Shown in pieces: positions 1 to 47,107 of a DNA stretch of 47,107 bases. Source of the stretch: a bacterium (GTDB lineage Bacteria > Patescibacteriota > Minisyncoccia > Phycocordibacterales > UBA6065); the NCBI GenBank assembly GCA_030680695.1, contig JAUXUT010000149.1, positions 602,324 through 649,430 on the forward strand. The letters are read 5' to 3'. The notes under the pieces are model-generated. The model was given only the letters and a program-made list of their open reading frames with translations, was not told the DNA's origin and made no database searches. Made by a program: the position numbers and the translations under genes. Positions within the stretch are counted from its first letter, which is position 1. Every line of letters starts with the position of its first letter.

Positions 1-256
1 GTTCCTTTTCGATATCAGAGAAGTCGAACTCTAGGTCAGTACTCATCATGAGATCTGATTCGATTGAATCAAGGTCATCAGATGAAGACAGTGGTGCGAG
101 CCCAGCTTCGTCATTTTTCGTAATCGCACCACCCCAGAAATATAGGGCCCCGACGATGAGAGCGATTATGATGACACCGATACCAATAATTGGTCCGAAC
201 GATCGGTGTGACGGTGCAACCTGAGTTTCTGGGGTTTGTGTTTGGTTTGGTTCCAT
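1..256 (-). CDS. small single-TM hypothetical protein (runs off the window edge)
   Basis: Manual translation from ATG 256: MEPNQTQTPE...GPIIGIGVIIIALIVGALYFWGG...SSSDDLDSIESDL; hydrophobic helix then acidic tail; not in the ORF track. Confidence 0.75.
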   Translation of the reverse strand, partial: MEPNQTQTPETQVAPSHRSFGPIIGIGVIIIALIVGALYFWGGAITKNDEAGLAPLSSSDDLDSIESDLMMSTDLEFDFSDIEKE

Positions 257-273
257 ATTTTTCTCTATCTATA

Positions 274-888
274 TTAATTTACCTGCGCTGATGAAGTCGC
301 GTTCACAGAAGGAGCGAGACCCGCCTTGATGCTGACGATGACTTCCACAAGGGCGGCATGGGCTGACCTGATGGCTTTGTTTGCATCTTGGGTTGCATTT
401 CTCAACTTCTCGAACGATTCGTTGACGCTTCCAACGGATACCTCGACTGCTGCCACTGCCCGGGCTTCAACACCCGCTGCTTCAATAAGGGTGTTCGCGT
501 TTGCAAGAAGCCTCCTGCTTTCCGTCATGTCTTTACCGGAATCTTCTATTTTATCGAGCCGGGTCGATATTTTCGCAGATATGTCTGCGAGTTTGTTCAC
601 CGCAGCGACAAGTCGATCCGATACCTGTGGTGCACGGGCGGTAATTTTCGCCTCAACACGCACGCGGGTGCTAGTTGCAAGGTCCCTTCTCGCCTCTATC
701 CGGGGCCTTACCTCATCTCGTTTTTCTTCGCGGGATACAGGCATCGCGGGGCGAGCAGCATTCGCCTCAACACGCATTTCCGCCTTGGCATCAAGTCTGA
801 CCCTTGTTTCTTGGGCCGAAGCCGACGCAGCACCAGCAAAGGCTATAGCGAAAGCCATAGCAACTACGAATGTATATTTATTTTTCAT
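274..888 (-). CDS. secreted helical/coiled-coil hypothetical protein
   Basis: Signal peptide MKNKYTFVVAMAFAIAFAGAASASA; TATAAT 6 nt upstream of ATG 888. Confidence 0.8.
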   Translation of the reverse strand: MKNKYTFVVAMAFAIAFAGAASASAQETRVRLDAKAEMRVEANAARPAMPVSREEKRDEVRPRIEARRDLATSTRVRVEAKITARAPQVSDRLVAAVNKLADISAKISTRLDKIEDSGKDMTESRRLLANANTLIEAAGVEARAVAAVEVSVGSVNESFEKLRNATQDANKAIRSAHAALVEVIVSIKAGLAPSVNATSSAQVN

Positions 889-949
889 ATTTTTATTATA
901 TAAGTAAAAAGGACCCATTGCCATGAGTCCTTTTTAAACAAATTATTGT

Positions 950-1489
950 CTAGTTCCTGTTTCGTTTGCCGGCGTGGGCTTCGGCGTACATTTTGACCGA
1001 TCGATCGAAGTCAGCGCGCGCAGTGCTCGCGTCCTTGAATCCTCCAACCTCAACCTTCTTTTTCTGGATTTGTTTGTATGTCGAGAAAAAGTGCTCGATT
1101 TCCTTGAGAGTATGTTTGTTGACGTCTTTGAGGTCAACGACGTGTTCCCAACGAGGATCGTCCACAGGCACTCCGATTACCTTGGCGTCAGAGTCGCCAC
1201 CGTCGGTCATATCCATGACAGCGACTGGTCTCACACGCACCAGAATTCCTGGGGCGAGCGGATACGTTGTAAGGACAACTACATCGAGGGCATCCCCATC
1301 GTCCCAAAGAGTTCGAGGTGCAAACCCGTAGTCAAACGGATAGTCCTGAGATGTATGCATGGCGCGGTCGAGCGCGATGATGCCTGTCTCTTTGTCGATT
1401 TCGTATTTATTTTTTGACCCCTTAGGAATCTCAATAATTACATTGATCTCTTCAGCGGTTCCCGCTGGAATATCGTGAAGGTAATTCAT
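950..1489 (-). CDS. ppa: inorganic pyrophosphatase (family I)
   Basis: IEIPKGSKNKYE, YPFDYGF, DGDALD and DSDAK motifs. Confidence 0.97.
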   Translation of the reverse strand: MNYLHDIPAGTAEEINVIIEIPKGSKNKYEIDKETGIIALDRAMHTSQDYPFDYGFAPRTLWDDGDALDVVVLTTYPLAPGILVRVRPVAVMDMTDGGDSDAKVIGVPVDDPRWEHVVDLKDVNKHTLKEIEHFFSTYKQIQKKKVEVGGFKDASTARADFDRSVKMYAEAHAGKRNRN

Positions 1490-2646
1490 TATTCAGGCGT
1501 TGCTTCGAGGTTTTCGCCGGCTTCTGCAGCGGGGGCCTTAACACCACCCGTAGGGCGGATATCGATTTTCCATCCAGTAAGTTTTGCGGCAAGGCGCACA
1601 TTTTGGCCGCCCTTACCGATTGCGAGAGACTGTTGGTCTTCGGCCACTTCGACAGTCGCGGTCTTTGATTCTTCGTCGAGAGTAATAGAGGCAATGGTTG
1701 CAGGTGAGAGAGAGTCCCCTATGAATTTCTTGGCATCGGCAGACCATTCTATGATGTCTACCTTTTCTCCTCCGAGTTCAGAGGTTACTGTGTTTACACG
1801 TACACCGCGCTGGCCAACGAGTGAGCCGATTGGGTCGATGTGCGAATCGTTTGATGTGACCGCAATTTTTGACCTTGATCCGGCTTCGCGGGCGATTGCT
1901 TTGACCTCAACGGTCTTGTTTGCGATTTCAGGGGCCTCGACTTCAAATAGTTTTTCGAGGAATTTAGGATGCGATCGGGAAAGTTTAAGGAATACGCCAC
2001 GAGGTGACTCTTCGACGCGGAATAGGTATGCGCGAAGACGCTCGCCCTGTTTGAAATGCTCGCTTCGAATTTGTTCCTCGAACGGGAGAACGCCCACGGC
2101 GCGGCCCATGTCGACGAAAATCGCACCACGCTCGATGCGCTGAACTGTTCCAGATACTATGTCTCCTTCACGCTTGCCGAATTCGCCCATGACAGATACC
2201 TTCTCGGCCTCGCGGATTTTCTGAATGATGACCTGTTTTGCGGTCTGGGCTGCGATACGACCAAAATCATCCTTCGGTTCAAGAGGGAAGGTGAGTTCCT
2301 CGTCGAGTTTAGCGTCGCGCCTAATAAGCTTCGCATCATCAATCCAGATGTGATGCTCTGGGTTATATCGAACGCGCAGGTCGCCCTCAGGAAGTTCGGG
2401 CATCTCTTCTTCCTCTGGAAGGTCAATGACCATGGAATCGTCGACGACTTTCTTTACCTGGAGGAATTCTGTCGCACCGTCGTCGAGGTTGAAGGTGGCC
2501 TTCACAACCTGTCCGCGTTTGCCGTATTCTTTCTTATATGCGGTCGCAAGAGCTGCCTCGATGGCTTCGAGTATTTTCTCTTTTGGTATGCCGCGCTCTT
2601 CTTCGAGCTGGCCAAGAACCGAGTGGATTACTTTGAGGTCGAACAT
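1489..2646 (-). CDS. nusA: transcription termination/antitermination factor NusA
   Basis: FGRIAAQTAKQVI, AREAGSRSKIAV and SLAIGKGGQNVRLAAKLTGWKIDI motifs. Confidence 0.98.
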   Translation of the reverse strand: MFDLKVIHSVLGQLEEERGIPKEKILEAIEAALATAYKKEYGKRGQVVKATFNLDDGATEFLQVKKVVDDSMVIDLPEEEEMPELPEGDLRVRYNPEHHIWIDDAKLIRRDAKLDEELTFPLEPKDDFGRIAAQTAKQVIIQKIREAEKVSVMGEFGKREGDIVSGTVQRIERGAIFVDMGRAVGVLPFEEQIRSEHFKQGERLRAYLFRVEESPRGVFLKLSRSHPKFLEKLFEVEAPEIANKTVEVKAIAREAGSRSKIAVTSNDSHIDPIGSLVGQRGVRVNTVTSELGGEKVDIIEWSADAKKFIGDSLSPATIASITLDEESKTATVEVAEDQQSLAIGKGGQNVRLAAKLTGWKIDIRPTGGVKAPAAEAGENLEATPE

Positions 2647-2792
2647 GGTGAATTTGCCTGAATATCTTTTTGCTAAAAAAACGAGTCCGCCTTGCGGCGA
2701 ACTAGTAGACCTATTAATAATACGCCCCTATTTAGGAAAAGTCAATATACCCCTAGCCTGGCACGTTCGGGGTGCTATACTTTAAGGCAAGT

Positions 2793-3479
2793 ATGAAGAA
2801 GAACATCACTTTTGATTTGGCAATGCTTGGTTTGTTTGCGCTCACTGTATCCATTATTCCTGTCGCTTTATATATGAGTGGTGCTTGCGATACGCCGGAA
2901 ATCGCGGTTACAGAAGAAAAGTCGTCTGTGGTCGCGGCAGTGTCGATAGATACGCTTTCGGCTGTCTCTGGTATAGATAAGGTTTTGAATATCGAGTTGG
3001 TTAACCAGGGTGGTAGATCATTTGAAGACGGGGTGGTTCTTATAACTGTGTTCCGAGAGCAAAGGGACAGTTCCTCGGCGGTCACATCGGTCCCATCCGC
3101 AAGATATGTAGCCAAGAATGGCATCGATCTTGCCCCACAATCAACACAGAATCTTACTTATATATGGAGTATTCCATCCACCTTGCCTACAGCGGTTTAT
3201 AGGATAGACGCTCAATTCTTCCATAACGCTGTCCTGTATGAGGACAGCGCCGTTCGCACGTCTGATCCTTTTGGAAATAGCGCGAAGATGTACATATCTG
3301 GTGATGCAGACGCATCGGCTATTTTCACTCCAATCGGATTCGGAGATTTGGGACTCGCCGTTACGAATGGCTCAAATCCATGTCCATACACAGGAAATAT
3401 GTATATCTGGGTAACTCTCACTGGCGTCATGGGACTTATTATGTTTTCGGTAAGCCGTTGGGTACACGGTAGAAATTAA
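2793..3479 (+). CDS. membrane-anchored hypothetical protein
   Basis: ORF with N- and C-terminal hydrophobic segments; TGCTATACT extended -10 upstream. Confidence 0.7.
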   Translation: MKKNITFDLAMLGLFALTVSIIPVALYMSGACDTPEIAVTEEKSSVVAAVSIDTLSAVSGIDKVLNIELVNQGGRSFEDGVVLITVFREQRDSSSAVTSVPSARYVAKNGIDLAPQSTQNLTYIWSIPSTLPTAVYRIDAQFFHNAVLYEDSAVRTSDPFGNSAKMYISGDADASAIFTPIGFGDLGLAVTNGSNPCPYTGNMYIWVTLTGVMGLIMFSVSRWVHGRN

Positions 3480-3498
3480 GGCCATCACAATAAAAGTC

Positions 3499-5295
3499 AT
3501 GAATCGATTCACACTCTCAATCTACATAGCCATCGCATCGCTTGTCTTGCCGTTGGCCGTTTCGGCAAGCAATGACACAGGTAATCCAACAGGCGAAGTC
3601 GACTTGTCCTCGACTTGTCAGCTTGTTACGGGATGGAGCTATGATGCCGATTTCAATCCGGTTAATAAGCCGGGGTGTACGAATATGACCGCCACTAATT
3701 ATGACAAGCAAGCGACGGCGGACAATGGATCTTGCACGTTTACACAAGAACCTTGTGTGTCGCGGTATCGATGGGTAAACATTACGGCGGGCACGGTAAA
3801 TCAGGCACAAGGATGTGCTGCAGTTGGTGCCGTACCAATGTTGCAGAACATACCTGAGAGGGGTTTTTGTGCGAGCGGTGAAAGCAGGCCTAAATCTGGA
3901 TTTGATGTTATAAAGATAAATTACAGTCGAGGTATATGGGGAGGTGGTGGCGGTGGTGGCGGTACAGATATGCCGTATCAGAACGGAGGATACCGATGCT
4001 ATGTACCTGGACAGAAGTGGGACCGAGACAATACGGATGTGACCGTGGCTTACTATTGCGATTTCGGTGAATCGTTCCCATCAAGCTGCCCAGCTGATAA
4101 TCCTCCACCAAGGACTTTCACTGGAACGGGCGGAGGTGATCATGTATATAATGATGCAAGGGTGGATTTAAACTTCGAACCAAGATCTTTTTTCGACTCG
4201 ATTGCACGTCTCATCAGGCCTTTCCATGTTCTCGCAGCTAGTTCAGACAGCAATTCAGTAGAGATATATGACGGGCCAAGGGATACCGACGGAACACTCA
4301 TTGCAACTGTTCCCGCTAATATTTATCGCGAGGATGTGAATATGACGATGAATATAACCGGGAATCATGGGTTTTCATGGTCGGTTCCAGGTGCTTATTC
4401 CAACGGCATGCCTAAAAAGTTTTATTTCTACGGCACTGATTTGGATATGGCTGGTAAAACAAGTGAGCTCAAAAACAGCCCTATGACATTCATTTGTGCT
4501 GGTTCAGACACCTCATCACCAGATACGCCGATCCTCATCTGTCCTGCCAGCGCCGCACCCGGTGAATCAGTAAACATAAACTTCAGCTCCACTGATTCTG
4601 ATGGTGACGATGTTCGTTATCTCATTGATTGGGACGGTAACTCATCTGTGGATCAATATGTACCGTCAACCGGTTATGTTTCAGGAAGCGAGGAACAGTC
4701 TGCTTCCAGGACATGGTCGTCAACCGGCAACAAGGTTGTTCGTGTGAGCGCACAAGATACCCAAGGCAATACTTCTTCGACAGCGTCATGCACGATTTCC
4801 GTTTCGTCCGGAGAGCCCGGCGGATGTGAAGGTGATTGTGGATCTGGCACCAGCGGTCCAACAGGAGGAGATACACAAGTATCAGGGTTCACTATCAATG
4901 GAACGTCAAAAATAGCCGTGCAGTTTCTCGCCAACTTGTCTGCCAAGACACAGGAAGCGAATCTGTCGGTTAATCCAGTTGGCTATACAGCACCAGTAAC
5001 CCTTTCAGTCGGTTCGATAATAAGCGCAAGCGGCACAAGTATTCCAGGAGATGTTGAGGTGACTTATTATTTCGGCGGATCACCTTCTGAGTCTATGGTA
5101 ATGACCTATGACGCCGGTTCGGGACATTATCGAGACCAGAATAATCAGATTGGCACCAAGTTCGCAATAGAATTTTCTAAGAAAATCACACAGAAGTACC
5201 GTGTAACTATCATCGGTACATCTGGACAGAATCAGTCACAATTCACTATCGAGGTTGAGCCGAGCGGCGTCACTCCGGATTTCAGGGAAATTTAG
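3499..5295 (+). CDS. secreted multidomain surface protein (Cys-rich segment, PKD/Ig-like domain)
   Basis: Signal peptide; GCTNMTATNYDKQATADNGSC motif; STDSDGDDVRYLIDWDG PKD-like motif; ends PDFREI. Confidence 0.85.
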   Translation: MNRFTLSIYIAIASLVLPLAVSASNDTGNPTGEVDLSSTCQLVTGWSYDADFNPVNKPGCTNMTATNYDKQATADNGSCTFTQEPCVSRYRWVNITAGTVNQAQGCAAVGAVPMLQNIPERGFCASGESRPKSGFDVIKINYSRGIWGGGGGGGGTDMPYQNGGYRCYVPGQKWDRDNTDVTVAYYCDFGESFPSSCPADNPPPRTFTGTGGGDHVYNDARVDLNFEPRSFFDSIARLIRPFHVLAASSDSNSVEIYDGPRDTDGTLIATVPANIYREDVNMTMNITGNHGFSWSVPGAYSNGMPKKFYFYGTDLDMAGKTSELKNSPMTFICAGSDTSSPDTPILICPASAAPGESVNINFSSTDSDGDDVRYLIDWDGNSSVDQYVPSTGYVSGSEEQSASRTWSSTGNKVVRVSAQDTQGNTSSTASCTISVSSGEPGGCEGDCGSGTSGPTGGDTQVSGFTINGTSKIAVQFLANLSAKTQEANLSVNPVGYTAPVTLSVGSIISASGTSIPGDVEVTYYFGGSPSESMVMTYDAGSGHYRDQNNQIGTKFAIEFSKKITQKYRVTIIGTSGQNQSQFTIEVEPSGVTPDFREI

Positions 5296-5305
5296 TTTTG
5301 GCCAA

Positions 5306-5338
5306 GAAAATGCGCTGTCCACAGGACAGCGCATTTTC
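5306..5338. terminator. GC-rich hairpin / intrinsic terminator
   Basis: gaaaatgcgctgtcc-aca-ggacagcgcattttc, perfect 15-bp arms. Confidence 0.7.
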
Positions 5339-5375
5339 CTTTTGCTGGGCGGATTGATACAATTGTTTCAAGACA

Positions 5376-6608
5376 ATGACAAAATTTCTTATTGCAATTG
5401 TTTTTGGAATCGCGAGCTCTCTTTTCGGGGCGAGCGGCGTTTTTGCTGGCACTGAACACAATATATCTGGTTACGCCTGGTCTTCTAATATCGGCTGGGT
5501 GAGTTTCAATTGTATGAATCATGATCCAGCATCATGCGATGATTCTAATTTTGGTGTGAATCTTGATTCAAATGGATTCATAACGGGCTACGTTTGGTCT
5601 CCTAATATCGGATGGATCCAGTTCGGTAATCTTTCCGATTTTCCTTCAGGTGGTGGAACTCAATCTACCAATGCTCGTGTATCTGGTTCGAGTGTTTTGG
5701 GCTGGGCCCGTGCCCTTTCACACAGTGGAGGCTGGGACGGATGGATATCACTGAGCGGTACCGGTTACGGGGTCGGATACAATGACGGTGTGTTCTCTGG
5801 ATATGCTTGGGGCAGCGATGTAATTGGCTGGCTTTTGTTCGATGTTCAGCAACCAAATCTTGATCTTGATCCGCCATATACGGGTGTTTGCCCTGACTGC
5901 GGAGTTATGATTTCGAGTTCCGGCGGGGTTTATTTCGATGTTCGTTCTGGTGGAGCGGGTGGGTCAAGCATCGCTGGCGATAGTGACGTTCCACACCTCA
6001 CAGCTCCAACGTTCGTGTGGACGCTTTCCAATATGCCTGATGCTACATGCTCATTGAGCAAGACTTCATCAGAAGGTACAGAATTCACAACTGTTAATGG
6101 GATAACGGAATCAGGAAGTGCATCCGGGCCAGCCCTGATTGGTCCGAATTCTTATGATTTCGAATTGGCATGTTCAAACCCTTCAATCACAAAGACAGTT
6201 TCATTTTCTGTCGCTGGAGAGTTTGAAGGGTTCAGCCTTGGAAACGCCGAGATTATGAGAATACAGTTCCTTGGCGGCGGTTCTTCTGAATCTGAACCGA
6301 AGGGCATATTTGTCATGGCTTTAGGAGGATTCTCTGAAGACGTTATTGTTGGCGTAGATACAGACCCTTCAGCTTCTACTTGCCCAGCGGCGAAATATTC
6401 TCTTGGAGGTTCAGAATATACTGAGGATCCTGACACCGTCACTCTTTCAAGCGATTACAGTGCGGGTGCCTTGTTCAGGGTGGAGCTTGCTGGGCCTATA
6501 TCTGGACAGTGTCGCGTGCAAGTTTACGGAACATCGCAAGGCATGACCGTAACCAAGGATTTCATTGTCACCGTACAAGACGCTCAACCGGTATTCGAAG
6601 AAATATAA
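5376..6608 (+). CDS. secreted surface protein with G(Y/W)AWS..IGWI repeats typical of Parcubacteria
   Basis: Signal peptide; repeated GYAWSSNIGWVSF / GYVWSPNIGWIQF / GYAWGSDVIGWLLF; ends PVFEEI. Confidence 0.85.
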   Translation: MTKFLIAIVFGIASSLFGASGVFAGTEHNISGYAWSSNIGWVSFNCMNHDPASCDDSNFGVNLDSNGFITGYVWSPNIGWIQFGNLSDFPSGGGTQSTNARVSGSSVLGWARALSHSGGWDGWISLSGTGYGVGYNDGVFSGYAWGSDVIGWLLFDVQQPNLDLDPPYTGVCPDCGVMISSSGGVYFDVRSGGAGGSSIAGDSDVPHLTAPTFVWTLSNMPDATCSLSKTSSEGTEFTTVNGITESGSASGPALIGPNSYDFELACSNPSITKTVSFSVAGEFEGFSLGNAEIMRIQFLGGGSSESEPKGIFVMALGGFSEDVIVGVDTDPSASTCPAAKYSLGGSEYTEDPDTVTLSSDYSAGALFRVELAGPISGQCRVQVYGTSQGMTVTKDFIVTVQDAQPVFEEI

Positions 6609-6620
6609 TTTTAAAGACCA

Positions 6621-6902
6621 ATGAACAGGAAAAGCATTATCACAGCAGTCATCATTCTTGTCGTAATCTTGGGATTATCGGTATTGATGTCGCAAATATC
6701 GGAACGTCGCGCCAGGGAATTGAGTGAGAAAGAGTTTCTCAATGCCATGGAATCACTGACAGCGCCATCGTTTACTAGTTACGATGACCTTTCAGAAGAG
6801 CAGAAAGAGGCACTTAGACTTCTCACGGCCCCAGAAGAGCCAGCCACCCCCACATCAGAAGACGACTTCCGAGCGGCCATGGAAGGTCTTGATGCTAGGT
6901 GA
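6621..6902 (+). CDS. small single-TM protein
   Basis: N-terminal hydrophobic helix; acidic tail with repeated L..LTAP. Confidence 0.75.
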   Translation: MNRKSIITAVIILVVILGLSVLMSQISERRARELSEKEFLNAMESLTAPSFTSYDDLSEEQKEALRLLTAPEEPATPTSEDDFRAAMEGLDAR

Positions 6903-6951
6903 TTGATGTTGAAGTTGCTGCTATAATTAAATTAATTAACCAAGAACAAGA

Positions 6952-7788
6952 ATGCCGAAGATTTATATATCACTCGCCCTTGCCCTAACACTGCTTATTC
7001 CAGCAGCTGTGCTCGCCCAGTGGACCGGACCTACTCAGGCACCGCCTGGTGGAAACGTCGCTTCACCTATAAATATTTCTGCGACTTCTCAAACAAAGGC
7101 GGGCGGAATCCTGCTTAACACCAACGGTGCAGCATATGGTCTCATTGTCCAGAACGGCAATGTTGGTATAGGTGCTATGACTCCGTCCAAAAAGCTCGAG
7201 GTCAGTGGTGGCGTGAAGGCATCTGAATATTGTCTGGGTGAAAGCTGTGTTACGAGCTGGCCAGATCAAAGCTCTCTTGGTATCGCTGTACGCAGCGGAC
7301 GCATCGTTTGTACGAACAAGACAACGACCTGTACGGAAACAGTGACATTCGCTTCTGGATCGTTCACGAGCACCCCGCACATTCTTGTCTCTCCTGTGAA
7401 TTATTCATATCGAAACTATTGCAGAAGCGACGACTTCGATCTGAAGATCTCGGTAACGAGCAAGTCCGCGAGCGGATTCACGGTGACAACGCCGAACACG
7501 AACCCTAATGCAGGCTGTGGAGGATACCAACTGCTTCAGATGGAATGGATAGCGATAGGAACATCTGATGCCGAATGGCTTGACGGATCGAGTGTTTCCC
7601 AGACGACATCTGGTGTTAATCCAACATCCTCTACATATAATTACACTGACGCCAGCGATCAATGTACAATTGGTGGAAATTACTGGTCGCCTATAACCAA
7701 TAGTTGCTATGGATCAACGGGTAGTGTTCCACCTTGGAATGGTACGGTTAATGATGACTCTGGAGGACAAAATAACGAGACCCCATAA
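6952..7788 (+). CDS. secreted CPR surface/fibre-like protein with possible H-type-lectin-like domain
   Basis: Signal peptide; WTGPTQAPPGGNVASPIN and GNVGIG..P..KLEV.G motifs; FTSTPHILVS...SASGFTV...WIAIG. Confidence 0.8.
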   Translation: MPKIYISLALALTLLIPAAVLAQWTGPTQAPPGGNVASPINISATSQTKAGGILLNTNGAAYGLIVQNGNVGIGAMTPSKKLEVSGGVKASEYCLGESCVTSWPDQSSLGIAVRSGRIVCTNKTTTCTETVTFASGSFTSTPHILVSPVNYSYRNYCRSDDFDLKISVTSKSASGFTVTTPNTNPNAGCGGYQLLQMEWIAIGTSDAEWLDGSSVSQTTSGVNPTSSTYNYTDASDQCTIGGNYWSPITNSCYGSTGSVPPWNGTVNDDSGGQNNETP

Positions 7789-7799
7789 GGAAGGCTGCA

Positions 7800-7842
7800 C
7801 CCAAAGCAAAAGCCGTGCCGAAGGCACGGCTTTTGCTTTGGG
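7800..7842. terminator. bidirectional intrinsic terminator
   Basis: About 20-bp perfect inverted repeat with a GAA loop. Confidence 0.75.
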
Positions 7843-7888
7843 GCCTGTTCGATTATGGGATATAATATCAGTAATAAAATCTCATTAT

Positions 7889-9640
7889 ATGTATATCGAA
7901 GAAGGCCAACTCAAGAACTTCATCGTAGATTCGGGCCTTGTGTCAAAGAAAGACATCGCCGCTGCGGAAGCCGAGGCTCGTTCCAAAAAAACAAGCTTGG
8001 GAGAAGCGCTGGTCAATAAAGGCAGGCTGTCCGAAGACGACCTGCGCAAGACACAGGCTTATATATTGGGCATACCATTCGTTGACCTAAAGGGCCAAAA
8101 GATTGAATTCGAAGTTCTTTCACTTATCCCAGAACCAATTGCAAGGAATCATAATATCGTTGCATTCAAAAAGAACGCAGACAGTCTCGAGGTTGCCATG
8201 CTCGACACCGACGACCTTTCTGCTATCGAGTTCGTAAAAAAGAAGGTCGGTATACGTATCACACCACGCCTTACTGACAGCGAATCGATAAAGTCAGTAT
8301 TGTTGCAGTACCAGAAAAGCCTCAAGGCCGAGTTCGGTGACCTCATAAAACAGGAAACGGCGACGCTCATGGCTCTTTCAGAAGAGATGGGGAACAAGAC
8401 CGCGTCGAGCGCTGACCTCAAAAAGCTCGCCGAAGACCTGCCAGTTATTCGCATTGTCGACACACTTCTTAAACACGCTATCCTTCAAGGTGCATCCGAC
8501 ATCCATATCGAGCCAGGGGAAAAAGAGCTCCATGTGCGCTATCGCATCGACGGACTTTTGCACGATGCAATGGTCCTTCCAAAAGAAGCTGAAACTTCTG
8601 TAACCGCTCGCATCAAAGTGCTTTCAAATCTAAAACTAGACGAGAAGCGCTTGCCACAAGACGGCCGTTTCAAAGTAGAGATGAATAGCGAGAAGGTCTC
8701 GTTGCGCGTTTCTATATTGCCAACTTTTTATGGCGAGAAAACAGTCATGCGACTTTTACGTGAGTCTGTTTCTGGTTTTACGCTCGAATACCTAGGTTTT
8801 CATGGTGCCGCACTTGAACGTATCCATGACGCAACTCGACTTGCGACGGGTATGATATTGGCCACTGGACCGACCGGATCAGGAAAGTCCACAACTCTTT
8901 ATACCGTTCTCGACATTTTGAATACGCCGGACGTTAATATTTCGACCGTCGAAGACCCTGTCGAATACCAAATGCCGCGCGTTAATCAGACGCAGGTTCG
9001 CCCAGACATTGGATTCACCTTCGCGACTGGTCTGCGCAGTCTCGTTCGTCAGGACCCTGACATCATCATGGTGGGAGAAATCCGAGACAATGAAACAGCG
9101 TCACTTGCCGTTAACGCGGCCCTTACCGGTCACCTCGTGCTTTCGACATTGCACACCAACTCTGCTGCTGGATCTATACCACGACTTCTCGACATGAAAA
9201 TCGAGCCGTTCCTGCTCGTCTCGACGCTTTCTGTGGTCATCGGTCAACGCCTCGTCCGCAAGCTTGCCGATTCCAAGGATCGCCGCCCGCTCACCAAAGC
9301 TGAACTCGGCGCGCTCGCCAAGGTTGTGGACCTCGACCGCATGCTAAAAATACTCAAGGACGAGAAGGTCATCGGCCCGAAAGACGATTGGAATAAGGTC
9401 ATGTTCGGCACACCGAAGGCGGCTGAAGGCGAAGATGGATACAAAGGCCGCGTTGGTCTTCACGAAGTGCTCAAAATGTCGCCAGCCATCCGCGAGCTCA
9501 TCATGAAAGGCGCAACATCGTCCGAAATCGAGGCTCAGGCCAAAAAAGAGGGCATGATCACAATGCTCGAAGACGGCATATTCGTGGCTGCACAGGGCCT
9601 TACTACAATCGAGGAGGTGCTCCGAGTTGTTTCCGAATAG
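7889..9640 (+). CDS. pilB: type IV pilus assembly ATPase PilB/GspE
   Basis: ASDIHIEP, RLPQDGR, Walker A GPTGSGKST, RQDPDIIMVGEIRD and GHLVLSTLHTN; start moved to ATG 7889, downstream of the terminator. Confidence 0.96.
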   Translation: MYIEEGQLKNFIVDSGLVSKKDIAAAEAEARSKKTSLGEALVNKGRLSEDDLRKTQAYILGIPFVDLKGQKIEFEVLSLIPEPIARNHNIVAFKKNADSLEVAMLDTDDLSAIEFVKKKVGIRITPRLTDSESIKSVLLQYQKSLKAEFGDLIKQETATLMALSEEMGNKTASSADLKKLAEDLPVIRIVDTLLKHAILQGASDIHIEPGEKELHVRYRIDGLLHDAMVLPKEAETSVTARIKVLSNLKLDEKRLPQDGRFKVEMNSEKVSLRVSILPTFYGEKTVMRLLRESVSGFTLEYLGFHGAALERIHDATRLATGMILATGPTGSGKSTTLYTVLDILNTPDVNISTVEDPVEYQMPRVNQTQVRPDIGFTFATGLRSLVRQDPDIIMVGEIRDNETASLAVNAALTGHLVLSTLHTNSAAGSIPRLLDMKIEPFLLVSTLSVVIGQRLVRKLADSKDRRPLTKAELGALAKVVDLDRMLKILKDEKVIGPKDDWNKVMFGTPKAAEGEDGYKGRVGLHEVLKMSPAIRELIMKGATSSEIEAQAKKEGMITMLEDGIFVAAQGLTTIEEVLRVVSE

Positions 9641-9651
9641 GGACAACCCAC

Positions 9652-9680
9652 TTGCTTTTTGTATCGTTTTGTGATATACT
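9652..9680 (+). promoter_or_regulatory. sigma70 promoter of the PEP-CTERM gene
   Basis: TTGCTT-17 nt-TATACT with extended TG; AAGGAGG Shine-Dalgarno just before ATG 9759. Confidence 0.65.
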
Positions 9681-9758
9681 ATATAGATAAGGCGTATACA
9701 CCGCCTCCATGTTCTTTTCATAAGTAAAAAGATAGTTCAACCCCAAAATAAGGAGGAA

Positions 9759-10595
9759 ATGATGAGTCGTTTCATTGTAACCATCATGTTTGTGTTCGTG
9801 TTGGCCTTTTCGGCTAACACTGTTCGCGGCCAAATCTGGTTCGCGACTGACTTCGATTCGCCGGCGGACATCGGCAACCCATGGTTCAACTGGCAGTCGC
9901 CAATGCGGGCCTGGAGTCACCGGGTTGCCGACGGAAACCTTTACGTGGGTTTCTCCCTCGAGGAGATGCTCACCGCTCCAGGGGATCATCCCTGGGGGAC
10001 AATGTCCAACCGTGGGTTCGCGCGGTCCATGTATCCGCAAGGGAACCCATTCGAGGTCTCGGCGACGATGTTCATTGACTCCGTCAAGTTAACGAACTCC
10101 TACACGTGGAGCCAGGACCTGAGCATCTACGGCGTCAACATCCTCAGTGTCGGCGCTTACGATTCCAGGCTTTCCGGCGATCCAGTGTGGCGGATTGGCA
10201 TCACCGGGCCGTACACGCAGACCGCGTGGACGAACAGCGACATCCCTGTTACCGAGGGGTGGCACACAGTCACCCTCCAGCATGACGGATTGCACTTCGG
10301 TGCTTACGTCGACGGGACCTTGATCGGCAGCGGCACGCTCACCAGTTTGCATATGGGGGTGGCGTTGTCGGGGTGGTCCCATGTGGACTACTCGAACGAC
10401 TATGCGTCGCTCATGTTCGCCCAGGATCAATGGCCGTCACACGAGATCGTCTTCGGATCCGTCGAGTTCGGTCCGATGACCGCGGTCCCCGAGCCTTCGA
10501 CCTGGGCTACGATTGCCGGCGCACTGGCTCTCGGGTTCGTTGCCGTCCGGCGCCACTCGCGTCAGTTGCGTCACTCGCGCCACCTGCGAGGTTGA
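9759..10595 (+). CDS. PEP-CTERM sorting domain protein (concanavalin/LamG-like beta region)
   Basis: Signal peptide; C-terminal VPEPSTWATIAGALALGFVAVRRH (PEP motif, TM helix, basic tail); visibly more GC-rich than neighbours. Confidence 0.88.
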   Translation: MMSRFIVTIMFVFVLAFSANTVRGQIWFATDFDSPADIGNPWFNWQSPMRAWSHRVADGNLYVGFSLEEMLTAPGDHPWGTMSNRGFARSMYPQGNPFEVSATMFIDSVKLTNSYTWSQDLSIYGVNILSVGAYDSRLSGDPVWRIGITGPYTQTAWTNSDIPVTEGWHTVTLQHDGLHFGAYVDGTLIGSGTLTSLHMGVALSGWSHVDYSNDYASLMFAQDQWPSHEIVFGSVEFGPMTAVPEPSTWATIAGALALGFVAVRRHSRQLRHSRHLRG

Positions 10596-10623
10596 AAGTT
10601 CTTCGCTGGCACCAGCCAGCAGC

Positions 10624-10651
10624 AAGCCGCTCCTATCGGAGCGGCTTTTTT
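10624..10651 (+). terminator. intrinsic terminator after the PEP-CTERM gene
   Basis: aagccgctcc-tatc-ggagcggctt followed by a T-run. Confidence 0.8.
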
Positions 10652-10712
10652 ATTGCTGATATGGAGTTTTCCGGCATGGCGTCGAGGGTGATACAATATT
10701 TCAAGCTCTACT

Positions 10713-11930
10713 ATGATTTTTTCTTACAAAGCCGTCCGTGCCGACGGGACAGAATACGAATCGACCGCAGAAGCCGACGACAAGTTCGCGCTTTATAAAG
10801 ACCTGCACGCCAAAGGCGAGGCCGTTTTACATGTAAAAGAGAAAGGTGGAAGATCTGGATCTGGAAAAAGCATCTGGACTATATCTTTTGGTGGTGCCAA
10901 GGCGGCAGACCGGATCATGTTCGCCAAGAATCTGTCAGCAATGCTTCGCGCCGGTCTGCCGCTTGCCCGAGCCCTTTCGGTCCTTGATCGCCAGATGTCT
11001 GGCAAGGTGTGGCGCGATATGTTCGCATCTTTTCAAGACGACCTCGCCAAGGGTGTTTCGTTCTCGACCGCGCTCGCCAAGTTTCCTAAATCATTCCCGC
11101 CAATTTTTACAGCCATGGTTGCGGCAGGGGAAGAATCAGGAAACCTGTCTGGCGCGCTTTCGATTGTTGGCGAGCAATTAGACAAGTCACATAGGCTGCA
11201 AAAGAAAGTGAAGGGCGCCATGATGTATCCAGCAATTATCCTCGGCATCATGGTTGCTATAGGAATACTCATGTTCGTGTATGTGGTGCCAAAACTCACC
11301 GCCACGTTTCGTGACTTCGGAGTCGAGCTTCCGCTTGCAACCCGCGCAATATTAGGCTTATCTGACCTTGTTTCAAACCACTCTGTGTTGCTTTTCACGT
11401 CAATAATCGCGGTGGTTGCGCTTGTATTTTTCGCACTTCGTTCTAAACCTGGTAAATCCGCGTTCCACAGATTCGTACTTATTATTCCGGTCATCGGCCC
11501 GATCGCGAAAGAAGTAAACTCGGCCCGCACAGCGAGAACGATGTCGTCTTTGCTTTCTTCTGGTGTGGACATGGTGGCCGCCATCAAGATTTCCAGCAAC
11601 GTCGTGCAGAACGTTCATTACAAGGCCATGCTCGAGCGAACAGCTGAGGACATACAAAAAGGTTCAACATTGCAATCTTTGTTCTTGCCGCGCGGCGACC
11701 TGTATCCATCATTCGTTTCCGAAATGATCGGTGTGGGTGAGGAAACAGGAACCTTGTCGAAAACACTCTTGGAAGTGGCGATATTCTATGAAGGCGAGGT
11801 CGAGCAAAAAACCAAAGACATCTCGACCATCATCGAACCAGCGCTTATGGTTATCATCGGCATTGGTGTTGGTGTGTTCGCGCTCGCAATGATTGCGCCT
11901 ATCTACTCGCTCACAGAAAACATAAATTAA
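10713..11930 (+). CDS. pilC: type IV pilus platform protein PilC/GspF
   Basis: AGEESGNL, KVKGAMMYP, GEETGTL and IIEP motifs; two T2SSF domains. Confidence 0.95.
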   Translation: MIFSYKAVRADGTEYESTAEADDKFALYKDLHAKGEAVLHVKEKGGRSGSGKSIWTISFGGAKAADRIMFAKNLSAMLRAGLPLARALSVLDRQMSGKVWRDMFASFQDDLAKGVSFSTALAKFPKSFPPIFTAMVAAGEESGNLSGALSIVGEQLDKSHRLQKKVKGAMMYPAIILGIMVAIGILMFVYVVPKLTATFRDFGVELPLATRAILGLSDLVSNHSVLLFTSIIAVVALVFFALRSKPGKSAFHRFVLIIPVIGPIAKEVNSARTARTMSSLLSSGVDMVAAIKISSNVVQNVHYKAMLERTAEDIQKGSTLQSLFLPRGDLYPSFVSEMIGVGEETGTLSKTLLEVAIFYEGEVEQKTKDISTIIEPALMVIIGIGVGVFALAMIAPIYSLTENIN

Positions 11931-11948
11931 TTGCTCGAAAGAGTTTTT

Positions 11949-12401
11949 ATGAAACACAGCCAAAACAAGGGATTCACGTTACTAGAAGCCATAATATCGA
12001 TTGCGATAATATCGTCCTTGGCCGGCCTTTCGGTTGTCGCATATTCATCCTTTTCACAACGTGAGGCACTTAATGCCGCGGCATCGACCGCTGCTGCTAT
12101 GTTACGAGACGCTCGTGCACAAACCATCGCTTCGGTCGGCGGATCTCAGTACGGTGTTCTCATAGAACCGACGAGATACGTGCTTTTCAGGGGTGCAAGC
12201 TATGACGTTTCGTCACCTCATAATCAAGCAGTGATATTTAGTTCTCGTGTCCGTGCGTCATCAAGCCAGTCATCATTCGTCTTTGAACGCGTGACTGGCG
12301 ATGCCTCGGCATCTGGTATCATTGAGGTATACCTCGCCTCTGACCCTTCCACAAAAAAGACCGTAGTCGTGCAGGGAACAGGGCTTGTAAGCATAGAATG
12401 A
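11949..12401 (+). CDS. type IV minor pilin (FimT/GspH-like)
   Basis: Class III signal KG|FTLLE plus hydrophobic helix. Confidence 0.9.
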   Translation: MKHSQNKGFTLLEAIISIAIISSLAGLSVVAYSSFSQREALNAAASTAAAMLRDARAQTIASVGGSQYGVLIEPTRYVLFRGASYDVSSPHNQAVIFSSRVRASSSQSSFVFERVTGDASASGIIEVYLASDPSTKKTVVVQGTGLVSIE

Positions 12402-12889
12402 TAAGCGCATTTGCACACATAACAGGAAAAAAAGAAAAAGGCTCGGGCCTTGTAGAGATTGTTATCGCTGGGGCGATACTTTCCGCAATATCCATGGCGT
12501 TTCTTGGGACACTTTCAATCCTTTCGCAATTCCACCAGAAGGACATGATGATTATTAAAGGCCAGCTTCTCGCCGAGGAAGGTCTCGAGGCGATTCGTCT
12601 AATGAAAGGTGCTGGTTGGAACGCTATCTCGACGATTCCTACAGGACAAGCCATGTATCTTGCCCTTGGTGAATCCACGTGGAATGCGACAACATCGCCA
12701 GATGTTGTTGATGGGCAATTTCACCGATCTTTTACCCTTTCACAAGTCAGTCGCGACGCAACAGGAGACATCGTTTCATCTGGCGGTTCAGTCGATCCAG
12801 GCACGCTTCTTGCCGAGGTGACTGTGTCGTGGCTCTGGCGCAACGCAACATCGACTGTAAGCTATCAAACCTATGTTACGAGCCTCTAA
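12398..12889 (+). CDS. type IV minor pilin (PilV-like)
   Basis: KG|SGLVE prepilin motif; LAEEGLEAIR. Confidence 0.85.
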   Translation: MISAFAHITGKKEKGSGLVEIVIAGAILSAISMAFLGTLSILSQFHQKDMMIIKGQLLAEEGLEAIRLMKGAGWNAISTIPTGQAMYLALGESTWNATTSPDVVDGQFHRSFTLSQVSRDATGDIVSSGGSVDPGTLLAEVTVSWLWRNATSTVSYQTYVTSL

Positions 12890-13418
12890 TCAGACTAATA
12901 CGAGGCCGACGCGTTCTCGTGGCTTCACACTCGCCGAGACTTTAGTGTATGCCGGACTCGTCGCCTTCCTTCTCGTTGTTATTGTTCAAGCAACAATTGC
13001 TGTGGCCAGGTCCCATGATCGGTCGAGCACCTATCTCGACGTAAACGCAACGGCCATGACGGCTTTCAGCAGATTCTCGCGCGATATACGTCGCGCTACG
13101 GGTGTCGACTTTGTGGCAAGCACCATTGGGGCGTCGCCAGGCAGGCTCGTACTCGAGATGAAAAGAGATGACGGCACGAACGACATTGTTGACCTGTATC
13201 TATCGGGTAGCAAAATACACGTCGAGAATAACGGCGTTTTAATCGGCGACCTCACGCCTAGTAACATGGATGTGTCCAATTTAACTTTCCGCATTTTTAC
13301 CGCCGCGAGCACCACAGCTGTGCGCATAGAAATGACCGTCGCGCCTGATAATATGCCCGACGTGCATGCCGTGAATTTCTACGGTACGTATGTATTGCGT
13401 GGATCGTATGTCGAATAA
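12873..13418 (+). CDS. type IV minor pilin (PilW/GspJ-like)
   Basis: RG|FTLAE prepilin motif; SRDIRRA. Confidence 0.88.
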   Translation: MLRASNQTNTRPTRSRGFTLAETLVYAGLVAFLLVVIVQATIAVARSHDRSSTYLDVNATAMTAFSRFSRDIRRATGVDFVASTIGASPGRLVLEMKRDDGTNDIVDLYLSGSKIHVENNGVLIGDLTPSNMDVSNLTFRIFTAASTTAVRIEMTVAPDNMPDVHAVNFYGTYVLRGSYVE

Positions 13419-13428
13419 CTCTATGTAA

Positions 13429-15177
13429 ATGCAAATGATTCGCAATAACCAAAATAGAAAAGGGGCACAGGGCGGATACGTTCTTATTACTTCTCTTATA
13501 TTCCTAATGGCTGGTGGTGGGGCGGTCGTAGCTGGCCTTTCAGATGGTGTTGTCCGTGAAGTCCGTTCAATAAGAAATGAATCTTATTCCAAGCAGGGTT
13601 ATTTCGCTTCGGAATCAGCTCTCGAAGATGCCCTGTACAGGATACGATCGGGAATGAATATCGATGCCACCGAGACCGTGTCTTTGGGTTCGAGCCAAGC
13701 TTCCGTGACGATAACGACAGGTTCCGAACAGACAATCGTTACGTCCCAAGGAACTTCTGGTGGAACGACGCGGAGCACCGCCGCAACACTTTCCGGGGGC
13801 GAGAGCGTTGGATTTAACTATGCTATACAAGGTGGCCTGGGTGGAATCGATATCGCTTCTGGTATAAACATCACAGGAAGTCTTTATACTACGGGTACAA
13901 TCAGGTCTGCAGGCAACGCATCTATATCTGGACAAGCTGTTTCCGCAGAAGTTCCTGTTATATATCTCGATCAAGATAATTCAACACCCGCAACGCCAAC
14001 ACAGTTCATCAATTTCGGTAATGCTGCATCAACCCAGGATTTCGCACAAAGCTTCACTGTAAGTTCCAGCACATCGCTTATGAGCGTGCAGCTTTATATA
14101 CGCAAGATAGGAAACCCATCGAATGCCACGGTGAAGATAACAGCAAACAGCGGCAGCAATCCCAATTTCCATAACCCGCTCGCATCAGGAACGCTTTCAT
14201 CCTCGCTTCTTACCGAATCATATCAGTGGGTCGAGATAACACTCACTGCTAATCCAATACTTAATGCGGGGACGACATATTGGATCGTCATAGATGCGAA
14301 TCCTGATGTATCAAATTATTATTCTGTGGCGGCGAACAATTCTTATTCTGGTGGGCAGGGCAAGATAGGAAGGGGGGACTGGGGTCAATGGGGCAATACC
14401 TCACCATCTGGTCTCGATATGTATTTCAAGGCATACATCGGATCAAACAAAATCGGCGTTGCCGGACACGACACATATAATCGTCTTACAGTCGGCAGCG
14501 CGTATGCAAATCAGGTGAGCTTTGTGAACGCATCCGGAGTCATTTATTGCCAAGAAGGCGGCAGTAACAATAAGCCATGCGATACTTCTCGTGCCGATCC
14601 GATCATTGAAAGAATGCCGGTGCCAAATGACGCTATCGAGTTTTGGAAGGCCGAGGCAGAAGCAGGTGGAACTTTGCCTACTCAGACGGTAGGGTCTACA
14701 GGAGCAACTATTGGTCCCAAGAAAATTAACGGAAATCTTAACGTCGGATCCGGTGGAACTTTACAGGTTTCTGGCACTTTGTGGGTCACAGGTAATGTTA
14801 ATTTGGACGGCGGTGCAATGATTCGTTCAGCAGATTCTTCCAAAAGCTTTGCCATCGTCTCAGACGGTTCTATATCCGTGTCTGGTGGAGCTAAAGTCAA
14901 CGGAGGTGCAAATAGTCACATACTATTTATATCTACAAGTACCGATGACCCTGCTATATACATCAATGGAGGCACGAACAGTATCGCGGCCGTTGCTCCA
15001 AACGGCATAATGCGCATTTTGGGAGGCGCCACGGTAAAAGCAATATCCGCCAAACACGTTTATTTATCTGGAAACTCTACCATAATTTATGACCCAGAGA
15101 TGTCCATGCTTAACATTTCCGGTGGATCATCGTCTTCAGGACCCCTCAATATTAAGTCCTGGAGGGAGGTAGAGTAG
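13429..15177 (+). CDS. large PilX-like minor pilin with adhesin-like C-terminal domains
   Basis: GG|YVLIT without E5; YFASESALEDALYRI PilX-N-like motif; AQSF...YWIV beta-sandwich; beta-helix-like tail; ends SWREVE. Confidence 0.85.
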   Translation: MQMIRNNQNRKGAQGGYVLITSLIFLMAGGGAVVAGLSDGVVREVRSIRNESYSKQGYFASESALEDALYRIRSGMNIDATETVSLGSSQASVTITTGSEQTIVTSQGTSGGTTRSTAATLSGGESVGFNYAIQGGLGGIDIASGINITGSLYTTGTIRSAGNASISGQAVSAEVPVIYLDQDNSTPATPTQFINFGNAASTQDFAQSFTVSSSTSLMSVQLYIRKIGNPSNATVKITANSGSNPNFHNPLASGTLSSSLLTESYQWVEITLTANPILNAGTTYWIVIDANPDVSNYYSVAANNSYSGGQGKIGRGDWGQWGNTSPSGLDMYFKAYIGSNKIGVAGHDTYNRLTVGSAYANQVSFVNASGVIYCQEGGSNNKPCDTSRADPIIERMPVPNDAIEFWKAEAEAGGTLPTQTVGSTGATIGPKKINGNLNVGSGGTLQVSGTLWVTGNVNLDGGAMIRSADSSKSFAIVSDGSISVSGGAKVNGGANSHILFISTSTDDPAIYINGGTNSIAAVAPNGIMRILGGATVKAISAKHVYLSGNSTIIYDPEMSMLNISGGSSSSGPLNIKSWREVE

Positions 15178-15217
15178 CGGTCTACGAGCGGTCCCGAAGT
15201 GGTGTATACTCTGTAAT

Positions 15218-15997
15218 ATGAAGAAAAAAGGCACAAAAAAGCGCTTCTTACTGGTCGCCAACTGGAAGATGAATCCAGATAGCCTCGAAGATGCCAAGGT
15301 TCTTGCGGCTGCTTTTGAACGAAAGGCTAAAAAATCAGCCAGGACGGCTGTTGTCGTATGTCCGCCCGCCCCGTTCATCACAACTTTGGTGGGTAATGGT
15401 AAAAAGTCTGTCAGGATAGGCTCCCAGGACATTGATCACCGTACGGAAGGTTCATTCACTGGTTCAGTTTCAGCTCGCCAGGTTCGCACATCAGGGGCTG
15501 AATACGCCATCATTGGCCACAGCGAACGCCGTGCCGCTGGCGACACTGACGCAATCATTGTCGAGAAGGTTTTACGTGCATTTGAGGCCGGACTCAAAGT
15601 AATTCTGTGTGTTGGCGAGGATAAGCGTGACCACAATGCGCAATATTTGCTCGCTGTCCGTTCTCAACTCATGGCTGTGCTCGCCAAAGTTGAAAAATCG
15701 AGGCTCAAGCAGATAGTCATTGCGTACGAGCCAGTTTGGGCGATTGGTAAAAGCTTCGCGTCGGCACTCTCGCCTCGCGACATACACGAAATGTCTATAT
15801 TTATAAAGAAGGTTGTGGCCGAGGCTGCAGGTAAAGATGCCGGACTTCGAGCACAAGTGCTTTACGGCGGGTCAGTGAGTGTTGATTCTGCTCGTGATAT
15901 GCTCGCTGAAGGTGGTGTGGACGGACTCCTCGTTGGCAGGCAGTCCCTAGACGCCGAAAATTTTAACGGCATCATTGATCATGCAGACTCCATTTAA
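15218..15997 (+). CDS. tpiA: triosephosphate isomerase
   Basis: NWKMN, GHSERR, AYEPVWAIG and YGGSV motifs. Confidence 0.97.
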   Translation: MKKKGTKKRFLLVANWKMNPDSLEDAKVLAAAFERKAKKSARTAVVVCPPAPFITTLVGNGKKSVRIGSQDIDHRTEGSFTGSVSARQVRTSGAEYAIIGHSERRAAGDTDAIIVEKVLRAFEAGLKVILCVGEDKRDHNAQYLLAVRSQLMAVLAKVEKSRLKQIVIAYEPVWAIGKSFASALSPRDIHEMSIFIKKVVAEAAGKDAGLRAQVLYGGSVSVDSARDMLAEGGVDGLLVGRQSLDAENFNGIIDHADSI

Positions 15998-17108
15998 AAA
16001 ACTTTCAGACCTCAAAGATTTGCGCGGCAAGCGCGTTCTTTTACGTCTCGATCTCAATGTGCCAATAATCGGAGATGAAGTGCGAGATGACTTTCGTATC
16101 AGACGTTCAATGCCTACACTTGAAATGCTCCGTGATGCTGGCGCGAAGACTATCGTCATAAGCCATATCGAGAGCGATCTCACCGACTCACTTGGACGCA
16201 TCGCTTCTTATATTGGGACATTTGTTCCAATTAAAGCTTTCATAGGCAAACTCAATGACGCACCGGGCATAGTCGCCAATATGGTAGACGGCGATATAGT
16301 CATGCTCGACAATCTCCGTCATGATCTAGGCGAGAAGGCCAATGACCCAGTATTCGCTGGAAGGCTCGCGAGCCTCGCTGACATATATGTGAACGACGCC
16401 TTCGCTGTATCGCATCGCGAACACGCGTCAATTGTTTCTGTGCCACGTCTCATACCTTCTTATGCGGGACCACTCCTCGCCGAAGAAGTAAGCGAGCTTT
16501 CCAAGGCCTTTGAACCAGAGCGCCCGTTTGTCTTTCTGCTCGGTGGCGCCAAATTCGACACTAAATTGCCGCTCATCGAAAAGTTTTTAAAAATCGCTGA
16601 TTATGTGTTTGTCGGCGGTGCATTGGCTAACGATTTGTTTAAGGAAAAGGGCTATGAAGTAGGTAAATCTCTCGTATCAAATTTGTCGATGAACCTTAAA
16701 CACATAGAAAACAATCCAAAACTCCTCCTACCCGACGATGTTGTCTCGGCTAATCCTATGGATAAGTCCGTGAAAAGTCCCGAAGAGCTCGGTGTGGACG
16801 ACAATATTCTCGATGCGGGACCGCGTACAATAAGCGAACTTTCAGATGTCATGACTGGCGCGGCGTTCGTTCTTTGGAATGGCCCGATCGGCGATTACGA
16901 GAAAGGTTATTCGGAAGGCTCAGAAGCGCTTGCACAAGCGATTGTTGAAAGCGGCGCACGTTCGATTGTTGGCGGCGGCGACACGATTGCAATTATCGCC
17001 AAGAAAGGCTTACTCGATAAGTTTTCGTTCGTTTCTACTGGCGGTGGGGCTATGTTAGAATTCTTGGCCAAGGGCACTTTGCCCGGTATAGATGCACTGA
17101 AGTCATAA
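15981..17108 (+). CDS. pgk: phosphoglycerate kinase
   Basis: RLDLNVP, NDAFAVSHR, GGAK, WNGP, GGGDT and STGGGAMLEFL motifs. Confidence 0.97.
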   Translation: MQTPFKKLSDLKDLRGKRVLLRLDLNVPIIGDEVRDDFRIRRSMPTLEMLRDAGAKTIVISHIESDLTDSLGRIASYIGTFVPIKAFIGKLNDAPGIVANMVDGDIVMLDNLRHDLGEKANDPVFAGRLASLADIYVNDAFAVSHREHASIVSVPRLIPSYAGPLLAEEVSELSKAFEPERPFVFLLGGAKFDTKLPLIEKFLKIADYVFVGGALANDLFKEKGYEVGKSLVSNLSMNLKHIENNPKLLLPDDVVSANPMDKSVKSPEELGVDDNILDAGPRTISELSDVMTGAAFVLWNGPIGDYEKGYSEGSEALAQAIVESGARSIVGGGDTIAIIAKKGLLDKFSFVSTGGGAMLEFLAKGTLPGIDALKS

Positions 17109-17120
17109 CAGACTCACAAA

Positions 17121-17687
17121 ATGGATCCAAAGGTTAAACGGCAACTCATAAAAGACGTAATTCTCATTCTGATTTCGCTCGGGGTTGCATACCTCGTCAT
17201 GAAGAGCCCTCTCGTCAACACCATCACTCACATGACGAGTAGTTGGTATATATTGACCGCTTTCGTGGCCGGTATATTTTTTACCTCCATATTCACAACA
17301 GCTCCTGCTATTGCAATCCTTGCCAAACTCGGTGCCGTTCACAATCCATTTGTCATAGCCGCTATGGGCGGCATGGGCGCATACATAGGCGACCTTATTA
17401 TACTCAGATTCCTTAAGGATCATCTTGCCGCAAGCGTTGTAATGCTCATTGATTCCAAGGGCAAAGGTGAAGGCAGGTTCGCCCATCTCCTTCATCAGCG
17501 CCTATTCCGTTGGTCTCTCGCTTTTCTAGGGGCTATTATCTTAGCATCACCCTTTCCTGATGAAATTGGTCTTGCTCTCATGGGCATGTCTAACATAAGC
17601 GGCAGACGCTTTGCGGCCATATCTTTTACGTTCAACGCCTTTGGAATCCTCGTTATAGCTTTTATCGCTCGATCGGCTATACAGTAG
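17121..17687 (+). CDS. multi-pass membrane protein (VTT/SNARE-associated-like)
   Basis: Several TM helices; G..IGD and SPFPDE motifs. Confidence 0.75.
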   Translation: MDPKVKRQLIKDVILILISLGVAYLVMKSPLVNTITHMTSSWYILTAFVAGIFFTSIFTTAPAIAILAKLGAVHNPFVIAAMGGMGAYIGDLIILRFLKDHLAASVVMLIDSKGKGEGRFAHLLHQRLFRWSLAFLGAIILASPFPDEIGLALMGMSNISGRRFAAISFTFNAFGILVIAFIARSAIQ

Positions 17688-18060
17688 CGTTGATACTATC
17701 AAGCGCATTACGGATTTTTGCGGCGTTTTCTTCGAACGCCATCTTGTCACCCTTGGTGCCCTCGTTTGGATAGACCTGGATATGGGCGTGCGGTACTTCC
17801 TCGCCGAAAATCTTGGCGATGACAAAGTCTGTTCCGAATGCGGCTCGTTGCGAAAGTGCGATTCTGCGGGCAAGTGCGAAGTATTTGTCGCTCTGCGGGA
17901 CGTCCCAAACCCATGTATGGTGCTCTTTAGGTATGACGAGCGTGTGGCCCGGGGACCAGGGTCTGATGTCGAGAAAGGCGGTGAAGTTTTCATCTTCATA
18001 GACTTTGTATGATGGAATATCGCCGTGGACTATTTTGCAGAATATGCATTCATTGTTCAT
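17677..18060 (-). CDS. HIT family nucleotide hydrolase
   Basis: CIFCKIV.G.IP, FLDIRP..PGHTLVIPK and VPHAHIQ; true start is ATG 18060 within the longer track ORF. Confidence 0.92.
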   Translation of the reverse strand: MNNECIFCKIVHGDIPSYKVYEDENFTAFLDIRPWSPGHTLVIPKEHHTWVWDVPQSDKYFALARRIALSQRAAFGTDFVIAKIFGEEVPHAHIQVYPNEGTKGDKMAFEENAAKIRNALDSINATV

Positions 18061-18125
18061 GTATAAAAAATACCACACCTTTGCGGGGTGTGGTATGGGG
18101 TCTGTCTGACGAAGGTGCAGAGACG

Positions 18126-18641
18126 TTAGTCCTCGATAGGACCGAACGTCTCCAGGAGCTCCCACGCCAGGTTCTCGATGTCGCAGAGCTCGGCGAGCTT
18201 CGTGACCATGGATTCTGTAAAGGCCGTGCCGTCGACGTCGAGGCCATCGCCGTTGGGCGTGCCGATGACCACCGTGAACTTCTGGACGAATTCGTCCTTC
18301 GTCGCGCTCGCGATATCGCCACGGTATTCGAATCCTACCCCGGTGCCCGCACCCTTCTCGTCCTTGATGGGGACGGTGAGAAAGAATGGTCCGGACCATG
18401 GCATTTCACGGATCTTGCCGATGAGGTGTAAGACGATGAACGGGTCATCAACAAACAGCTCGACGAGAGTTTCGCGCGCCTTCGTGAGATTCGAGAGTGC
18501 TCGCGTCCGCATCACCGAGGCGTATCGCTCGGGCTGGGACCGCAGCTTCTCGATCTCCTGTCGGTCGGCGCGCGTCTCGAGTATCGCGCGGGAGAGACGC
18601 TTTGAGAGCGGTTCCGCAACTGGTCTTGTTCCACTGAACAT
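18126..18641 (-). CDS. hypothetical protein (solo accessory gene)
   Basis: GC-rich ORF with AGAAAGGA SD; TTGACT-16-TATAAT promoter at 18686-18713; hairpin at about 18070-18096 downstream. Confidence 0.7.
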   Translation of the reverse strand: MFSGTRPVAEPLSKRLSRAILETRADRQEIEKLRSQPERYASVMRTRALSNLTKARETLVELFVDDPFIVLHLIGKIREMPWSGPFFLTVPIKDEKGAGTGVGFEYRGDIASATKDEFVQKFTVVIGTPNGDGLDVDGTAFTESMVTKLAELCDIENLAWELLETFGPIED

Positions 18642-18749
18642 AATCAAGGTTCCTTTCTGGTTAAGTTAAACTGGGTTCATGCTTAATTATACTCTTTTTT
18701 ACAGAAAAGTCAAATGAGTCCAGCCAAGGCCCGTGATAGAATGGCTCGT

Positions 18750-20438
18750 ATGAAGTATTCCGTTCGCGAGCGAAGCTCGGACATCGTATCTGATCTTCTC
18801 GCGTATCGCGGCATTGTGACCGAGGCAGATCGCGCCGCATTTCTCGCACCAGACTACGACGCCCATACCCACGACCCGTTCCTCATGAAGGGTATGGATC
18901 TTGCTGTTGAGCGCATCTATCGGGCGATAAAAACAGGAGAGCGAATCGTCATTTTCAGTGACTATGATGCGGACGGCATCCCAGGCGGTGTTATTTTGCA
19001 CGATACTTTGAAAAAGCTTGGGTATACGAATTTCGAAAACTACATACCTCATCGTCATAACGAAGGTTTCGGTCTCAGCCTGAAGGCAATCGAAGGATTT
19101 GCTGAACGAGGCACAAAGCTCCTCGTCACTATCGATTGTGGCATCGGTAATATTGCCGAAGTCGCACGAGCGAACGAACTTGGCATTGAAACGATCATTA
19201 CCGACCATCATTTGCCGCATCGAGAGGACGGTCGAGACGTTTTACCGCCGGCATACGCAATTCTTGATCCGAAACAAGCAGATTGTGGCTATCCAGAAAA
19301 GATGCTCTGTGGGTCGGGTGTTATGTATAAACTTGTGCAGGCCTTGTTCAAAAAGCATGGCGAAGAATTCGGCGTAAAGCCAGGTTGGGAGAAATGGTAT
19401 CTAGACCTTGTCGGCATCGCAACCCTTTCGGATATGGTGCCTCTTGTTGGCGAGAATCGCGTCTTCGCGCACTATGGGCTCAAGGTTCTGCGCAAAACAG
19501 CTCGCCCTGGCCTCACTAAGCTTTACGAGAAACTGCGTCTAAAACGCGATGACATTACGGAAGACGACATTGGATTCACTATTACTCCACGAATCAATGC
19601 AGCGTCGCGCATGGGCGAGCCAGAACACGCCTTCAAATTGCTCTCGACTGACGACGAAGCCTTGGCTGATGTATATGCAGATGCACTCGAACACGTGAAC
19701 AATGAACGCAAAGGCACAGTCGCTTCACTCGTCAAAGAAATTCGTAAACTTCTCGCAGAACGGGACGTAGAGTCAAAGAAAGCCATTGTCATAGGCAATC
19801 CTTCATGGAGACCATCGCTTCTCGGCCTCGTCGCTAATTCACTTGCCGAAGAATACGGCAAACCTGCATTTCTGTGGGGCAGGGACGGTGACGGAATATT
19901 GAAAGGATCGTGCAGGTCGGCAGGCAACGGATCTGTGGTGGAAATTATGTCTGGTGCAAAAGAAATGTTCAGGGAATTCGGAGGACATGCCGCGTCTGGT
20001 GGTTTTGCTCTTTTACCTGATTCTGTCCACATGCTCGAAGATGCGCTGTGCAAGTCGTGTGAGGCGCTTTTTATCGAAAAGGACGAGAAAGAATCCTTCG
20101 TTGACGTGGCCATCACACTCGAAGACGTGTCGTGGTCGATGTATCGCGACATCGAGAAGCTTGCACCTTACGGAACTGGTAATCCCAAGCCCCTTTTTTT
20201 GATACGAAAAGCCCGCATCGGATCGGTGAAGGCCTTCGGCAAGGAAAAAAATCACACCGAAATAATTTTCGACGATTCGAACGGCCGAAAAATTTCCGCA
20301 ATACGGTTTTTCTTCTCAGCCGAAAATCTTCCGAGCCATGTGACAGCCAACAGTACAGCCGATTTTGTTGTCCAGCTAGAGAAATCCACCTTCAAACGCT
20401 ATCCCGAGCTTCGTTTACGCATAGTTGATATACTGTAG
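18750..20438 (+). CDS. recJ: single-stranded DNA exonuclease RecJ
   Basis: DYDADG, TIDCG, TDHH, PRINAASR, GSCRS and FGGHAASGG motifs; start uncertain (18714/18741/18750). Confidence 0.96.
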   Translation: MKYSVRERSSDIVSDLLAYRGIVTEADRAAFLAPDYDAHTHDPFLMKGMDLAVERIYRAIKTGERIVIFSDYDADGIPGGVILHDTLKKLGYTNFENYIPHRHNEGFGLSLKAIEGFAERGTKLLVTIDCGIGNIAEVARANELGIETIITDHHLPHREDGRDVLPPAYAILDPKQADCGYPEKMLCGSGVMYKLVQALFKKHGEEFGVKPGWEKWYLDLVGIATLSDMVPLVGENRVFAHYGLKVLRKTARPGLTKLYEKLRLKRDDITEDDIGFTITPRINAASRMGEPEHAFKLLSTDDEALADVYADALEHVNNERKGTVASLVKEIRKLLAERDVESKKAIVIGNPSWRPSLLGLVANSLAEEYGKPAFLWGRDGDGILKGSCRSAGNGSVVEIMSGAKEMFREFGGHAASGGFALLPDSVHMLEDALCKSCEALFIEKDEKESFVDVAITLEDVSWSMYRDIEKLAPYGTGNPKPLFLIRKARIGSVKAFGKEKNHTEIIFDDSNGRKISAIRFFFSAENLPSHVTANSTADFVVQLEKSTFKRYPELRLRIVDIL

Positions 20439-20441
20439 GCC

Positions 20442-21155
20442 ATGATAACGGCATTCACAGACGGATCGTCGCGCGGAAATCCTGGCCCTGGCGGATGGGC
20501 TGCGATTGTGCACATGAACGGACGCGTGGTCGAGCTGGGAGGGCACGCGGATGACACCACGAACAATCGCATGGAGCTTTCTGGTGCCATAAACTCAGCA
20601 GAGTGGATACACAAGAATGCAAAGACTCCGGACGGATCTTATGACGACGTCACTATTAAGAGCGATTCGAAATACGTTATCCAAGGCATAACTTCGTGGG
20701 TGAAAGGGTGGAAACAGAACGGATGGAAGACGGCAGGAAAGAAAGATGTTGGCAATCGCGACTTATGGGAAGCTCTCGATGCCTCGGTTCGAGGCCTCGG
20801 TATATCATGGGTTCATGTTGACGGCCACGCCGGTGTTGCAGGCAATGAACGTTGCGACGAGATTGCTACGGGATTTGCGGACGGCACAGACGTAGTTTTG
20901 TACGATGGTCCGTCTGATTCATATACCATAGACCTCTTCGCCGCCGCACCGGTCGCTGCCATGAACGCAAAGAAGGCATCAAAATCCCGTAAGACTGGTC
21001 CAGCATATTCATATCTGTCATTCGTAGATGGCGAGGTCCAGAGACATGCGACCTGGGCGGAATGCGAGGCGCGAGTCAAAGGTAAAAGGGCTAAGTTTAA
21101 GAAGGCTATGAGCGCAGCAGAAGAAGTGGAAATCCTCCAGTCTTGGGCGGTTTAG
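20442..21155 (+). CDS. rnhA: ribonuclease HI with C-terminal viroplasmin-like hybrid-binding domain
   Basis: TDGSSRGNPGPGGW, TNNRMEL, DSKYV and GHAG..GNERCD; C-terminal TWAECEARVKG..AKFKK. Confidence 0.95.
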   Translation: MITAFTDGSSRGNPGPGGWAAIVHMNGRVVELGGHADDTTNNRMELSGAINSAEWIHKNAKTPDGSYDDVTIKSDSKYVIQGITSWVKGWKQNGWKTAGKKDVGNRDLWEALDASVRGLGISWVHVDGHAGVAGNERCDEIATGFADGTDVVLYDGPSDSYTIDLFAAAPVAAMNAKKASKSRKTGPAYSYLSFVDGEVQRHATWAECEARVKGKRAKFKKAMSAAEEVEILQSWAV

Positions 21156-21210
21156 TTTTATTTCATACGAAAATATAGGGACCGTTGTCGCTTCGCGTTA
21201 GGCTTGGCGC

Positions 21211-22686
21211 ATGAAGGGGTCAACGTTCCAGTGTCTCTGTGTGTCATTTTTGGGCGGCATATTAGCCGCTTCTTTTTTGCCTCTGAAATATGCGATGTGT
21301 GGGGCGGTATTAATCGCATTCGGCGCAACGCCTTTTGTTTTTAGACGCTTCAGGTGTTGGCGGAATGTTTTACTCGTAGTTTTAATGGCGGCGCTTTTTG
21401 CATTCGGTGTGTGGAGATACGAGATGACTGAGATTACGGAATATCCTCTTGATCGTGTAATCGGTGAAACATCGACGTTCCACGGGCGCATATGTGCTGA
21501 ACCGGAAGATAGGGAATTCGATCAACGATTTTGTTTTGAACCAGACGATGGTGATGGTCGTATTCTTGTCCGAGCACCTAGATTTCCACGCCTGCATATC
21601 GGTGACAGGCTTGCTCTCACAGGAAAAATCGAATTACCACAAAACTTTGAATCATACGAAGGTGGTCCAGAGTTTGATTACGTCTCACATCTTGGCAAGG
21701 ATTCCATCAGATACGTGATGTCGCGACCTAAAATCGCCGACCTCGGTGAGAATGACGCAGGATTTGTTGTACGGGGACTTGTTGCGATAAAAAGGGCTTT
21801 CATGGGCATGGTCTCGCGTATCATGCCTGAACCATCAGCATCGCTCGTTGGTGGCATATTGTTGGGCGAGAAAGGGATGATGCCCAAGGACCTCGGCGAG
21901 GCGTTCAGGCGGTCCGGCCTTACACATATTCTTGTCCTTTCCGGATCGAACGTGACGGTTGTAGCGGAAAGCTTGCTCAGGGCCTTTTCGTTCTTGCCGC
22001 GCATGTACGGACAGTGGCTTGGTGCTGGGTCGATAGTATTGTTTGCCATTATGACGGGTGCTTCAACGACGACGGTGCGCGCGACGTTTATGGCACTCAT
22101 TGGCCTTTTGGCGCGGGGGACAGGAAGGCGGTATGACGTTATGCGAGCGCTGTCACTCGCGGCGCTTGTCATGGTGGTCCACAATCCACGCGTGCTCGCA
22201 TTCGACATCTCTTTTCAGTTGTCGTTTCTCGCGACGCTGGCCATAATATTCGTGTCACCACTTATCAAAGAGCGACTAGGGTTCGTGACGGAACGTTTTG
22301 CCGTGCGTGAAACCCTTGCGATGACATTGGGCACACAGATATTCACTTTGCCATTCATTGTATGGAAAATGGGCGAGATATCTTTGATTGCGCTTATACC
22401 GAACTTGCTGGTCCTGCCGATTGTGCCTCTCGCCATGCTCGGGGGATTTTTGGCTGGCACCGCTGGACTCATATGGGAACCCCTCGGCTTACCGTTTGCA
22501 TGGGCGACTGATGCTATGTTGTCTTACTCGGTCGTGGTCGTGGAATATTTTGGTGGTCTCGGTTTTGCCACGGTAAAGACGCGTTTCAGCGCGCCTTTAC
22601 TCGTCCTTTCGTATGTTTTTATGACTTTGGCGATATGGTGGCTTACCGCGCGTTCGCGAAATTCTGCTCCGCAGAATCCCAATTAA
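21211..22686 (+). CDS. comEC: ComEC/Rec2 competence membrane domain protein
   Basis: GLTHILVLSGSNV, R..FM and SFQLSFLAT motifs; many TM helices. Confidence 0.93.
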   Translation: MKGSTFQCLCVSFLGGILAASFLPLKYAMCGAVLIAFGATPFVFRRFRCWRNVLLVVLMAALFAFGVWRYEMTEITEYPLDRVIGETSTFHGRICAEPEDREFDQRFCFEPDDGDGRILVRAPRFPRLHIGDRLALTGKIELPQNFESYEGGPEFDYVSHLGKDSIRYVMSRPKIADLGENDAGFVVRGLVAIKRAFMGMVSRIMPEPSASLVGGILLGEKGMMPKDLGEAFRRSGLTHILVLSGSNVTVVAESLLRAFSFLPRMYGQWLGAGSIVLFAIMTGASTTTVRATFMALIGLLARGTGRRYDVMRALSLAALVMVVHNPRVLAFDISFQLSFLATLAIIFVSPLIKERLGFVTERFAVRETLAMTLGTQIFTLPFIVWKMGEISLIALIPNLLVLPIVPLAMLGGFLAGTAGLIWEPLGLPFAWATDAMLSYSVVVVEYFGGLGFATVKTRFSAPLLVLSYVFMTLAIWWLTARSRNSAPQNPN

Positions 22687-23245
22687 GGTTTGTGAAGAAA
22701 TCTTCAACGTATTTTTTCTTGCCTGAAGGTTTATAGTCTGCAACAAACGAGTGCTCCCACATGTCGAGCATGAGTATAGGTTTTGCGGCCGTGAGATGAC
22801 CGAGATGCTGTTCATCTATCCATGCATTTACGAGGCGGCCGGTCGTAGGGTCGAGATACAGCACAGCCCATCCGATGCCGCGGGTCATGGCGATGGCCTT
22901 GAAACGGGCGAGCCAGGCGTCGAATGATCCCCATTCTTCGGCGATGGCCTTTGCGAGGTTGCCGTTTACGTCTATATCCTTGGCGCCGCCTTCGAGATGG
23001 GCAAAATAGAATTCATGGTTCCTCATGCCGTCGAATTCAAAACCAAAGCGCCTCTGGAGCTCACCTATCTGATACGTATTCGCCTCGGCGGTCGCGGCGT
23101 CGTTCGATAACTCTGCAATTTTCTCGAGGATAAGGTTGCTGTGTTTTACGTAGCCCGAATAAAGTTTTAGATGTTCTTCGATATTTGATGCAGACATGCC
23201 TATAAGTTCAGGGATATTGAATTTTTTTTCTTCGAATTTTTTCAT
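22643..23245 (-). CDS. sod: Fe/Mn superoxide dismutase
   Basis: EHLKLYSGYV, NHEFYF and LDMWEHSF metal-ligand motifs. Confidence 0.93.
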   Translation of the reverse strand: MKKFEEKKFNIPELIGMSASNIEEHLKLYSGYVKHSNLILEKIAELSNDAATAEANTYQIGELQRRFGFEFDGMRNHEFYFAHLEGGAKDIDVNGNLAKAIAEEWGSFDAWLARFKAIAMTRGIGWAVLYLDPTTGRLVNAWIDEQHLGHLTAAKPILMLDMWEHSFVADYKPSGKKKYVEDFFTNLNWDSAEQNFANAR

Positions 23246-23330
23246 GAGTTTATTATACCTTTATCTTATTTTTTTAGCGTTCTTCCATGGGTCATGCAAC
23301 AGTGTACGCATGCGTATTTCACGCCGCAAG

Positions 23331-24167
23331 ATGAAAAAGTTTATTGCACCCTTTGTTGTTTTGGCGGCACTGCTGTGGTTTGGCGTTTGGACGAGCACGC
23401 CATCCGGCTTTCTCGAGATACATTTTCTAGATGTGGGGCAGGGTGATGCCATATATGTGCGGGCCCCGAACGGATTTGATATGCTCGTCGATTCCGGACC
23501 ATCACCATCAATCCTGCGACGATTGGGTGAGGCCATGCCTTGGTATGACCGCAGTATCGACGTACTCATAGAGACGCATCCAGACCAGGATCATATCGGT
23601 GGATTTCCCGATGTCATCGAACGATATAATGTTGGCCTGTTCGTTATGCCTGGCGTACAGTCTGCGAATTCGACGGACGATGAGATTGAAAGATTACTCG
23701 AGGAAAAGGGCATACCAGTGTCGCTCGCCCGTCGTGGCATGGTGATAGACCTCGGTGGCGGTGTCAGGTTCGATGTCCTTTTTCCGGATGTGGATCCATC
23801 GAAATTGAAAACTAATGATGCATCCATTGTTGGGCGGCTTGTGTACGGCGATACTGCGGTTATGCTCACTGGTGATTCGCCGAAATGGGTCGAAACGAAA
23901 CTCGTTGGTCTTGATGGGCCGCAAGGGCTTGCGAGTCAGGTGCTCAAAGCTGGGCATCACGGATCAAAGACGTCGTCGGGGGATGCTTTTGTCGTTGCGG
24001 TTAATCCCGATTTTGCCGTGGTTTCTGCCGGCAAAGACAATCGTTACGGCCATCCAAACGAGGAAGTCCTGGTGACGTTTAGAAAGTATGATGTGCCCGT
24101 CCTTCGAACTTACGAGGAAGGCACCATTGTGTTTTTTAGCGACGGTCGACGCTTATGGAGAAAATGA
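23331..24167 (+). CDS. ComEC-type metallo-beta-lactamase domain protein
   Basis: FLDVGQGDA, THPDQDHIGG, LTGD, KAGHHGSKTSS and NRYGHP motifs; start moved to ATG 23331. Confidence 0.92.
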   Translation: MKKFIAPFVVLAALLWFGVWTSTPSGFLEIHFLDVGQGDAIYVRAPNGFDMLVDSGPSPSILRRLGEAMPWYDRSIDVLIETHPDQDHIGGFPDVIERYNVGLFVMPGVQSANSTDDEIERLLEEKGIPVSLARRGMVIDLGGGVRFDVLFPDVDPSKLKTNDASIVGRLVYGDTAVMLTGDSPKWVETKLVGLDGPQGLASQVLKAGHHGSKTSSGDAFVVAVNPDFAVVSAGKDNRYGHPNEEVLVTFRKYDVPVLRTYEEGTIVFFSDGRRLWRK

Positions 24168-24199
24168 AAACGCCGACACAGTGTGTCGGCGTTGCAATG

Positions 24200-24544
24200 T
24201 TAGTAGGCGGGTCTTCTGGCTCGTTTGAGAGCCTCCATGCGATTGTTGTCGGCGATGATGATGGTTCGCAGATAGCCGGCCAAGCCCTTGTCAACTTCGA
24301 GGCAGGTCCTGACGCTTTTCCTAACCTTCTCGATTACTTCACCCTTGTTGATGTGGTCGACGTGGTCACGGTCGTTGGTGAGATACAACGCAAGGGCACT
24401 GCTCGAGCTCTGAAGGAAGTCCCGATAGGCTTCCGCACGCCGTTCAGATTCTATGCGCTTGCTGTATTCAGTCGCGAGTAGGCACGCGAGGATGATACAG
24501 ATCAAGGGAGTTAGAATACCTAAGACTATAGAGATAATGTTCAT
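24200..24544 (-). CDS. hypothetical single-TM protein (solo accessory gene)
   Basis: N-terminal TM helix; flanked by hairpins at about 24169-24193 and 24597-24621. Confidence 0.6.
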   Translation of the reverse strand: MNIISIVLGILTPLICIILACLLATEYSKRIESERRAEAYRDFLQSSSSALALYLTNDRDHVDHINKGEVIEKVRKSVRTCLEVDKGLAGYLRTIIIADNNRMEALKRARRPAY

Positions 24545-24627
24545 GTGTAATGGTTTATCTCGAGCCTAACTCCTGGAACTGTCCGCGTCAAATGAAAAGC
24601 CGCCGACTTACGTCGGCGGCTGAAAGG

Positions 24628-25173
24628 TTATTCATGTTCCAGTGTCTCCACTGGATAGACGTCGCTCGCCACGAGTTTCGACATCTCGGCGTCGTACTTC
24701 GCCCATCCACCGAGTTTCTGTCCGGCAATGATGGCGGGAAGGACGATTGTGTCGAGGGCCAAGACGTCTTCGGGGAGGTCATTGATTGGATAGAATCGCG
24801 CCCCGACGATTTCTTTGCTATCGTTGGCCTCACCTGTCCATTTCTTGATGACGAAATAGGTGAGGATGAGGTCGGAACGGCCGTCCTCGTTCTTCACCAC
24901 GAAACGCGCCATCGGAACGGCATCATCTGGTTCGATGATTATCCCGGATTTTCCAGGAACCGCCGTCTCCGTCTCGCATTCGCGTACGATGCACGCGACA
25001 TCGGACGGGTCCGTCACGTCTCTTTTACCGCCGTACCCAATGATTTTGCCGGCGATCCGAAGCTTGAGAGAGCTCGGTGTCGCTATTTTCCTTCCCATGA
25101 ATACCTCTGGACCTTGGACGCCCTCACGAATGAGGTAACCCACAGTCATTCGTTTTAAGGTGGTCGTGCTCAT
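24628..25173 (-). CDS. NUDIX hydrolase
   Basis: Nudix-like box GGKRDVTDPSDVACIVRECETET; start ATG 25173. Confidence 0.75.
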   Translation of the reverse strand: MSTTTLKRMTVGYLIREGVQGPEVFMGRKIATPSSLKLRIAGKIIGYGGKRDVTDPSDVACIVRECETETAVPGKSGIIIEPDDAVPMARFVVKNEDGRSDLILTYFVIKKWTGEANDSKEIVGARFYPINDLPEDVLALDTIVLPAIIAGQKLGGWAKYDAEMSKLVASDVYPVETLEHE

Positions 25174-25211
25174 ATTTAAACTTACTTTACCCCTGTTCAA
25201 GATTCCGTCAA

Positions 25212-25249
25212 ACAAAAACCACCCCGTCTATAGACGGGGTGGTTTTTGT
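25212..25249. terminator. perfect 38-bp palindrome, terminator of rpmB
   Basis: acaaaaaccaccccgtcta|tagacggggtggtttttgt. Confidence 0.8.
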
Positions 25250-25250
25250 A

Positions 25251-25493
25251 TTAAATCAATTTTGCCTTTTTGAGGGTGGCGTATGCGCCGTTCTTGTTTA
25301 TGGTCTTGATTGCGCGGGTCGAAAGGGTGAGGCGGATAGACTTCTTGAGCTCAGGGATGTAGACCTTCTTGGTCTGAAGGTTGAGGTATCGGCGGCGCTT
25401 GCCAGTAGGGTTGTACTGGGTTGCGCGGGTAGCGTTAGAGTAGCCGCCACCGACGATTGAAGTCCTTTTTGTTACTGGGCAGATCTTTGCCAT
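25251..25493 (-). CDS. rpmB: 50S ribosomal protein L28
   Basis: MAKICPVT...RRYLNLQTKKVYIPELKKSIRLTLSTRAIKTI. Confidence 0.93.
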   Translation of the reverse strand: MAKICPVTKRTSIVGGGYSNATRATQYNPTGKRRRYLNLQTKKVYIPELKKSIRLTLSTRAIKTINKNGAYATLKKAKLI

Positions 25494-25552
25494 AGGAACC
25501 ACATCCTAACACAGGCTTTATCTGGGGGCAAGTTATAGGGTAGAATGCGGGT

Positions 25553-26182
25553 ATGGAACCTCAATTTCTTTTTGCGCTCCTGGTTCTCCTGTTCTCGGTC
25601 GTCATACATGAGGTATCGCACGGCTTTGCCGCGCTTTTTCTCGGTGACCGCACAGCAGAATACGAGGGAAGGCTCACCTTGAATCCGATAAAGCATATCG
25701 ACCCAATCGGCACCATCGTATTTCCGTTCATCAGCATGCTTATCGGAGGTTTCATATTCGGTTGGGCCAAGCCGGTGCCTTACAATCCGTATAATCTTCG
25801 TAACCGTCGATGGGGCGAGGCCATTGTCGCTTTTGCTGGACCGCTGTCGAACATTATTCTTGCCCTCATCTTTGGGCTTTTTATGAGATTCTATCTCTTG
25901 CCTCAAGGCATGGCGCTCGATCCGATCGGCATCATCTGTATGACCATTGTGATTGTGAATATTGCACTCGCCATATTCAATCTTGTGCCGGTGCCTCCAC
26001 TTGACGGGTCCAAGATTCTGACAGCTTTCCTGCCTGCGAACGCGCTTAAGGCTCGTCAGGCTATAGAACGCCTCGGATTCTTTGGCGTCCTTATATTCAT
26101 ATTCTTGTTCTGGCGATTCTTTGCGCCCGTAATACCATGGGCCTTTACTCTGATTACTGGAGCGTCGTTCGGATCACTTTAA
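25553..26182 (+). CDS. site-2 protease family (M50) membrane metalloprotease
   Basis: HEVSH, AGPLSN and FNLVPVPPLDGSK motifs. Confidence 0.95.
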   Translation: MEPQFLFALLVLLFSVVIHEVSHGFAALFLGDRTAEYEGRLTLNPIKHIDPIGTIVFPFISMLIGGFIFGWAKPVPYNPYNLRNRRWGEAIVAFAGPLSNIILALIFGLFMRFYLLPQGMALDPIGIICMTIVIVNIALAIFNLVPVPPLDGSKILTAFLPANALKARQAIERLGFFGVLIFIFLFWRFFAPVIPWAFTLITGASFGSL

Positions 26183-27143
26183 ATTTACCATCGTCTTTCA
26201 CGACAGTTGTTGGTCCAACATTCATTTCGAGAGTTCGTTCGTACGGGAGGAACGAGTTCGCGACTACATACAATTCGCCACTAGGGGCAAGGAAATTTTT
26301 CGCTTCGTGAGAAAGTCTGTCAATAAAAGCGTAATCCGTGGCGATTCCCGTATGAAACGGGGGATTAGAAACGATGAGGTCGAATTGTGTGGTCCGGCCG
26401 TCTGCACCGCGCGTTACGCCCGCAAGCACGTCTGATTCGAACACATCAGCTTCGACACCATTCTTTTTCAATGTTTCTTTGGTCGCGAGCACAGCGAGGC
26501 GGCTCTTGTCACACATAGACACTTCAGAATCAGGCGAAAGTTTCTTATATATCGTACCTATGACGCCTGCGCCGCATCCAACGTCGATGACACGCTTTTT
26601 TCCGTACGGAATATGTGAGAGGAGCAGTCGTGTGCCAGCATCAAGCTTGCCTGTATTGAACACACCTGGAAAATGGGCGACATCAACCGCGATTTCTTCC
26701 GTGCCATTTTTGTACACAATCGGCTCGTATGCCAAGAAGTCTGCAAGATTTTTATGCGCCGTCAGCTTTTCGTTCATCCCAACATACAGAGCCGAATGAT
26801 TTCCGACCATTTTTTCTTGCACCGGTCCGATGTTCGCCTCGAAGGCTACATTCGCAGATCTGATGCCCGCATCGTTCTCACCTGTCAGTACGACAACACC
26901 GCCTTTACGAACGGCTTTTGACGCGAAAGCCAGGGTCATATCAATAAGAGCTTTGCCTTTAGGGAGGAGGACAATGGCGCTTTCGGCTTCCGGCGCGCTT
27001 CCCATGGCCTGCGGCGCGAAAAGCGACTCTTCGGAGTCGAACAAGAGCGGGTCTTTGAGCCCGTGCGCGGCGAGGGCGACACGGTTGCGCTCGATGAGGG
27101 CGAGGGGAAGGCCGTTGCTGATTTTATTTTTCGACATGACCAT
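26154..27143 (-). CDS. RsmC-like (MTS family) SAM-dependent methyltransferase
   Basis: PGVF..GKLDAGT.LLL, DVGCGAGVIG, SNPPFHTG and YVVAN.FLPY motifs. Confidence 0.85.
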   Translation of the reverse strand: MVMSKNKISNGLPLALIERNRVALAAHGLKDPLLFDSEESLFAPQAMGSAPEAESAIVLLPKGKALIDMTLAFASKAVRKGGVVVLTGENDAGIRSANVAFEANIGPVQEKMVGNHSALYVGMNEKLTAHKNLADFLAYEPIVYKNGTEEIAVDVAHFPGVFNTGKLDAGTRLLLSHIPYGKKRVIDVGCGAGVIGTIYKKLSPDSEVSMCDKSRLAVLATKETLKKNGVEADVFESDVLAGVTRGADGRTTQFDLIVSNPPFHTGIATDYAFIDRLSHEAKNFLAPSGELYVVANSFLPYERTLEMNVGPTTVVKDDGKFKVIRTTLQ

Positions 27144-27272
27144 ATCCTATTCGAGCTGTACGGTTTTGGGAATAGGGAGTAAATCATGTCGCATCATTGA
27201 CGATTTATATATTTAAGTGTATAACTAATTAGTAATAGCACATCAACAAACAACCAATTTCGGAGTTTTCTT

Positions 27273-27629
27273 ATGGACAAAAAGAAAGTCGGTGCCTTCC
27301 TCGCCGGTAAGAGGCTGGTGCTTGGTCTCAGTGAAAAGCAGATGAGCAACTTGCTTGGCTGCAATCGGACGACGGTGATGCGCATCGAGAAAGGCCTGTC
27401 CGGCATCCGTCGCAACAATGTCGCCAATGTAGCGCAAGCGTATCAGGTCTCGATTAAGGAGCTGACAGAGATGTGTGACTATGAGACATCTCACGTTCCG
27501 GATGCTCCCATGCTTGTGACAACGGAGGACCTCAAATTCTTGGTTACGGTCTCTGAAGGCCTCAAGACGCCCATGAGCATGACTCTGATCTACGGACTCC
27601 TGTCTCATCGTAAGCAGAGCACTGGCTGA
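27273..27629 (+). CDS. XRE-family helix-turn-helix regulator
   Basis: GLSEKQMSNLLGCNRTTVMRIEKG HTH; TTGACG-17-TATAAC promoter upstream and hairpin at about 27661-27682. Confidence 0.8.
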   Translation: MDKKKVGAFLAGKRLVLGLSEKQMSNLLGCNRTTVMRIEKGLSGIRRNNVANVAQAYQVSIKELTEMCDYETSHVPDAPMLVTTEDLKFLVTVSEGLKTPMSMTLIYGLLSHRKQSTG

Positions 27630-27692
27630 ATTCAGCTTTTGGGAACACGTACTATTTCCAAGCCCGCATTTATGCGGGCTTTGTTTTGAAAA

Positions 27693-28964
27693 CTAACCGC
27701 GCTGTTTCAATTTCGCCAGTTCTTCACGCACAACGGTTGCGTCGTCCCATGGAATCTTGGTGTTGTTCGCACCCATAATATACGGATCTGTACCTTTACC
27801 TGTGATGAGTACGGCGTCGGATGATTTTGCCATGGCGAGGGCCTTGGCGATGGCTTCACGCCTATCCATAATGACCTGCGGTACGGCGTCGGCGATCGCG
27901 GCGGCCATGTCATCCACTATTTTCTTCGGGTCATCATCGTACGGGTCTTCATTGGTGAGAATTATCTCATCGCATTCAGCGGCGGCGATGCGCGCCATCT
28001 GATCACGCTTCCATGTGTCACGTCCGCCACCAGTATTGCCGAGCACGCAGATTCGTCGTGAGTTTTGAAAGACGTCATAGAGCTTCTGCAAGGAATCTGG
28101 CGTATGTGCGTAATCCACGACCACGGTGAAGTCCTGTCCGGCCTCGATACGTTCGACGCGGCCGCGGATACCCGTGAACTTCTCGATGGCTTTTTTGCAT
28201 GTTTCGATAGATATTCCTTGGGTATCAGCATACGTGATGGCGGCGAGCTCGTTCATGATGTTGAATTCACCCGAAAGCAGTGAATCAATGCGCATTCCTC
28301 GTACAGTCATATAGAAACCTTCCTTGTGAAGTTGGAACGGTGCGGCATCCGAAAGCGAGAACAGCACCTTGTGTTCAAATGGGTGGTCAACGAAACGATC
28401 GTGATGCTTGTCGTCTTTGTTGGCGACGATGATAGTCGGCTTTTTTGGTGACCTCGACACGGCTTCGGCGATCGAAAGCTTGGCGGCAAGATATTTGTCG
28501 AACGATCCGTGGGCCTCGATGTGTTCCGGGGCGATGTTGGTGAAAATGAGAGCATCGAAATCAATGAAGCGGTGTCGGAAAAACTGCGCACCCTGACTTG
28601 TCGCCTCGACCACAGCGTATTGGCAGCCAGCTTTGACCGCGTCACTCAGAAATTTTTGCATAAAGAACCGTCCAGGCATCGACATCTTGTGCATGTTGTC
28701 CCGTGACTCACCGGCGATCTTGAATCTGATGGTGTTCGAAACGGCGGTCTTGTATCCGGCTTCTCTGAGAATAGCGTTAGTTATTTCAACCACTGACGTT
28801 TTGCCTTTGGTGCCGGTAACGGCCACTACTTTGATGTGGCGAGAAGGGAAGCGGTATATGACCGCGCCAAGCCAGGCCATAGATATGTGATAAGCAGGCT
28901 GAAGGGCACGGAAAATGAAGCTGGGTATGAGCTTGCGGAGGTGATAGAGGATATTATCGTACAT
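27693..28964 (-). CDS. murE: UDP-N-acetylmuramoyl-dipeptide--amino acid ligase (MurE-like)
   Basis: VTGTKGKTS, FTNIAPEHIE, GR.E, VDYAHTPDSL, TNEDP and ITGKG motifs. Confidence 0.9.
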   Translation of the reverse strand: MYDNILYHLRKLIPSFIFRALQPAYHISMAWLGAVIYRFPSRHIKVVAVTGTKGKTSVVEITNAILREAGYKTAVSNTIRFKIAGESRDNMHKMSMPGRFFMQKFLSDAVKAGCQYAVVEATSQGAQFFRHRFIDFDALIFTNIAPEHIEAHGSFDKYLAAKLSIAEAVSRSPKKPTIIVANKDDKHHDRFVDHPFEHKVLFSLSDAAPFQLHKEGFYMTVRGMRIDSLLSGEFNIMNELAAITYADTQGISIETCKKAIEKFTGIRGRVERIEAGQDFTVVVDYAHTPDSLQKLYDVFQNSRRICVLGNTGGGRDTWKRDQMARIAAAECDEIILTNEDPYDDDPKKIVDDMAAAIADAVPQVIMDRREAIAKALAMAKSSDAVLITGKGTDPYIMGANNTKIPWDDATVVREELAKLKQRG

Positions 28965-29019
28965 AGTGTGCGCTGTTGAAGTGTCTGTATTATGGCCTAT
29001 TTTCAGGGTTTAAAAAGGC

Positions 29020-29048
29020 TTGCAATTTAAACCCCTATGTGGTATAAT
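29020..29048 (+). promoter_or_regulatory. orphan consensus sigma70 promoter
   Basis: TTGCAA-17 nt-TATAAT with extended TG. Confidence 0.55.
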
Positions 29049-29063
29049 TGAAAGATAAGCTTC

Positions 29064-29096
29064 AAAAAGCCCGCTCCTTGCAGGAGCGGGCTTTTT
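29064..29096. terminator. bidirectional intrinsic terminator (ruvA 3' end)
   Basis: aaaaagcccgctcct-tgc-aggagcgggcttttt. Confidence 0.85.
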
Positions 29097-29101
29097 ATTA
29101 T

Positions 29102-29680
29102 TTATTTACCCAAAATTTTCAGCGCTTTTTTAACGCGCTCACCGGTGTCGATGACAGCGGGGTCGACTTCCTTGAGGGCTTCGCGCGCATCGCCGTGTTT
29201 GTATCCAAGAGCTTTCAACGCTTCAAGGGCGTCCACTTCGTCGCGGAGCGAGATACCGCCCGTTCCGCCAGCTTCTTCGGCACCAAACTTACCTTTCAAC
29301 TCAAGAACGATTTTGTCGGCCATTTTCTTGCCGATACCGGATACTTTGGTGAGGTGTGACGTGTCGCCTGTGGAAACTGCCTTGCGAATATTTTGCACGG
29401 ACGAGACATTCAATATACCGAGGGCTGTTTTTGGGCCGATACCCGAAACAGACGAAATGAGAAGCTCGAAGAAGTTGAGCTCGTCTTGGGAAGGGAAGCC
29501 GTACAGGGTGTGTGCGTCCTCGCGTACGGCCATGTGGGTCCAAAGGGACGCCTCGGAGCCTTCTTTTAGTCGGTCAAGGGCATTGCTCGCGGCAAAAACC
29601 TTGTAACCAAGGCCATTGACGTCGATAACGACGGATCGTTCTTCTTTGTTCAAAACCGTGCCCCTGATGTGGGTTATCAT
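29102..29680 (-). CDS. ruvA: Holliday junction branch migration protein RuvA
   Basis: DVNGLGY.V, VREDA.TLYGF, VSGIGPKTA and GIGKKMA.KIVLELK motifs. Confidence 0.97.
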   Translation of the reverse strand: MITHIRGTVLNKEERSVVIDVNGLGYKVFAASNALDRLKEGSEASLWTHMAVREDAHTLYGFPSQDELNFFELLISSVSGIGPKTALGILNVSSVQNIRKAVSTGDTSHLTKVSGIGKKMADKIVLELKGKFGAEEAGGTGGISLRDEVDALEALKALGYKHGDAREALKEVDPAVIDTGERVKKALKILGK

Positions 29681-29773
29681 GTCAGAAGTATATCAGAAAA
29701 GCGGTCTTCGCAGCCCGAAAAGGCCCTCTGGGCTTGCGTTTGACTGGCTTTGCTGGTAAAGTGGCCTTCACAT

Positions 29774-30037
29774 ATGCCAATCACATCTTCAGCCAAGAAA
29801 GCCCTCCGCGCATCGAAAAAGAAGCGCGTATACAATATCGCTCATCGCGACGCAGTATCGGTTGCGGTTAAACAGATTCGCAAGCTCGTCGCCGCAGGCA
29901 AGAAGGCCGAGGCTATGAAGCTCCTCCCAAAGGCCTACAAGGAACTCGACAAGTCCGCGAAGGTTGGTTTCATCAAGAAAAACGCAGTTTCCCGAACCAA
30001 GTCCCGCCTCTCGGCAGCCATCAAGAAAATCAAGTAA
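29774..30037 (+). CDS. rpsT: 30S ribosomal protein S20
   Basis: MPITSSAKKALR...LDKSAKVGFIKKNAVSRTKSRL. Confidence 0.96.
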   Translation: MPITSSAKKALRASKKKRVYNIAHRDAVSVAVKQIRKLVAAGKKAEAMKLLPKAYKELDKSAKVGFIKKNAVSRTKSRLSAAIKKIK

Positions 30038-30110
30038 GCAAAGCGTAAGACAAAGAAAAATCCCCGATTAAAATTCGGGGATTTTTCTTTTGCTATACCT
30101 CGGATGTTTG

Positions 30111-30182
30111 TGCTCCCGATAGGAATCGAACCTATATTTTAAGTTCCGCAAACTTATGTCCTATCCATTGAACGACGGGAGC
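30111..30182 (-). tRNA. tRNA-Arg(GCG)
   Basis: Cloverleaf: acceptor GCTCCCG/CGGGAGC; anticodon arm TAAGT-TTGCGGA-ACTTA; T loop TTCGATT; CCA not encoded. Confidence 0.92.
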
Positions 30183-30253
30183 AGTCCACATAACTTACCT
30201 TAAAATGCGCTAAATGTAAAAAATCCGCGCGATTGTCGCGCGGAAGATTGTTT

Positions 30254-30712
30254 CTAGAAGCCGAGACGTTCGATGAATTCCTGGAAGGGATTTTCCTTGA
30301 ATTCGACCATTGGCAGTCGTGGATCCATAATGGCCTTCACATGTTCCATATCGGCGATATCCATCGGGATCATGACGTGCGGCATGAAGATACGCTTTTG
30401 TTCGAGTATAAGGCGAGCACCATCGAAATGTTCCGGGTCAATCCAGTATGATTTGAGTTCCTTGAATGGATAGACGACGTTTTCTACGCGGACGAATTTT
30501 TCCGCGATTTCGACTGTGACCACACCTGGTCTCCTTGCGGCGAAGAGGCAGAGGACGAACGCGCCAATGACGACGAGTACTGCGAAAAGGATATTACCAA
30601 AGAGAACGGCGGTGATAGCGACGGCGCCCGCGATGATTCCTACAACCCAGAACCAATCCTGGCTCCTTTCGCGGTGGGCGTATTCGTGCGTCTGCCATGA
30701 AAAACTACTCAT
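30254..30712 (-). CDS. conserved CPR membrane protein (2 TM + PH-like domain)
   Basis: W...EY.H.ERS.DWFW motif followed by two TM helices. Confidence 0.8.
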   Translation of the reverse strand: MSSFSWQTHEYAHRERSQDWFWVVGIIAGAVAITAVLFGNILFAVLVVIGAFVLCLFAARRPGVVTVEIAEKFVRVENVVYPFKELKSYWIDPEHFDGARLILEQKRIFMPHVMIPMDIADMEHVKAIMDPRLPMVEFKENPFQEFIERLGF

Positions 30713-30748
30713 ATGTCCAGATTATACCACTATGTGTATAATCAGGGT

Positions 30749-30964
30749 ATGCAAATAACCGACCCAATCATCATCACTGCAATAGTCATAGCCGCAATAT
30801 GGTCGTTGCCATGGAAAGGTGTGTCGCTTTGGAAAGCGGCCCGCAACGGGCACACGATTTGGTTTGTGGTATTGCTTCTTGTTAACTCACTCGCTGTTCT
30901 AGATATTCTTTATATATTTGTGTTTTCGAAGAAGACAGGACAGAATACAAACGTACAGAGGTAA
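30749..30964 (+). CDS. small membrane protein (DUF5652-like)
   Basis: WSLPWKG.SLWKAARN....WF..LL.VN..A.L.ILY; TATAAT 6 nt before the ATG. Confidence 0.85.
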   Translation: MQITDPIIITAIVIAAIWSLPWKGVSLWKAARNGHTIWFVVLLLVNSLAVLDILYIFVFSKKTGQNTNVQR

Positions 30965-30981
30965 TCCTCTGTACGCCTAAC

Positions 30982-31068
30982 GGATGGGTGGCTGAGTGGT
31001 CTAAAGCAACAGTCTTGAAAACTGTCGTCCCTTCACGGGGACCGTGAGTTCGAATCTCACCCCATCCG
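30982..31068 (+). tRNA. tRNA-Ser(TGA)
   Basis: Acceptor GGATGGG/CCCATCC; anticodon arm ACAGT-CTTGAAA-ACTGT; long variable arm. Confidence 0.95.
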
Positions 31069-31079
31069 CAGATTAATAT

Positions 31080-31496
31080 ATGCGCCTCATAGGAATCGAT
31101 TACGGAGAAAAGAACGTCGGCCTGGCCGTTTCGGACGACCAGGGCCTCATGGCGTTCCCTCATTCGGTCATGCGTAATACTTCCCGCCTTGCGGATGAGG
31201 TAGAAAAGCTTGCGAAAGATAAGGACGCATCACTCGTCGTAATAGGGGAATCCAGGGACTACAAAGGTAATGCGAATTCCGTGCTCGAAAAAACCCTTAT
31301 ATTCGCGGAAGAGCTCAGAGCGCGAGGTCTTACGGTAGAATTGGAGTCTGAAACCCTTTCATCACATCAGGCCGCGCATTTCCAAGGAAAGACCGATATG
31401 ATAGATGCGGCTGCGGCGAGTATCATATTGCAAAGTTACATAGACAGAAAGAAACCACAGGTAGAGGGAGAAGAGCCGTTCTATAATCAAGAGTAA
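31080..31496 (+). CDS. ruvX: pre-16S rRNA nuclease YqgF/RuvX
   Basis: IGIDYGEKNVGLAVSD, E.LSS and IDAAAASIILQSY motifs. Confidence 0.93.
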   Translation: MRLIGIDYGEKNVGLAVSDDQGLMAFPHSVMRNTSRLADEVEKLAKDKDASLVVIGESRDYKGNANSVLEKTLIFAEELRARGLTVELESETLSSHQAAHFQGKTDMIDAAAASIILQSYIDRKKPQVEGEEPFYNQE

Positions 31497-31508
31497 AGAC
31501 ACGAATAC

Positions 31509-31913
31509 ATGATCACATACGAAGATTTCGCTAAGGTTGAGATAAAGGCGGGGAAGATTCTTTCTGCCGAGAAAATACCAGACACCGACAAGCTCTTGAA
31601 GCTTTTTGTGGATTTTGGCCCAATATCGGTGCAACCTGTCGCGGACATTTCCGTCGAAGGTGTACCAGTCGCAAAGGTCGAGATGCAAGAAGTCGCGCGC
31701 GACATTCGTCAGATAGTTTCTGGCATATCTATGTATTTTCCAGATCCACAATCATTGGTAGGCAAGGTTTGCATGTTTGTGACCAACCTCGAGCCAAGGA
31801 AAATCAAAGGTTTCGAGTCTAACGGCATGCTTTTCGCCCTCTCGACCGAAGACGGAAAGTTCTCGTTACTTGAACCGAACAAGGACATACCTGAAGGCAC
31901 CAAGGCGAAATAA
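31509..31913 (+). CDS. tRNA-binding OB-fold protein (MetG C-terminal/Trbp111-like)
   Basis: ITYEDFAKVEI, DKLLKL.VDFG, RQIVSGI and NLEPRKIKG.ESNGM motifs. Confidence 0.92.
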   Translation: MITYEDFAKVEIKAGKILSAEKIPDTDKLLKLFVDFGPISVQPVADISVEGVPVAKVEMQEVARDIRQIVSGISMYFPDPQSLVGKVCMFVTNLEPRKIKGFESNGMLFALSTEDGKFSLLEPNKDIPEGTKAK

Positions 31914-31930
31914 CAGCCACATAATTTACT

Positions 31931-32563
31931 ATGCCATCTTTCATCACTTCCGCCCTTCACTATATCGAGCCAGCATTCCTCATCGAGACACTGGGACTTA
32001 TCGGCGTGTACGCCATTGTTTTCGCAGAGTCCGGTTTGTTTTTCGGATTTTTCTTGCCGGGTGATTCGCTTCTCTTCAGTGCTGGACTGTTCGCTTCGCA
32101 AGGATACTTCGGCATCACGGCACTCGTGTTTGGAACGATGATTGCTGCAATCTTGGGCGACAGTGTGGGCTATGCGTTCGGGCGTAATGTCGGTCCACGG
32201 ATTTTCTCGCGAGAAGACTCCTTCTTCTTTCACAAAAAGCATGTTGAAAGGGCGAGCCAGTTCTATGCACGTCATGGCAAGAAAGCCATCATCTTGGCCC
32301 GTTTCGTCCCAATCATCCGTACATTCGCACCGATAGTCGCTGGTGTGGGACGCATGGAATATCGCACGTTTCTTACATACAACATCATCGGCGGAGTTGT
32401 ATGGACGGCTTCTTTCACGCTTCTTGGATATTTTTTGGGCAAGGCAATTCCCGGCATTGGCGATTATATACACTACATAGTCATCGGCATCATTATTCTT
32501 TCGCTCGTACCTATCGCATACGAATGGATGCGAGCCAAGAGGGCCGCTCCGCAGAATCCGTAG
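31931..32563 (+). CDS. dedA: DedA family membrane protein
   Basis: FAESGLFFGFFLPGDSLLF and ARFVPIIRTFAP motifs. Confidence 0.95.
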   Translation: MPSFITSALHYIEPAFLIETLGLIGVYAIVFAESGLFFGFFLPGDSLLFSAGLFASQGYFGITALVFGTMIAAILGDSVGYAFGRNVGPRIFSREDSFFFHKKHVERASQFYARHGKKAIILARFVPIIRTFAPIVAGVGRMEYRTFLTYNIIGGVVWTASFTLLGYFLGKAIPGIGDYIHYIVIGIIILSLVPIAYEWMRAKRAAPQNP

Positions 32564-32599
32564 AGAATCTCGTACAGAATATCTGGTATAATCTTCTCT

Positions 32600-33658
32600 G
32601 TGAAAGCTTTCATGAAACGCGCTTTTCCCGTACCGCGCTTGCTTGTTCCGGCACGGCTTGCGGTTGATGTGAATGACGGACGCATCCGTTATTTTGATTT
32701 CGAGCGTAAGGGTGGCATGCTCCGACCTAAATCATTCGGACAGGTCGAAATTCCGCGTATGCGCATGGGTGCAGACAAGCCGCAACCTGAAGCCAGGGAA
32801 GCGCTTGCGAAATTTGCCGCAGAACAGGGCAACCCTGCGGTTCGCGTTATCATCCACGAGGCCGAGGCATATGTATTCAGGACGTCAGTTAAGACCACCA
32901 ATCCTCGAGAAGTGCGCTTTGCGATCGAATCGTCGCTCGAAGAAAACGTGCCGATTCCTTTATCAGAAGCGATATTTGAATACAGCGCGGTGCGCATTGA
33001 CGAGAAGAGGGGAGAAACCATCGTCGCTGTATCTGTTGTTTCCGAGAAGACACTATCGTCCGCTGTAGACTTGTTTCGATCTGCTGGTCTGCGCCCAGTA
33101 TCTTTTGAAACCGAATCCCGTGCCCTTTCCCGCGCTTTGTTCAAGGAAGGCGATAACCGTGCACATGCTGTGCTAGCCATCGATGCACACCACACAACGG
33201 TGTTTATCGTACAAGATGGTGCGGTTTCGTTCAGTTCTTCAATCGAGGTTGGCGCACATGATATTGATTCTGCTGTGGCAAAGACTTTCAGTCTTGACAT
33301 ACCAGCTGCGCGCGAAGTTATCCGAACCAAGGCCTTCAGTCATGAACGAGATGACATGAAAGTCTTTGATGCCATGATTCCGGCACTTTCAACCCTGCGC
33401 GACGAACTCAACAAAGTTTTAAATTACTGGAATATCCTTGGTAAAAAAGAACCAGAAATCGAAGAGGTTTCTGATGTCGTAATCGCGGGTAGCTATTCGC
33501 TCATATCTGGTCTTGCACAATACATATCGATTACTACAAAGCTTCCAGTAGTGCAGGGGTCGGTGTGGACAAGGGTTGGTATTTCACCAGACTCCGTACC
33601 AGATTTACCATACAAGGATTCACTCGATTACGGCGCAGTCATAGGCTCGCTTCTATAA
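32600..33658 (+). CDS. pilM: type IV pilus assembly protein PilM-like
   Basis: Actin-like fold pattern; E..ALSRA; first gene of an M-N-O-like run. Confidence 0.75.
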   Translation: MKAFMKRAFPVPRLLVPARLAVDVNDGRIRYFDFERKGGMLRPKSFGQVEIPRMRMGADKPQPEAREALAKFAAEQGNPAVRVIIHEAEAYVFRTSVKTTNPREVRFAIESSLEENVPIPLSEAIFEYSAVRIDEKRGETIVAVSVVSEKTLSSAVDLFRSAGLRPVSFETESRALSRALFKEGDNRAHAVLAIDAHHTTVFIVQDGAVSFSSSIEVGAHDIDSAVAKTFSLDIPAAREVIRTKAFSHERDDMKVFDAMIPALSTLRDELNKVLNYWNILGKKEPEIEEVSDVVIAGSYSLISGLAQYISITTKLPVVQGSVWTRVGISPDSVPDLPYKDSLDYGAVIGSLL

Positions 33659-33662
33659 TCAT

Positions 33663-34193
33663 ATGTTTACATTCTTACCGCGCGGATACAGGGAAGACAC
33701 GATAAGCGAATACAGGAAACGCGTCCTCACCGTGTTCGTTGCCCTGTGTATTGTTCTCGCCATACTTTCCATAGCCCTCATCATGCCGACATTCGTGAGC
33801 CTTCACTTCCAAAGGAATCAGGCTCTCGACGAGAAGACTCGGACAGAAAATATTCAGGCTGGATCGGTTGACGCAGCTGCCGGGGCAGAGATTACAAAGC
33901 TCAACGAAAGGCTCGTTGCGGTGAGCGAGGGGGCGGACGAGAAAACCATGATTGCTTTGTTTGAGCGAGTTTTGATCAACGACAGGTCTGGGATATCTAT
34001 AACAGCTATCGGCGCTTCACGAAAAGATGGGTCTATGAGCATCAGGGGTATAGCCAATACACGCGAGACTCTCGTCGCTTTCTCACAGTCACTTCAAGGT
34101 GAGCCGTCTTTCGTATCGGTAGACCTTCCTGTATCAAGTCTGGCGAAGAATCGTGATATATCGTTTGCCATCACTATAATGCTCAAGCAATAG
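33663..34193 (+). CDS. PilN-like protein
   Basis: N-terminal F.FLP then TM helix; I.G.A.TRE.L..F...L motif; follows pilM. Confidence 0.7.
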   Translation: MFTFLPRGYREDTISEYRKRVLTVFVALCIVLAILSIALIMPTFVSLHFQRNQALDEKTRTENIQAGSVDAAAGAEITKLNERLVAVSEGADEKTMIALFERVLINDRSGISITAIGASRKDGSMSIRGIANTRETLVAFSQSLQGEPSFVSVDLPVSSLAKNRDISFAITIMLKQ

Positions 34194-34194
34194 C

Positions 34195-34731
34195 ATGAAG
34201 CTCAAAATAAATACATTGTTAATATCAGGCGTCTCACTAGTTCTCGGGATACTTCTCGTGGCTCTTGGTTTTGTTGTTTATAAGAGCTACGCATATAAAG
34301 GCGAGATAGCCTCATTCCTGAAGGCGTCACGCGATGCAGAGGTTATTGCATCGCGCCAGACAGCTCTTCAAAAAAACCTTCAAGGTTCTAAGGCCGCAAT
34401 CGACGCAATCGACGCTCGGTTTGTTCGTGAGACAGAGGTGTCATTATTCATCGATATGCTTGAGCGCGAGGCGGATATCAAGGGTGTGACAGCCAACATT
34501 GGATCAATCAGCCTCGACGCCGCTGCTAGCGCAGGAGGGCTCAAGGCCTTGCGCATGCGCATCGACGGGACAGGAACCTGGGCCCAAGTTATACGATTCA
34601 CCTCCGCACTTGAATCCTTGCCGTACGCCTTGCGCGTCGAAACGGCGAGTGTGGAAAAAGTCTCGTCAGACGACACATCTTCTGGATCGTGGAGGTTTGT
34701 TATAGATCTCCGTCAATACGTATCTCAATAA
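34195..34731 (+). CDS. PilO-like protein
   Basis: TM helix plus coiled coil; G.W..V.RF...LESLPY motif. Confidence 0.7.
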   Translation: MKLKINTLLISGVSLVLGILLVALGFVVYKSYAYKGEIASFLKASRDAEVIASRQTALQKNLQGSKAAIDAIDARFVRETEVSLFIDMLEREADIKGVTANIGSISLDAAASAGGLKALRMRIDGTGTWAQVIRFTSALESLPYALRVETASVEKVSSDDTSSGSWRFVIDLRQYVSQ

Positions 34732-34732
34732 T

Positions 34733-35044
34733 ATGAAAAGAACATTCTCTTTATGGAATAGGTTTCGTGGCGTATTTTCAAATCTTGGCGAGCATCCTTC
34801 GTATGATTGGTATTTCTCGCTCTCGTGTTTAGGGATTCTTTCTGTGGCGGCAATTGTACTCTCGGGTTTGATATATTACGCGCTTGCTTTGCGGCCAGTA
34901 TCTTTATCTGACGATTTTGTACCAACATCTGTCGCCGTGCTGGACAAGGCGACGCTCGTTCAAGCGCTTGATGATATGACCGCCGCTGATGCATCCGCCG
35001 CCATCATTCCAGGTCCGGTATTGGCGGATCCGTCGAGAAGATAG
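34733..35044 (+). CDS. single-TM protein closing the pilMNO-like operon
   Basis: Tightly packed ORF with one TM helix, ending ADPSRR. Confidence 0.65.
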   Translation: MKRTFSLWNRFRGVFSNLGEHPSYDWYFSLSCLGILSVAAIVLSGLIYYALALRPVSLSDDFVPTSVAVLDKATLVQALDDMTAADASAAIIPGPVLADPSRR

Positions 35045-35058
35045 TATCCTCCAATCAT

Positions 35059-35134
35059 CCCCTCGTAGTTCAATGGATTAGAACTCCGGACTTCTAAGCC
35101 GGCCATGTAGGTTCGATTCCTACCGAGGGGACCA
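35059..35134 (+). tRNA. tRNA-Arg(TCT)
   Basis: Acceptor CCCCTCG/CGAGGGG; anticodon loop CTTCTAA; encoded CCA; one A-G mismatch at the bottom of the anticodon stem. Confidence 0.9.
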
Positions 35135-35194
35135 ATAGATAGGCAACGGGCAAAGAAAAGCCGCAGGCAAAGTGCCTGCGGCTTTTCTGTTCTG

Positions 35195-35267
35195 TGCGCC
35201 CTGAGGGACTTGAACCCCCGACCTTCTCAGTGTAAATGAGCTGCTCTACCAACTGAGCTAAGGGCGC
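35195..35267 (-). tRNA. tRNA-Val(TAC)
   Basis: Acceptor GCGCCCT/AGGGCGC; anticodon loop TTTACAC; T loop TTCAAGT. Confidence 0.93.
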
Positions 35268-35328
35268 GTAGAAGACACGATAGCCTATTTCTTGCTCATT
35301 TTCAAGGCGTGTGCTACATTAGGCACCT

Positions 35329-35754
35329 ATGAAAAGCGCAGTAATCATATCTCCGGTAGACATGGGAGCGCGAAAGGCTCTCGGCCTCCGATCGGGCGAC
35401 ACCGTCCGCGTGTGGCAGAAAATCACTGAAGGCAGCAAGACTCGCCTCCAGGCGTTTGAAGGTCTTATTCTTTCTCGAAAGCATGGCGACGAGCCAGGCG
35501 CAACCTTTACGGTTCGCAAGGTCATCGACGGCGTCGGTGTTGAGAGGATTTTCCCTCTTTACTCTCCAATGATCGATGAAGTCGAAGTTATGCGCCGATC
35601 GAAGGTTCGCCGCGCTAAACTCTATTTCGTACGCGAGAAGGCGGCCAAGGAAATCCGCCGCCAGATGCGAAATCTCCGCAAGGACCCGACCGCCAATACC
35701 GATGTTGCCAAGGCGCCAATCATTGAGGAAAAAAACGAAGAAGCAGCAAAGTAA
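35329..35754 (+). CDS. rplS: 50S ribosomal protein L19
   Basis: GDTVRV...[25 protein letters not shown] and VRRAKLYF motifs. Confidence 0.97.
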
Positions 35755-35850
35755 AATAAAAAACACCGCGAGAGCGGTGTTTTTTACAGGCGAGTTGAAA
35801 AGATAGCTGTTTTCGGCTATGATGGCTCGGCTGGCATGTTTGCGGCATAT

Positions 35851-35934
35851 GCGCAGGTGGCGAAATTGGCAGACGCACTACCTTGAGGTGGTAGCGCCTT
35901 CACCGGCATGGAGGTTCAAGTCCTCTCCTGCGCA
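35851..35934 (+). tRNA. tRNA-Leu(GAG)
   Basis: Acceptor GCGCAGG/CCTGCGC; anticodon arm CTACC-TTGAGGT-GGTAG; long variable arm. Confidence 0.95.
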
Positions 35935-36014
35935 CAAGGGATTATGGCGGACGGATATCCGTCCGCCATTTTTCCAAGCCGGTCAGCAACCCTAGAAGCT
36001 TGGACCGACACGAT

Positions 36015-36089
36015 GGTGCCTATAGTTTAGTGGTAAAACTTCGGTTTGTGGAACCGATATCCAGAGTTCGATTCTCTGTAGGCACCCCA
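36015..36089 (+). tRNA. tRNA-His(GTG), probable integration site
   Basis: G-1 plus acceptor GTGCCTA/TAGGCAC, C discriminator and CCA; anticodon arm TCGGT-TTGTGGA-ACCGA. Confidence 0.95.
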
Positions 36090-37664
36090 TTCGAGAATCA
36101 GTTGTTGAAAAGCGATGTTTCGCGCCTCAACAGAACTGTATTCTCTCAGTCCTAACCTCTCAAATTCAGCCCTAAATTCAGGGTATGCTTCTTTGATTGG
36201 CTGGAGCCATTCGTTGGCTGTGATAAAGACTTTCCCATGTTTTATGTAGAAGTTCTGACCGAGTGCCGAGAATATCTCACGTTTTCTTTGAAGATTACCC
36301 ATAACGAATTCCTTTCTAGCAAAGCATGCAAAGCTAAATACCTGCTCTGTAAGGTCCAGCCACTTTGAAGCACGTCCCTCGGTTTCCCGGAGTTTCGCTT
36401 GTAATCGGGCGATTTTATCTTTAAGTATGTCGCGCTCTTTAACAAAGCCCTCATCATCGATAAGATCGCGGTAGCGCATCTTTGTCAGGTTATCGAGCTC
36501 GGTCTGTGACTCGACGACAGTCTTGTGCTGCATTTCGTAAATCTTGGTACGCTCCTCAATTTCTTTATCATTGTTGCGATTCAAAGCCTCAATAGCCCAA
36601 GTCTGAAACTCGGGGAGGATGGTGTACTCCTCAAGCAAAAGCTCGATCTGCTGTTCGAGGTCAATGAGGTTGATTGGGTTTCGCTTAGGACATGGCACAC
36701 CTTTCTTGTGGCCTGAACAATGGTAGTAAGTGTATGTTTTGAGATCGCCAGTTTTCTTTATGGTTTTGGTCTTTTCCGTTCCGGTGTACATCGCACCACA
36801 CAGACCGCAGCGAATAAGTCCGGTAAATGCGAACTCGTGTGTTTGACCTCTCGGCTTGCCGGTCCTGCCGAAGATAGCTTGGACCCGATCGTACTCCTCG
36901 AGGGTGATCATCGGCTTATGATTTCCTTTGTAGACTTTCTTGCCCCACTCGAACATTCCTGTATAGAAAATATTCTTAAACATTTTATAAATCACGCTCG
37001 AAGCCATCTCAACTCCACCGCTCCGCTTACTCTTCAGGGATCGATAGCCCCATTCCTTGCTTGCGATCTCGGCGATACTCACTGGTGTGTAGTTTCCTGT
37101 AAGCATAAGGTCCCACATCTTTCGGATGAGGTCGAAGCGTTCAGGGTCAGGCTGAATTGTGTGCTCAAGTCTTTCGTTGATATAACCAGCCGGAGCCTTT
37201 GAGGGGAACCAACCACGATCAGCTTTACCATGCATGCCACGCTTGGTGTTTTTGCGCAGTTCAATGATGAACTGATTCGCCATTCCACTCTCAACGCTAA
37301 AGAGAAGTACGTTATCATCAGGCAGATACTCGCGTTCCATCGTCTGAATGGATTCGATAATTCCTTTCTGAAGCATCCAGCTTAGCTTTCCACTGTCGAT
37401 TGGGTTTCGTGCGAGGCGATTGATCTGCCAGCAGAGGATTCCTTTTGCTTCGCCTTTCTCAATTCGCTTGAGCATGTCATTGAAGATAGGACGGCCCGGC
37501 TGTTTTGCCGACTTTGCTTCGGTCAGGATTTCTTTGACTGAAATGCCTAGGGAATTAGCTCGCTCTTTGAGGCGGTTTATCTGGTCCTCGATTGACTGCT
37601 CCTGCCGATCCTCGGACTCAGAGGATTTGCGGGCGTACATGAAATATTCAACGTTTGTAGCCAT
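36027..37664 (-). CDS. large serine recombinase (resolvase, recombinase and Zn-ribbon domains)
   Basis: YARKSSE catalytic motif; RP.F, NRLARN and APAGY; CGLCG...YYHC...C Zn ribbon; coiled coil. Confidence 0.95.
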   Translation of the reverse strand: MATNVEYFMYARKSSESEDRQEQSIEDQINRLKERANSLGISVKEILTEAKSAKQPGRPIFNDMLKRIEKGEAKGILCWQINRLARNPIDSGKLSWMLQKGIIESIQTMEREYLPDDNVLLFSVESGMANQFIIELRKNTKRGMHGKADRGWFPSKAPAGYINERLEHTIQPDPERFDLIRKMWDLMLTGNYTPVSIAEIASKEWGYRSLKSKRSGGVEMASSVIYKMFKNIFYTGMFEWGKKVYKGNHKPMITLEEYDRVQAIFGRTGKPRGQTHEFAFTGLIRCGLCGAMYTGTEKTKTIKKTGDLKTYTYYHCSGHKKGVPCPKRNPINLIDLEQQIELLLEEYTILPEFQTWAIEALNRNNDKEIEERTKIYEMQHKTVVESQTELDNLTKMRYRDLIDDEGFVKERDILKDKIARLQAKLRETEGRASKWLDLTEQVFSFACFARKEFVMGNLQRKREIFSALGQNFYIKHGKVFITANEWLQPIKEAYPEFRAEFERLGLREYSSVEARNIAFQQLILEWGAYRESNSGYRFHKPKFYH

Positions 37665-37733
37665 ATAATTGGGTAATGTTAATGCTAAGGGGTGTTGCTG
37701 TGTTACCTTCTTCGTGGGGTAATTGCAAGTCCC

Positions 37734-39089
37734 TTAGAATGGAACATCTTCAGCCTTTATCTCATTTTCATTGTTGGTAACATTTACCCCCGGTTCGTAT
37801 GCACTATTTATTTCTTCCGTTTTCTCAAGCCTTCTGGCTGCAATAGTCGGGTACGTCAGGAGTTGTCGACGATCGTTTGAGTCAGGTTCCTGGAAGATAA
37901 GGCCAGCAGATTCAATGTTGGGCAGGTAGTCATAGCGGAGCCTGAACATGCCAAGGTTGCCGCCATAGACGTGGGCGTATTGCTTGAGCATGTCTTGGCG
38001 GGTAACGCCTATTTTCTTTTCTTCAGGTACAGGATCGCCAAACTCATCGATCTGGTCCCGGTTCCACAGAGGAAGAATAATCTGCGAGTAGAATTCGTAG
38101 AGGTAGGGCGATATTTCAAGCTCCTGAAAGAGAGATATCTTATCCCAAATCTCAAAGCCGGTTTCGATGTCTTCATTAGAAGCATAGAGCGTCGTGCCTT
38201 CTCGCTTACGATGCCAGACATTCAAAAGGGCAACCGATTTGATGATCGAGTAAATACGTTTGATGTCTCGCTGGTTTCTCGGCTGCGGATTTTGTATGTG
38301 AGCGAGGAATCTTTGCTGAACCGCTTTCTCGTCTTCGATGATGATCTCATCAACACCAGCAGCTTTGATCAAAACGATGCGCTCGATCAGGGCTTTACGG
38401 AGAGGATTCTCATTGAGCTCTTTATAATATTTCTTTTTGTCGGACTCCTTGCGAGAGGACTGATGAATACCTGCAAGTATTTTCTCCTGATTTATCTCGG
38501 GACTGAGAAGCAGGAAGCGGGTCATTTCCTGTTGGTCCATTTTGGCATTGGCCGAGCAGAATATGACCGACGGGAAGCCTCTGATTACGGCGGTCTTTGT
38601 GCGCGTACCACCTTTCTCTGTCTTATCCGTGATCTTATGTCTCGTTTCTTTCTCGTCGTGAGACAGGAGTGAGCGAAGCTTTGTGAGAAGCGTTGCATGT
38701 GGCATGTCGAGGAAGATAATGATTTTTCTTGAGAGGTCGATAAAACGCTCGTTCGTTTCTTTTTTATATACGCCGCTCTCGTGGAGAAACGATGTAGGTG
38801 ATGCCCCGGCGAGCTTCATAACATCCTCCTGCGGAAAGAGATTTGAAATCTCGAGAGGAATGAAGCTCTTGCCGGATGATGATGGAGCATTGAAGCTGAT
38901 ATTGAATTGCGCGTTGTCCGTGTATGCCGCAAGCATAGCGAGAAACGTGATGATTTTATTTCCATCATCTTTTTTGATAGTGAGGTCCAATACCTGCCGG
39001 ACCTGATCAAGAGTGATCGGTTCAGGCGGGGTAATGCGCTCCTTAATTTTATCGAGTTCCTCTTTGATTGTAAGTGACTGTAGATTCAT
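37734..39089 (-). CDS. P-loop ATPase, putative replication helicase/primase partner of the element
   Basis: Walker A NAPSSSGKS, Walker B-like IIIFLD, TRFLLL arginine-finger-like motif; acidic EDVPF tail. Confidence 0.75.
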   Translation of the reverse strand: MNLQSLTIKEELDKIKERITPPEPITLDQVRQVLDLTIKKDDGNKIITFLAMLAAYTDNAQFNISFNAPSSSGKSFIPLEISNLFPQEDVMKLAGASPTSFLHESGVYKKETNERFIDLSRKIIIFLDMPHATLLTKLRSLLSHDEKETRHKITDKTEKGGTRTKTAVIRGFPSVIFCSANAKMDQQEMTRFLLLSPEINQEKILAGIHQSSRKESDKKKYYKELNENPLRKALIERIVLIKAAGVDEIIIEDEKAVQQRFLAHIQNPQPRNQRDIKRIYSIIKSVALLNVWHRKREGTTLYASNEDIETGFEIWDKISLFQELEISPYLYEFYSQIILPLWNRDQIDEFGDPVPEEKKIGVTRQDMLKQYAHVYGGNLGMFRLRYDYLPNIESAGLIFQEPDSNDRRQLLTYPTIAARRLEKTEEINSAYEPGVNVTNNENEIKAEDVPF

Positions 39090-39303
39090 GATTTTGTAAT
39101 TTATGGGCTAGTAAGGGAAGTGTTTCGAGCCGTCGCTTATGGATCTGCTCGTGTTCTTCCGGAGTCATCGGCTTGTAGACAAGCTCCATCAGGCGCACAA
39201 GTTGAGTGCCTTTTGCCAGGGCTTCTTCTTTGCTTATGTCCATTCCAAAGCGAGCCTTGTAAAGCTCCTGGAACTTTCTGATGTCAGCGTCCAAAAGCAG
39301 CAT
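39049..39303 (-). CDS. small hypothetical protein of CPR integrative elements
   Basis: I.KFQELYK.RFG.DIS.EEA...G..LV.L...VYKP pattern; overlaps the ATPase start. Confidence 0.75.
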   Translation of the reverse strand: MLLLDADIRKFQELYKARFGMDISKEEALAKGTQLVRLMELVYKPMTPEEHEQIHKRRLETLPLLAHKLQNHESTVTYNQRGTR

Positions 39304-39305
39304 GA

Positions 39306-39578
39306 CTATTCGGAGTAAAGCTTATTCTTCAGAGCCTTGATGCTGTCAAAGAACGACCGAGCTTTGACTTTGAGCTGATCTGAAAAATACTGATTGGCAT
39401 ACGTATCGATGTCCGATTCTTTCCTGAATACGAAAAGGGCCTTGCGAGGATCGTCGCGGTCCAAGCGGATGAGCTTGTACCCGAGGCACAAGAGTGCCGC
39501 CGATACTCCAAGGTCGTAAGTAGTAAACACTGATGCCTCGTCGTCCTGGTGTGACCGAGGCTTTAATTTTCTTGTCAT
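39306..39578 (-). CDS. DUF5659-like small protein
   Basis: F.T.DLG.SAALLC.GY.L..LDR....KALF.F...IKALKNKLY pattern. Confidence 0.75.
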   Translation of the reverse strand: MTRKLKPRSHQDDEASVFTTYDLGVSAALLCLGYKLIRLDRDDPRKALFVFRKESDIDTYANQYFSDQLKVKARSFFDSIKALKNKLYSE

Positions 39579-39679
39579 AGAGTAATTTCGCTAGATTAGT
39601 AATGCGCGTGTTCAATATGAAAACGCACTCACAGTTTCGGTGAGTGCGCTCATTCAATATTCAGAAATGAATCGGATTT

Positions 39680-40321
39680 CTAGCTCTTTTTGTTCGGGTC
39701 GAAGTACCAGCCCTCATCTTTCTGGCTGTAGATTACGTCTTTCTTAAAATGAACTTTCAATGAATTACGAAGCTCGCTTACATATTTCGAGATCGTCATT
39801 TTAGAAACCGTCTTGCGCTTGTCGGCATCAATGATGTTTTCCTTAATGTCGTCCCGGGTGAGTAGGCGTTTTGGATTGCGCATAAACATGCGGCACAAAT
39901 CCTTGATCTGTCCTCGAAGAGGAACGATCACGTCTTTGTAGCGAATGGTCCCATCGGAATATGAAGCAAGACCGCTTACCTCAAACTCGGGCTCAAGGTC
40001 CTTGGTCATGAGCAGGGTATCTTTGATTGCCACTCGCGCAAGTTTCTTACCCTTGGCGGCATTCATGGCGATAAGGCCGAATGGATCAAGAGGCTTTCCG
40101 GTCATTTCAAATTTAACTTTGTATTTCGCAATCGGGACGAGGCATTTTAGGTAGCCTTCCTCTTCAAGCTTAAGGAGAATCGAATACTGCTCATCGGAGA
40201 AAATATTAAAAGTCTTGGCGTAGATATCGCTTATGCTAAAAGCTATCGGTCCCTTGGGGGATATAGCGACTTGGTCTTCAATGCGATTTTTCACAAACCT
40301 GATTTTGGCAGCTGGGGTCAT
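39680..40321 (-). CDS. protein with C-terminal OmpR/PhoB-type winged-helix DNA-binding domain
   Basis: FMRNPKRLLTRDDI...TISKYVSELRNSL...I......GWYF. Confidence 0.75.
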   Translation of the reverse strand: MTPAAKIRFVKNRIEDQVAISPKGPIAFSISDIYAKTFNIFSDEQYSILLKLEEEGYLKCLVPIAKYKVKFEMTGKPLDPFGLIAMNAAKGKKLARVAIKDTLLMTKDLEPEFEVSGLASYSDGTIRYKDVIVPLRGQIKDLCRMFMRNPKRLLTRDDIKENIIDADKRKTVSKMTISKYVSELRNSLKVHFKKDVIYSQKDEGWYFDPNKKS

Positions 40322-40416
40322 GGTAATAGTAATTTCCCTAAATCTACTCTTTTTTAGCTATTTTTCCAAGATGGCGAGGTGGTTCGTGGGATAGAGTTGA
40401 CAGAACCTGAAATACG

Positions 40417-40445
40417 TTGACAAATAGGCTCTATTGTGATATACT
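40417..40445 (+). promoter_or_regulatory. consensus sigma70 promoter of the DGR target gene
   Basis: TTGACA-17 nt-TATACT with extended TG. Confidence 0.8.
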
Positions 40446-40587
40446 TCCTACCAGGAAAACGAACCTTGATATTGCGGGATTTGCTACAGCAGAAAGCGGC
40501 TTACGTGGCTAAGCCATTCTCTGCTGTAGCGAAACCAATGTGGCCAAGCTAGCAGCAAACAACATCAAACAGAAAGGAAATCTGACC

Positions 40588-41301
40588 ATGGATACCATGC
40601 TCAGCAAGGCGCTCCGCGAATTCACAACCGGACCGCTCAATCAGCTCATTGTGAACCTCGGTGGCCAGGACGGCGACCAGTGGGAACAACAGCTCAAGCA
40701 GTTTCTCCGCAAGGAGCCCTGCTGGACCAACGGCCAAGTCACGCAAGTGGCGGAACCGAAACCCACACCCTCGATTCTCGAGCTCGTCTCGACGATCGTG
40801 GTCAATGCAACCACTGGCAAGCTCGTCGCCAAAGAGAAGTTCGTTCGTGACACTGGCCGCAAAGCCAAGGTCAAGATCAGCTACCTCGGCGACAACTTTA
40901 CCTCGTGGTTCCTGAACGGTGACGGCAAGACCGAAGACTCGATCAGCGAACAGACGCTCCGCTACCACAAGTTGCGGCAGTCCTCGGTGGACGGTCCTAT
41001 CATTGCCGAACTCGGCGGTGCGGAGAAGTCGGAAACGACACTCTCCGAGATGTTCTCCCTCATGGAGAAGCAGGGTAAGGGTGAAGACGGGGTTCTCTTG
41101 AACAACGGCTACGCCAATATCTTCTACATCAAGGACGACGCTGGTGTGCTCCGCGCGGTCCGCGTGCGCTGGCGCGGCGGCGGCTGGCTCGTCTGTGCGA
41201 GCTCCGTCGAGGGCCCGCGCAGGTGGGATGATGGCGACCAGGTGTTCTCTCGCAATTCTGTTCTCGAATCCTCGGAACCTTCGGCTCCGGCGCAAGCCTG
41301 A
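40588..41301 (+). CDS. DGR target (variable) protein, C-terminal CLec-like variable region
   Basis: AGAAAGGA SD before ATG 40588; the 3' part is the VR matching the downstream TR. Confidence 0.9.
   Translation: MDTMLSKALREFTTGPLNQLIVNLGGQDGDQWEQQLKQFLRKEPCWTNGQVTQVAEPKPTPSILELVSTIVVNATTGKLVAKEKFVRDTGRKAKVKISYLGDNFTSWFLNGDGKTEDSISEQTLRYHKLRQSSVDGPIIAELGGAEKSETTLSEMFSLMEKQGKGEDGVLLNNGYANIFYIKDDAGVLRAVRVRWRGGGWLVCASSVEGPRRWDDGDQVFSRNSVLESSEPSAPAQA
41137..41255 (+). repeat. DGR variable repeat (VR)
   Basis: 119-bp gapless copy of 41607-41725 (offset 470) with 23 mismatches, all opposite TR adenines. Confidence 0.95.
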
Positions 41302-41324
41302 TCCTTTGTCCCTTGGACACTTTG

Positions 41325-41363
41325 ACCCTCGGTTTGCTTCGGCAGACCGGGGGTTAATTTTTT
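41325..41363 (+). terminator. intrinsic terminator after the target gene
   Basis: accctcggtttgc-TTCG-gcagaccgggggt (with G-U pairs) followed by a T-rich run. Confidence 0.75.
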
Positions 41364-41606
41364 ATATATAAATTGATATACTGTTTCTCGAAATCATGTG
41401 TTACGCGGCGGTTAAGGCTTTCGCGTCATGGTCTTAGGATATTTTTCCCGAGAGTTGCGCTGGGTATGCCTTGCGCGAGAGTGAGAGAAGTCTCTTCAAA
41501 AAAAGAATAAGAATTGGTACATGAGACTGGCGGACTTCGATGTCCCGGATAAAATTCAGCCTGTCATGATTTGGCGGGCGGTGATGCAGATGGTCCCATG
41601 TACGAT

Positions 41607-41725
41607 AACGCTGGTGTGCTCCGAACGGTCAACGTGAACTGGAACGACGACGGCTGGAACGTCAATGCGAACTCCGTCGAGAACCCGAACAGGTGGAATG
41701 ATGGCAACCAGGTGTTCTCTCGAAA
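41607..41725 (+). repeat. DGR template repeat (TR), likely within a non-coding RNA
   Basis: AAC/AAT-rich copy of the VR; 11 AAY codons in the VR frame; all 86 non-A positions identical to the VR. Confidence 0.95.
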
Positions 41726-41743
41726 CTGTTATCTTTCTTCTGC

Positions 41744-41851
41744 TCAACTAGCAGAAGTTTTCTTTTGTAGGCCATTCTTCCAACCACCAAGTTGTCGGCC
41801 GATCTCCTCGAGCCCCGAGATGAGCTCCGAATACCGTTGATAATCAATGCC
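41744..41851 (-). pseudogene. avd: 3' fragment of DGR accessory variability determinant Avd (four-helix bundle)
   Basis: Manual translation GIDYQRYSELISGLEEIGRQLGGWKNGLQKKTSAS*; the EIGR.LGGW motif matches the Avd/23S-IVP four-helix-bundle C-terminus; no ATG/GTG/TTG before an in-frame upstream stop. Confidence 0.75.
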
Positions 41852-41853
41852 GG

Positions 41854-42174
41854 ACCTTTGAGCGGACCCCTGGGGCTTATAAGCAATTAGGAGAAGAGCA
41901 GCTTCGAGATGTGATTCTTTCTGCCCTGAATGGCATCTTTGAAGGAGATGCTACTGGAGAAACTTTTGTTAAGAAAGGTAAAACGGATATACACCTCAAA
42001 ATCGAGAAAGGAGAAATCCTCATTTTTGAATGTAAAAATTGGGGTGGAGAAAAAATATACCTAGACACTATAGATCAACTAATGGGGTATGTTACCTGGA
42101 GACAAAACTACGGTGTCGTAATTATGTTCTCAAAAAATAAAGTTTTTTCAAAGACACTGGCCCAGATACCAGAT
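41854..42174 (+). pseudogene. internal fragment of a PD-(D/E)xK-like nuclease-domain protein
   Basis: TFERTP...EEQLRD...GETF.KKGKTDI...FECK.W.G...IDQL.GY.TWR; no proper 5' end. Confidence 0.6.
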
Positions 42175-42615
42175 ATGGTAGTAACCAAATCACGACTTCA
42201 CGCGGTCCGATATAAGATCGCGTTTGATAAGTATCTTAAAGAAAAAGGATACGGGCATAAAGCACTCGTGGCTTTCTCGGGAACGGTCAAGGATGTTGAT
42301 ACTAAGCTGGAGTATACGGAAGGACAGATGAATAAGGTCCCAGAAAGCCAGACTGCTGAAGAATTTAAAAATGATGACCATAAGTTCTTAATCGTCGCCG
42401 AGAAGTTCCAAACTGGATTTGACCAACCACTCTTGTCGGTGATGTACGTCGATAAGAAACTTGGCGGCGTAAGCGCGGTCCAGACGTTATCTCGCCTCAA
42501 TCGAACTACTTACGGAAAAGATGACACCTTTGTGCTCGATTTCGTAAATCAAACAGACGACATCAAAGAAGCTTTCCAGCCCTACTACACAACTACAGTC
42601 TTATCAGAAGCAACT
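42175..42615 (+). pseudogene. hsdR: internal fragment of type I restriction subunit R (helicase motifs)
   Basis: MVVT.SRLHAVRY, LVAFSG, LIVAEKFQTGFDQPLL.VMYVDKKL, AVQTLSRLNRT and VLDFVN; about 147 aa of a roughly 1000-aa protein. Confidence 0.85.
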
Positions 42616-42679
42616 GAGGAGGCTTTTTCAGTGATGCCCAGGAAAGGGCACTTTCAGAGCTTTTGAGGCTGGGACAGGA

Positions 42680-43222
42680 TTACGCGTGTCTTTGAGTCAT
42701 TGCACCCGAGGTTTCGCGGGCGTCATAGTAGGATTTGATCTTGCGGACGCCACGGTGGACCTGGACGGCTATGCTGTTCTTGGATTGTCCGGTCTTGTCG
42801 GCTATTTCTTCGAGCGACAGCCCATCGAAGTATCGCATCTTCACCACCTTCTGATACTTGTTGGGAAGCTTGTTCACGTCGGCGGCAACTTTGTCGGTAT
42901 CGGCTGAAGACATCGGCAACTCTTCATCCATATCCGGTTCAAAGCCGTTCTCGAGCATTGCATCGAGCGAGGCGGTCTTGTGTTTTCGGTATTCGTCGAT
43001 TATGAGATTGTTGAGCACCCGGTAGAGGAATGCCTTGATTGCTATAATCTGGCCACCTTTTGCGGGGTAGGCCCATGTCTTGGCAAAGGCGTCTTGTACA
43101 AGGTCCTCACTCCGGGCACGGTCGCGGAGTTTGAAGTACGAGTAGCGGGCGAGGGCATCCTTGTATTTCCTGTGGGCTACGGTGAGCATGATTTCTCGAT
43201 AAGTTTTTTCCTGGAGCGTCAT
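42680..43222 (-). CDS. ECF-type RNA polymerase sigma factor
   Basis: EDLVQDAF.K.W and FLYRVLNNLIIDEYRK (region 2); GLSLEEIA...V.VHRG (region 4). Confidence 0.92.
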   Translation of the reverse strand: MTLQEKTYREIMLTVAHRKYKDALARYSYFKLRDRARSEDLVQDAFAKTWAYPAKGGQIIAIKAFLYRVLNNLIIDEYRKHKTASLDAMLENGFEPDMDEELPMSSADTDKVAADVNKLPNKYQKVVKMRYFDGLSLEEIADKTGQSKNSIAVQVHRGVRKIKSYYDARETSGAMTQRHA

Positions 43223-43430
43223 ATGTTTTTAAGGTTTAATTGGTAAATCGTTTGGTCCTCTTTTAATAACGATTTAACAATACACCCTTTTGTTGTCCAC
43301 AGGTATAGACAGGTAGGCAATATCTGTGGAGAAACTGTGTGTATCATTTAATATTTAGTTAATATAGCGTCATTGAGCGATATTTTTTCCTCTTGTTATC
43401 CACCACCTTTTCATGCATAATGTTAAAACT

Positions 43431-44099
43431 ATGAGAATTTTAGTTGTAGAGGACGAAAAGAAGCTCGCGGACATCCTGAGGAGGGCGCTTACTGGAGAGA
43501 AGTATTCTTGCGACCTTGCCTATGATGGTGAGGAAGGTCTCGAGAAGGGACTCAAGAATAACTACTCAGTTATCCTTCTCGACATCATGCTTCCGAAGAA
43601 AGAGGGATTCGAAGTCTGCAGGGAACTTCGTGCCAGATCTGTGCATACGCCGATTATTATGCTCACTGCACGCGCGACCGAGTCTGATCGAGTTATGGGT
43701 CTCGATACTGGTGCTGACGACTATCTCACCAAACCATTCAGCATTGACGAACTTTTCGCGCGCATCCGCGCAGTCTCGCGCCGCAGGAAGACTTCTGATC
43801 CGATTGTTTTCAAGGCCGACAATCTCGTTCTTGATGGCAGGAGACATGAAGTAACGAGGGCAGGAAAAGCGCTTTCGCTCACGCCCAAGGAATACCGTCT
43901 GCTTATTTCACTTTTGCGATCGCCGGGTGAGGTTCTTACGCGCAGGCAACTTCTCGACGCAGCTTGGAACCCAGATTTTCACGAGACGAACCACGAATTG
44001 AACGTACATATGCGCTATTTACGTAGCAAGGTCGATGCAGATGGGCAAAAGCCGCTCATCCACACCGTTCGCGGCGTCGGATATATTTTGAGACCTTAG
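43431..44099 (+). CDS. OmpR-family response regulator
   Basis: ILVVEDE, LLDIMLP, GADDYLTKPF and IHTVRGVGY motifs. Confidence 0.96.
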   Translation: MRILVVEDEKKLADILRRALTGEKYSCDLAYDGEEGLEKGLKNNYSVILLDIMLPKKEGFEVCRELRARSVHTPIIMLTARATESDRVMGLDTGADDYLTKPFSIDELFARIRAVSRRRKTSDPIVFKADNLVLDGRRHEVTRAGKALSLTPKEYRLLISLLRSPGEVLTRRQLLDAAWNPDFHETNHELNVHMRYLRSKVDADGQKPLIHTVRGVGYILRP

Positions 44100-44113
44100 C
44101 CGTCTGTATATAT

Positions 44114-45265
44114 ATGAAGAACACCAGCGCCGCATCAGCCAAAAGGCTTCTCGAATCGGCGCAGCGTCTCAAGGCGCTTATGAACGCACTGCCAGCGGGT
44201 ATTGCATTCTCAACCGACGAGACATGCACATATATCACGGGTAATCCGTATCTACTCGAACATCTCGAGATGGCATCTGGCGATAACATTTCGCTCGACG
44301 CAAACATCGCTGACAAAAAGCTACGCCACTTCATTGGTGGCAAGGAAGTGACCGGTGCCGAATTACCGATGCAACGTGCCATCGCTGAAAGACGACAGGT
44401 TGGTCCGCTCGAAATAGAAGTTGAAGCGCCAAGCGGCAATCGTTGGGCCCATGAAGCCATCGGTGCACCGATTTATGACGAGAACGGAAAGGTTATTTCG
44501 GCCGTGTTGGTGAATATGGATCTCACCGAAAAAAGAAAGGCTTCTGAAGCGGCACGTCTCGAACGATTTCTTGAACAGCAGCGTAAAAAAATAGATTTCA
44601 TTGCCGACGCCGCCCACGAATTGCGCACACCGCTCGCCATAATTAAAGGCAACGTTGATTTGGCGATACGTGGAGGACTCACCGATAAGGCTTCAATCGA
44701 AGAGACATTACGAGCGATAGACCACGAGGTTCTTCATCTTGACCGTTTACTCGCTGACCTCACACTTCTTACCGCTGATCGCGGTGAGTTTAAAAGCAAA
44801 GTCGGAGCACATCTTATAGACATCGGCTTGCTCGTCGAGGGTATTGCTAAACGCCACGAAGGCTTCGCCCTGAAGAAAACTGTTTCTATGTGTATTGATA
44901 CGCTTCCTGATGTACAGGTTATCGGCGACGAGCGCCATCTCGAACGTTTGTTTTCAAATATCGTCTCGAACGCCATATCATACGGCAAGCCAGGTGGTTC
45001 TGTATGGATATCAGGCAGGATTGAAGGCGACAAAATACTTATCGATATCAAGGATGACGGCATTGGGATTTCTAAAAATGCTCTTCCACACATTTTCGAG
45101 CGCTTCTATCGGGCAGAAAGCTCCCGGTCAAAGGATACGGGCGGTACTGGTCTTGGCCTTGCTATTGTGAAGTGGATATCCGAAGCCCACGGTGGATCAG
45201 TCAACGCAACGAGCACTGAGGGTGGGGGCAGTACGTTCACAGTGACATTCCCTTTGGCATCATAG
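44114..45265 (+). CDS. cytoplasmic PAS-domain sensor histidine kinase
   Basis: H box AHELRTPL, N box NIVSNAISY, DDGIGI, FERFYR and GTGLGLAIV; no TM helix. Confidence 0.95.
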   Translation: MKNTSAASAKRLLESAQRLKALMNALPAGIAFSTDETCTYITGNPYLLEHLEMASGDNISLDANIADKKLRHFIGGKEVTGAELPMQRAIAERRQVGPLEIEVEAPSGNRWAHEAIGAPIYDENGKVISAVLVNMDLTEKRKASEAARLERFLEQQRKKIDFIADAAHELRTPLAIIKGNVDLAIRGGLTDKASIEETLRAIDHEVLHLDRLLADLTLLTADRGEFKSKVGAHLIDIGLLVEGIAKRHEGFALKKTVSMCIDTLPDVQVIGDERHLERLFSNIVSNAISYGKPGGSVWISGRIEGDKILIDIKDDGIGISKNALPHIFERFYRAESSRSKDTGGTGLGLAIVKWISEAHGGSVNATSTEGGGSTFTVTFPLAS

Positions 45266-45358
45266 GTGATGGTGTAATAAAGGCGGTATGGCGACAGTCT
45301 TTTCGATAGGAGGGGCCTTTTGGCCTTGCCTTTAACCGAATATCAAACCATTACCCAT

Positions 45359-46327
45359 ATGATTAAACGCACTGCGATAGCATGCTCTTTGGCTGTGCTC
45401 GCGATAGGTGCCTTAATTGTCGCGTCGGCGGCAGGCACCGCGTTCGCAGACAGTAACACACCCCCGGCTTTCAGCTCGATTACCATATCGAGTGGGGCGA
45501 CCGACCAAAGGATGACCGTTGGAGAGAAGGCCGATATCTTGTTCATCGGCGCGACCACTACCCAGAACGACCTGTCCACTGGATATTGTATGGTGAATGA
45601 TTCTGACGTCAGAAGCTCTTTCCGTTCTGATGGAAACGGTGTATATCGCGCCGATTATATTGTAGCTAGTGATCATCACGAACGAGCACCAGGCACCATA
45701 CCTTTCGATTGTACGGTGACAAACGGTCATGGTATCAGCCTTGTAATCAGCGCCTTCGAAAGTAATTCAGTGTCGATTGATATCAATCTAGACGGTGTGT
45801 TCGACCCGCCGTTCGGTGCACCGACCGGTACGAGCACCTCAACAAGCACTGCTACCTCGACAGAGGCATCGGTTGAACCAGTATCTTCGGGATCTTCAGG
45901 TGGATCAGGGTCTTCATCAAGCGGACGTAGTGTGAGAAATTCCTCTACTCTTTGGACAACGACACAAACCTTGAACCCAGAGGATATTTGGATATACATC
46001 GATGAAGCGTATATTCCACCATCTTCATCTGACATGGGCTTTGTATCCTATGCGCCAAGCGGCGGTAACGTGCCCGTATCCAGTGCCGTAACCGCATCAC
46101 CAGTAGAAGAAACAGATATTCTGGCTGTTTCTGAAACAGACACAGCAACTTCTTCTGAAGGCGAGGTTCTTGGAGCCAGCATAGATCGAGAAGATGGCCC
46201 TCTCGCAGCTGCAGGAGCAGCCGGAACTGGAGGCAGACTTATGCTCATCACCCTGCTCGTCCTTACAGGACTCGCGGTGGGCGCATACGCCTTCAACCGC
46301 AATTCTGAGGCAAGGAGACGACCATAA
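45359..46327 (+). CDS. secreted Ser/Thr-rich protein with C-terminal membrane anchor
   Basis: Signal peptide, low-complexity linker, GEVLGA motif, C-terminal TM helix and basic tail. Confidence 0.8.
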   Translation: MIKRTAIACSLAVLAIGALIVASAAGTAFADSNTPPAFSSITISSGATDQRMTVGEKADILFIGATTTQNDLSTGYCMVNDSDVRSSFRSDGNGVYRADYIVASDHHERAPGTIPFDCTVTNGHGISLVISAFESNSVSIDINLDGVFDPPFGAPTGTSTSTSTATSTEASVEPVSSGSSGGSGSSSSGRSVRNSSTLWTTTQTLNPEDIWIYIDEAYIPPSSSDMGFVSYAPSGGNVPVSSAVTASPVEETDILAVSETDTATSSEGEVLGASIDREDGPLAAAGAAGTGGRLMLITLLVLTGLAVGAYAFNRNSEARRRP

Positions 46328-46360
46328 ATAAGCACCAAGACGTCAAGATACGGCTTTGAT

Positions 46361-46388
46361 AAGCCACCCTCTGGATAGGGTGGCTTTC
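46361..46388. terminator. intrinsic terminator hairpin
   Basis: aagccaccct-ctggat-agggtggctt. Confidence 0.65.
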
Positions 46389-46421
46389 CCGTAAGTCTGG
46401 ACCGTGCCATACTAGTTGCCT

Positions 46422-46871
46422 ATGTCGAACATATTCAGTGAGGTTGAGACGCTCCGTCGAAAAGGAAAAGTGCATACAAGGCTTATCCTTCTCGTATACG
46501 GACTCATTGTCTTAGCTCTCGCTATGGCAGCGATCATTTCTTACAACATCGCTTTCAAGGGTACAAACTCTCCGTCCGTTATCGCTCTCATTGCTATAGG
46601 ATTCGTATTGGGTCGATATCTGTTCGCACGCATCAATGTCGTCGACTGGGACGAGCGCAAAGAGATGGTGAAGATAGGTAGAATGGATATTCTTGGCTTT
46701 ATTGTACTTGTCGCCTACATCGCGTTTGATTTCATACTCAAATATTTTCTAAATGGTCTTTACGGTGACCCAGTGGGAGTGTTCCTTCTGGCCGCTGTGT
46801 TTGGAACGTTCATTGGCAGGATCGCGGGCCTCGTTTCAGAAGTCCACCGCGTATTCAAGGAAAGTAAGTAG
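46422..46871 (+). CDS. four-TM membrane protein
   Basis: ORF with four hydrophobic helices. Confidence 0.8.
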   Translation: MSNIFSEVETLRRKGKVHTRLILLVYGLIVLALAMAAIISYNIAFKGTNSPSVIALIAIGFVLGRYLFARINVVDWDERKEMVKIGRMDILGFIVLVAYIAFDFILKYFLNGLYGDPVGVFLLAAVFGTFIGRIAGLVSEVHRVFKESK

Positions 46872-46893
46872 CTTGCTTTGATATACTGTTGTT

Positions 46894-47107
46894 ATGAGAA
46901 ATAACATAATCACTACTTTTTCCGTATGTGCGGTATTTGCCGTTTCTGCACTTGCGCCGACCCGTGCCGCAGATGCCGCCACATGCGTAGATTTGTTCCA
47001 GGATATAGGCCAAGGCTCTTCTGGTTCAACAGTGCTTTTGTATCAAAATTTCCTTAAGGAACAAGGATTGCTCACCGCCGTTCCAAACGGTCATTTTGGT
47101 CCAGCAA
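46894..47107 (+). CDS. secreted peptidoglycan-binding domain protein (runs off the window edge)
   Basis: Manual translation: signal peptide then C.DL.QDIG.GSSGSTV..YQNFL..QGLL....NGHFGPA; TG-TATACT 6 nt before the ATG. Confidence 0.8.
   Translation, partial: MRNNIITTFSVCAVFAVSALAPTRAADAATCVDLFQDIGQGSSGSTVLLYQNFLKEQGLLTAVPNGHFGPA

What the first reader, a model, noticed from the sequence alone, without database searches (positions are those of the whole stretch)
40417..41851. DGR cassette with a perfect adenine-only TR/VR signature but no reverse transcriptase in the window
Seen: 41137-41255 (inside the target ORF) and 41607-41725 align gaplessly over 119 bp. There are 23 mismatches, all at TR adenines (23 of 33 A's), and all 86 non-A positions are identical. 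Known: this is the hallmark of DGR mutagenic retrohoming, which needs a DGR RT and usually Avd. Seen: no ORF here has RT motifs. Inference: the absence of non-A drift means retrohoming was recent. Either the RT was deleted very recently, freezing one selected variant, or this is a non-autonomous cassette served in trans by an RT elsewhere in the genome or on a co-resident element.
Basis: partly seen in the sequence, partly recalled or inferred. Interest (0 to 1): 0.9.

Follow-up and report, generated by a model that had tools for sequence, protein, structure and literature searches.

The report
Beheaded DGR: template kept, enzyme deleted
This is a real hypermutation cassette (diversity-generating retroelement) whose reverse transcriptase gene was cut away by a deletion, leaving an intact target gene and template RNA gene that are most likely a freshly frozen relic.

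Summary
VR 41137-41255 and TR 41607-41725 align without gaps over 119 bp. All 23 mismatches fall on TR adenines and all 86 non-A positions are identical.

The window holds no RT. The reason is visible. After the TR, only the last ~30 codons of an antisense avd gene remain. At 41830-41834 they are fused to a PDC-S54 defence-gene fragment and then an HsdR fragment. Intact relatives continue TR-(avd)-RT.

The following survive:
- the target gene, a C-type-lectin-like fold at weak Z;
- a self-contained TR-RNA gene, made of a promoter-like site, a 222-nt covarying leader, the TR and a terminator.

The same contig carries two complete DGRs. One, DGR-A, lies 43 kb upstream. Its leader belongs to the same RNA family, and its RT nests among RTs that naturally serve this RNA type.

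RT loss with leader retention recurs in 4 of 28 evaluable related loci. One of these, in G102, keeps a perfect A-only signature in a genome with no RT at all. A perfect signature therefore does not prove activity.

My odds are: young frozen relic about 0.6, trans-served about 0.25. This is a new member of a known kind, of moderate interest.

The parts
40417..40445 (+). Promoter-like site of the target gene (TTGACA, 17 nt, TATACT, with TG before the second hexamer; 11 of 12 matches)
   Evidence: This is a consensus match only. One site was found and 1.0 is expected from shuffles, so it is not significant by itself.
40588..41301 (+). DGR target gene, 237 aa (an alternative GTG start at 40540 gives 253 aa). 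It has an N-terminal three-helix part and a C-type-lectin-like domain at about residues 65-228.
   Evidence: ORF. No Pfam, NCBIfam or PADLOC family matched. 824 homologous clusters were found, all unnamed. AF2 model pLDDT 93.4. The VIA-align list is dominated by C-type lectin and FGE-like folds, including the DGR targets TvpA (2y3c, Z 5.1) and Mtd (1yu0, Z 4.0). All Z are 5.2 or lower, which is weak.
41137..41255 (+). Variable repeat (VR), codons 184-223 of the target
41322..41357 (+). Terminator-like hairpin plus T-run after the target gene
41374..41382 (+). Extended -10-like element (TGnTATACT) in front of the TR-RNA gene. It is conserved as TGCTATACT in six of the seven closest relatives (L004, L007, L009, L019, L021; TGATATACT in L017); L024 reads TGTTATAAT.
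   Evidence: Read by eye. The consensus scan did not call it. Inference.
41385..41606 (+). Structured 5' leader of the DGR RNA (hairpins P1 and P2, a long-range helix P3 enclosing two hairpins). It resembles Rfam RT-9 below threshold.
   Evidence: 93% mean column identity in 8 sequences. 34 of 48 predicted pairs show compensatory changes in 22 sequences. Covariance model R1 scores W at 248.8 bits. RF03080 scores 27.4 bits against a gathering score of 46.1, and 30.6-33.5 bits at the same place in L007, L009 and L017.
41607..41725 (+). Template repeat (TR), 33 adenines, 12 AAY codons in the target's frame
   Evidence: It is 92-97% identical to the TRs of RT-bearing relatives.
41737..41767 (+). 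Terminator-like hairpin (8 pairs) plus TTTTCTTTTG directly after the TR. An equivalent hairpin and T-run follow the TR in DGR-A, DGR-B and the relatives.
41744..41833 (-). Stump of the accessory gene avd: the last ~29 codons plus the TGA stop (…YSELISGLEEIGRQLGGWKNGLQKKTSAS*). No start codon is present.
   Evidence: tblastn with AvdA residues 105-135: 52% identity, E 2.7e-4. A family HMM matches positions 92-125 of 127. Nucleotide homology to intact relatives ends at 41833.
41830..41834 (.). Deletion joint: avd codon ~99 of 127 (minus strand) abuts position ~249 of 410 of a PDC-S54 gene (plus strand)
   Evidence: The joint is confirmed in an independent contig of run X1. No cover of 41840-42173 was seen in three other studies that do cover the cassette.
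41830..42198 (+). Fragment of a PDC-S54 candidate defence gene (profile positions 249-368 of 410)
   Evidence: (E 6.8e-49).
42160..42666 (+). C-terminal fragment of a type I restriction R subunit (HsdR), fused in frame to the PDC-S54 fragment. This is a second deletion scar.
   Evidence: TIGR00348 positions 519-669 of 674, E 3.1e-20. PF22679. PADLOC REase_I.

Best explanation
The locus is a genuine DGR of the CPR-typical TR-(avd)-RT layout that has lost its protein machinery. A deletion with its joint at 41830-41834 removed about the first 98 codons of avd and the whole RT gene. It fused the avd stump to a fragment of a defence gene. Two things were left untouched. One is the target gene, with its VR in a lectin-like C-terminal domain. 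The other is the TR-RNA gene as a self-contained unit: promoter-like site, 222-nt structured leader, TR and terminator. Before the deletion, the RT-Avd complex copied the TR RNA into cDNA, misreading adenines, and the cDNA replaced the VR. That process wrote the present VR. I judge that the deletion is young and that the VR is now frozen at the last allele written. Shown: the A-only signature, the stump, the joint, and the intact RNA gene. Inferred: that no diversification goes on now.
For: (1) The stump and joint are described. (2) Fifteen relatives with the same target and a 92-97% identical TR continue with a full antisense avd and an RT. (3) The flank is a string of gene fragments, PDC-S54 then HsdR. 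This is a region of deletional decay. (4) Decay of this DGR family is common. Among 73 loci with this target, 15 are intact, 2 more have avd before the contig ends, 5 are partly deleted (L006, L010, L077, L078, L099), 22 keep only the target with its VR, and 29 cannot be judged. (5) In the wider leader family, 4 of 28 evaluable loci lack avd and RT. In 3 of those 4 genomes no DGR-type RT was found at all. G102, which is 100% complete by markers, still shows 13 A-only mismatches and 0 non-A mismatches over 118 nt. A pristine signature therefore needs no ongoing activity. (6) The source run's Logan assembly passes the VR in a single contig at depth 17, and only two other short, unrelated contigs were laid. 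In run X3, by contrast, contigs break at 41136 and 41282, the VR borders.
Against: The TR-RNA gene shows no sign of relaxed constraint. There are 0 non-A TR/VR mismatches. W deviates at 0 of 41 leader positions that are invariant in 21 other leaders. It has 6 private changes in 391 nt, against 0-21 in RT-bearing relatives. Two complete DGRs sit on the same contig. DGR-A has a leader of the same RNA family, 76.9 bits and E 4e-19 with a model built without it. The single-contig argument is weak: Logan contigs drop rare variants, and the VRs of the presumably active DGR-A and DGR-B were also assembled straight through in the 649-kb contig. No raw reads could be examined.
Confidence: 0.6

Rival explanations
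1. The cassette is non-autonomous but alive. The orphan TR-RNA gene is still transcribed. Its RNA is used in trans by the RT-Avd pair of resident DGR-A (43 kb upstream) or, less likely, DGR-B. The VR therefore keeps being rewritten.
For: [quoted passage not shown] The RNA and the proteins must therefore meet in trans anyway. Wu et al. 2018 (PMC5758913, section 22 read) note that TR and RT need not be co-transcribed. In the own genome, R1 finds only the leaders of W and DGR-A. RT-A is sister to the RT of L009 (68% identity, support 0.87). L009's RT serves a W-type RNA, with its leader 85% identical to W's and its TR 88-94% identical (94% over the aligned 110 nt; 88% over all 119 nt), and shows an A-only VR. 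The same RNA module occurs with very different enzymes. L019 and L021 have 100% identical leader, TR and tail, but RTs 63% identical in protein. W-type RNA pairs with Avds only 36-42% identical to each other, and Avd-A is 40-44% identical to them. Near-identical target alleles with 1 to 4 differences outside the VR (P0003, P0271: 1 each; P0004: 4) carry wholly different VRs in other data sets (P0003, P0271, P0004). Diversification was therefore active very recently in this lineage.
Against: No polymorphism of this VR was seen (contigs only, so this is weak). DGR-A's leader is far from W's in sequence: 76.9 against 248.8 bits, and it was not found by BLAST at E 1e-10. RT-RNA specificity in this clade is untested. 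DGR-B's leader is not recognised by the model at all. Among 73 loci with this target, none keeps the leader and TR without an RT. Most RT-less leaders elsewhere sit in genomes with no DGR RT. So the state looks like decay, not a maintained design.
Confidence: 0.25
2. Structural polymorphism. The population holds both the deleted form, which was assembled, and cells with an intact avd-RT. Diversification happens in cis in the latter. This was proposed for two loci of Thiohalocapsa PB-PSB1 (PMC10907252, passages read).
For: Relatives with a ~90% identical island context in run X2 continue past 41812 with avd-like sequence. An intact ancestor in this same context therefore existed.
Against: In the probable source run X1 no contig diverges at the joint. 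The shown loose ends lie at 40964, 41018 and 41616 only, and 68 further loose ends across the four runs were not shown. No W-type RT or avd was found elsewhere in the 93%-complete genome.
Confidence: 0.08
3. Assembly or binning artefact. The RT-less junction is a chimeric join, or the repeat is a chance similarity.
For: The genome is a 156-contig MAG with 2.55% estimated contamination.
Against: The joint lies inside a 649-kb contig and recurs without a difference in an independent 16-kb contig. The A-only pattern has a chance probability of 1.5e-13. The TR, leader and target all have many homologues.
Confidence: 0.02

Closest known systems
CPR/Patescibacteria DGRs of architecture B3, TR-(avd)-RT (Wu et al. 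2018, PMC5758913, section 22 read; Paul et al. 2017 recalled, not read)
   Same: The order and strands match: target, TR, antisense avd. The VR is C-terminal, the signature is A-only, and the relatives are Paceibacteria-type MAGs. The two other DGRs of this genome and at least 15 loci with the same target have exactly this layout.
   Different: Here avd is reduced to about 30 codons and the RT is absent.
'Degenerate' DGR loci of Thiohalocapsa PB-PSB1 (Doré et al. 2024, PMC10907252, passages read)
   Same: One genome holds several DGR loci. Some are complete and some have missing machinery. The same open question arises: diversification in trans, diversification before the disruption, or intact variants in the population.
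   Different: The phylum is different, as are the architecture and the target family. There, read data showed diversification at most incomplete loci. Here no raw reads were available. There, trans use mostly concerned VRs that match another locus's TR. Here the orphan keeps its own TR, and only the enzyme would be borrowed.
Bordetella phage BPP-1 DGR (mtd-avd-TR-brt). Mechanism recalled from Liu 2002, Guo 2008 and Handa 2018, which were not read here. Wu 2018 cites that avd, TR and brt work in trans from a plasmid.
   Same: Adenine-specific TR-to-VR information flow, AAY-rich TR, VR in a lectin-like C-terminal domain, Avd accessory protein.
   Different: [quoted passage not shown] Here the conserved, covarying RNA domain lies upstream of the TR and a terminator-like hairpin follows the TR. 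The priming site in this family is unknown.
Rfam RT-9 RNA (RF03080; Weinberg et al. 2017, PMC5737381, RT-motif section read)
   Same: Full-length (1-92) matches at the same place, about 205 nt upstream of the TR, in W and in three of the seven relatives' loci scanned. The paper speculates that further RT motifs belong to DGRs.
   Different: All matches are below the gathering score: 27.4-33.5 against 46.1 bits. The leader defined here is longer (222 nt) and has additional helices.

Membership tests
Diversity-generating retroelement (DGR) | A TR/VR pair whose mismatches fall only at TR adenines | tested here: met
   23 of 23 mismatches at A and 86 of 86 non-A positions identical.
Diversity-generating retroelement (DGR) | VR inside, usually at the 3' end of, a protein-coding target gene | tested here: met
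   The VR covers codons 184-223 of a 237-codon ORF, and 14 of 16 changed codons are non-synonymous.
Diversity-generating retroelement (DGR) | Target VR displayed on a C-type lectin or Ig fold | tested here: inconclusive
   The AF2 model has pLDDT 93.4. Foldseek against the PDB found nothing at E <= 0.001. The VIA-align list is dominated by C-type lectin and FGE-like folds, including TvpA (Z 5.1) and Mtd (Z 4.0), but all Z are 5.2 or lower.
Diversity-generating retroelement (DGR) | A DGR-type reverse transcriptase encoded next to the TR | tested here: not met
   No PF00078 hit in the window. No tblastn hit with RT-A or RT-B. Two DGR RTs lie elsewhere on the contig, at C134:599528-600547 and 458268-457384.
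Diversity-generating retroelement (DGR) | Accessory gene avd (in 74% of DGRs according to Wu 2018) | tested here: not met
   Only HMM positions 92-125 of 127 remain, and there is no start codon. For comparison, Avd-A of the resident DGR-A matches PF22296.
Diversity-generating retroelement (DGR) | IMH/IMH* elements at the 3' ends of VR and TR that direct homing | not testable with these tools
   VR and TR are identical apart from adenines up to 41255/41725 and diverge from 41256/41726. The functional elements of this family are not defined.
Diversity-generating retroelement (DGR) | Ongoing diversification of the VR in the population | not testable with these tools
   Only Logan contigs were on hand, not raw reads.
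Rfam RT-9 RNA (RF03080) | Score at or above the family's gathering threshold of 46.1 bits | tested here: not met
   27.4 bits in W and 30.6-33.5 bits in three of the seven relatives' loci scanned, always at the homologous place and over the full model. It is probably a distant relative but is not filed as a member.
B3-type DGR leader RNA family defined here (model R1) | Full-length match to the covariance model directly upstream of a TR | tested here: met
   W scores 248.8 bits, but W is part of the model. DGR-A was not in the model and scores 76.9 bits, ending at its TR. 45 of 151 genomes of the order, including G000, have a match.

The most novel reading that the evidence does not exclude
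The orphan is a working, enzyme-less template gene. In this clade the RNA module (target, leader, TR) and the protein module (avd, RT) are interchangeable parts. The L019/L021 mosaic suggests this: the RNA gene is identical but the RTs are only 63% identical. One resident RT-Avd pair, DGR-A, would then service a second, foreign TR RNA in trans. If so, a genome could multiply its hypervariable loci by keeping only cheap 0.4-kb RNA genes.
Probability: 0.25. Interest if true: 0.75.

Novelty: new member of a known kind. Interest (0 to 1): 0.45.

Why it matters
DGR surveys start from the RT gene, so RT-less cassettes go uncounted. This locus and the four RT-less leaders found in 150 sampled genomes show that loss of the enzyme with retention of the template is a regular fate in Patescibacteria. 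They also show that a perfect adenine-only signature cannot be read as proof of activity.

The locus is a natural test case for how specific a DGR RT is for its RNA, a point not tested experimentally to my knowledge. The genome holds one orphan RNA gene and two complete enzyme sets, one of them with a homologous leader.

The work also assigns a place and a probable role, the 5' domain of the DGR RNA in TR-(avd)-RT elements, to a conserved structured RNA that resembles the orphan Rfam motif RT-9.

Tried and rejected
- Direct DNA alignment of the three cassettes of the genome was uninformative. Protein and HMM comparison were needed.
- A gapped tblastn suggested that avd homology reaches 41947 (AvdA residues 81-135, E 1.3e-5). 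I rejected this for three reasons. The plus strand there is clearly PDC-S54 (E 6.8e-49). The family HMM stops earlier. Nucleotide homology ends at 41833.
- A possible fourth DGR at C134:503-505 kb (weak hits) is a serine recombinase region with no RT or avd.
- No att-like direct repeat of tRNA-His was found. A DNA search of 10 genomes of the family did not reveal an empty site because the flanks are too diverged. The borders of the putative integrative element stay undefined.
- The first AF2 run, with 9 close sequences, failed at pLDDT 42.
- Foldseek against the PDB gave no match at E <= 0.001.
- The ESM Atlas gave only unnamed clusters.
- A scan of viral contigs found no relative of the target.
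- Literature searches for RT-less, orphan or remnant DGR cassettes gave only the Thiohalocapsa study. Supplements of Wu 2018 and Roux 2021, which may list incomplete cassettes, were not open.
- Parts of the window without contig cover in runs X2, X3 and X5 are not taken as absence.
Full report
**1. The observation**

The repeat is exactly as described. Window 41137-41255 and 41607-41725 align without gaps over 119 bp with 23 mismatches. Every mismatch is at an adenine of the downstream copy (14 A>G, 7 A>C, 2 A>T). 23 of 33 adenines are changed and all 86 non-A positions are identical. The chance that 23 random mismatches all hit A is 1.5e-13. In the frame of the ORF 40588-41301 the TR reads as an AAY-rich template with 12 AAY codons. 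Sixteen codons differ and 14 of those changes are non-synonymous. This is a DGR signature beyond reasonable doubt.

**2. No RT in the window, but two in the genome**

The window is the last 47 kb of a 649-kb contig (C134:602324-649430) of a 1.24-Mb, 156-contig genome. PF00078 hits the genome three times, never inside the window.
- One hit, on C64, is a 498-aa group-II-intron-like RT on a 59% GC contig.
- The other two are complete DGRs on the same contig as the window.
  - DGR-A lies at C134:598541-600547. Its RT ends 1.8 kb before the window starts and its cassette is 43 kb from the finding.
  - DGR-B lies at C134:457384-459232.

Both have the order target/VR, TR, avd on the opposite strand, RT. 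Both have perfectly A-only TR/VR pairs: 18 mismatches in 132 nt and 18 in 118 nt. This is architecture B3 of Wu et al. 2018. That paper says B3 accounts for 90% of its CPR set (PMC5758913, section 22).

**3. What happened to the RT here**

Directly after the TR, the minus strand encodes …YSELISGLEEIGRQLGGWKNGLQKKTSAS*. This is the C-terminus of Avd.
- tblastn with Avd-A residues 105-135 gives 52% identity and E 2.7e-4.
- An HMM of nine Avds of this family matches only positions 92-125 of 127.
- Nucleotide homology to intact relatives runs from about 40566 to 41833 and stops there.

From 41830 the plus strand matches positions 249-368 of 410 of the PADLOC candidate defence protein PDC-S54 (E 6.8e-49). 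From about 42160 it matches the last 150 positions of HsdR (TIGR00348 519-669 of 674; PF22679). Both fragments lie in one open frame to 42666.

The RT, and about 98 of about 127 avd codons, were therefore lost in a deletion whose joint lies at 41830-41834. A second scar lies 350 bp further on. The joint is present without a difference in an independent 16-kb contig of the probable source run X1. In three other studies that carry the cassette at 95-99% identity, the contigs leave the window's sequence at 41806-41812 and do not cover 41840-42173. The reverse complement of the X2 loose end reads like avd.

**4. What is left**

- The target is intact at 237 aa.
  - It has no Pfam, NCBIfam or PADLOC family.
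  - It has 824 unnamed homologous clusters and 2531 representatives at E <= 0.001.
  - With 68 diverse sequences AF2 gives pLDDT 93.4.
  - Foldseek finds nothing significant.
  - A full structural scan lists mainly C-type-lectin and FGE-like folds for residues 65-228. These include the DGR targets TvpA (Z 5.1) and Mtd (Z 4.0), but no Z exceeds 5.2. I call this lectin-like, not proven.
- Between the target's terminator (41322-41357) and the TR lies a non-coding stretch that is more conserved than the coding sequence.
  - Mean column identity is 93% across 8 genomes. The target's non-VR part, sampled in five of the pairs among those 8 genomes, is 80-94% identical.
  - In 22 leaders, down to about 62% identity, 34 of 48 predicted pairs show compensatory changes.
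  - Rfam's RT-9 model matches the same place, full length but below threshold, in W and in 3 of the 7 relatives' loci scanned (27-33 bits against 46.1). Weinberg et al. 2017 found RT-1 to RT-19 next to RT genes and guessed that more of them belong to DGRs (PMC5737381).
- An extended -10-like TGATATACT precedes the leader. This was read by eye.
- A hairpin with a T-run follows the TR in all three cassettes of this genome and in the relatives.

The TR RNA thus looks like a separate transcription unit of about 375 nt (about 41390-41765), and the deletion spared all of it.

W deviates at 0 of 41 leader positions that are invariant in the other 21 leaders. It has 6 private changes in 391 nt, inside the range of RT-bearing relatives (0-21).

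**5. Relatives with the same target**

I examined 26 loci from species genomes and 47 from metagenomes for leader, TR, avd and RT. The 73 loci fall into these groups:

| Group | Loci | Count |
|---|---|---|
| Complete | | 15 |
| Have avd before the contig ends | | 2 |
| Partly deleted | L006, L078, L099 (leader piece only); L010 (VR directly followed by avd, RT in two pieces); L077 (target ends in a 97% TR-like copy, then avd and RT) | 5 |
| Only the target with its VR, with at least 1.5 kb of unrelated sequence downstream | | 22 |
| Cannot be judged | | 29 |

None keeps a whole leader and TR without an RT. Two targets are themselves broken (L010, L025).

**6. The wider leader family**

A covariance model of the leader (R1) finds only W and DGR-A in the own genome. 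DGR-A scores 76.9 bits, E 4e-19, over the full model and ends at TR-A. DGR-A was not used to build the model. DGR-B is not found.

In 150 sampled genomes of the order plus G000, 45 of 151 have a match. Of the 29 best loci, 28 can be judged. Twenty-four have avd and RT in the canonical place and 4 do not.

| Genome | State of the RT-less locus | RT elsewhere in the genome |
|---|---|---|
| G102 (100% complete, 8 contigs) | Whole leader, 118-nt TR/VR pair with 13 A-only and 0 non-A mismatches, terminator, then a tRNA-synthetase-like gene (named from its sequence by eye; no family search) | No RT (PF00078: 0 hits; RT-A query: one 13-bit fragment) |
| G145 (97% complete) | Truncated TR | No RT |
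| G093 (one closed contig) | Half a TR | Only a 499-aa RT next to a LexA-like/DNA-methyltransferase-like fusion gene; I judged by eye, from its sequence motifs, that it is not of DGR type |
| G080 | Orphan leader followed by a copy 98% identical to its VR and poor in adenines | A complete DGR on another contig |

RT loss with the template left behind is therefore recurrent. In most cases there is no enzyme left to borrow. A spotless A-only signature can outlive the enzyme.

**7. Could the orphan be served in trans?**

Several findings keep this open.
- The architecture forces the RNA and the proteins to assemble in trans.
- DGR-A's RNA is of the same structural family.
- In an RT tree, RT-A is sister to the RT of L009 (68% identity, support 0.87). 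L009's RT serves a W-type RNA, with its leader 85% and its TR 88-94% identical to W's, and shows an A-only VR.
- The RNA module is found with very different enzymes. L019 and L021 share a 100% identical leader, TR and 111-nt tail, but their avd is 80% identical and their RT 61-68% identical in DNA (63% in protein). W-type RNAs pair with Avds only 36-42% identical to each other, and Avd-A is 40-44% identical to them.
- Alleles of the target with 1 (P0003, P0271) to 4 (P0004) differences outside the VR carry entirely different VRs in other data sets. The lineage was therefore diversifying until very recently.

Against trans-service:
- DGR-A's leader is distant in sequence.
- RT-RNA specificity in this clade is untested.
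- No VR polymorphism was seen in the source run. That test rests on contigs only. It is also uninformative because the VRs of DGR-A and DGR-B were assembled straight through as well.

**8. Verdict**

This is a real DGR, truncated by a deletion, with the template RNA gene and the target intact.

| Reading | Odds |
|---|---|
| Young frozen relic | about 0.6 |
| Enzyme borrowed from DGR-A or DGR-B | about 0.25 |
| Intact variants elsewhere in the population | about 0.08 |
| Artefact | about 0.02 |

Degenerate DGR loci and the trans question are already described for Thiohalocapsa (PMC10907252). This is therefore a new member of a known kind. Its value is as a natural test of RT-RNA specificity, and as a warning that TR/VR purity does not prove activity.

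Noticed in passing
G000:C134:598541-600547 (L002), just upstream of the window start: Complete DGR-A: target with VR 598541-598672, leader 598779-599020, TR 599018-599149, avd on the minus strand 599174-599587, RT 599528-600547. It has 18 A-only mismatches in 132 nt.
   Followed up: yes
G000:C134:457384-459232 (L003): Complete DGR-B in mirror orientation, with 18 A-only mismatches in 118 nt. Its leader is not recognised by model R1, so it may use a different RNA type.
   Followed up: partly
window 41385-41606; 45 of 151 genomes of the order (G000 included): A 222-nt structured RNA upstream of the TR, with 34 of 48 pairs covarying, is widespread in TR-(avd)-RT DGRs. It resembles Rfam RT-9 below threshold. 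Where cDNA priming occurs in these elements is unknown.
   Followed up: partly
L019 5147-6868 versus L021 6646-8352: Mosaic DGRs: the leader, the TR and the next 111 nt are 100% identical, but avd is 80% and the RT 61-68% identical in DNA. This points to recombination that swaps RNA and protein modules. L004 versus L097 has a breakpoint inside the RT.
   Followed up: partly
L143 / L145 (G102:C1, about 22.4-23.0 kb): A second pristine RT-less cassette: leader, 118-nt TR/VR with 13 A-only and 0 non-A mismatches, and a terminator. It sits in a marker-complete genome where no RT was found.
   Followed up: yes
L137 / L146 (G080:C4, about 38.0-38.3 kb): An orphan leader is followed not by an A-rich TR but by a copy 98% identical to the nearby VR. 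The template seems to have been overwritten by its own product or by gene conversion.
   Followed up: partly
L077 5550-5668 and L010 837-953: Target genes whose 3' end is TR-like (97% identity in L077) and is followed directly by avd. This fits recombination between VR and TR that deleted the leader. L010 also has an RT with an internal deletion and a stop in the target.
   Followed up: partly
window 41824-42666 (+): One open frame of 281 codons is made of a PDC-S54 fragment and an HsdR C-terminal fragment joined in frame. The absence of stops suggests young deletions. It might be translated as a chimera.
   Followed up: partly
window 36016-37664: A large serine recombinase (545 aa) abuts tRNA-His. 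G244, a genome of the same family, has an 82% identical copy next to its tRNA-His. Together with the DUF5659, Trans_reg_C and unknown ORFs up to about 40320, this looks like a small integrative element that carries the cassette. Its borders were not found.
   Followed up: partly
proteins P0003, P0271/P0002, P0004: Alleles of the target from other data sets differ from the window's by 1 residue (P0003, P0271/P0002) or 4 residues (P0004) outside the VR, but at about 15 A-encoded codons inside it.
   Followed up: partly
window 40417-41900 in public runs: Twenty runs from 14 studies (groundwater, freshwater, sediment, cave) hold 0.2-1.0 of the sampled words (19 of them, all but the probable source run X1, hold 0.21-0.42). 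In X3 the contigs break exactly at the VR borders (41136 and 41282), as expected for a hypervariable VR in a population that has the enzyme.
   Followed up: partly
protein P0121: A 926-aa protein carries five stretches that match this target domain, so tandem arrays of the domain exist.
   Followed up: no
G000:C64:700-2196: A 498-aa RT with the best PF00078 score lies on a 3.2-kb contig of 59% GC, against 48% for the genome. It is probably a group II intron on a mis-binned contig.
   Followed up: no

Follow-up and report, generated by a model that had tools for sequence, protein, structure and literature searches.

Organization of the locus

The window (the whole stretch of 47,107 nucleotides analysed here, from a bacterium of the Patescibacteriota; assembly GCA_030680695.1) carries, over positions 36016 to 42617, a tRNA-His gene adjoined by a serine recombinase and further element genes, a DGR target gene with its variable repeat (VR) and template repeat (TR), what is left of an avd gene, and two fragments of a type I restriction-modification operon, in the following order:

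36016..36089, plus strand: tRNA-His (ARAGORN), probable integration site of the DGR-carrying element
36027..37664, minus strand: large serine recombinase, 545 aa (Pfam Resolvase, Recombinase, Zn_ribbon_recom)
37734..40321, minus strand: element genes, namely a 451-aa ORF with no Pfam match, an 84-aa ORF, a DUF5659 protein and a winged-helix regulator
40417..40445, plus strand: candidate sigma-70-like promoter of the target gene (11/12 match, with TG; from a consensus scan only)
40588..41301, plus strand: DGR target gene, 237 aa, probably with a C-type lectin/FGE-like fold
41138..41257, plus strand: VR, at the 3' end of the target
41322..41366, plus strand: hairpin and T-tract after the target, a putative terminator and/or IMH-adjacent hairpin
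41374..41382, plus strand: extended -10 box (TG-n-TATACT), from which the TR RNA is probably transcribed
41392..41603, plus strand: structured non-coding leader of the TR RNA, about 210 nt, with two hairpins and then a three-way junction (41517-41603) closing right before the TR
41608..41727, plus strand: TR, AAC-rich
41737..41766, plus strand: 8-bp hairpin and U-tract that overlap the stop codon of avd; probably where the TR RNA ends, or else an Avd-binding stem-loop
41744..41834, minus strand: avd remnant, the last 29 codons (C-terminal helix) plus TGA, with no start codon
41835..42173, plus strand: piece from inside a nuclease-like gene (87% nt and 96% aa identity to its counterpart in genome G029) that belongs to a type I restriction-modification operon; the antisense of this piece supplies the residues GIDYQR
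42174..42617, plus strand: internal hsdR fragment (81% nt identity to the G029 hsdR; TIGR00348, E 3e-20)

The RT that a complete DGR possesses has been deleted from this locus, which we therefore regard as a remnant.

The recombinase frame runs antisense through the tRNA-His gene and has its stop inside it, so that the 3' end overlaps the tRNA. The same serine recombinase lies next to homologues of the DGR target in loci L085, L088, L100 and L110, in L100 adjoining tRNA-Leu/tRNA-His, and both L085 and L110 agree with it at 100% over the N-terminal 34 aa. Homologues of the genes at 37734..40321 occur upstream of the target in L085, L086, L088 and L110; with L100, element-gene homologues were present at that position in 5 of the 47 metagenome loci. 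The assembly yielded no second att copy, and a DNA search did not find the element in the 21 other genomes of the genus, save for the tRNAs and a target homologue in G020. We infer an element integrated at tRNA-His by a serine recombinase, the right part of which collapsed through serial deletions.

The TR/VR pair is genuine, and its VR has undergone adenine-specific rewriting in the past: the two repeats differ at 23 of 120 nt, 22 of which mismatches fall on TR adenines (hypergeometric P 2e-15), and in the 108-nt core all 22 mismatches are at adenines and none at a non-A base. The TR shares 92-98% identity with its counterparts in most intact relatives, and 86% with that of L123. Upstream, between the promoter and the ribosome-binding site, the 5' leader of the target contains a 27-bp inverted repeat (40477-40536).

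The target protein gave nothing significant against Pfam or NCBIfam, and PDB sequence searches with the target, the target alignment and a full Avd gave no significant match. An AlphaFold model of the target (pLDDT 75) found as its best structural match the DGR target TvpA (2y3c; Z 5.0, rmsd 3.6, 131 residues aligned), which match is weak and tied with unrelated entries, while several FGE/CLec entries followed at the likewise weak Z values of 4.0-4.6; Foldseek returned nothing for the model at E <=0.001. Those matches of the model, coherent but weak, suggest a C-type lectin/FGE-like fold. No relatives of the target were found among viral contigs, so that a phage origin is not supported.

Two peculiarities were observed among the target relatives. 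In L023 (837-955) and L095 (3551-3670) the target runs directly into avd and the VR is TR-like, that of L095 being 98% identical to the TR of the window, which arrangement suggests either a VR-TR recombination that deleted the leader or an assembly collapse. Locus L029, for its part, carries two target paralogues about 2.9 kb apart (1121-1669 and 4001-4687) and has neither TR, avd nor RT.

The avd remnant

An earlier note on this DNA had described, on the minus strand, a 35-residue peptide ending about 20 nt beyond the TR, had read it as the end of an avd gene convergent on the TR whose 5' part had been lost, and had remarked that the frame escaped the ORF list. The peptide is present letter for letter on the minus strand of 41744-41851; its TGA stop occupies 41746-41744, 16 nt beyond the end of the alignable repeat (41727), and the frame, though open for 68 codons, has no ATG, GTG or TTG start that would yield at least 30 aa, which explains its absence from the list. 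Against profiles, the peptide matched Pfam bAvd (PF22296) at E 0.0055, over positions 84-106 of its 107, and NCBIfam Avd (NF033474) at E 0.0022, with scores far under the cut-offs of both families, as is to be expected of a fragment.

A search for relatives recovered full-length avd copies along with the strands of their TR, avd and RT, and placed the segment within DGR loci. In L086, the closest intact relative, which is collinear with the window over 40314-41834 at 86% identity, the stump matches the C-terminal stretch of a full-length Avd at 23/24 aa and 64/72 nt; both the convergent orientation and the loss of the 5' part of avd are confirmed. That L086 protein scores 41 bits on Pfam bAvd (cut-off 40) versus 16.3 on 23S_rRNA_IVP, and the full-length relatives as a group score 41-46 bits on bAvd, above the Pfam cut-off, versus 15-16 on IVP; on NCBIfam NF033474 they reach 59-62 bits, below its cut-off of 80. 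Taken by itself, the fragment scores weakly on the HMMs (E 0.002-0.07), as it would if the peptide were a chance match or came from a four-helix bundle of the 23S rRNA IVP type outside any DGR; but the near-identity to a full Avd sitting between TR and RT in L086 and the preference of the full-length relatives for bAvd refute that explanation through collinear intact relatives, and we give it practically no weight.

The extent of the remnant differs from that first proposed. Instead of breaking off at about 41852, avd DNA ends at 41834: nine avd-bearing relatives match the window at 30-49 of 64 nt over 41770-41833 and at just 12-15 of 47 over 41834-41880, and L086 matches up to 41834 and then reads IPTDK where the window has IDYQR. 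From 41835, in turn, 39 of 46 nt match the nuclease gene of G029, versus 6 of 45 before that position. Because the match of the relatives drops, and that of the nuclease begins, at the same place, we set the avd/nuclease junction at 41834/41835. Only 29 residues of the peptide are thus Avd; the remaining six, GIDYQR, are antisense of the nuclease fragment resembling Avd by chance (6/35 residues), and we rejected them as part of the protein. A full four-helix Avd would comprise about 120 aa with a start codon; 29 codons remain here and the start codon is missing, and the stump is a passive relic.

In 18 of the 19 relatives tried, a poly-G run of 7-12 nt stands at the start of avd, and only 3 of the 18 have an in-frame ATG no more than 60 nt away (examples at the avd/RT junction: L017, 5523-5533; L086, 2804-2815; contig C134 of the present genome, 599542-599550). 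Of the 23 class loci of the B3 architecture (defined below), 9 have such a run too, as do both intact DGRs of this genome, which in its entirety contains only three G/C runs of at least 8. The tract looks like a slipped-strand on/off switch for avd, and it has been deleted in the window.

Probable original layout of the system

Homologues of the target were collected from 26 loci in genome contigs and 47 in metagenome contigs, a total of 73, some of which duplicate one sample or strain. An avd gene was present in 19 of these loci, antisense to the TR in all 19, and an RT in 17 of those 19, on the TR strand in all 17. Another 25 loci extend at least 1.5 kb beyond the target and contain neither avd nor RT, so that loss of the machinery is common in this target family; 21 end too early to judge and 8 miss the 3' end of the target. 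Across the class, an Avd match occurred in 148 of 301 genomes; among the best 30 avd loci the RT is divergent from avd in 23, and among the 18 of those 30 in which the TR was located it lies on the RT strand past the avd stop in 14 and is co-oriented with avd in 4. Both intact DGRs of contig C134 (597951-600550, with its VR at 598543-598672, and 457381-459827, with its VR at 459115-459231) likewise have the order target> TR> <avd RT>. As read from these sequences, that was probably the intact layout of the window's system, with avd and RT back to back.

The earlier note had envisaged an inverted arrangement in which avd, and possibly the RT, oppose the TR. The part concerning avd stands, whereas the inverted RT does not. 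For a layout target> TR> <avd <RT it can be said that, according to Wu et al. (2018; PMC5758913), some DGRs have TR and RT on different strands; yet that layout was found in none of the 17 RT-bearing homologue loci, and a TR opposite both avd and RT in none of the 18 class loci with a located TR among the best 30. L086 and L085, the closest relatives, together with both intact C134 DGRs, contradict it, and we rejected it as exceedingly improbable. Nor is the inversion of avd a departure from the usual layout: it is already published as Architecture B3, TR-(avd)-RT, to which 90% of the CPR collection of Wu et al. (2018; PMC5758913) belongs. In the window, avd follows directly after the TR on the opposite strand, as in B3; the RT, here deleted, lies past avd on the TR strand in the 17 RT-bearing homologues, the closest included.

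The two intact B3 DGRs on C134 have unrelated TRs, and the nearer (597951-600550) ends about 2 kb ahead of the window start. A third RT match in the assembly (contig C64, 1204-1827) lies in a 533-aa open frame, and that contig has no avd match. Among the relatives, L022, L034, L109 and L115 combine a near-identical leader and TR with RTs that are 61-72% identical to that of L017 (the L022 Avd being 37% identical), and in these four loci the enzyme genes seem to have been swapped under the same RNA.

The probable TR RNA unit

The supposition that the TR RNA was transcribed independently of the protein genes appears likely from the arrangement of conserved signals: a hairpin and T-tract upstream, an extended -10 box, and a hairpin with U-tract downstream. 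The upstream hairpin (41322..41366) is kept with compatible changes in 9 aligned loci; across 20 aligned loci each column of the extended -10 box either never varies or is conserved to at least 90%, and a similar box occurs in 9 of the 12 other B3 VR-TR spacers that we folded. The TR RNA is thus probably made as a stand-alone unit from its own promoter.

For the leader fold, in 16 distinct sequences, 97.7% of the cells are paired and 28 of 66 pairs have two-sided changes, which pairing was reached by none of 500 shuffles and compares with 35-50% in slid controls; the controls err on the generous side, since the structure was derived from the alignment on which it was tested and the sequences are related. 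When the three-way junction was turned into a covariance model and this was run on 32 loci outside its training set, with the hit positions compared by hand, it gave 12 matches at E <=0.06, all of them just 5' of the TR position and on the TR strand: 11 of the 23 class B3 loci and the nearer intact DGR of this genome, in whose leader a three-way junction akin to that of the window scored 24.4 bits (E 8e-4). At that same threshold no match arose in the 7 non-B3 loci or in the other intact DGR of the genome, and 4 of the 5 weaker matches were off-site. A whole-genome search with the RNA model recovered the window copy alone.

As to the 3' side, the hairpin past the TR exceeded a mid-avd control in 21 of 24 B3 loci and all 20 shuffles in 19 (L055 was omitted, its avd stop being misassigned); the window's own hairpin at 41737..41766 was not above its shuffles. 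The fraction of identical synonymous sites was 0.53 in the 24 retained avd codons versus 0.59 in mid-gene (14 distinct sequences, leaving out L101, which was mis-anchored, and the near-copies L032 and L085). In the absence of any extra synonymous constraint, the stump probably plays no part at the RNA level other than through the hairpin, and antisense avd as a downstream spacer of the BPP-1 kind, which we had entertained, is unsupported. An uncontrolled RNAduplex comparison of the leader with the 3' region in 6 loci gave no consistent long-range helix.

Junctions in the restriction-modification patchwork

In G029 the nuclease-like gene, the fragment of which in the window has only weak Pfam matches to NERD/Hjc, sits between an hsdS-like gene and hsdR. 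In the window, a second junction near 42173 joins it in frame to the middle of hsdR, with a gap of 1894 nt in the G029 register, which corresponds to some 1.9 kb deleted; at a third, near 42618, the hsdR piece breaks off. The junctions carry little or no repeat sequence. The nuclease and hsdR pieces form a single stop-free frame over 41836-42666, with a GTG start at 41911, which in-frame fusion is probably a deletion accident.

Three junctions within 800 nt might also be produced by mis-assembly of a metagenome bin, in which event everything after 41834 would be a patchwork and the real cell would have a whole DGR; moreover, the junctions are spanned by no run except the probable source run, X1. 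Against this, a 16-kb Logan contig of X1 covers 40300-43300 with no differences—although, as a re-assembly, it is not independent support for the junctions—the assembly holds no further copy of avd or RT, its three avd and three RT matches all being accounted for, and the junctions are nearly devoid of repeats. Runs X2, X5 and X6 partly cover the target and the TR unit; none of the pieces listed crosses the junction, which gap proves nothing. We consider a mis-assembly very unlikely.

Comparison with known systems

In having a target, a TR and a reversed avd, A-specific VR/TR mismatches, a small target with no recognised domain, and intact relatives in which the RT comes next on the TR strand, the locus resembles the Architecture B3 CPR DGRs (Wu et al., 2018; PMC5758913); it differs from an intact B3 system in that the RT and about three quarters of avd have been deleted. 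DGR clade 2 of Roux et al. (10.1101/2020.04.01.020958), to which the RTs may belong, is likewise a near system.

With BPP-1 (mtd-avd-TR-Sp-brt; 10.1101/2023.10.23.563531) the system shares a VR at the 3' end of the target, a TR, Avd, an RT and a stem-loop just past the TR. BPP-1, according to Handa et al. (10.1101/2023.10.23.563531), requires 20 nt of upstream avd and a 140-nt spacer downstream of the TR, which spacer primes cDNA synthesis. In the window, unlike in BPP-1, the TR lies only about 40 nt from the U-tract, what follows is antisense avd showing no extra synonymous constraint, and the conserved structure is upstream of the TR. Stem-loops just past the TR, CPR cases included, are read by those same authors as Avd-binding sites, which reading supplies an alternative role for the hairpin at 41737..41766.

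Thiohalocapsa PB-PSB1 (Dore et al., 2024; PMC10907252) similarly has several DGRs in one genome, some of them short of machinery, and activity in trans is discussed there; in that organism, however, the targets served in trans match the TR of another locus, whereas the window locus keeps its own.

As RT-associated structured RNAs, Rfam RT-9 (RF03080) and RT-7 (RF03028) of Weinberg et al. (2017; PMC5737381) are comparable to the leader, and RT-9 has a capped hairpin similar to that in the leader's 5' part; some RT motifs were speculated by those authors to serve DGRs. The scores stayed far below the gathering thresholds (27.7-29.6 versus 46.1 for RT-9, 27.8 versus 116.8 for RT-7), so that we rejected the leader as a member of either known family; no match above cut-off occurred in 151 class genomes, and 2 of the 5 weak class-wide matches lie beside DGR genes. 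In the accessible parts of the literature, the supplements of which may hold one, we found no description of a leader RNA upstream of the TR or of the poly-G tract.

Proposed history and present state

RT and Avd copy the TR with errors at adenines and rewrite the VR, as is established DGR biology. We propose that a B3 DGR was originally intact on a serine-recombinase element integrated at tRNA-His, and that its TR RNA would have started at its own extended -10 promoter, folded a leader of about 210 nt 5' of the template and stopped at the hairpin, the point of encounter with the convergent avd; the RT and Avd, encoded back to back, would then have carried out the copying of the TR and the rewriting of the VR. 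A deletion would then have joined the 30th codon from the end of avd with the interior of a nuclease gene located further along the element, taking with it about three quarters of avd and the entire RT. The junction itself is directly observed; that both deletion ends lay on one parental element is our deduction, the parental structure having been pieced together from two sources, as no single relative was found in which one element carries both the DGR and this restriction-modification operon. Two further deletions would have shortened the operon and the right end of the element. The stump would have survived because it adjoins and overlaps the hairpin that ends the TR unit.

We regard it as likely that the locus is a recently truncated CPR-type B3 DGR on a tRNA-His serine-recombinase element. 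The recency fits the absence of non-A drift between VR and TR over 108 nt and of stops in the fragments. It is likewise probable that the locus is now inactive and the target fixed, most likely frozen in its last variant.

The missing drift nevertheless fits continued activity in trans equally well. Under such circumstances the locus would be a non-autonomous but working DGR, its TR RNA being reverse-transcribed by the RT and Avd of the nearer intact DGR (C134, 597951-600550), some 44 kb away. Only the proteins could be borrowed, since the broken locus has retained its TR and, within the assembly, its VR is matched by no other; conversely, no remote VRs were found for the three TRs of the assembly, the best other sites agreeing at <=51 of 86-99 non-A positions. 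Several observations are in keeping with such borrowing. Promoter, leader, TR and 3' hairpin are all intact; the RNA, given the lack of extra synonymous constraint in the 3' region of avd, probably needs only the hairpin there; the nearer DGR has an avd in frame and the related three-way junction already described; and DGR parts acting in trans are published (Wu et al., 2018, PMC5758913; Dore et al., 2024, PMC10907252). Furthermore, L022 combines a leader (86%) and TR (94%) of the window type with an RT that is 61% identical to that of its kin and 69% to the RT of this genome, and the RT of the nearer intact DGR is sister to the L022 RT in the tree (90/90). On the other side, that branch is under the threshold for strong support, and the tree forces neither two origins nor a swap; the RNA model finds the window copy alone in the genome; no VR variation was seen in the assembled contigs, which drop rare variants; similar broken loci have been ascribed to earlier or cis activity (Dore et al., 2024; PMC10907252); and a recent deletion is the simpler reason for the absent drift. 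On balance we think it unlikely that the locus still works in trans. Equally, we would advance only with considerable doubt the more general idea that the B3 template RNA is a self-contained gene, its scaffold for RT recruitment and priming being upstream of the TR—the reverse of BPP-1—such that loss of RT and avd leaves a complete, non-autonomous template unit, which in the window would still diversify its target with RT and Avd borrowed from another DGR of the genome.

If the locus is the inactive remnant that we favour, this is ordinary decay, and its significance is small, the layout being published and machinery loss common in the family; interest attaches solely to the template-RNA unit, which is intact. 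The locus can serve as a natural deletion mutant: it has lost everything beyond about 105 nt past the TR, promoter, leader, TR and hairpin remain, and its genome holds two intact DGRs. If the VR of the window still varies, then the RNA of a CPR-type DGR would need no long downstream spacer, and the RT and Avd would serve a foreign template, which conclusion, if true, would bear on the priming of CPR DGRs and on the design of portable mutagenesis templates.
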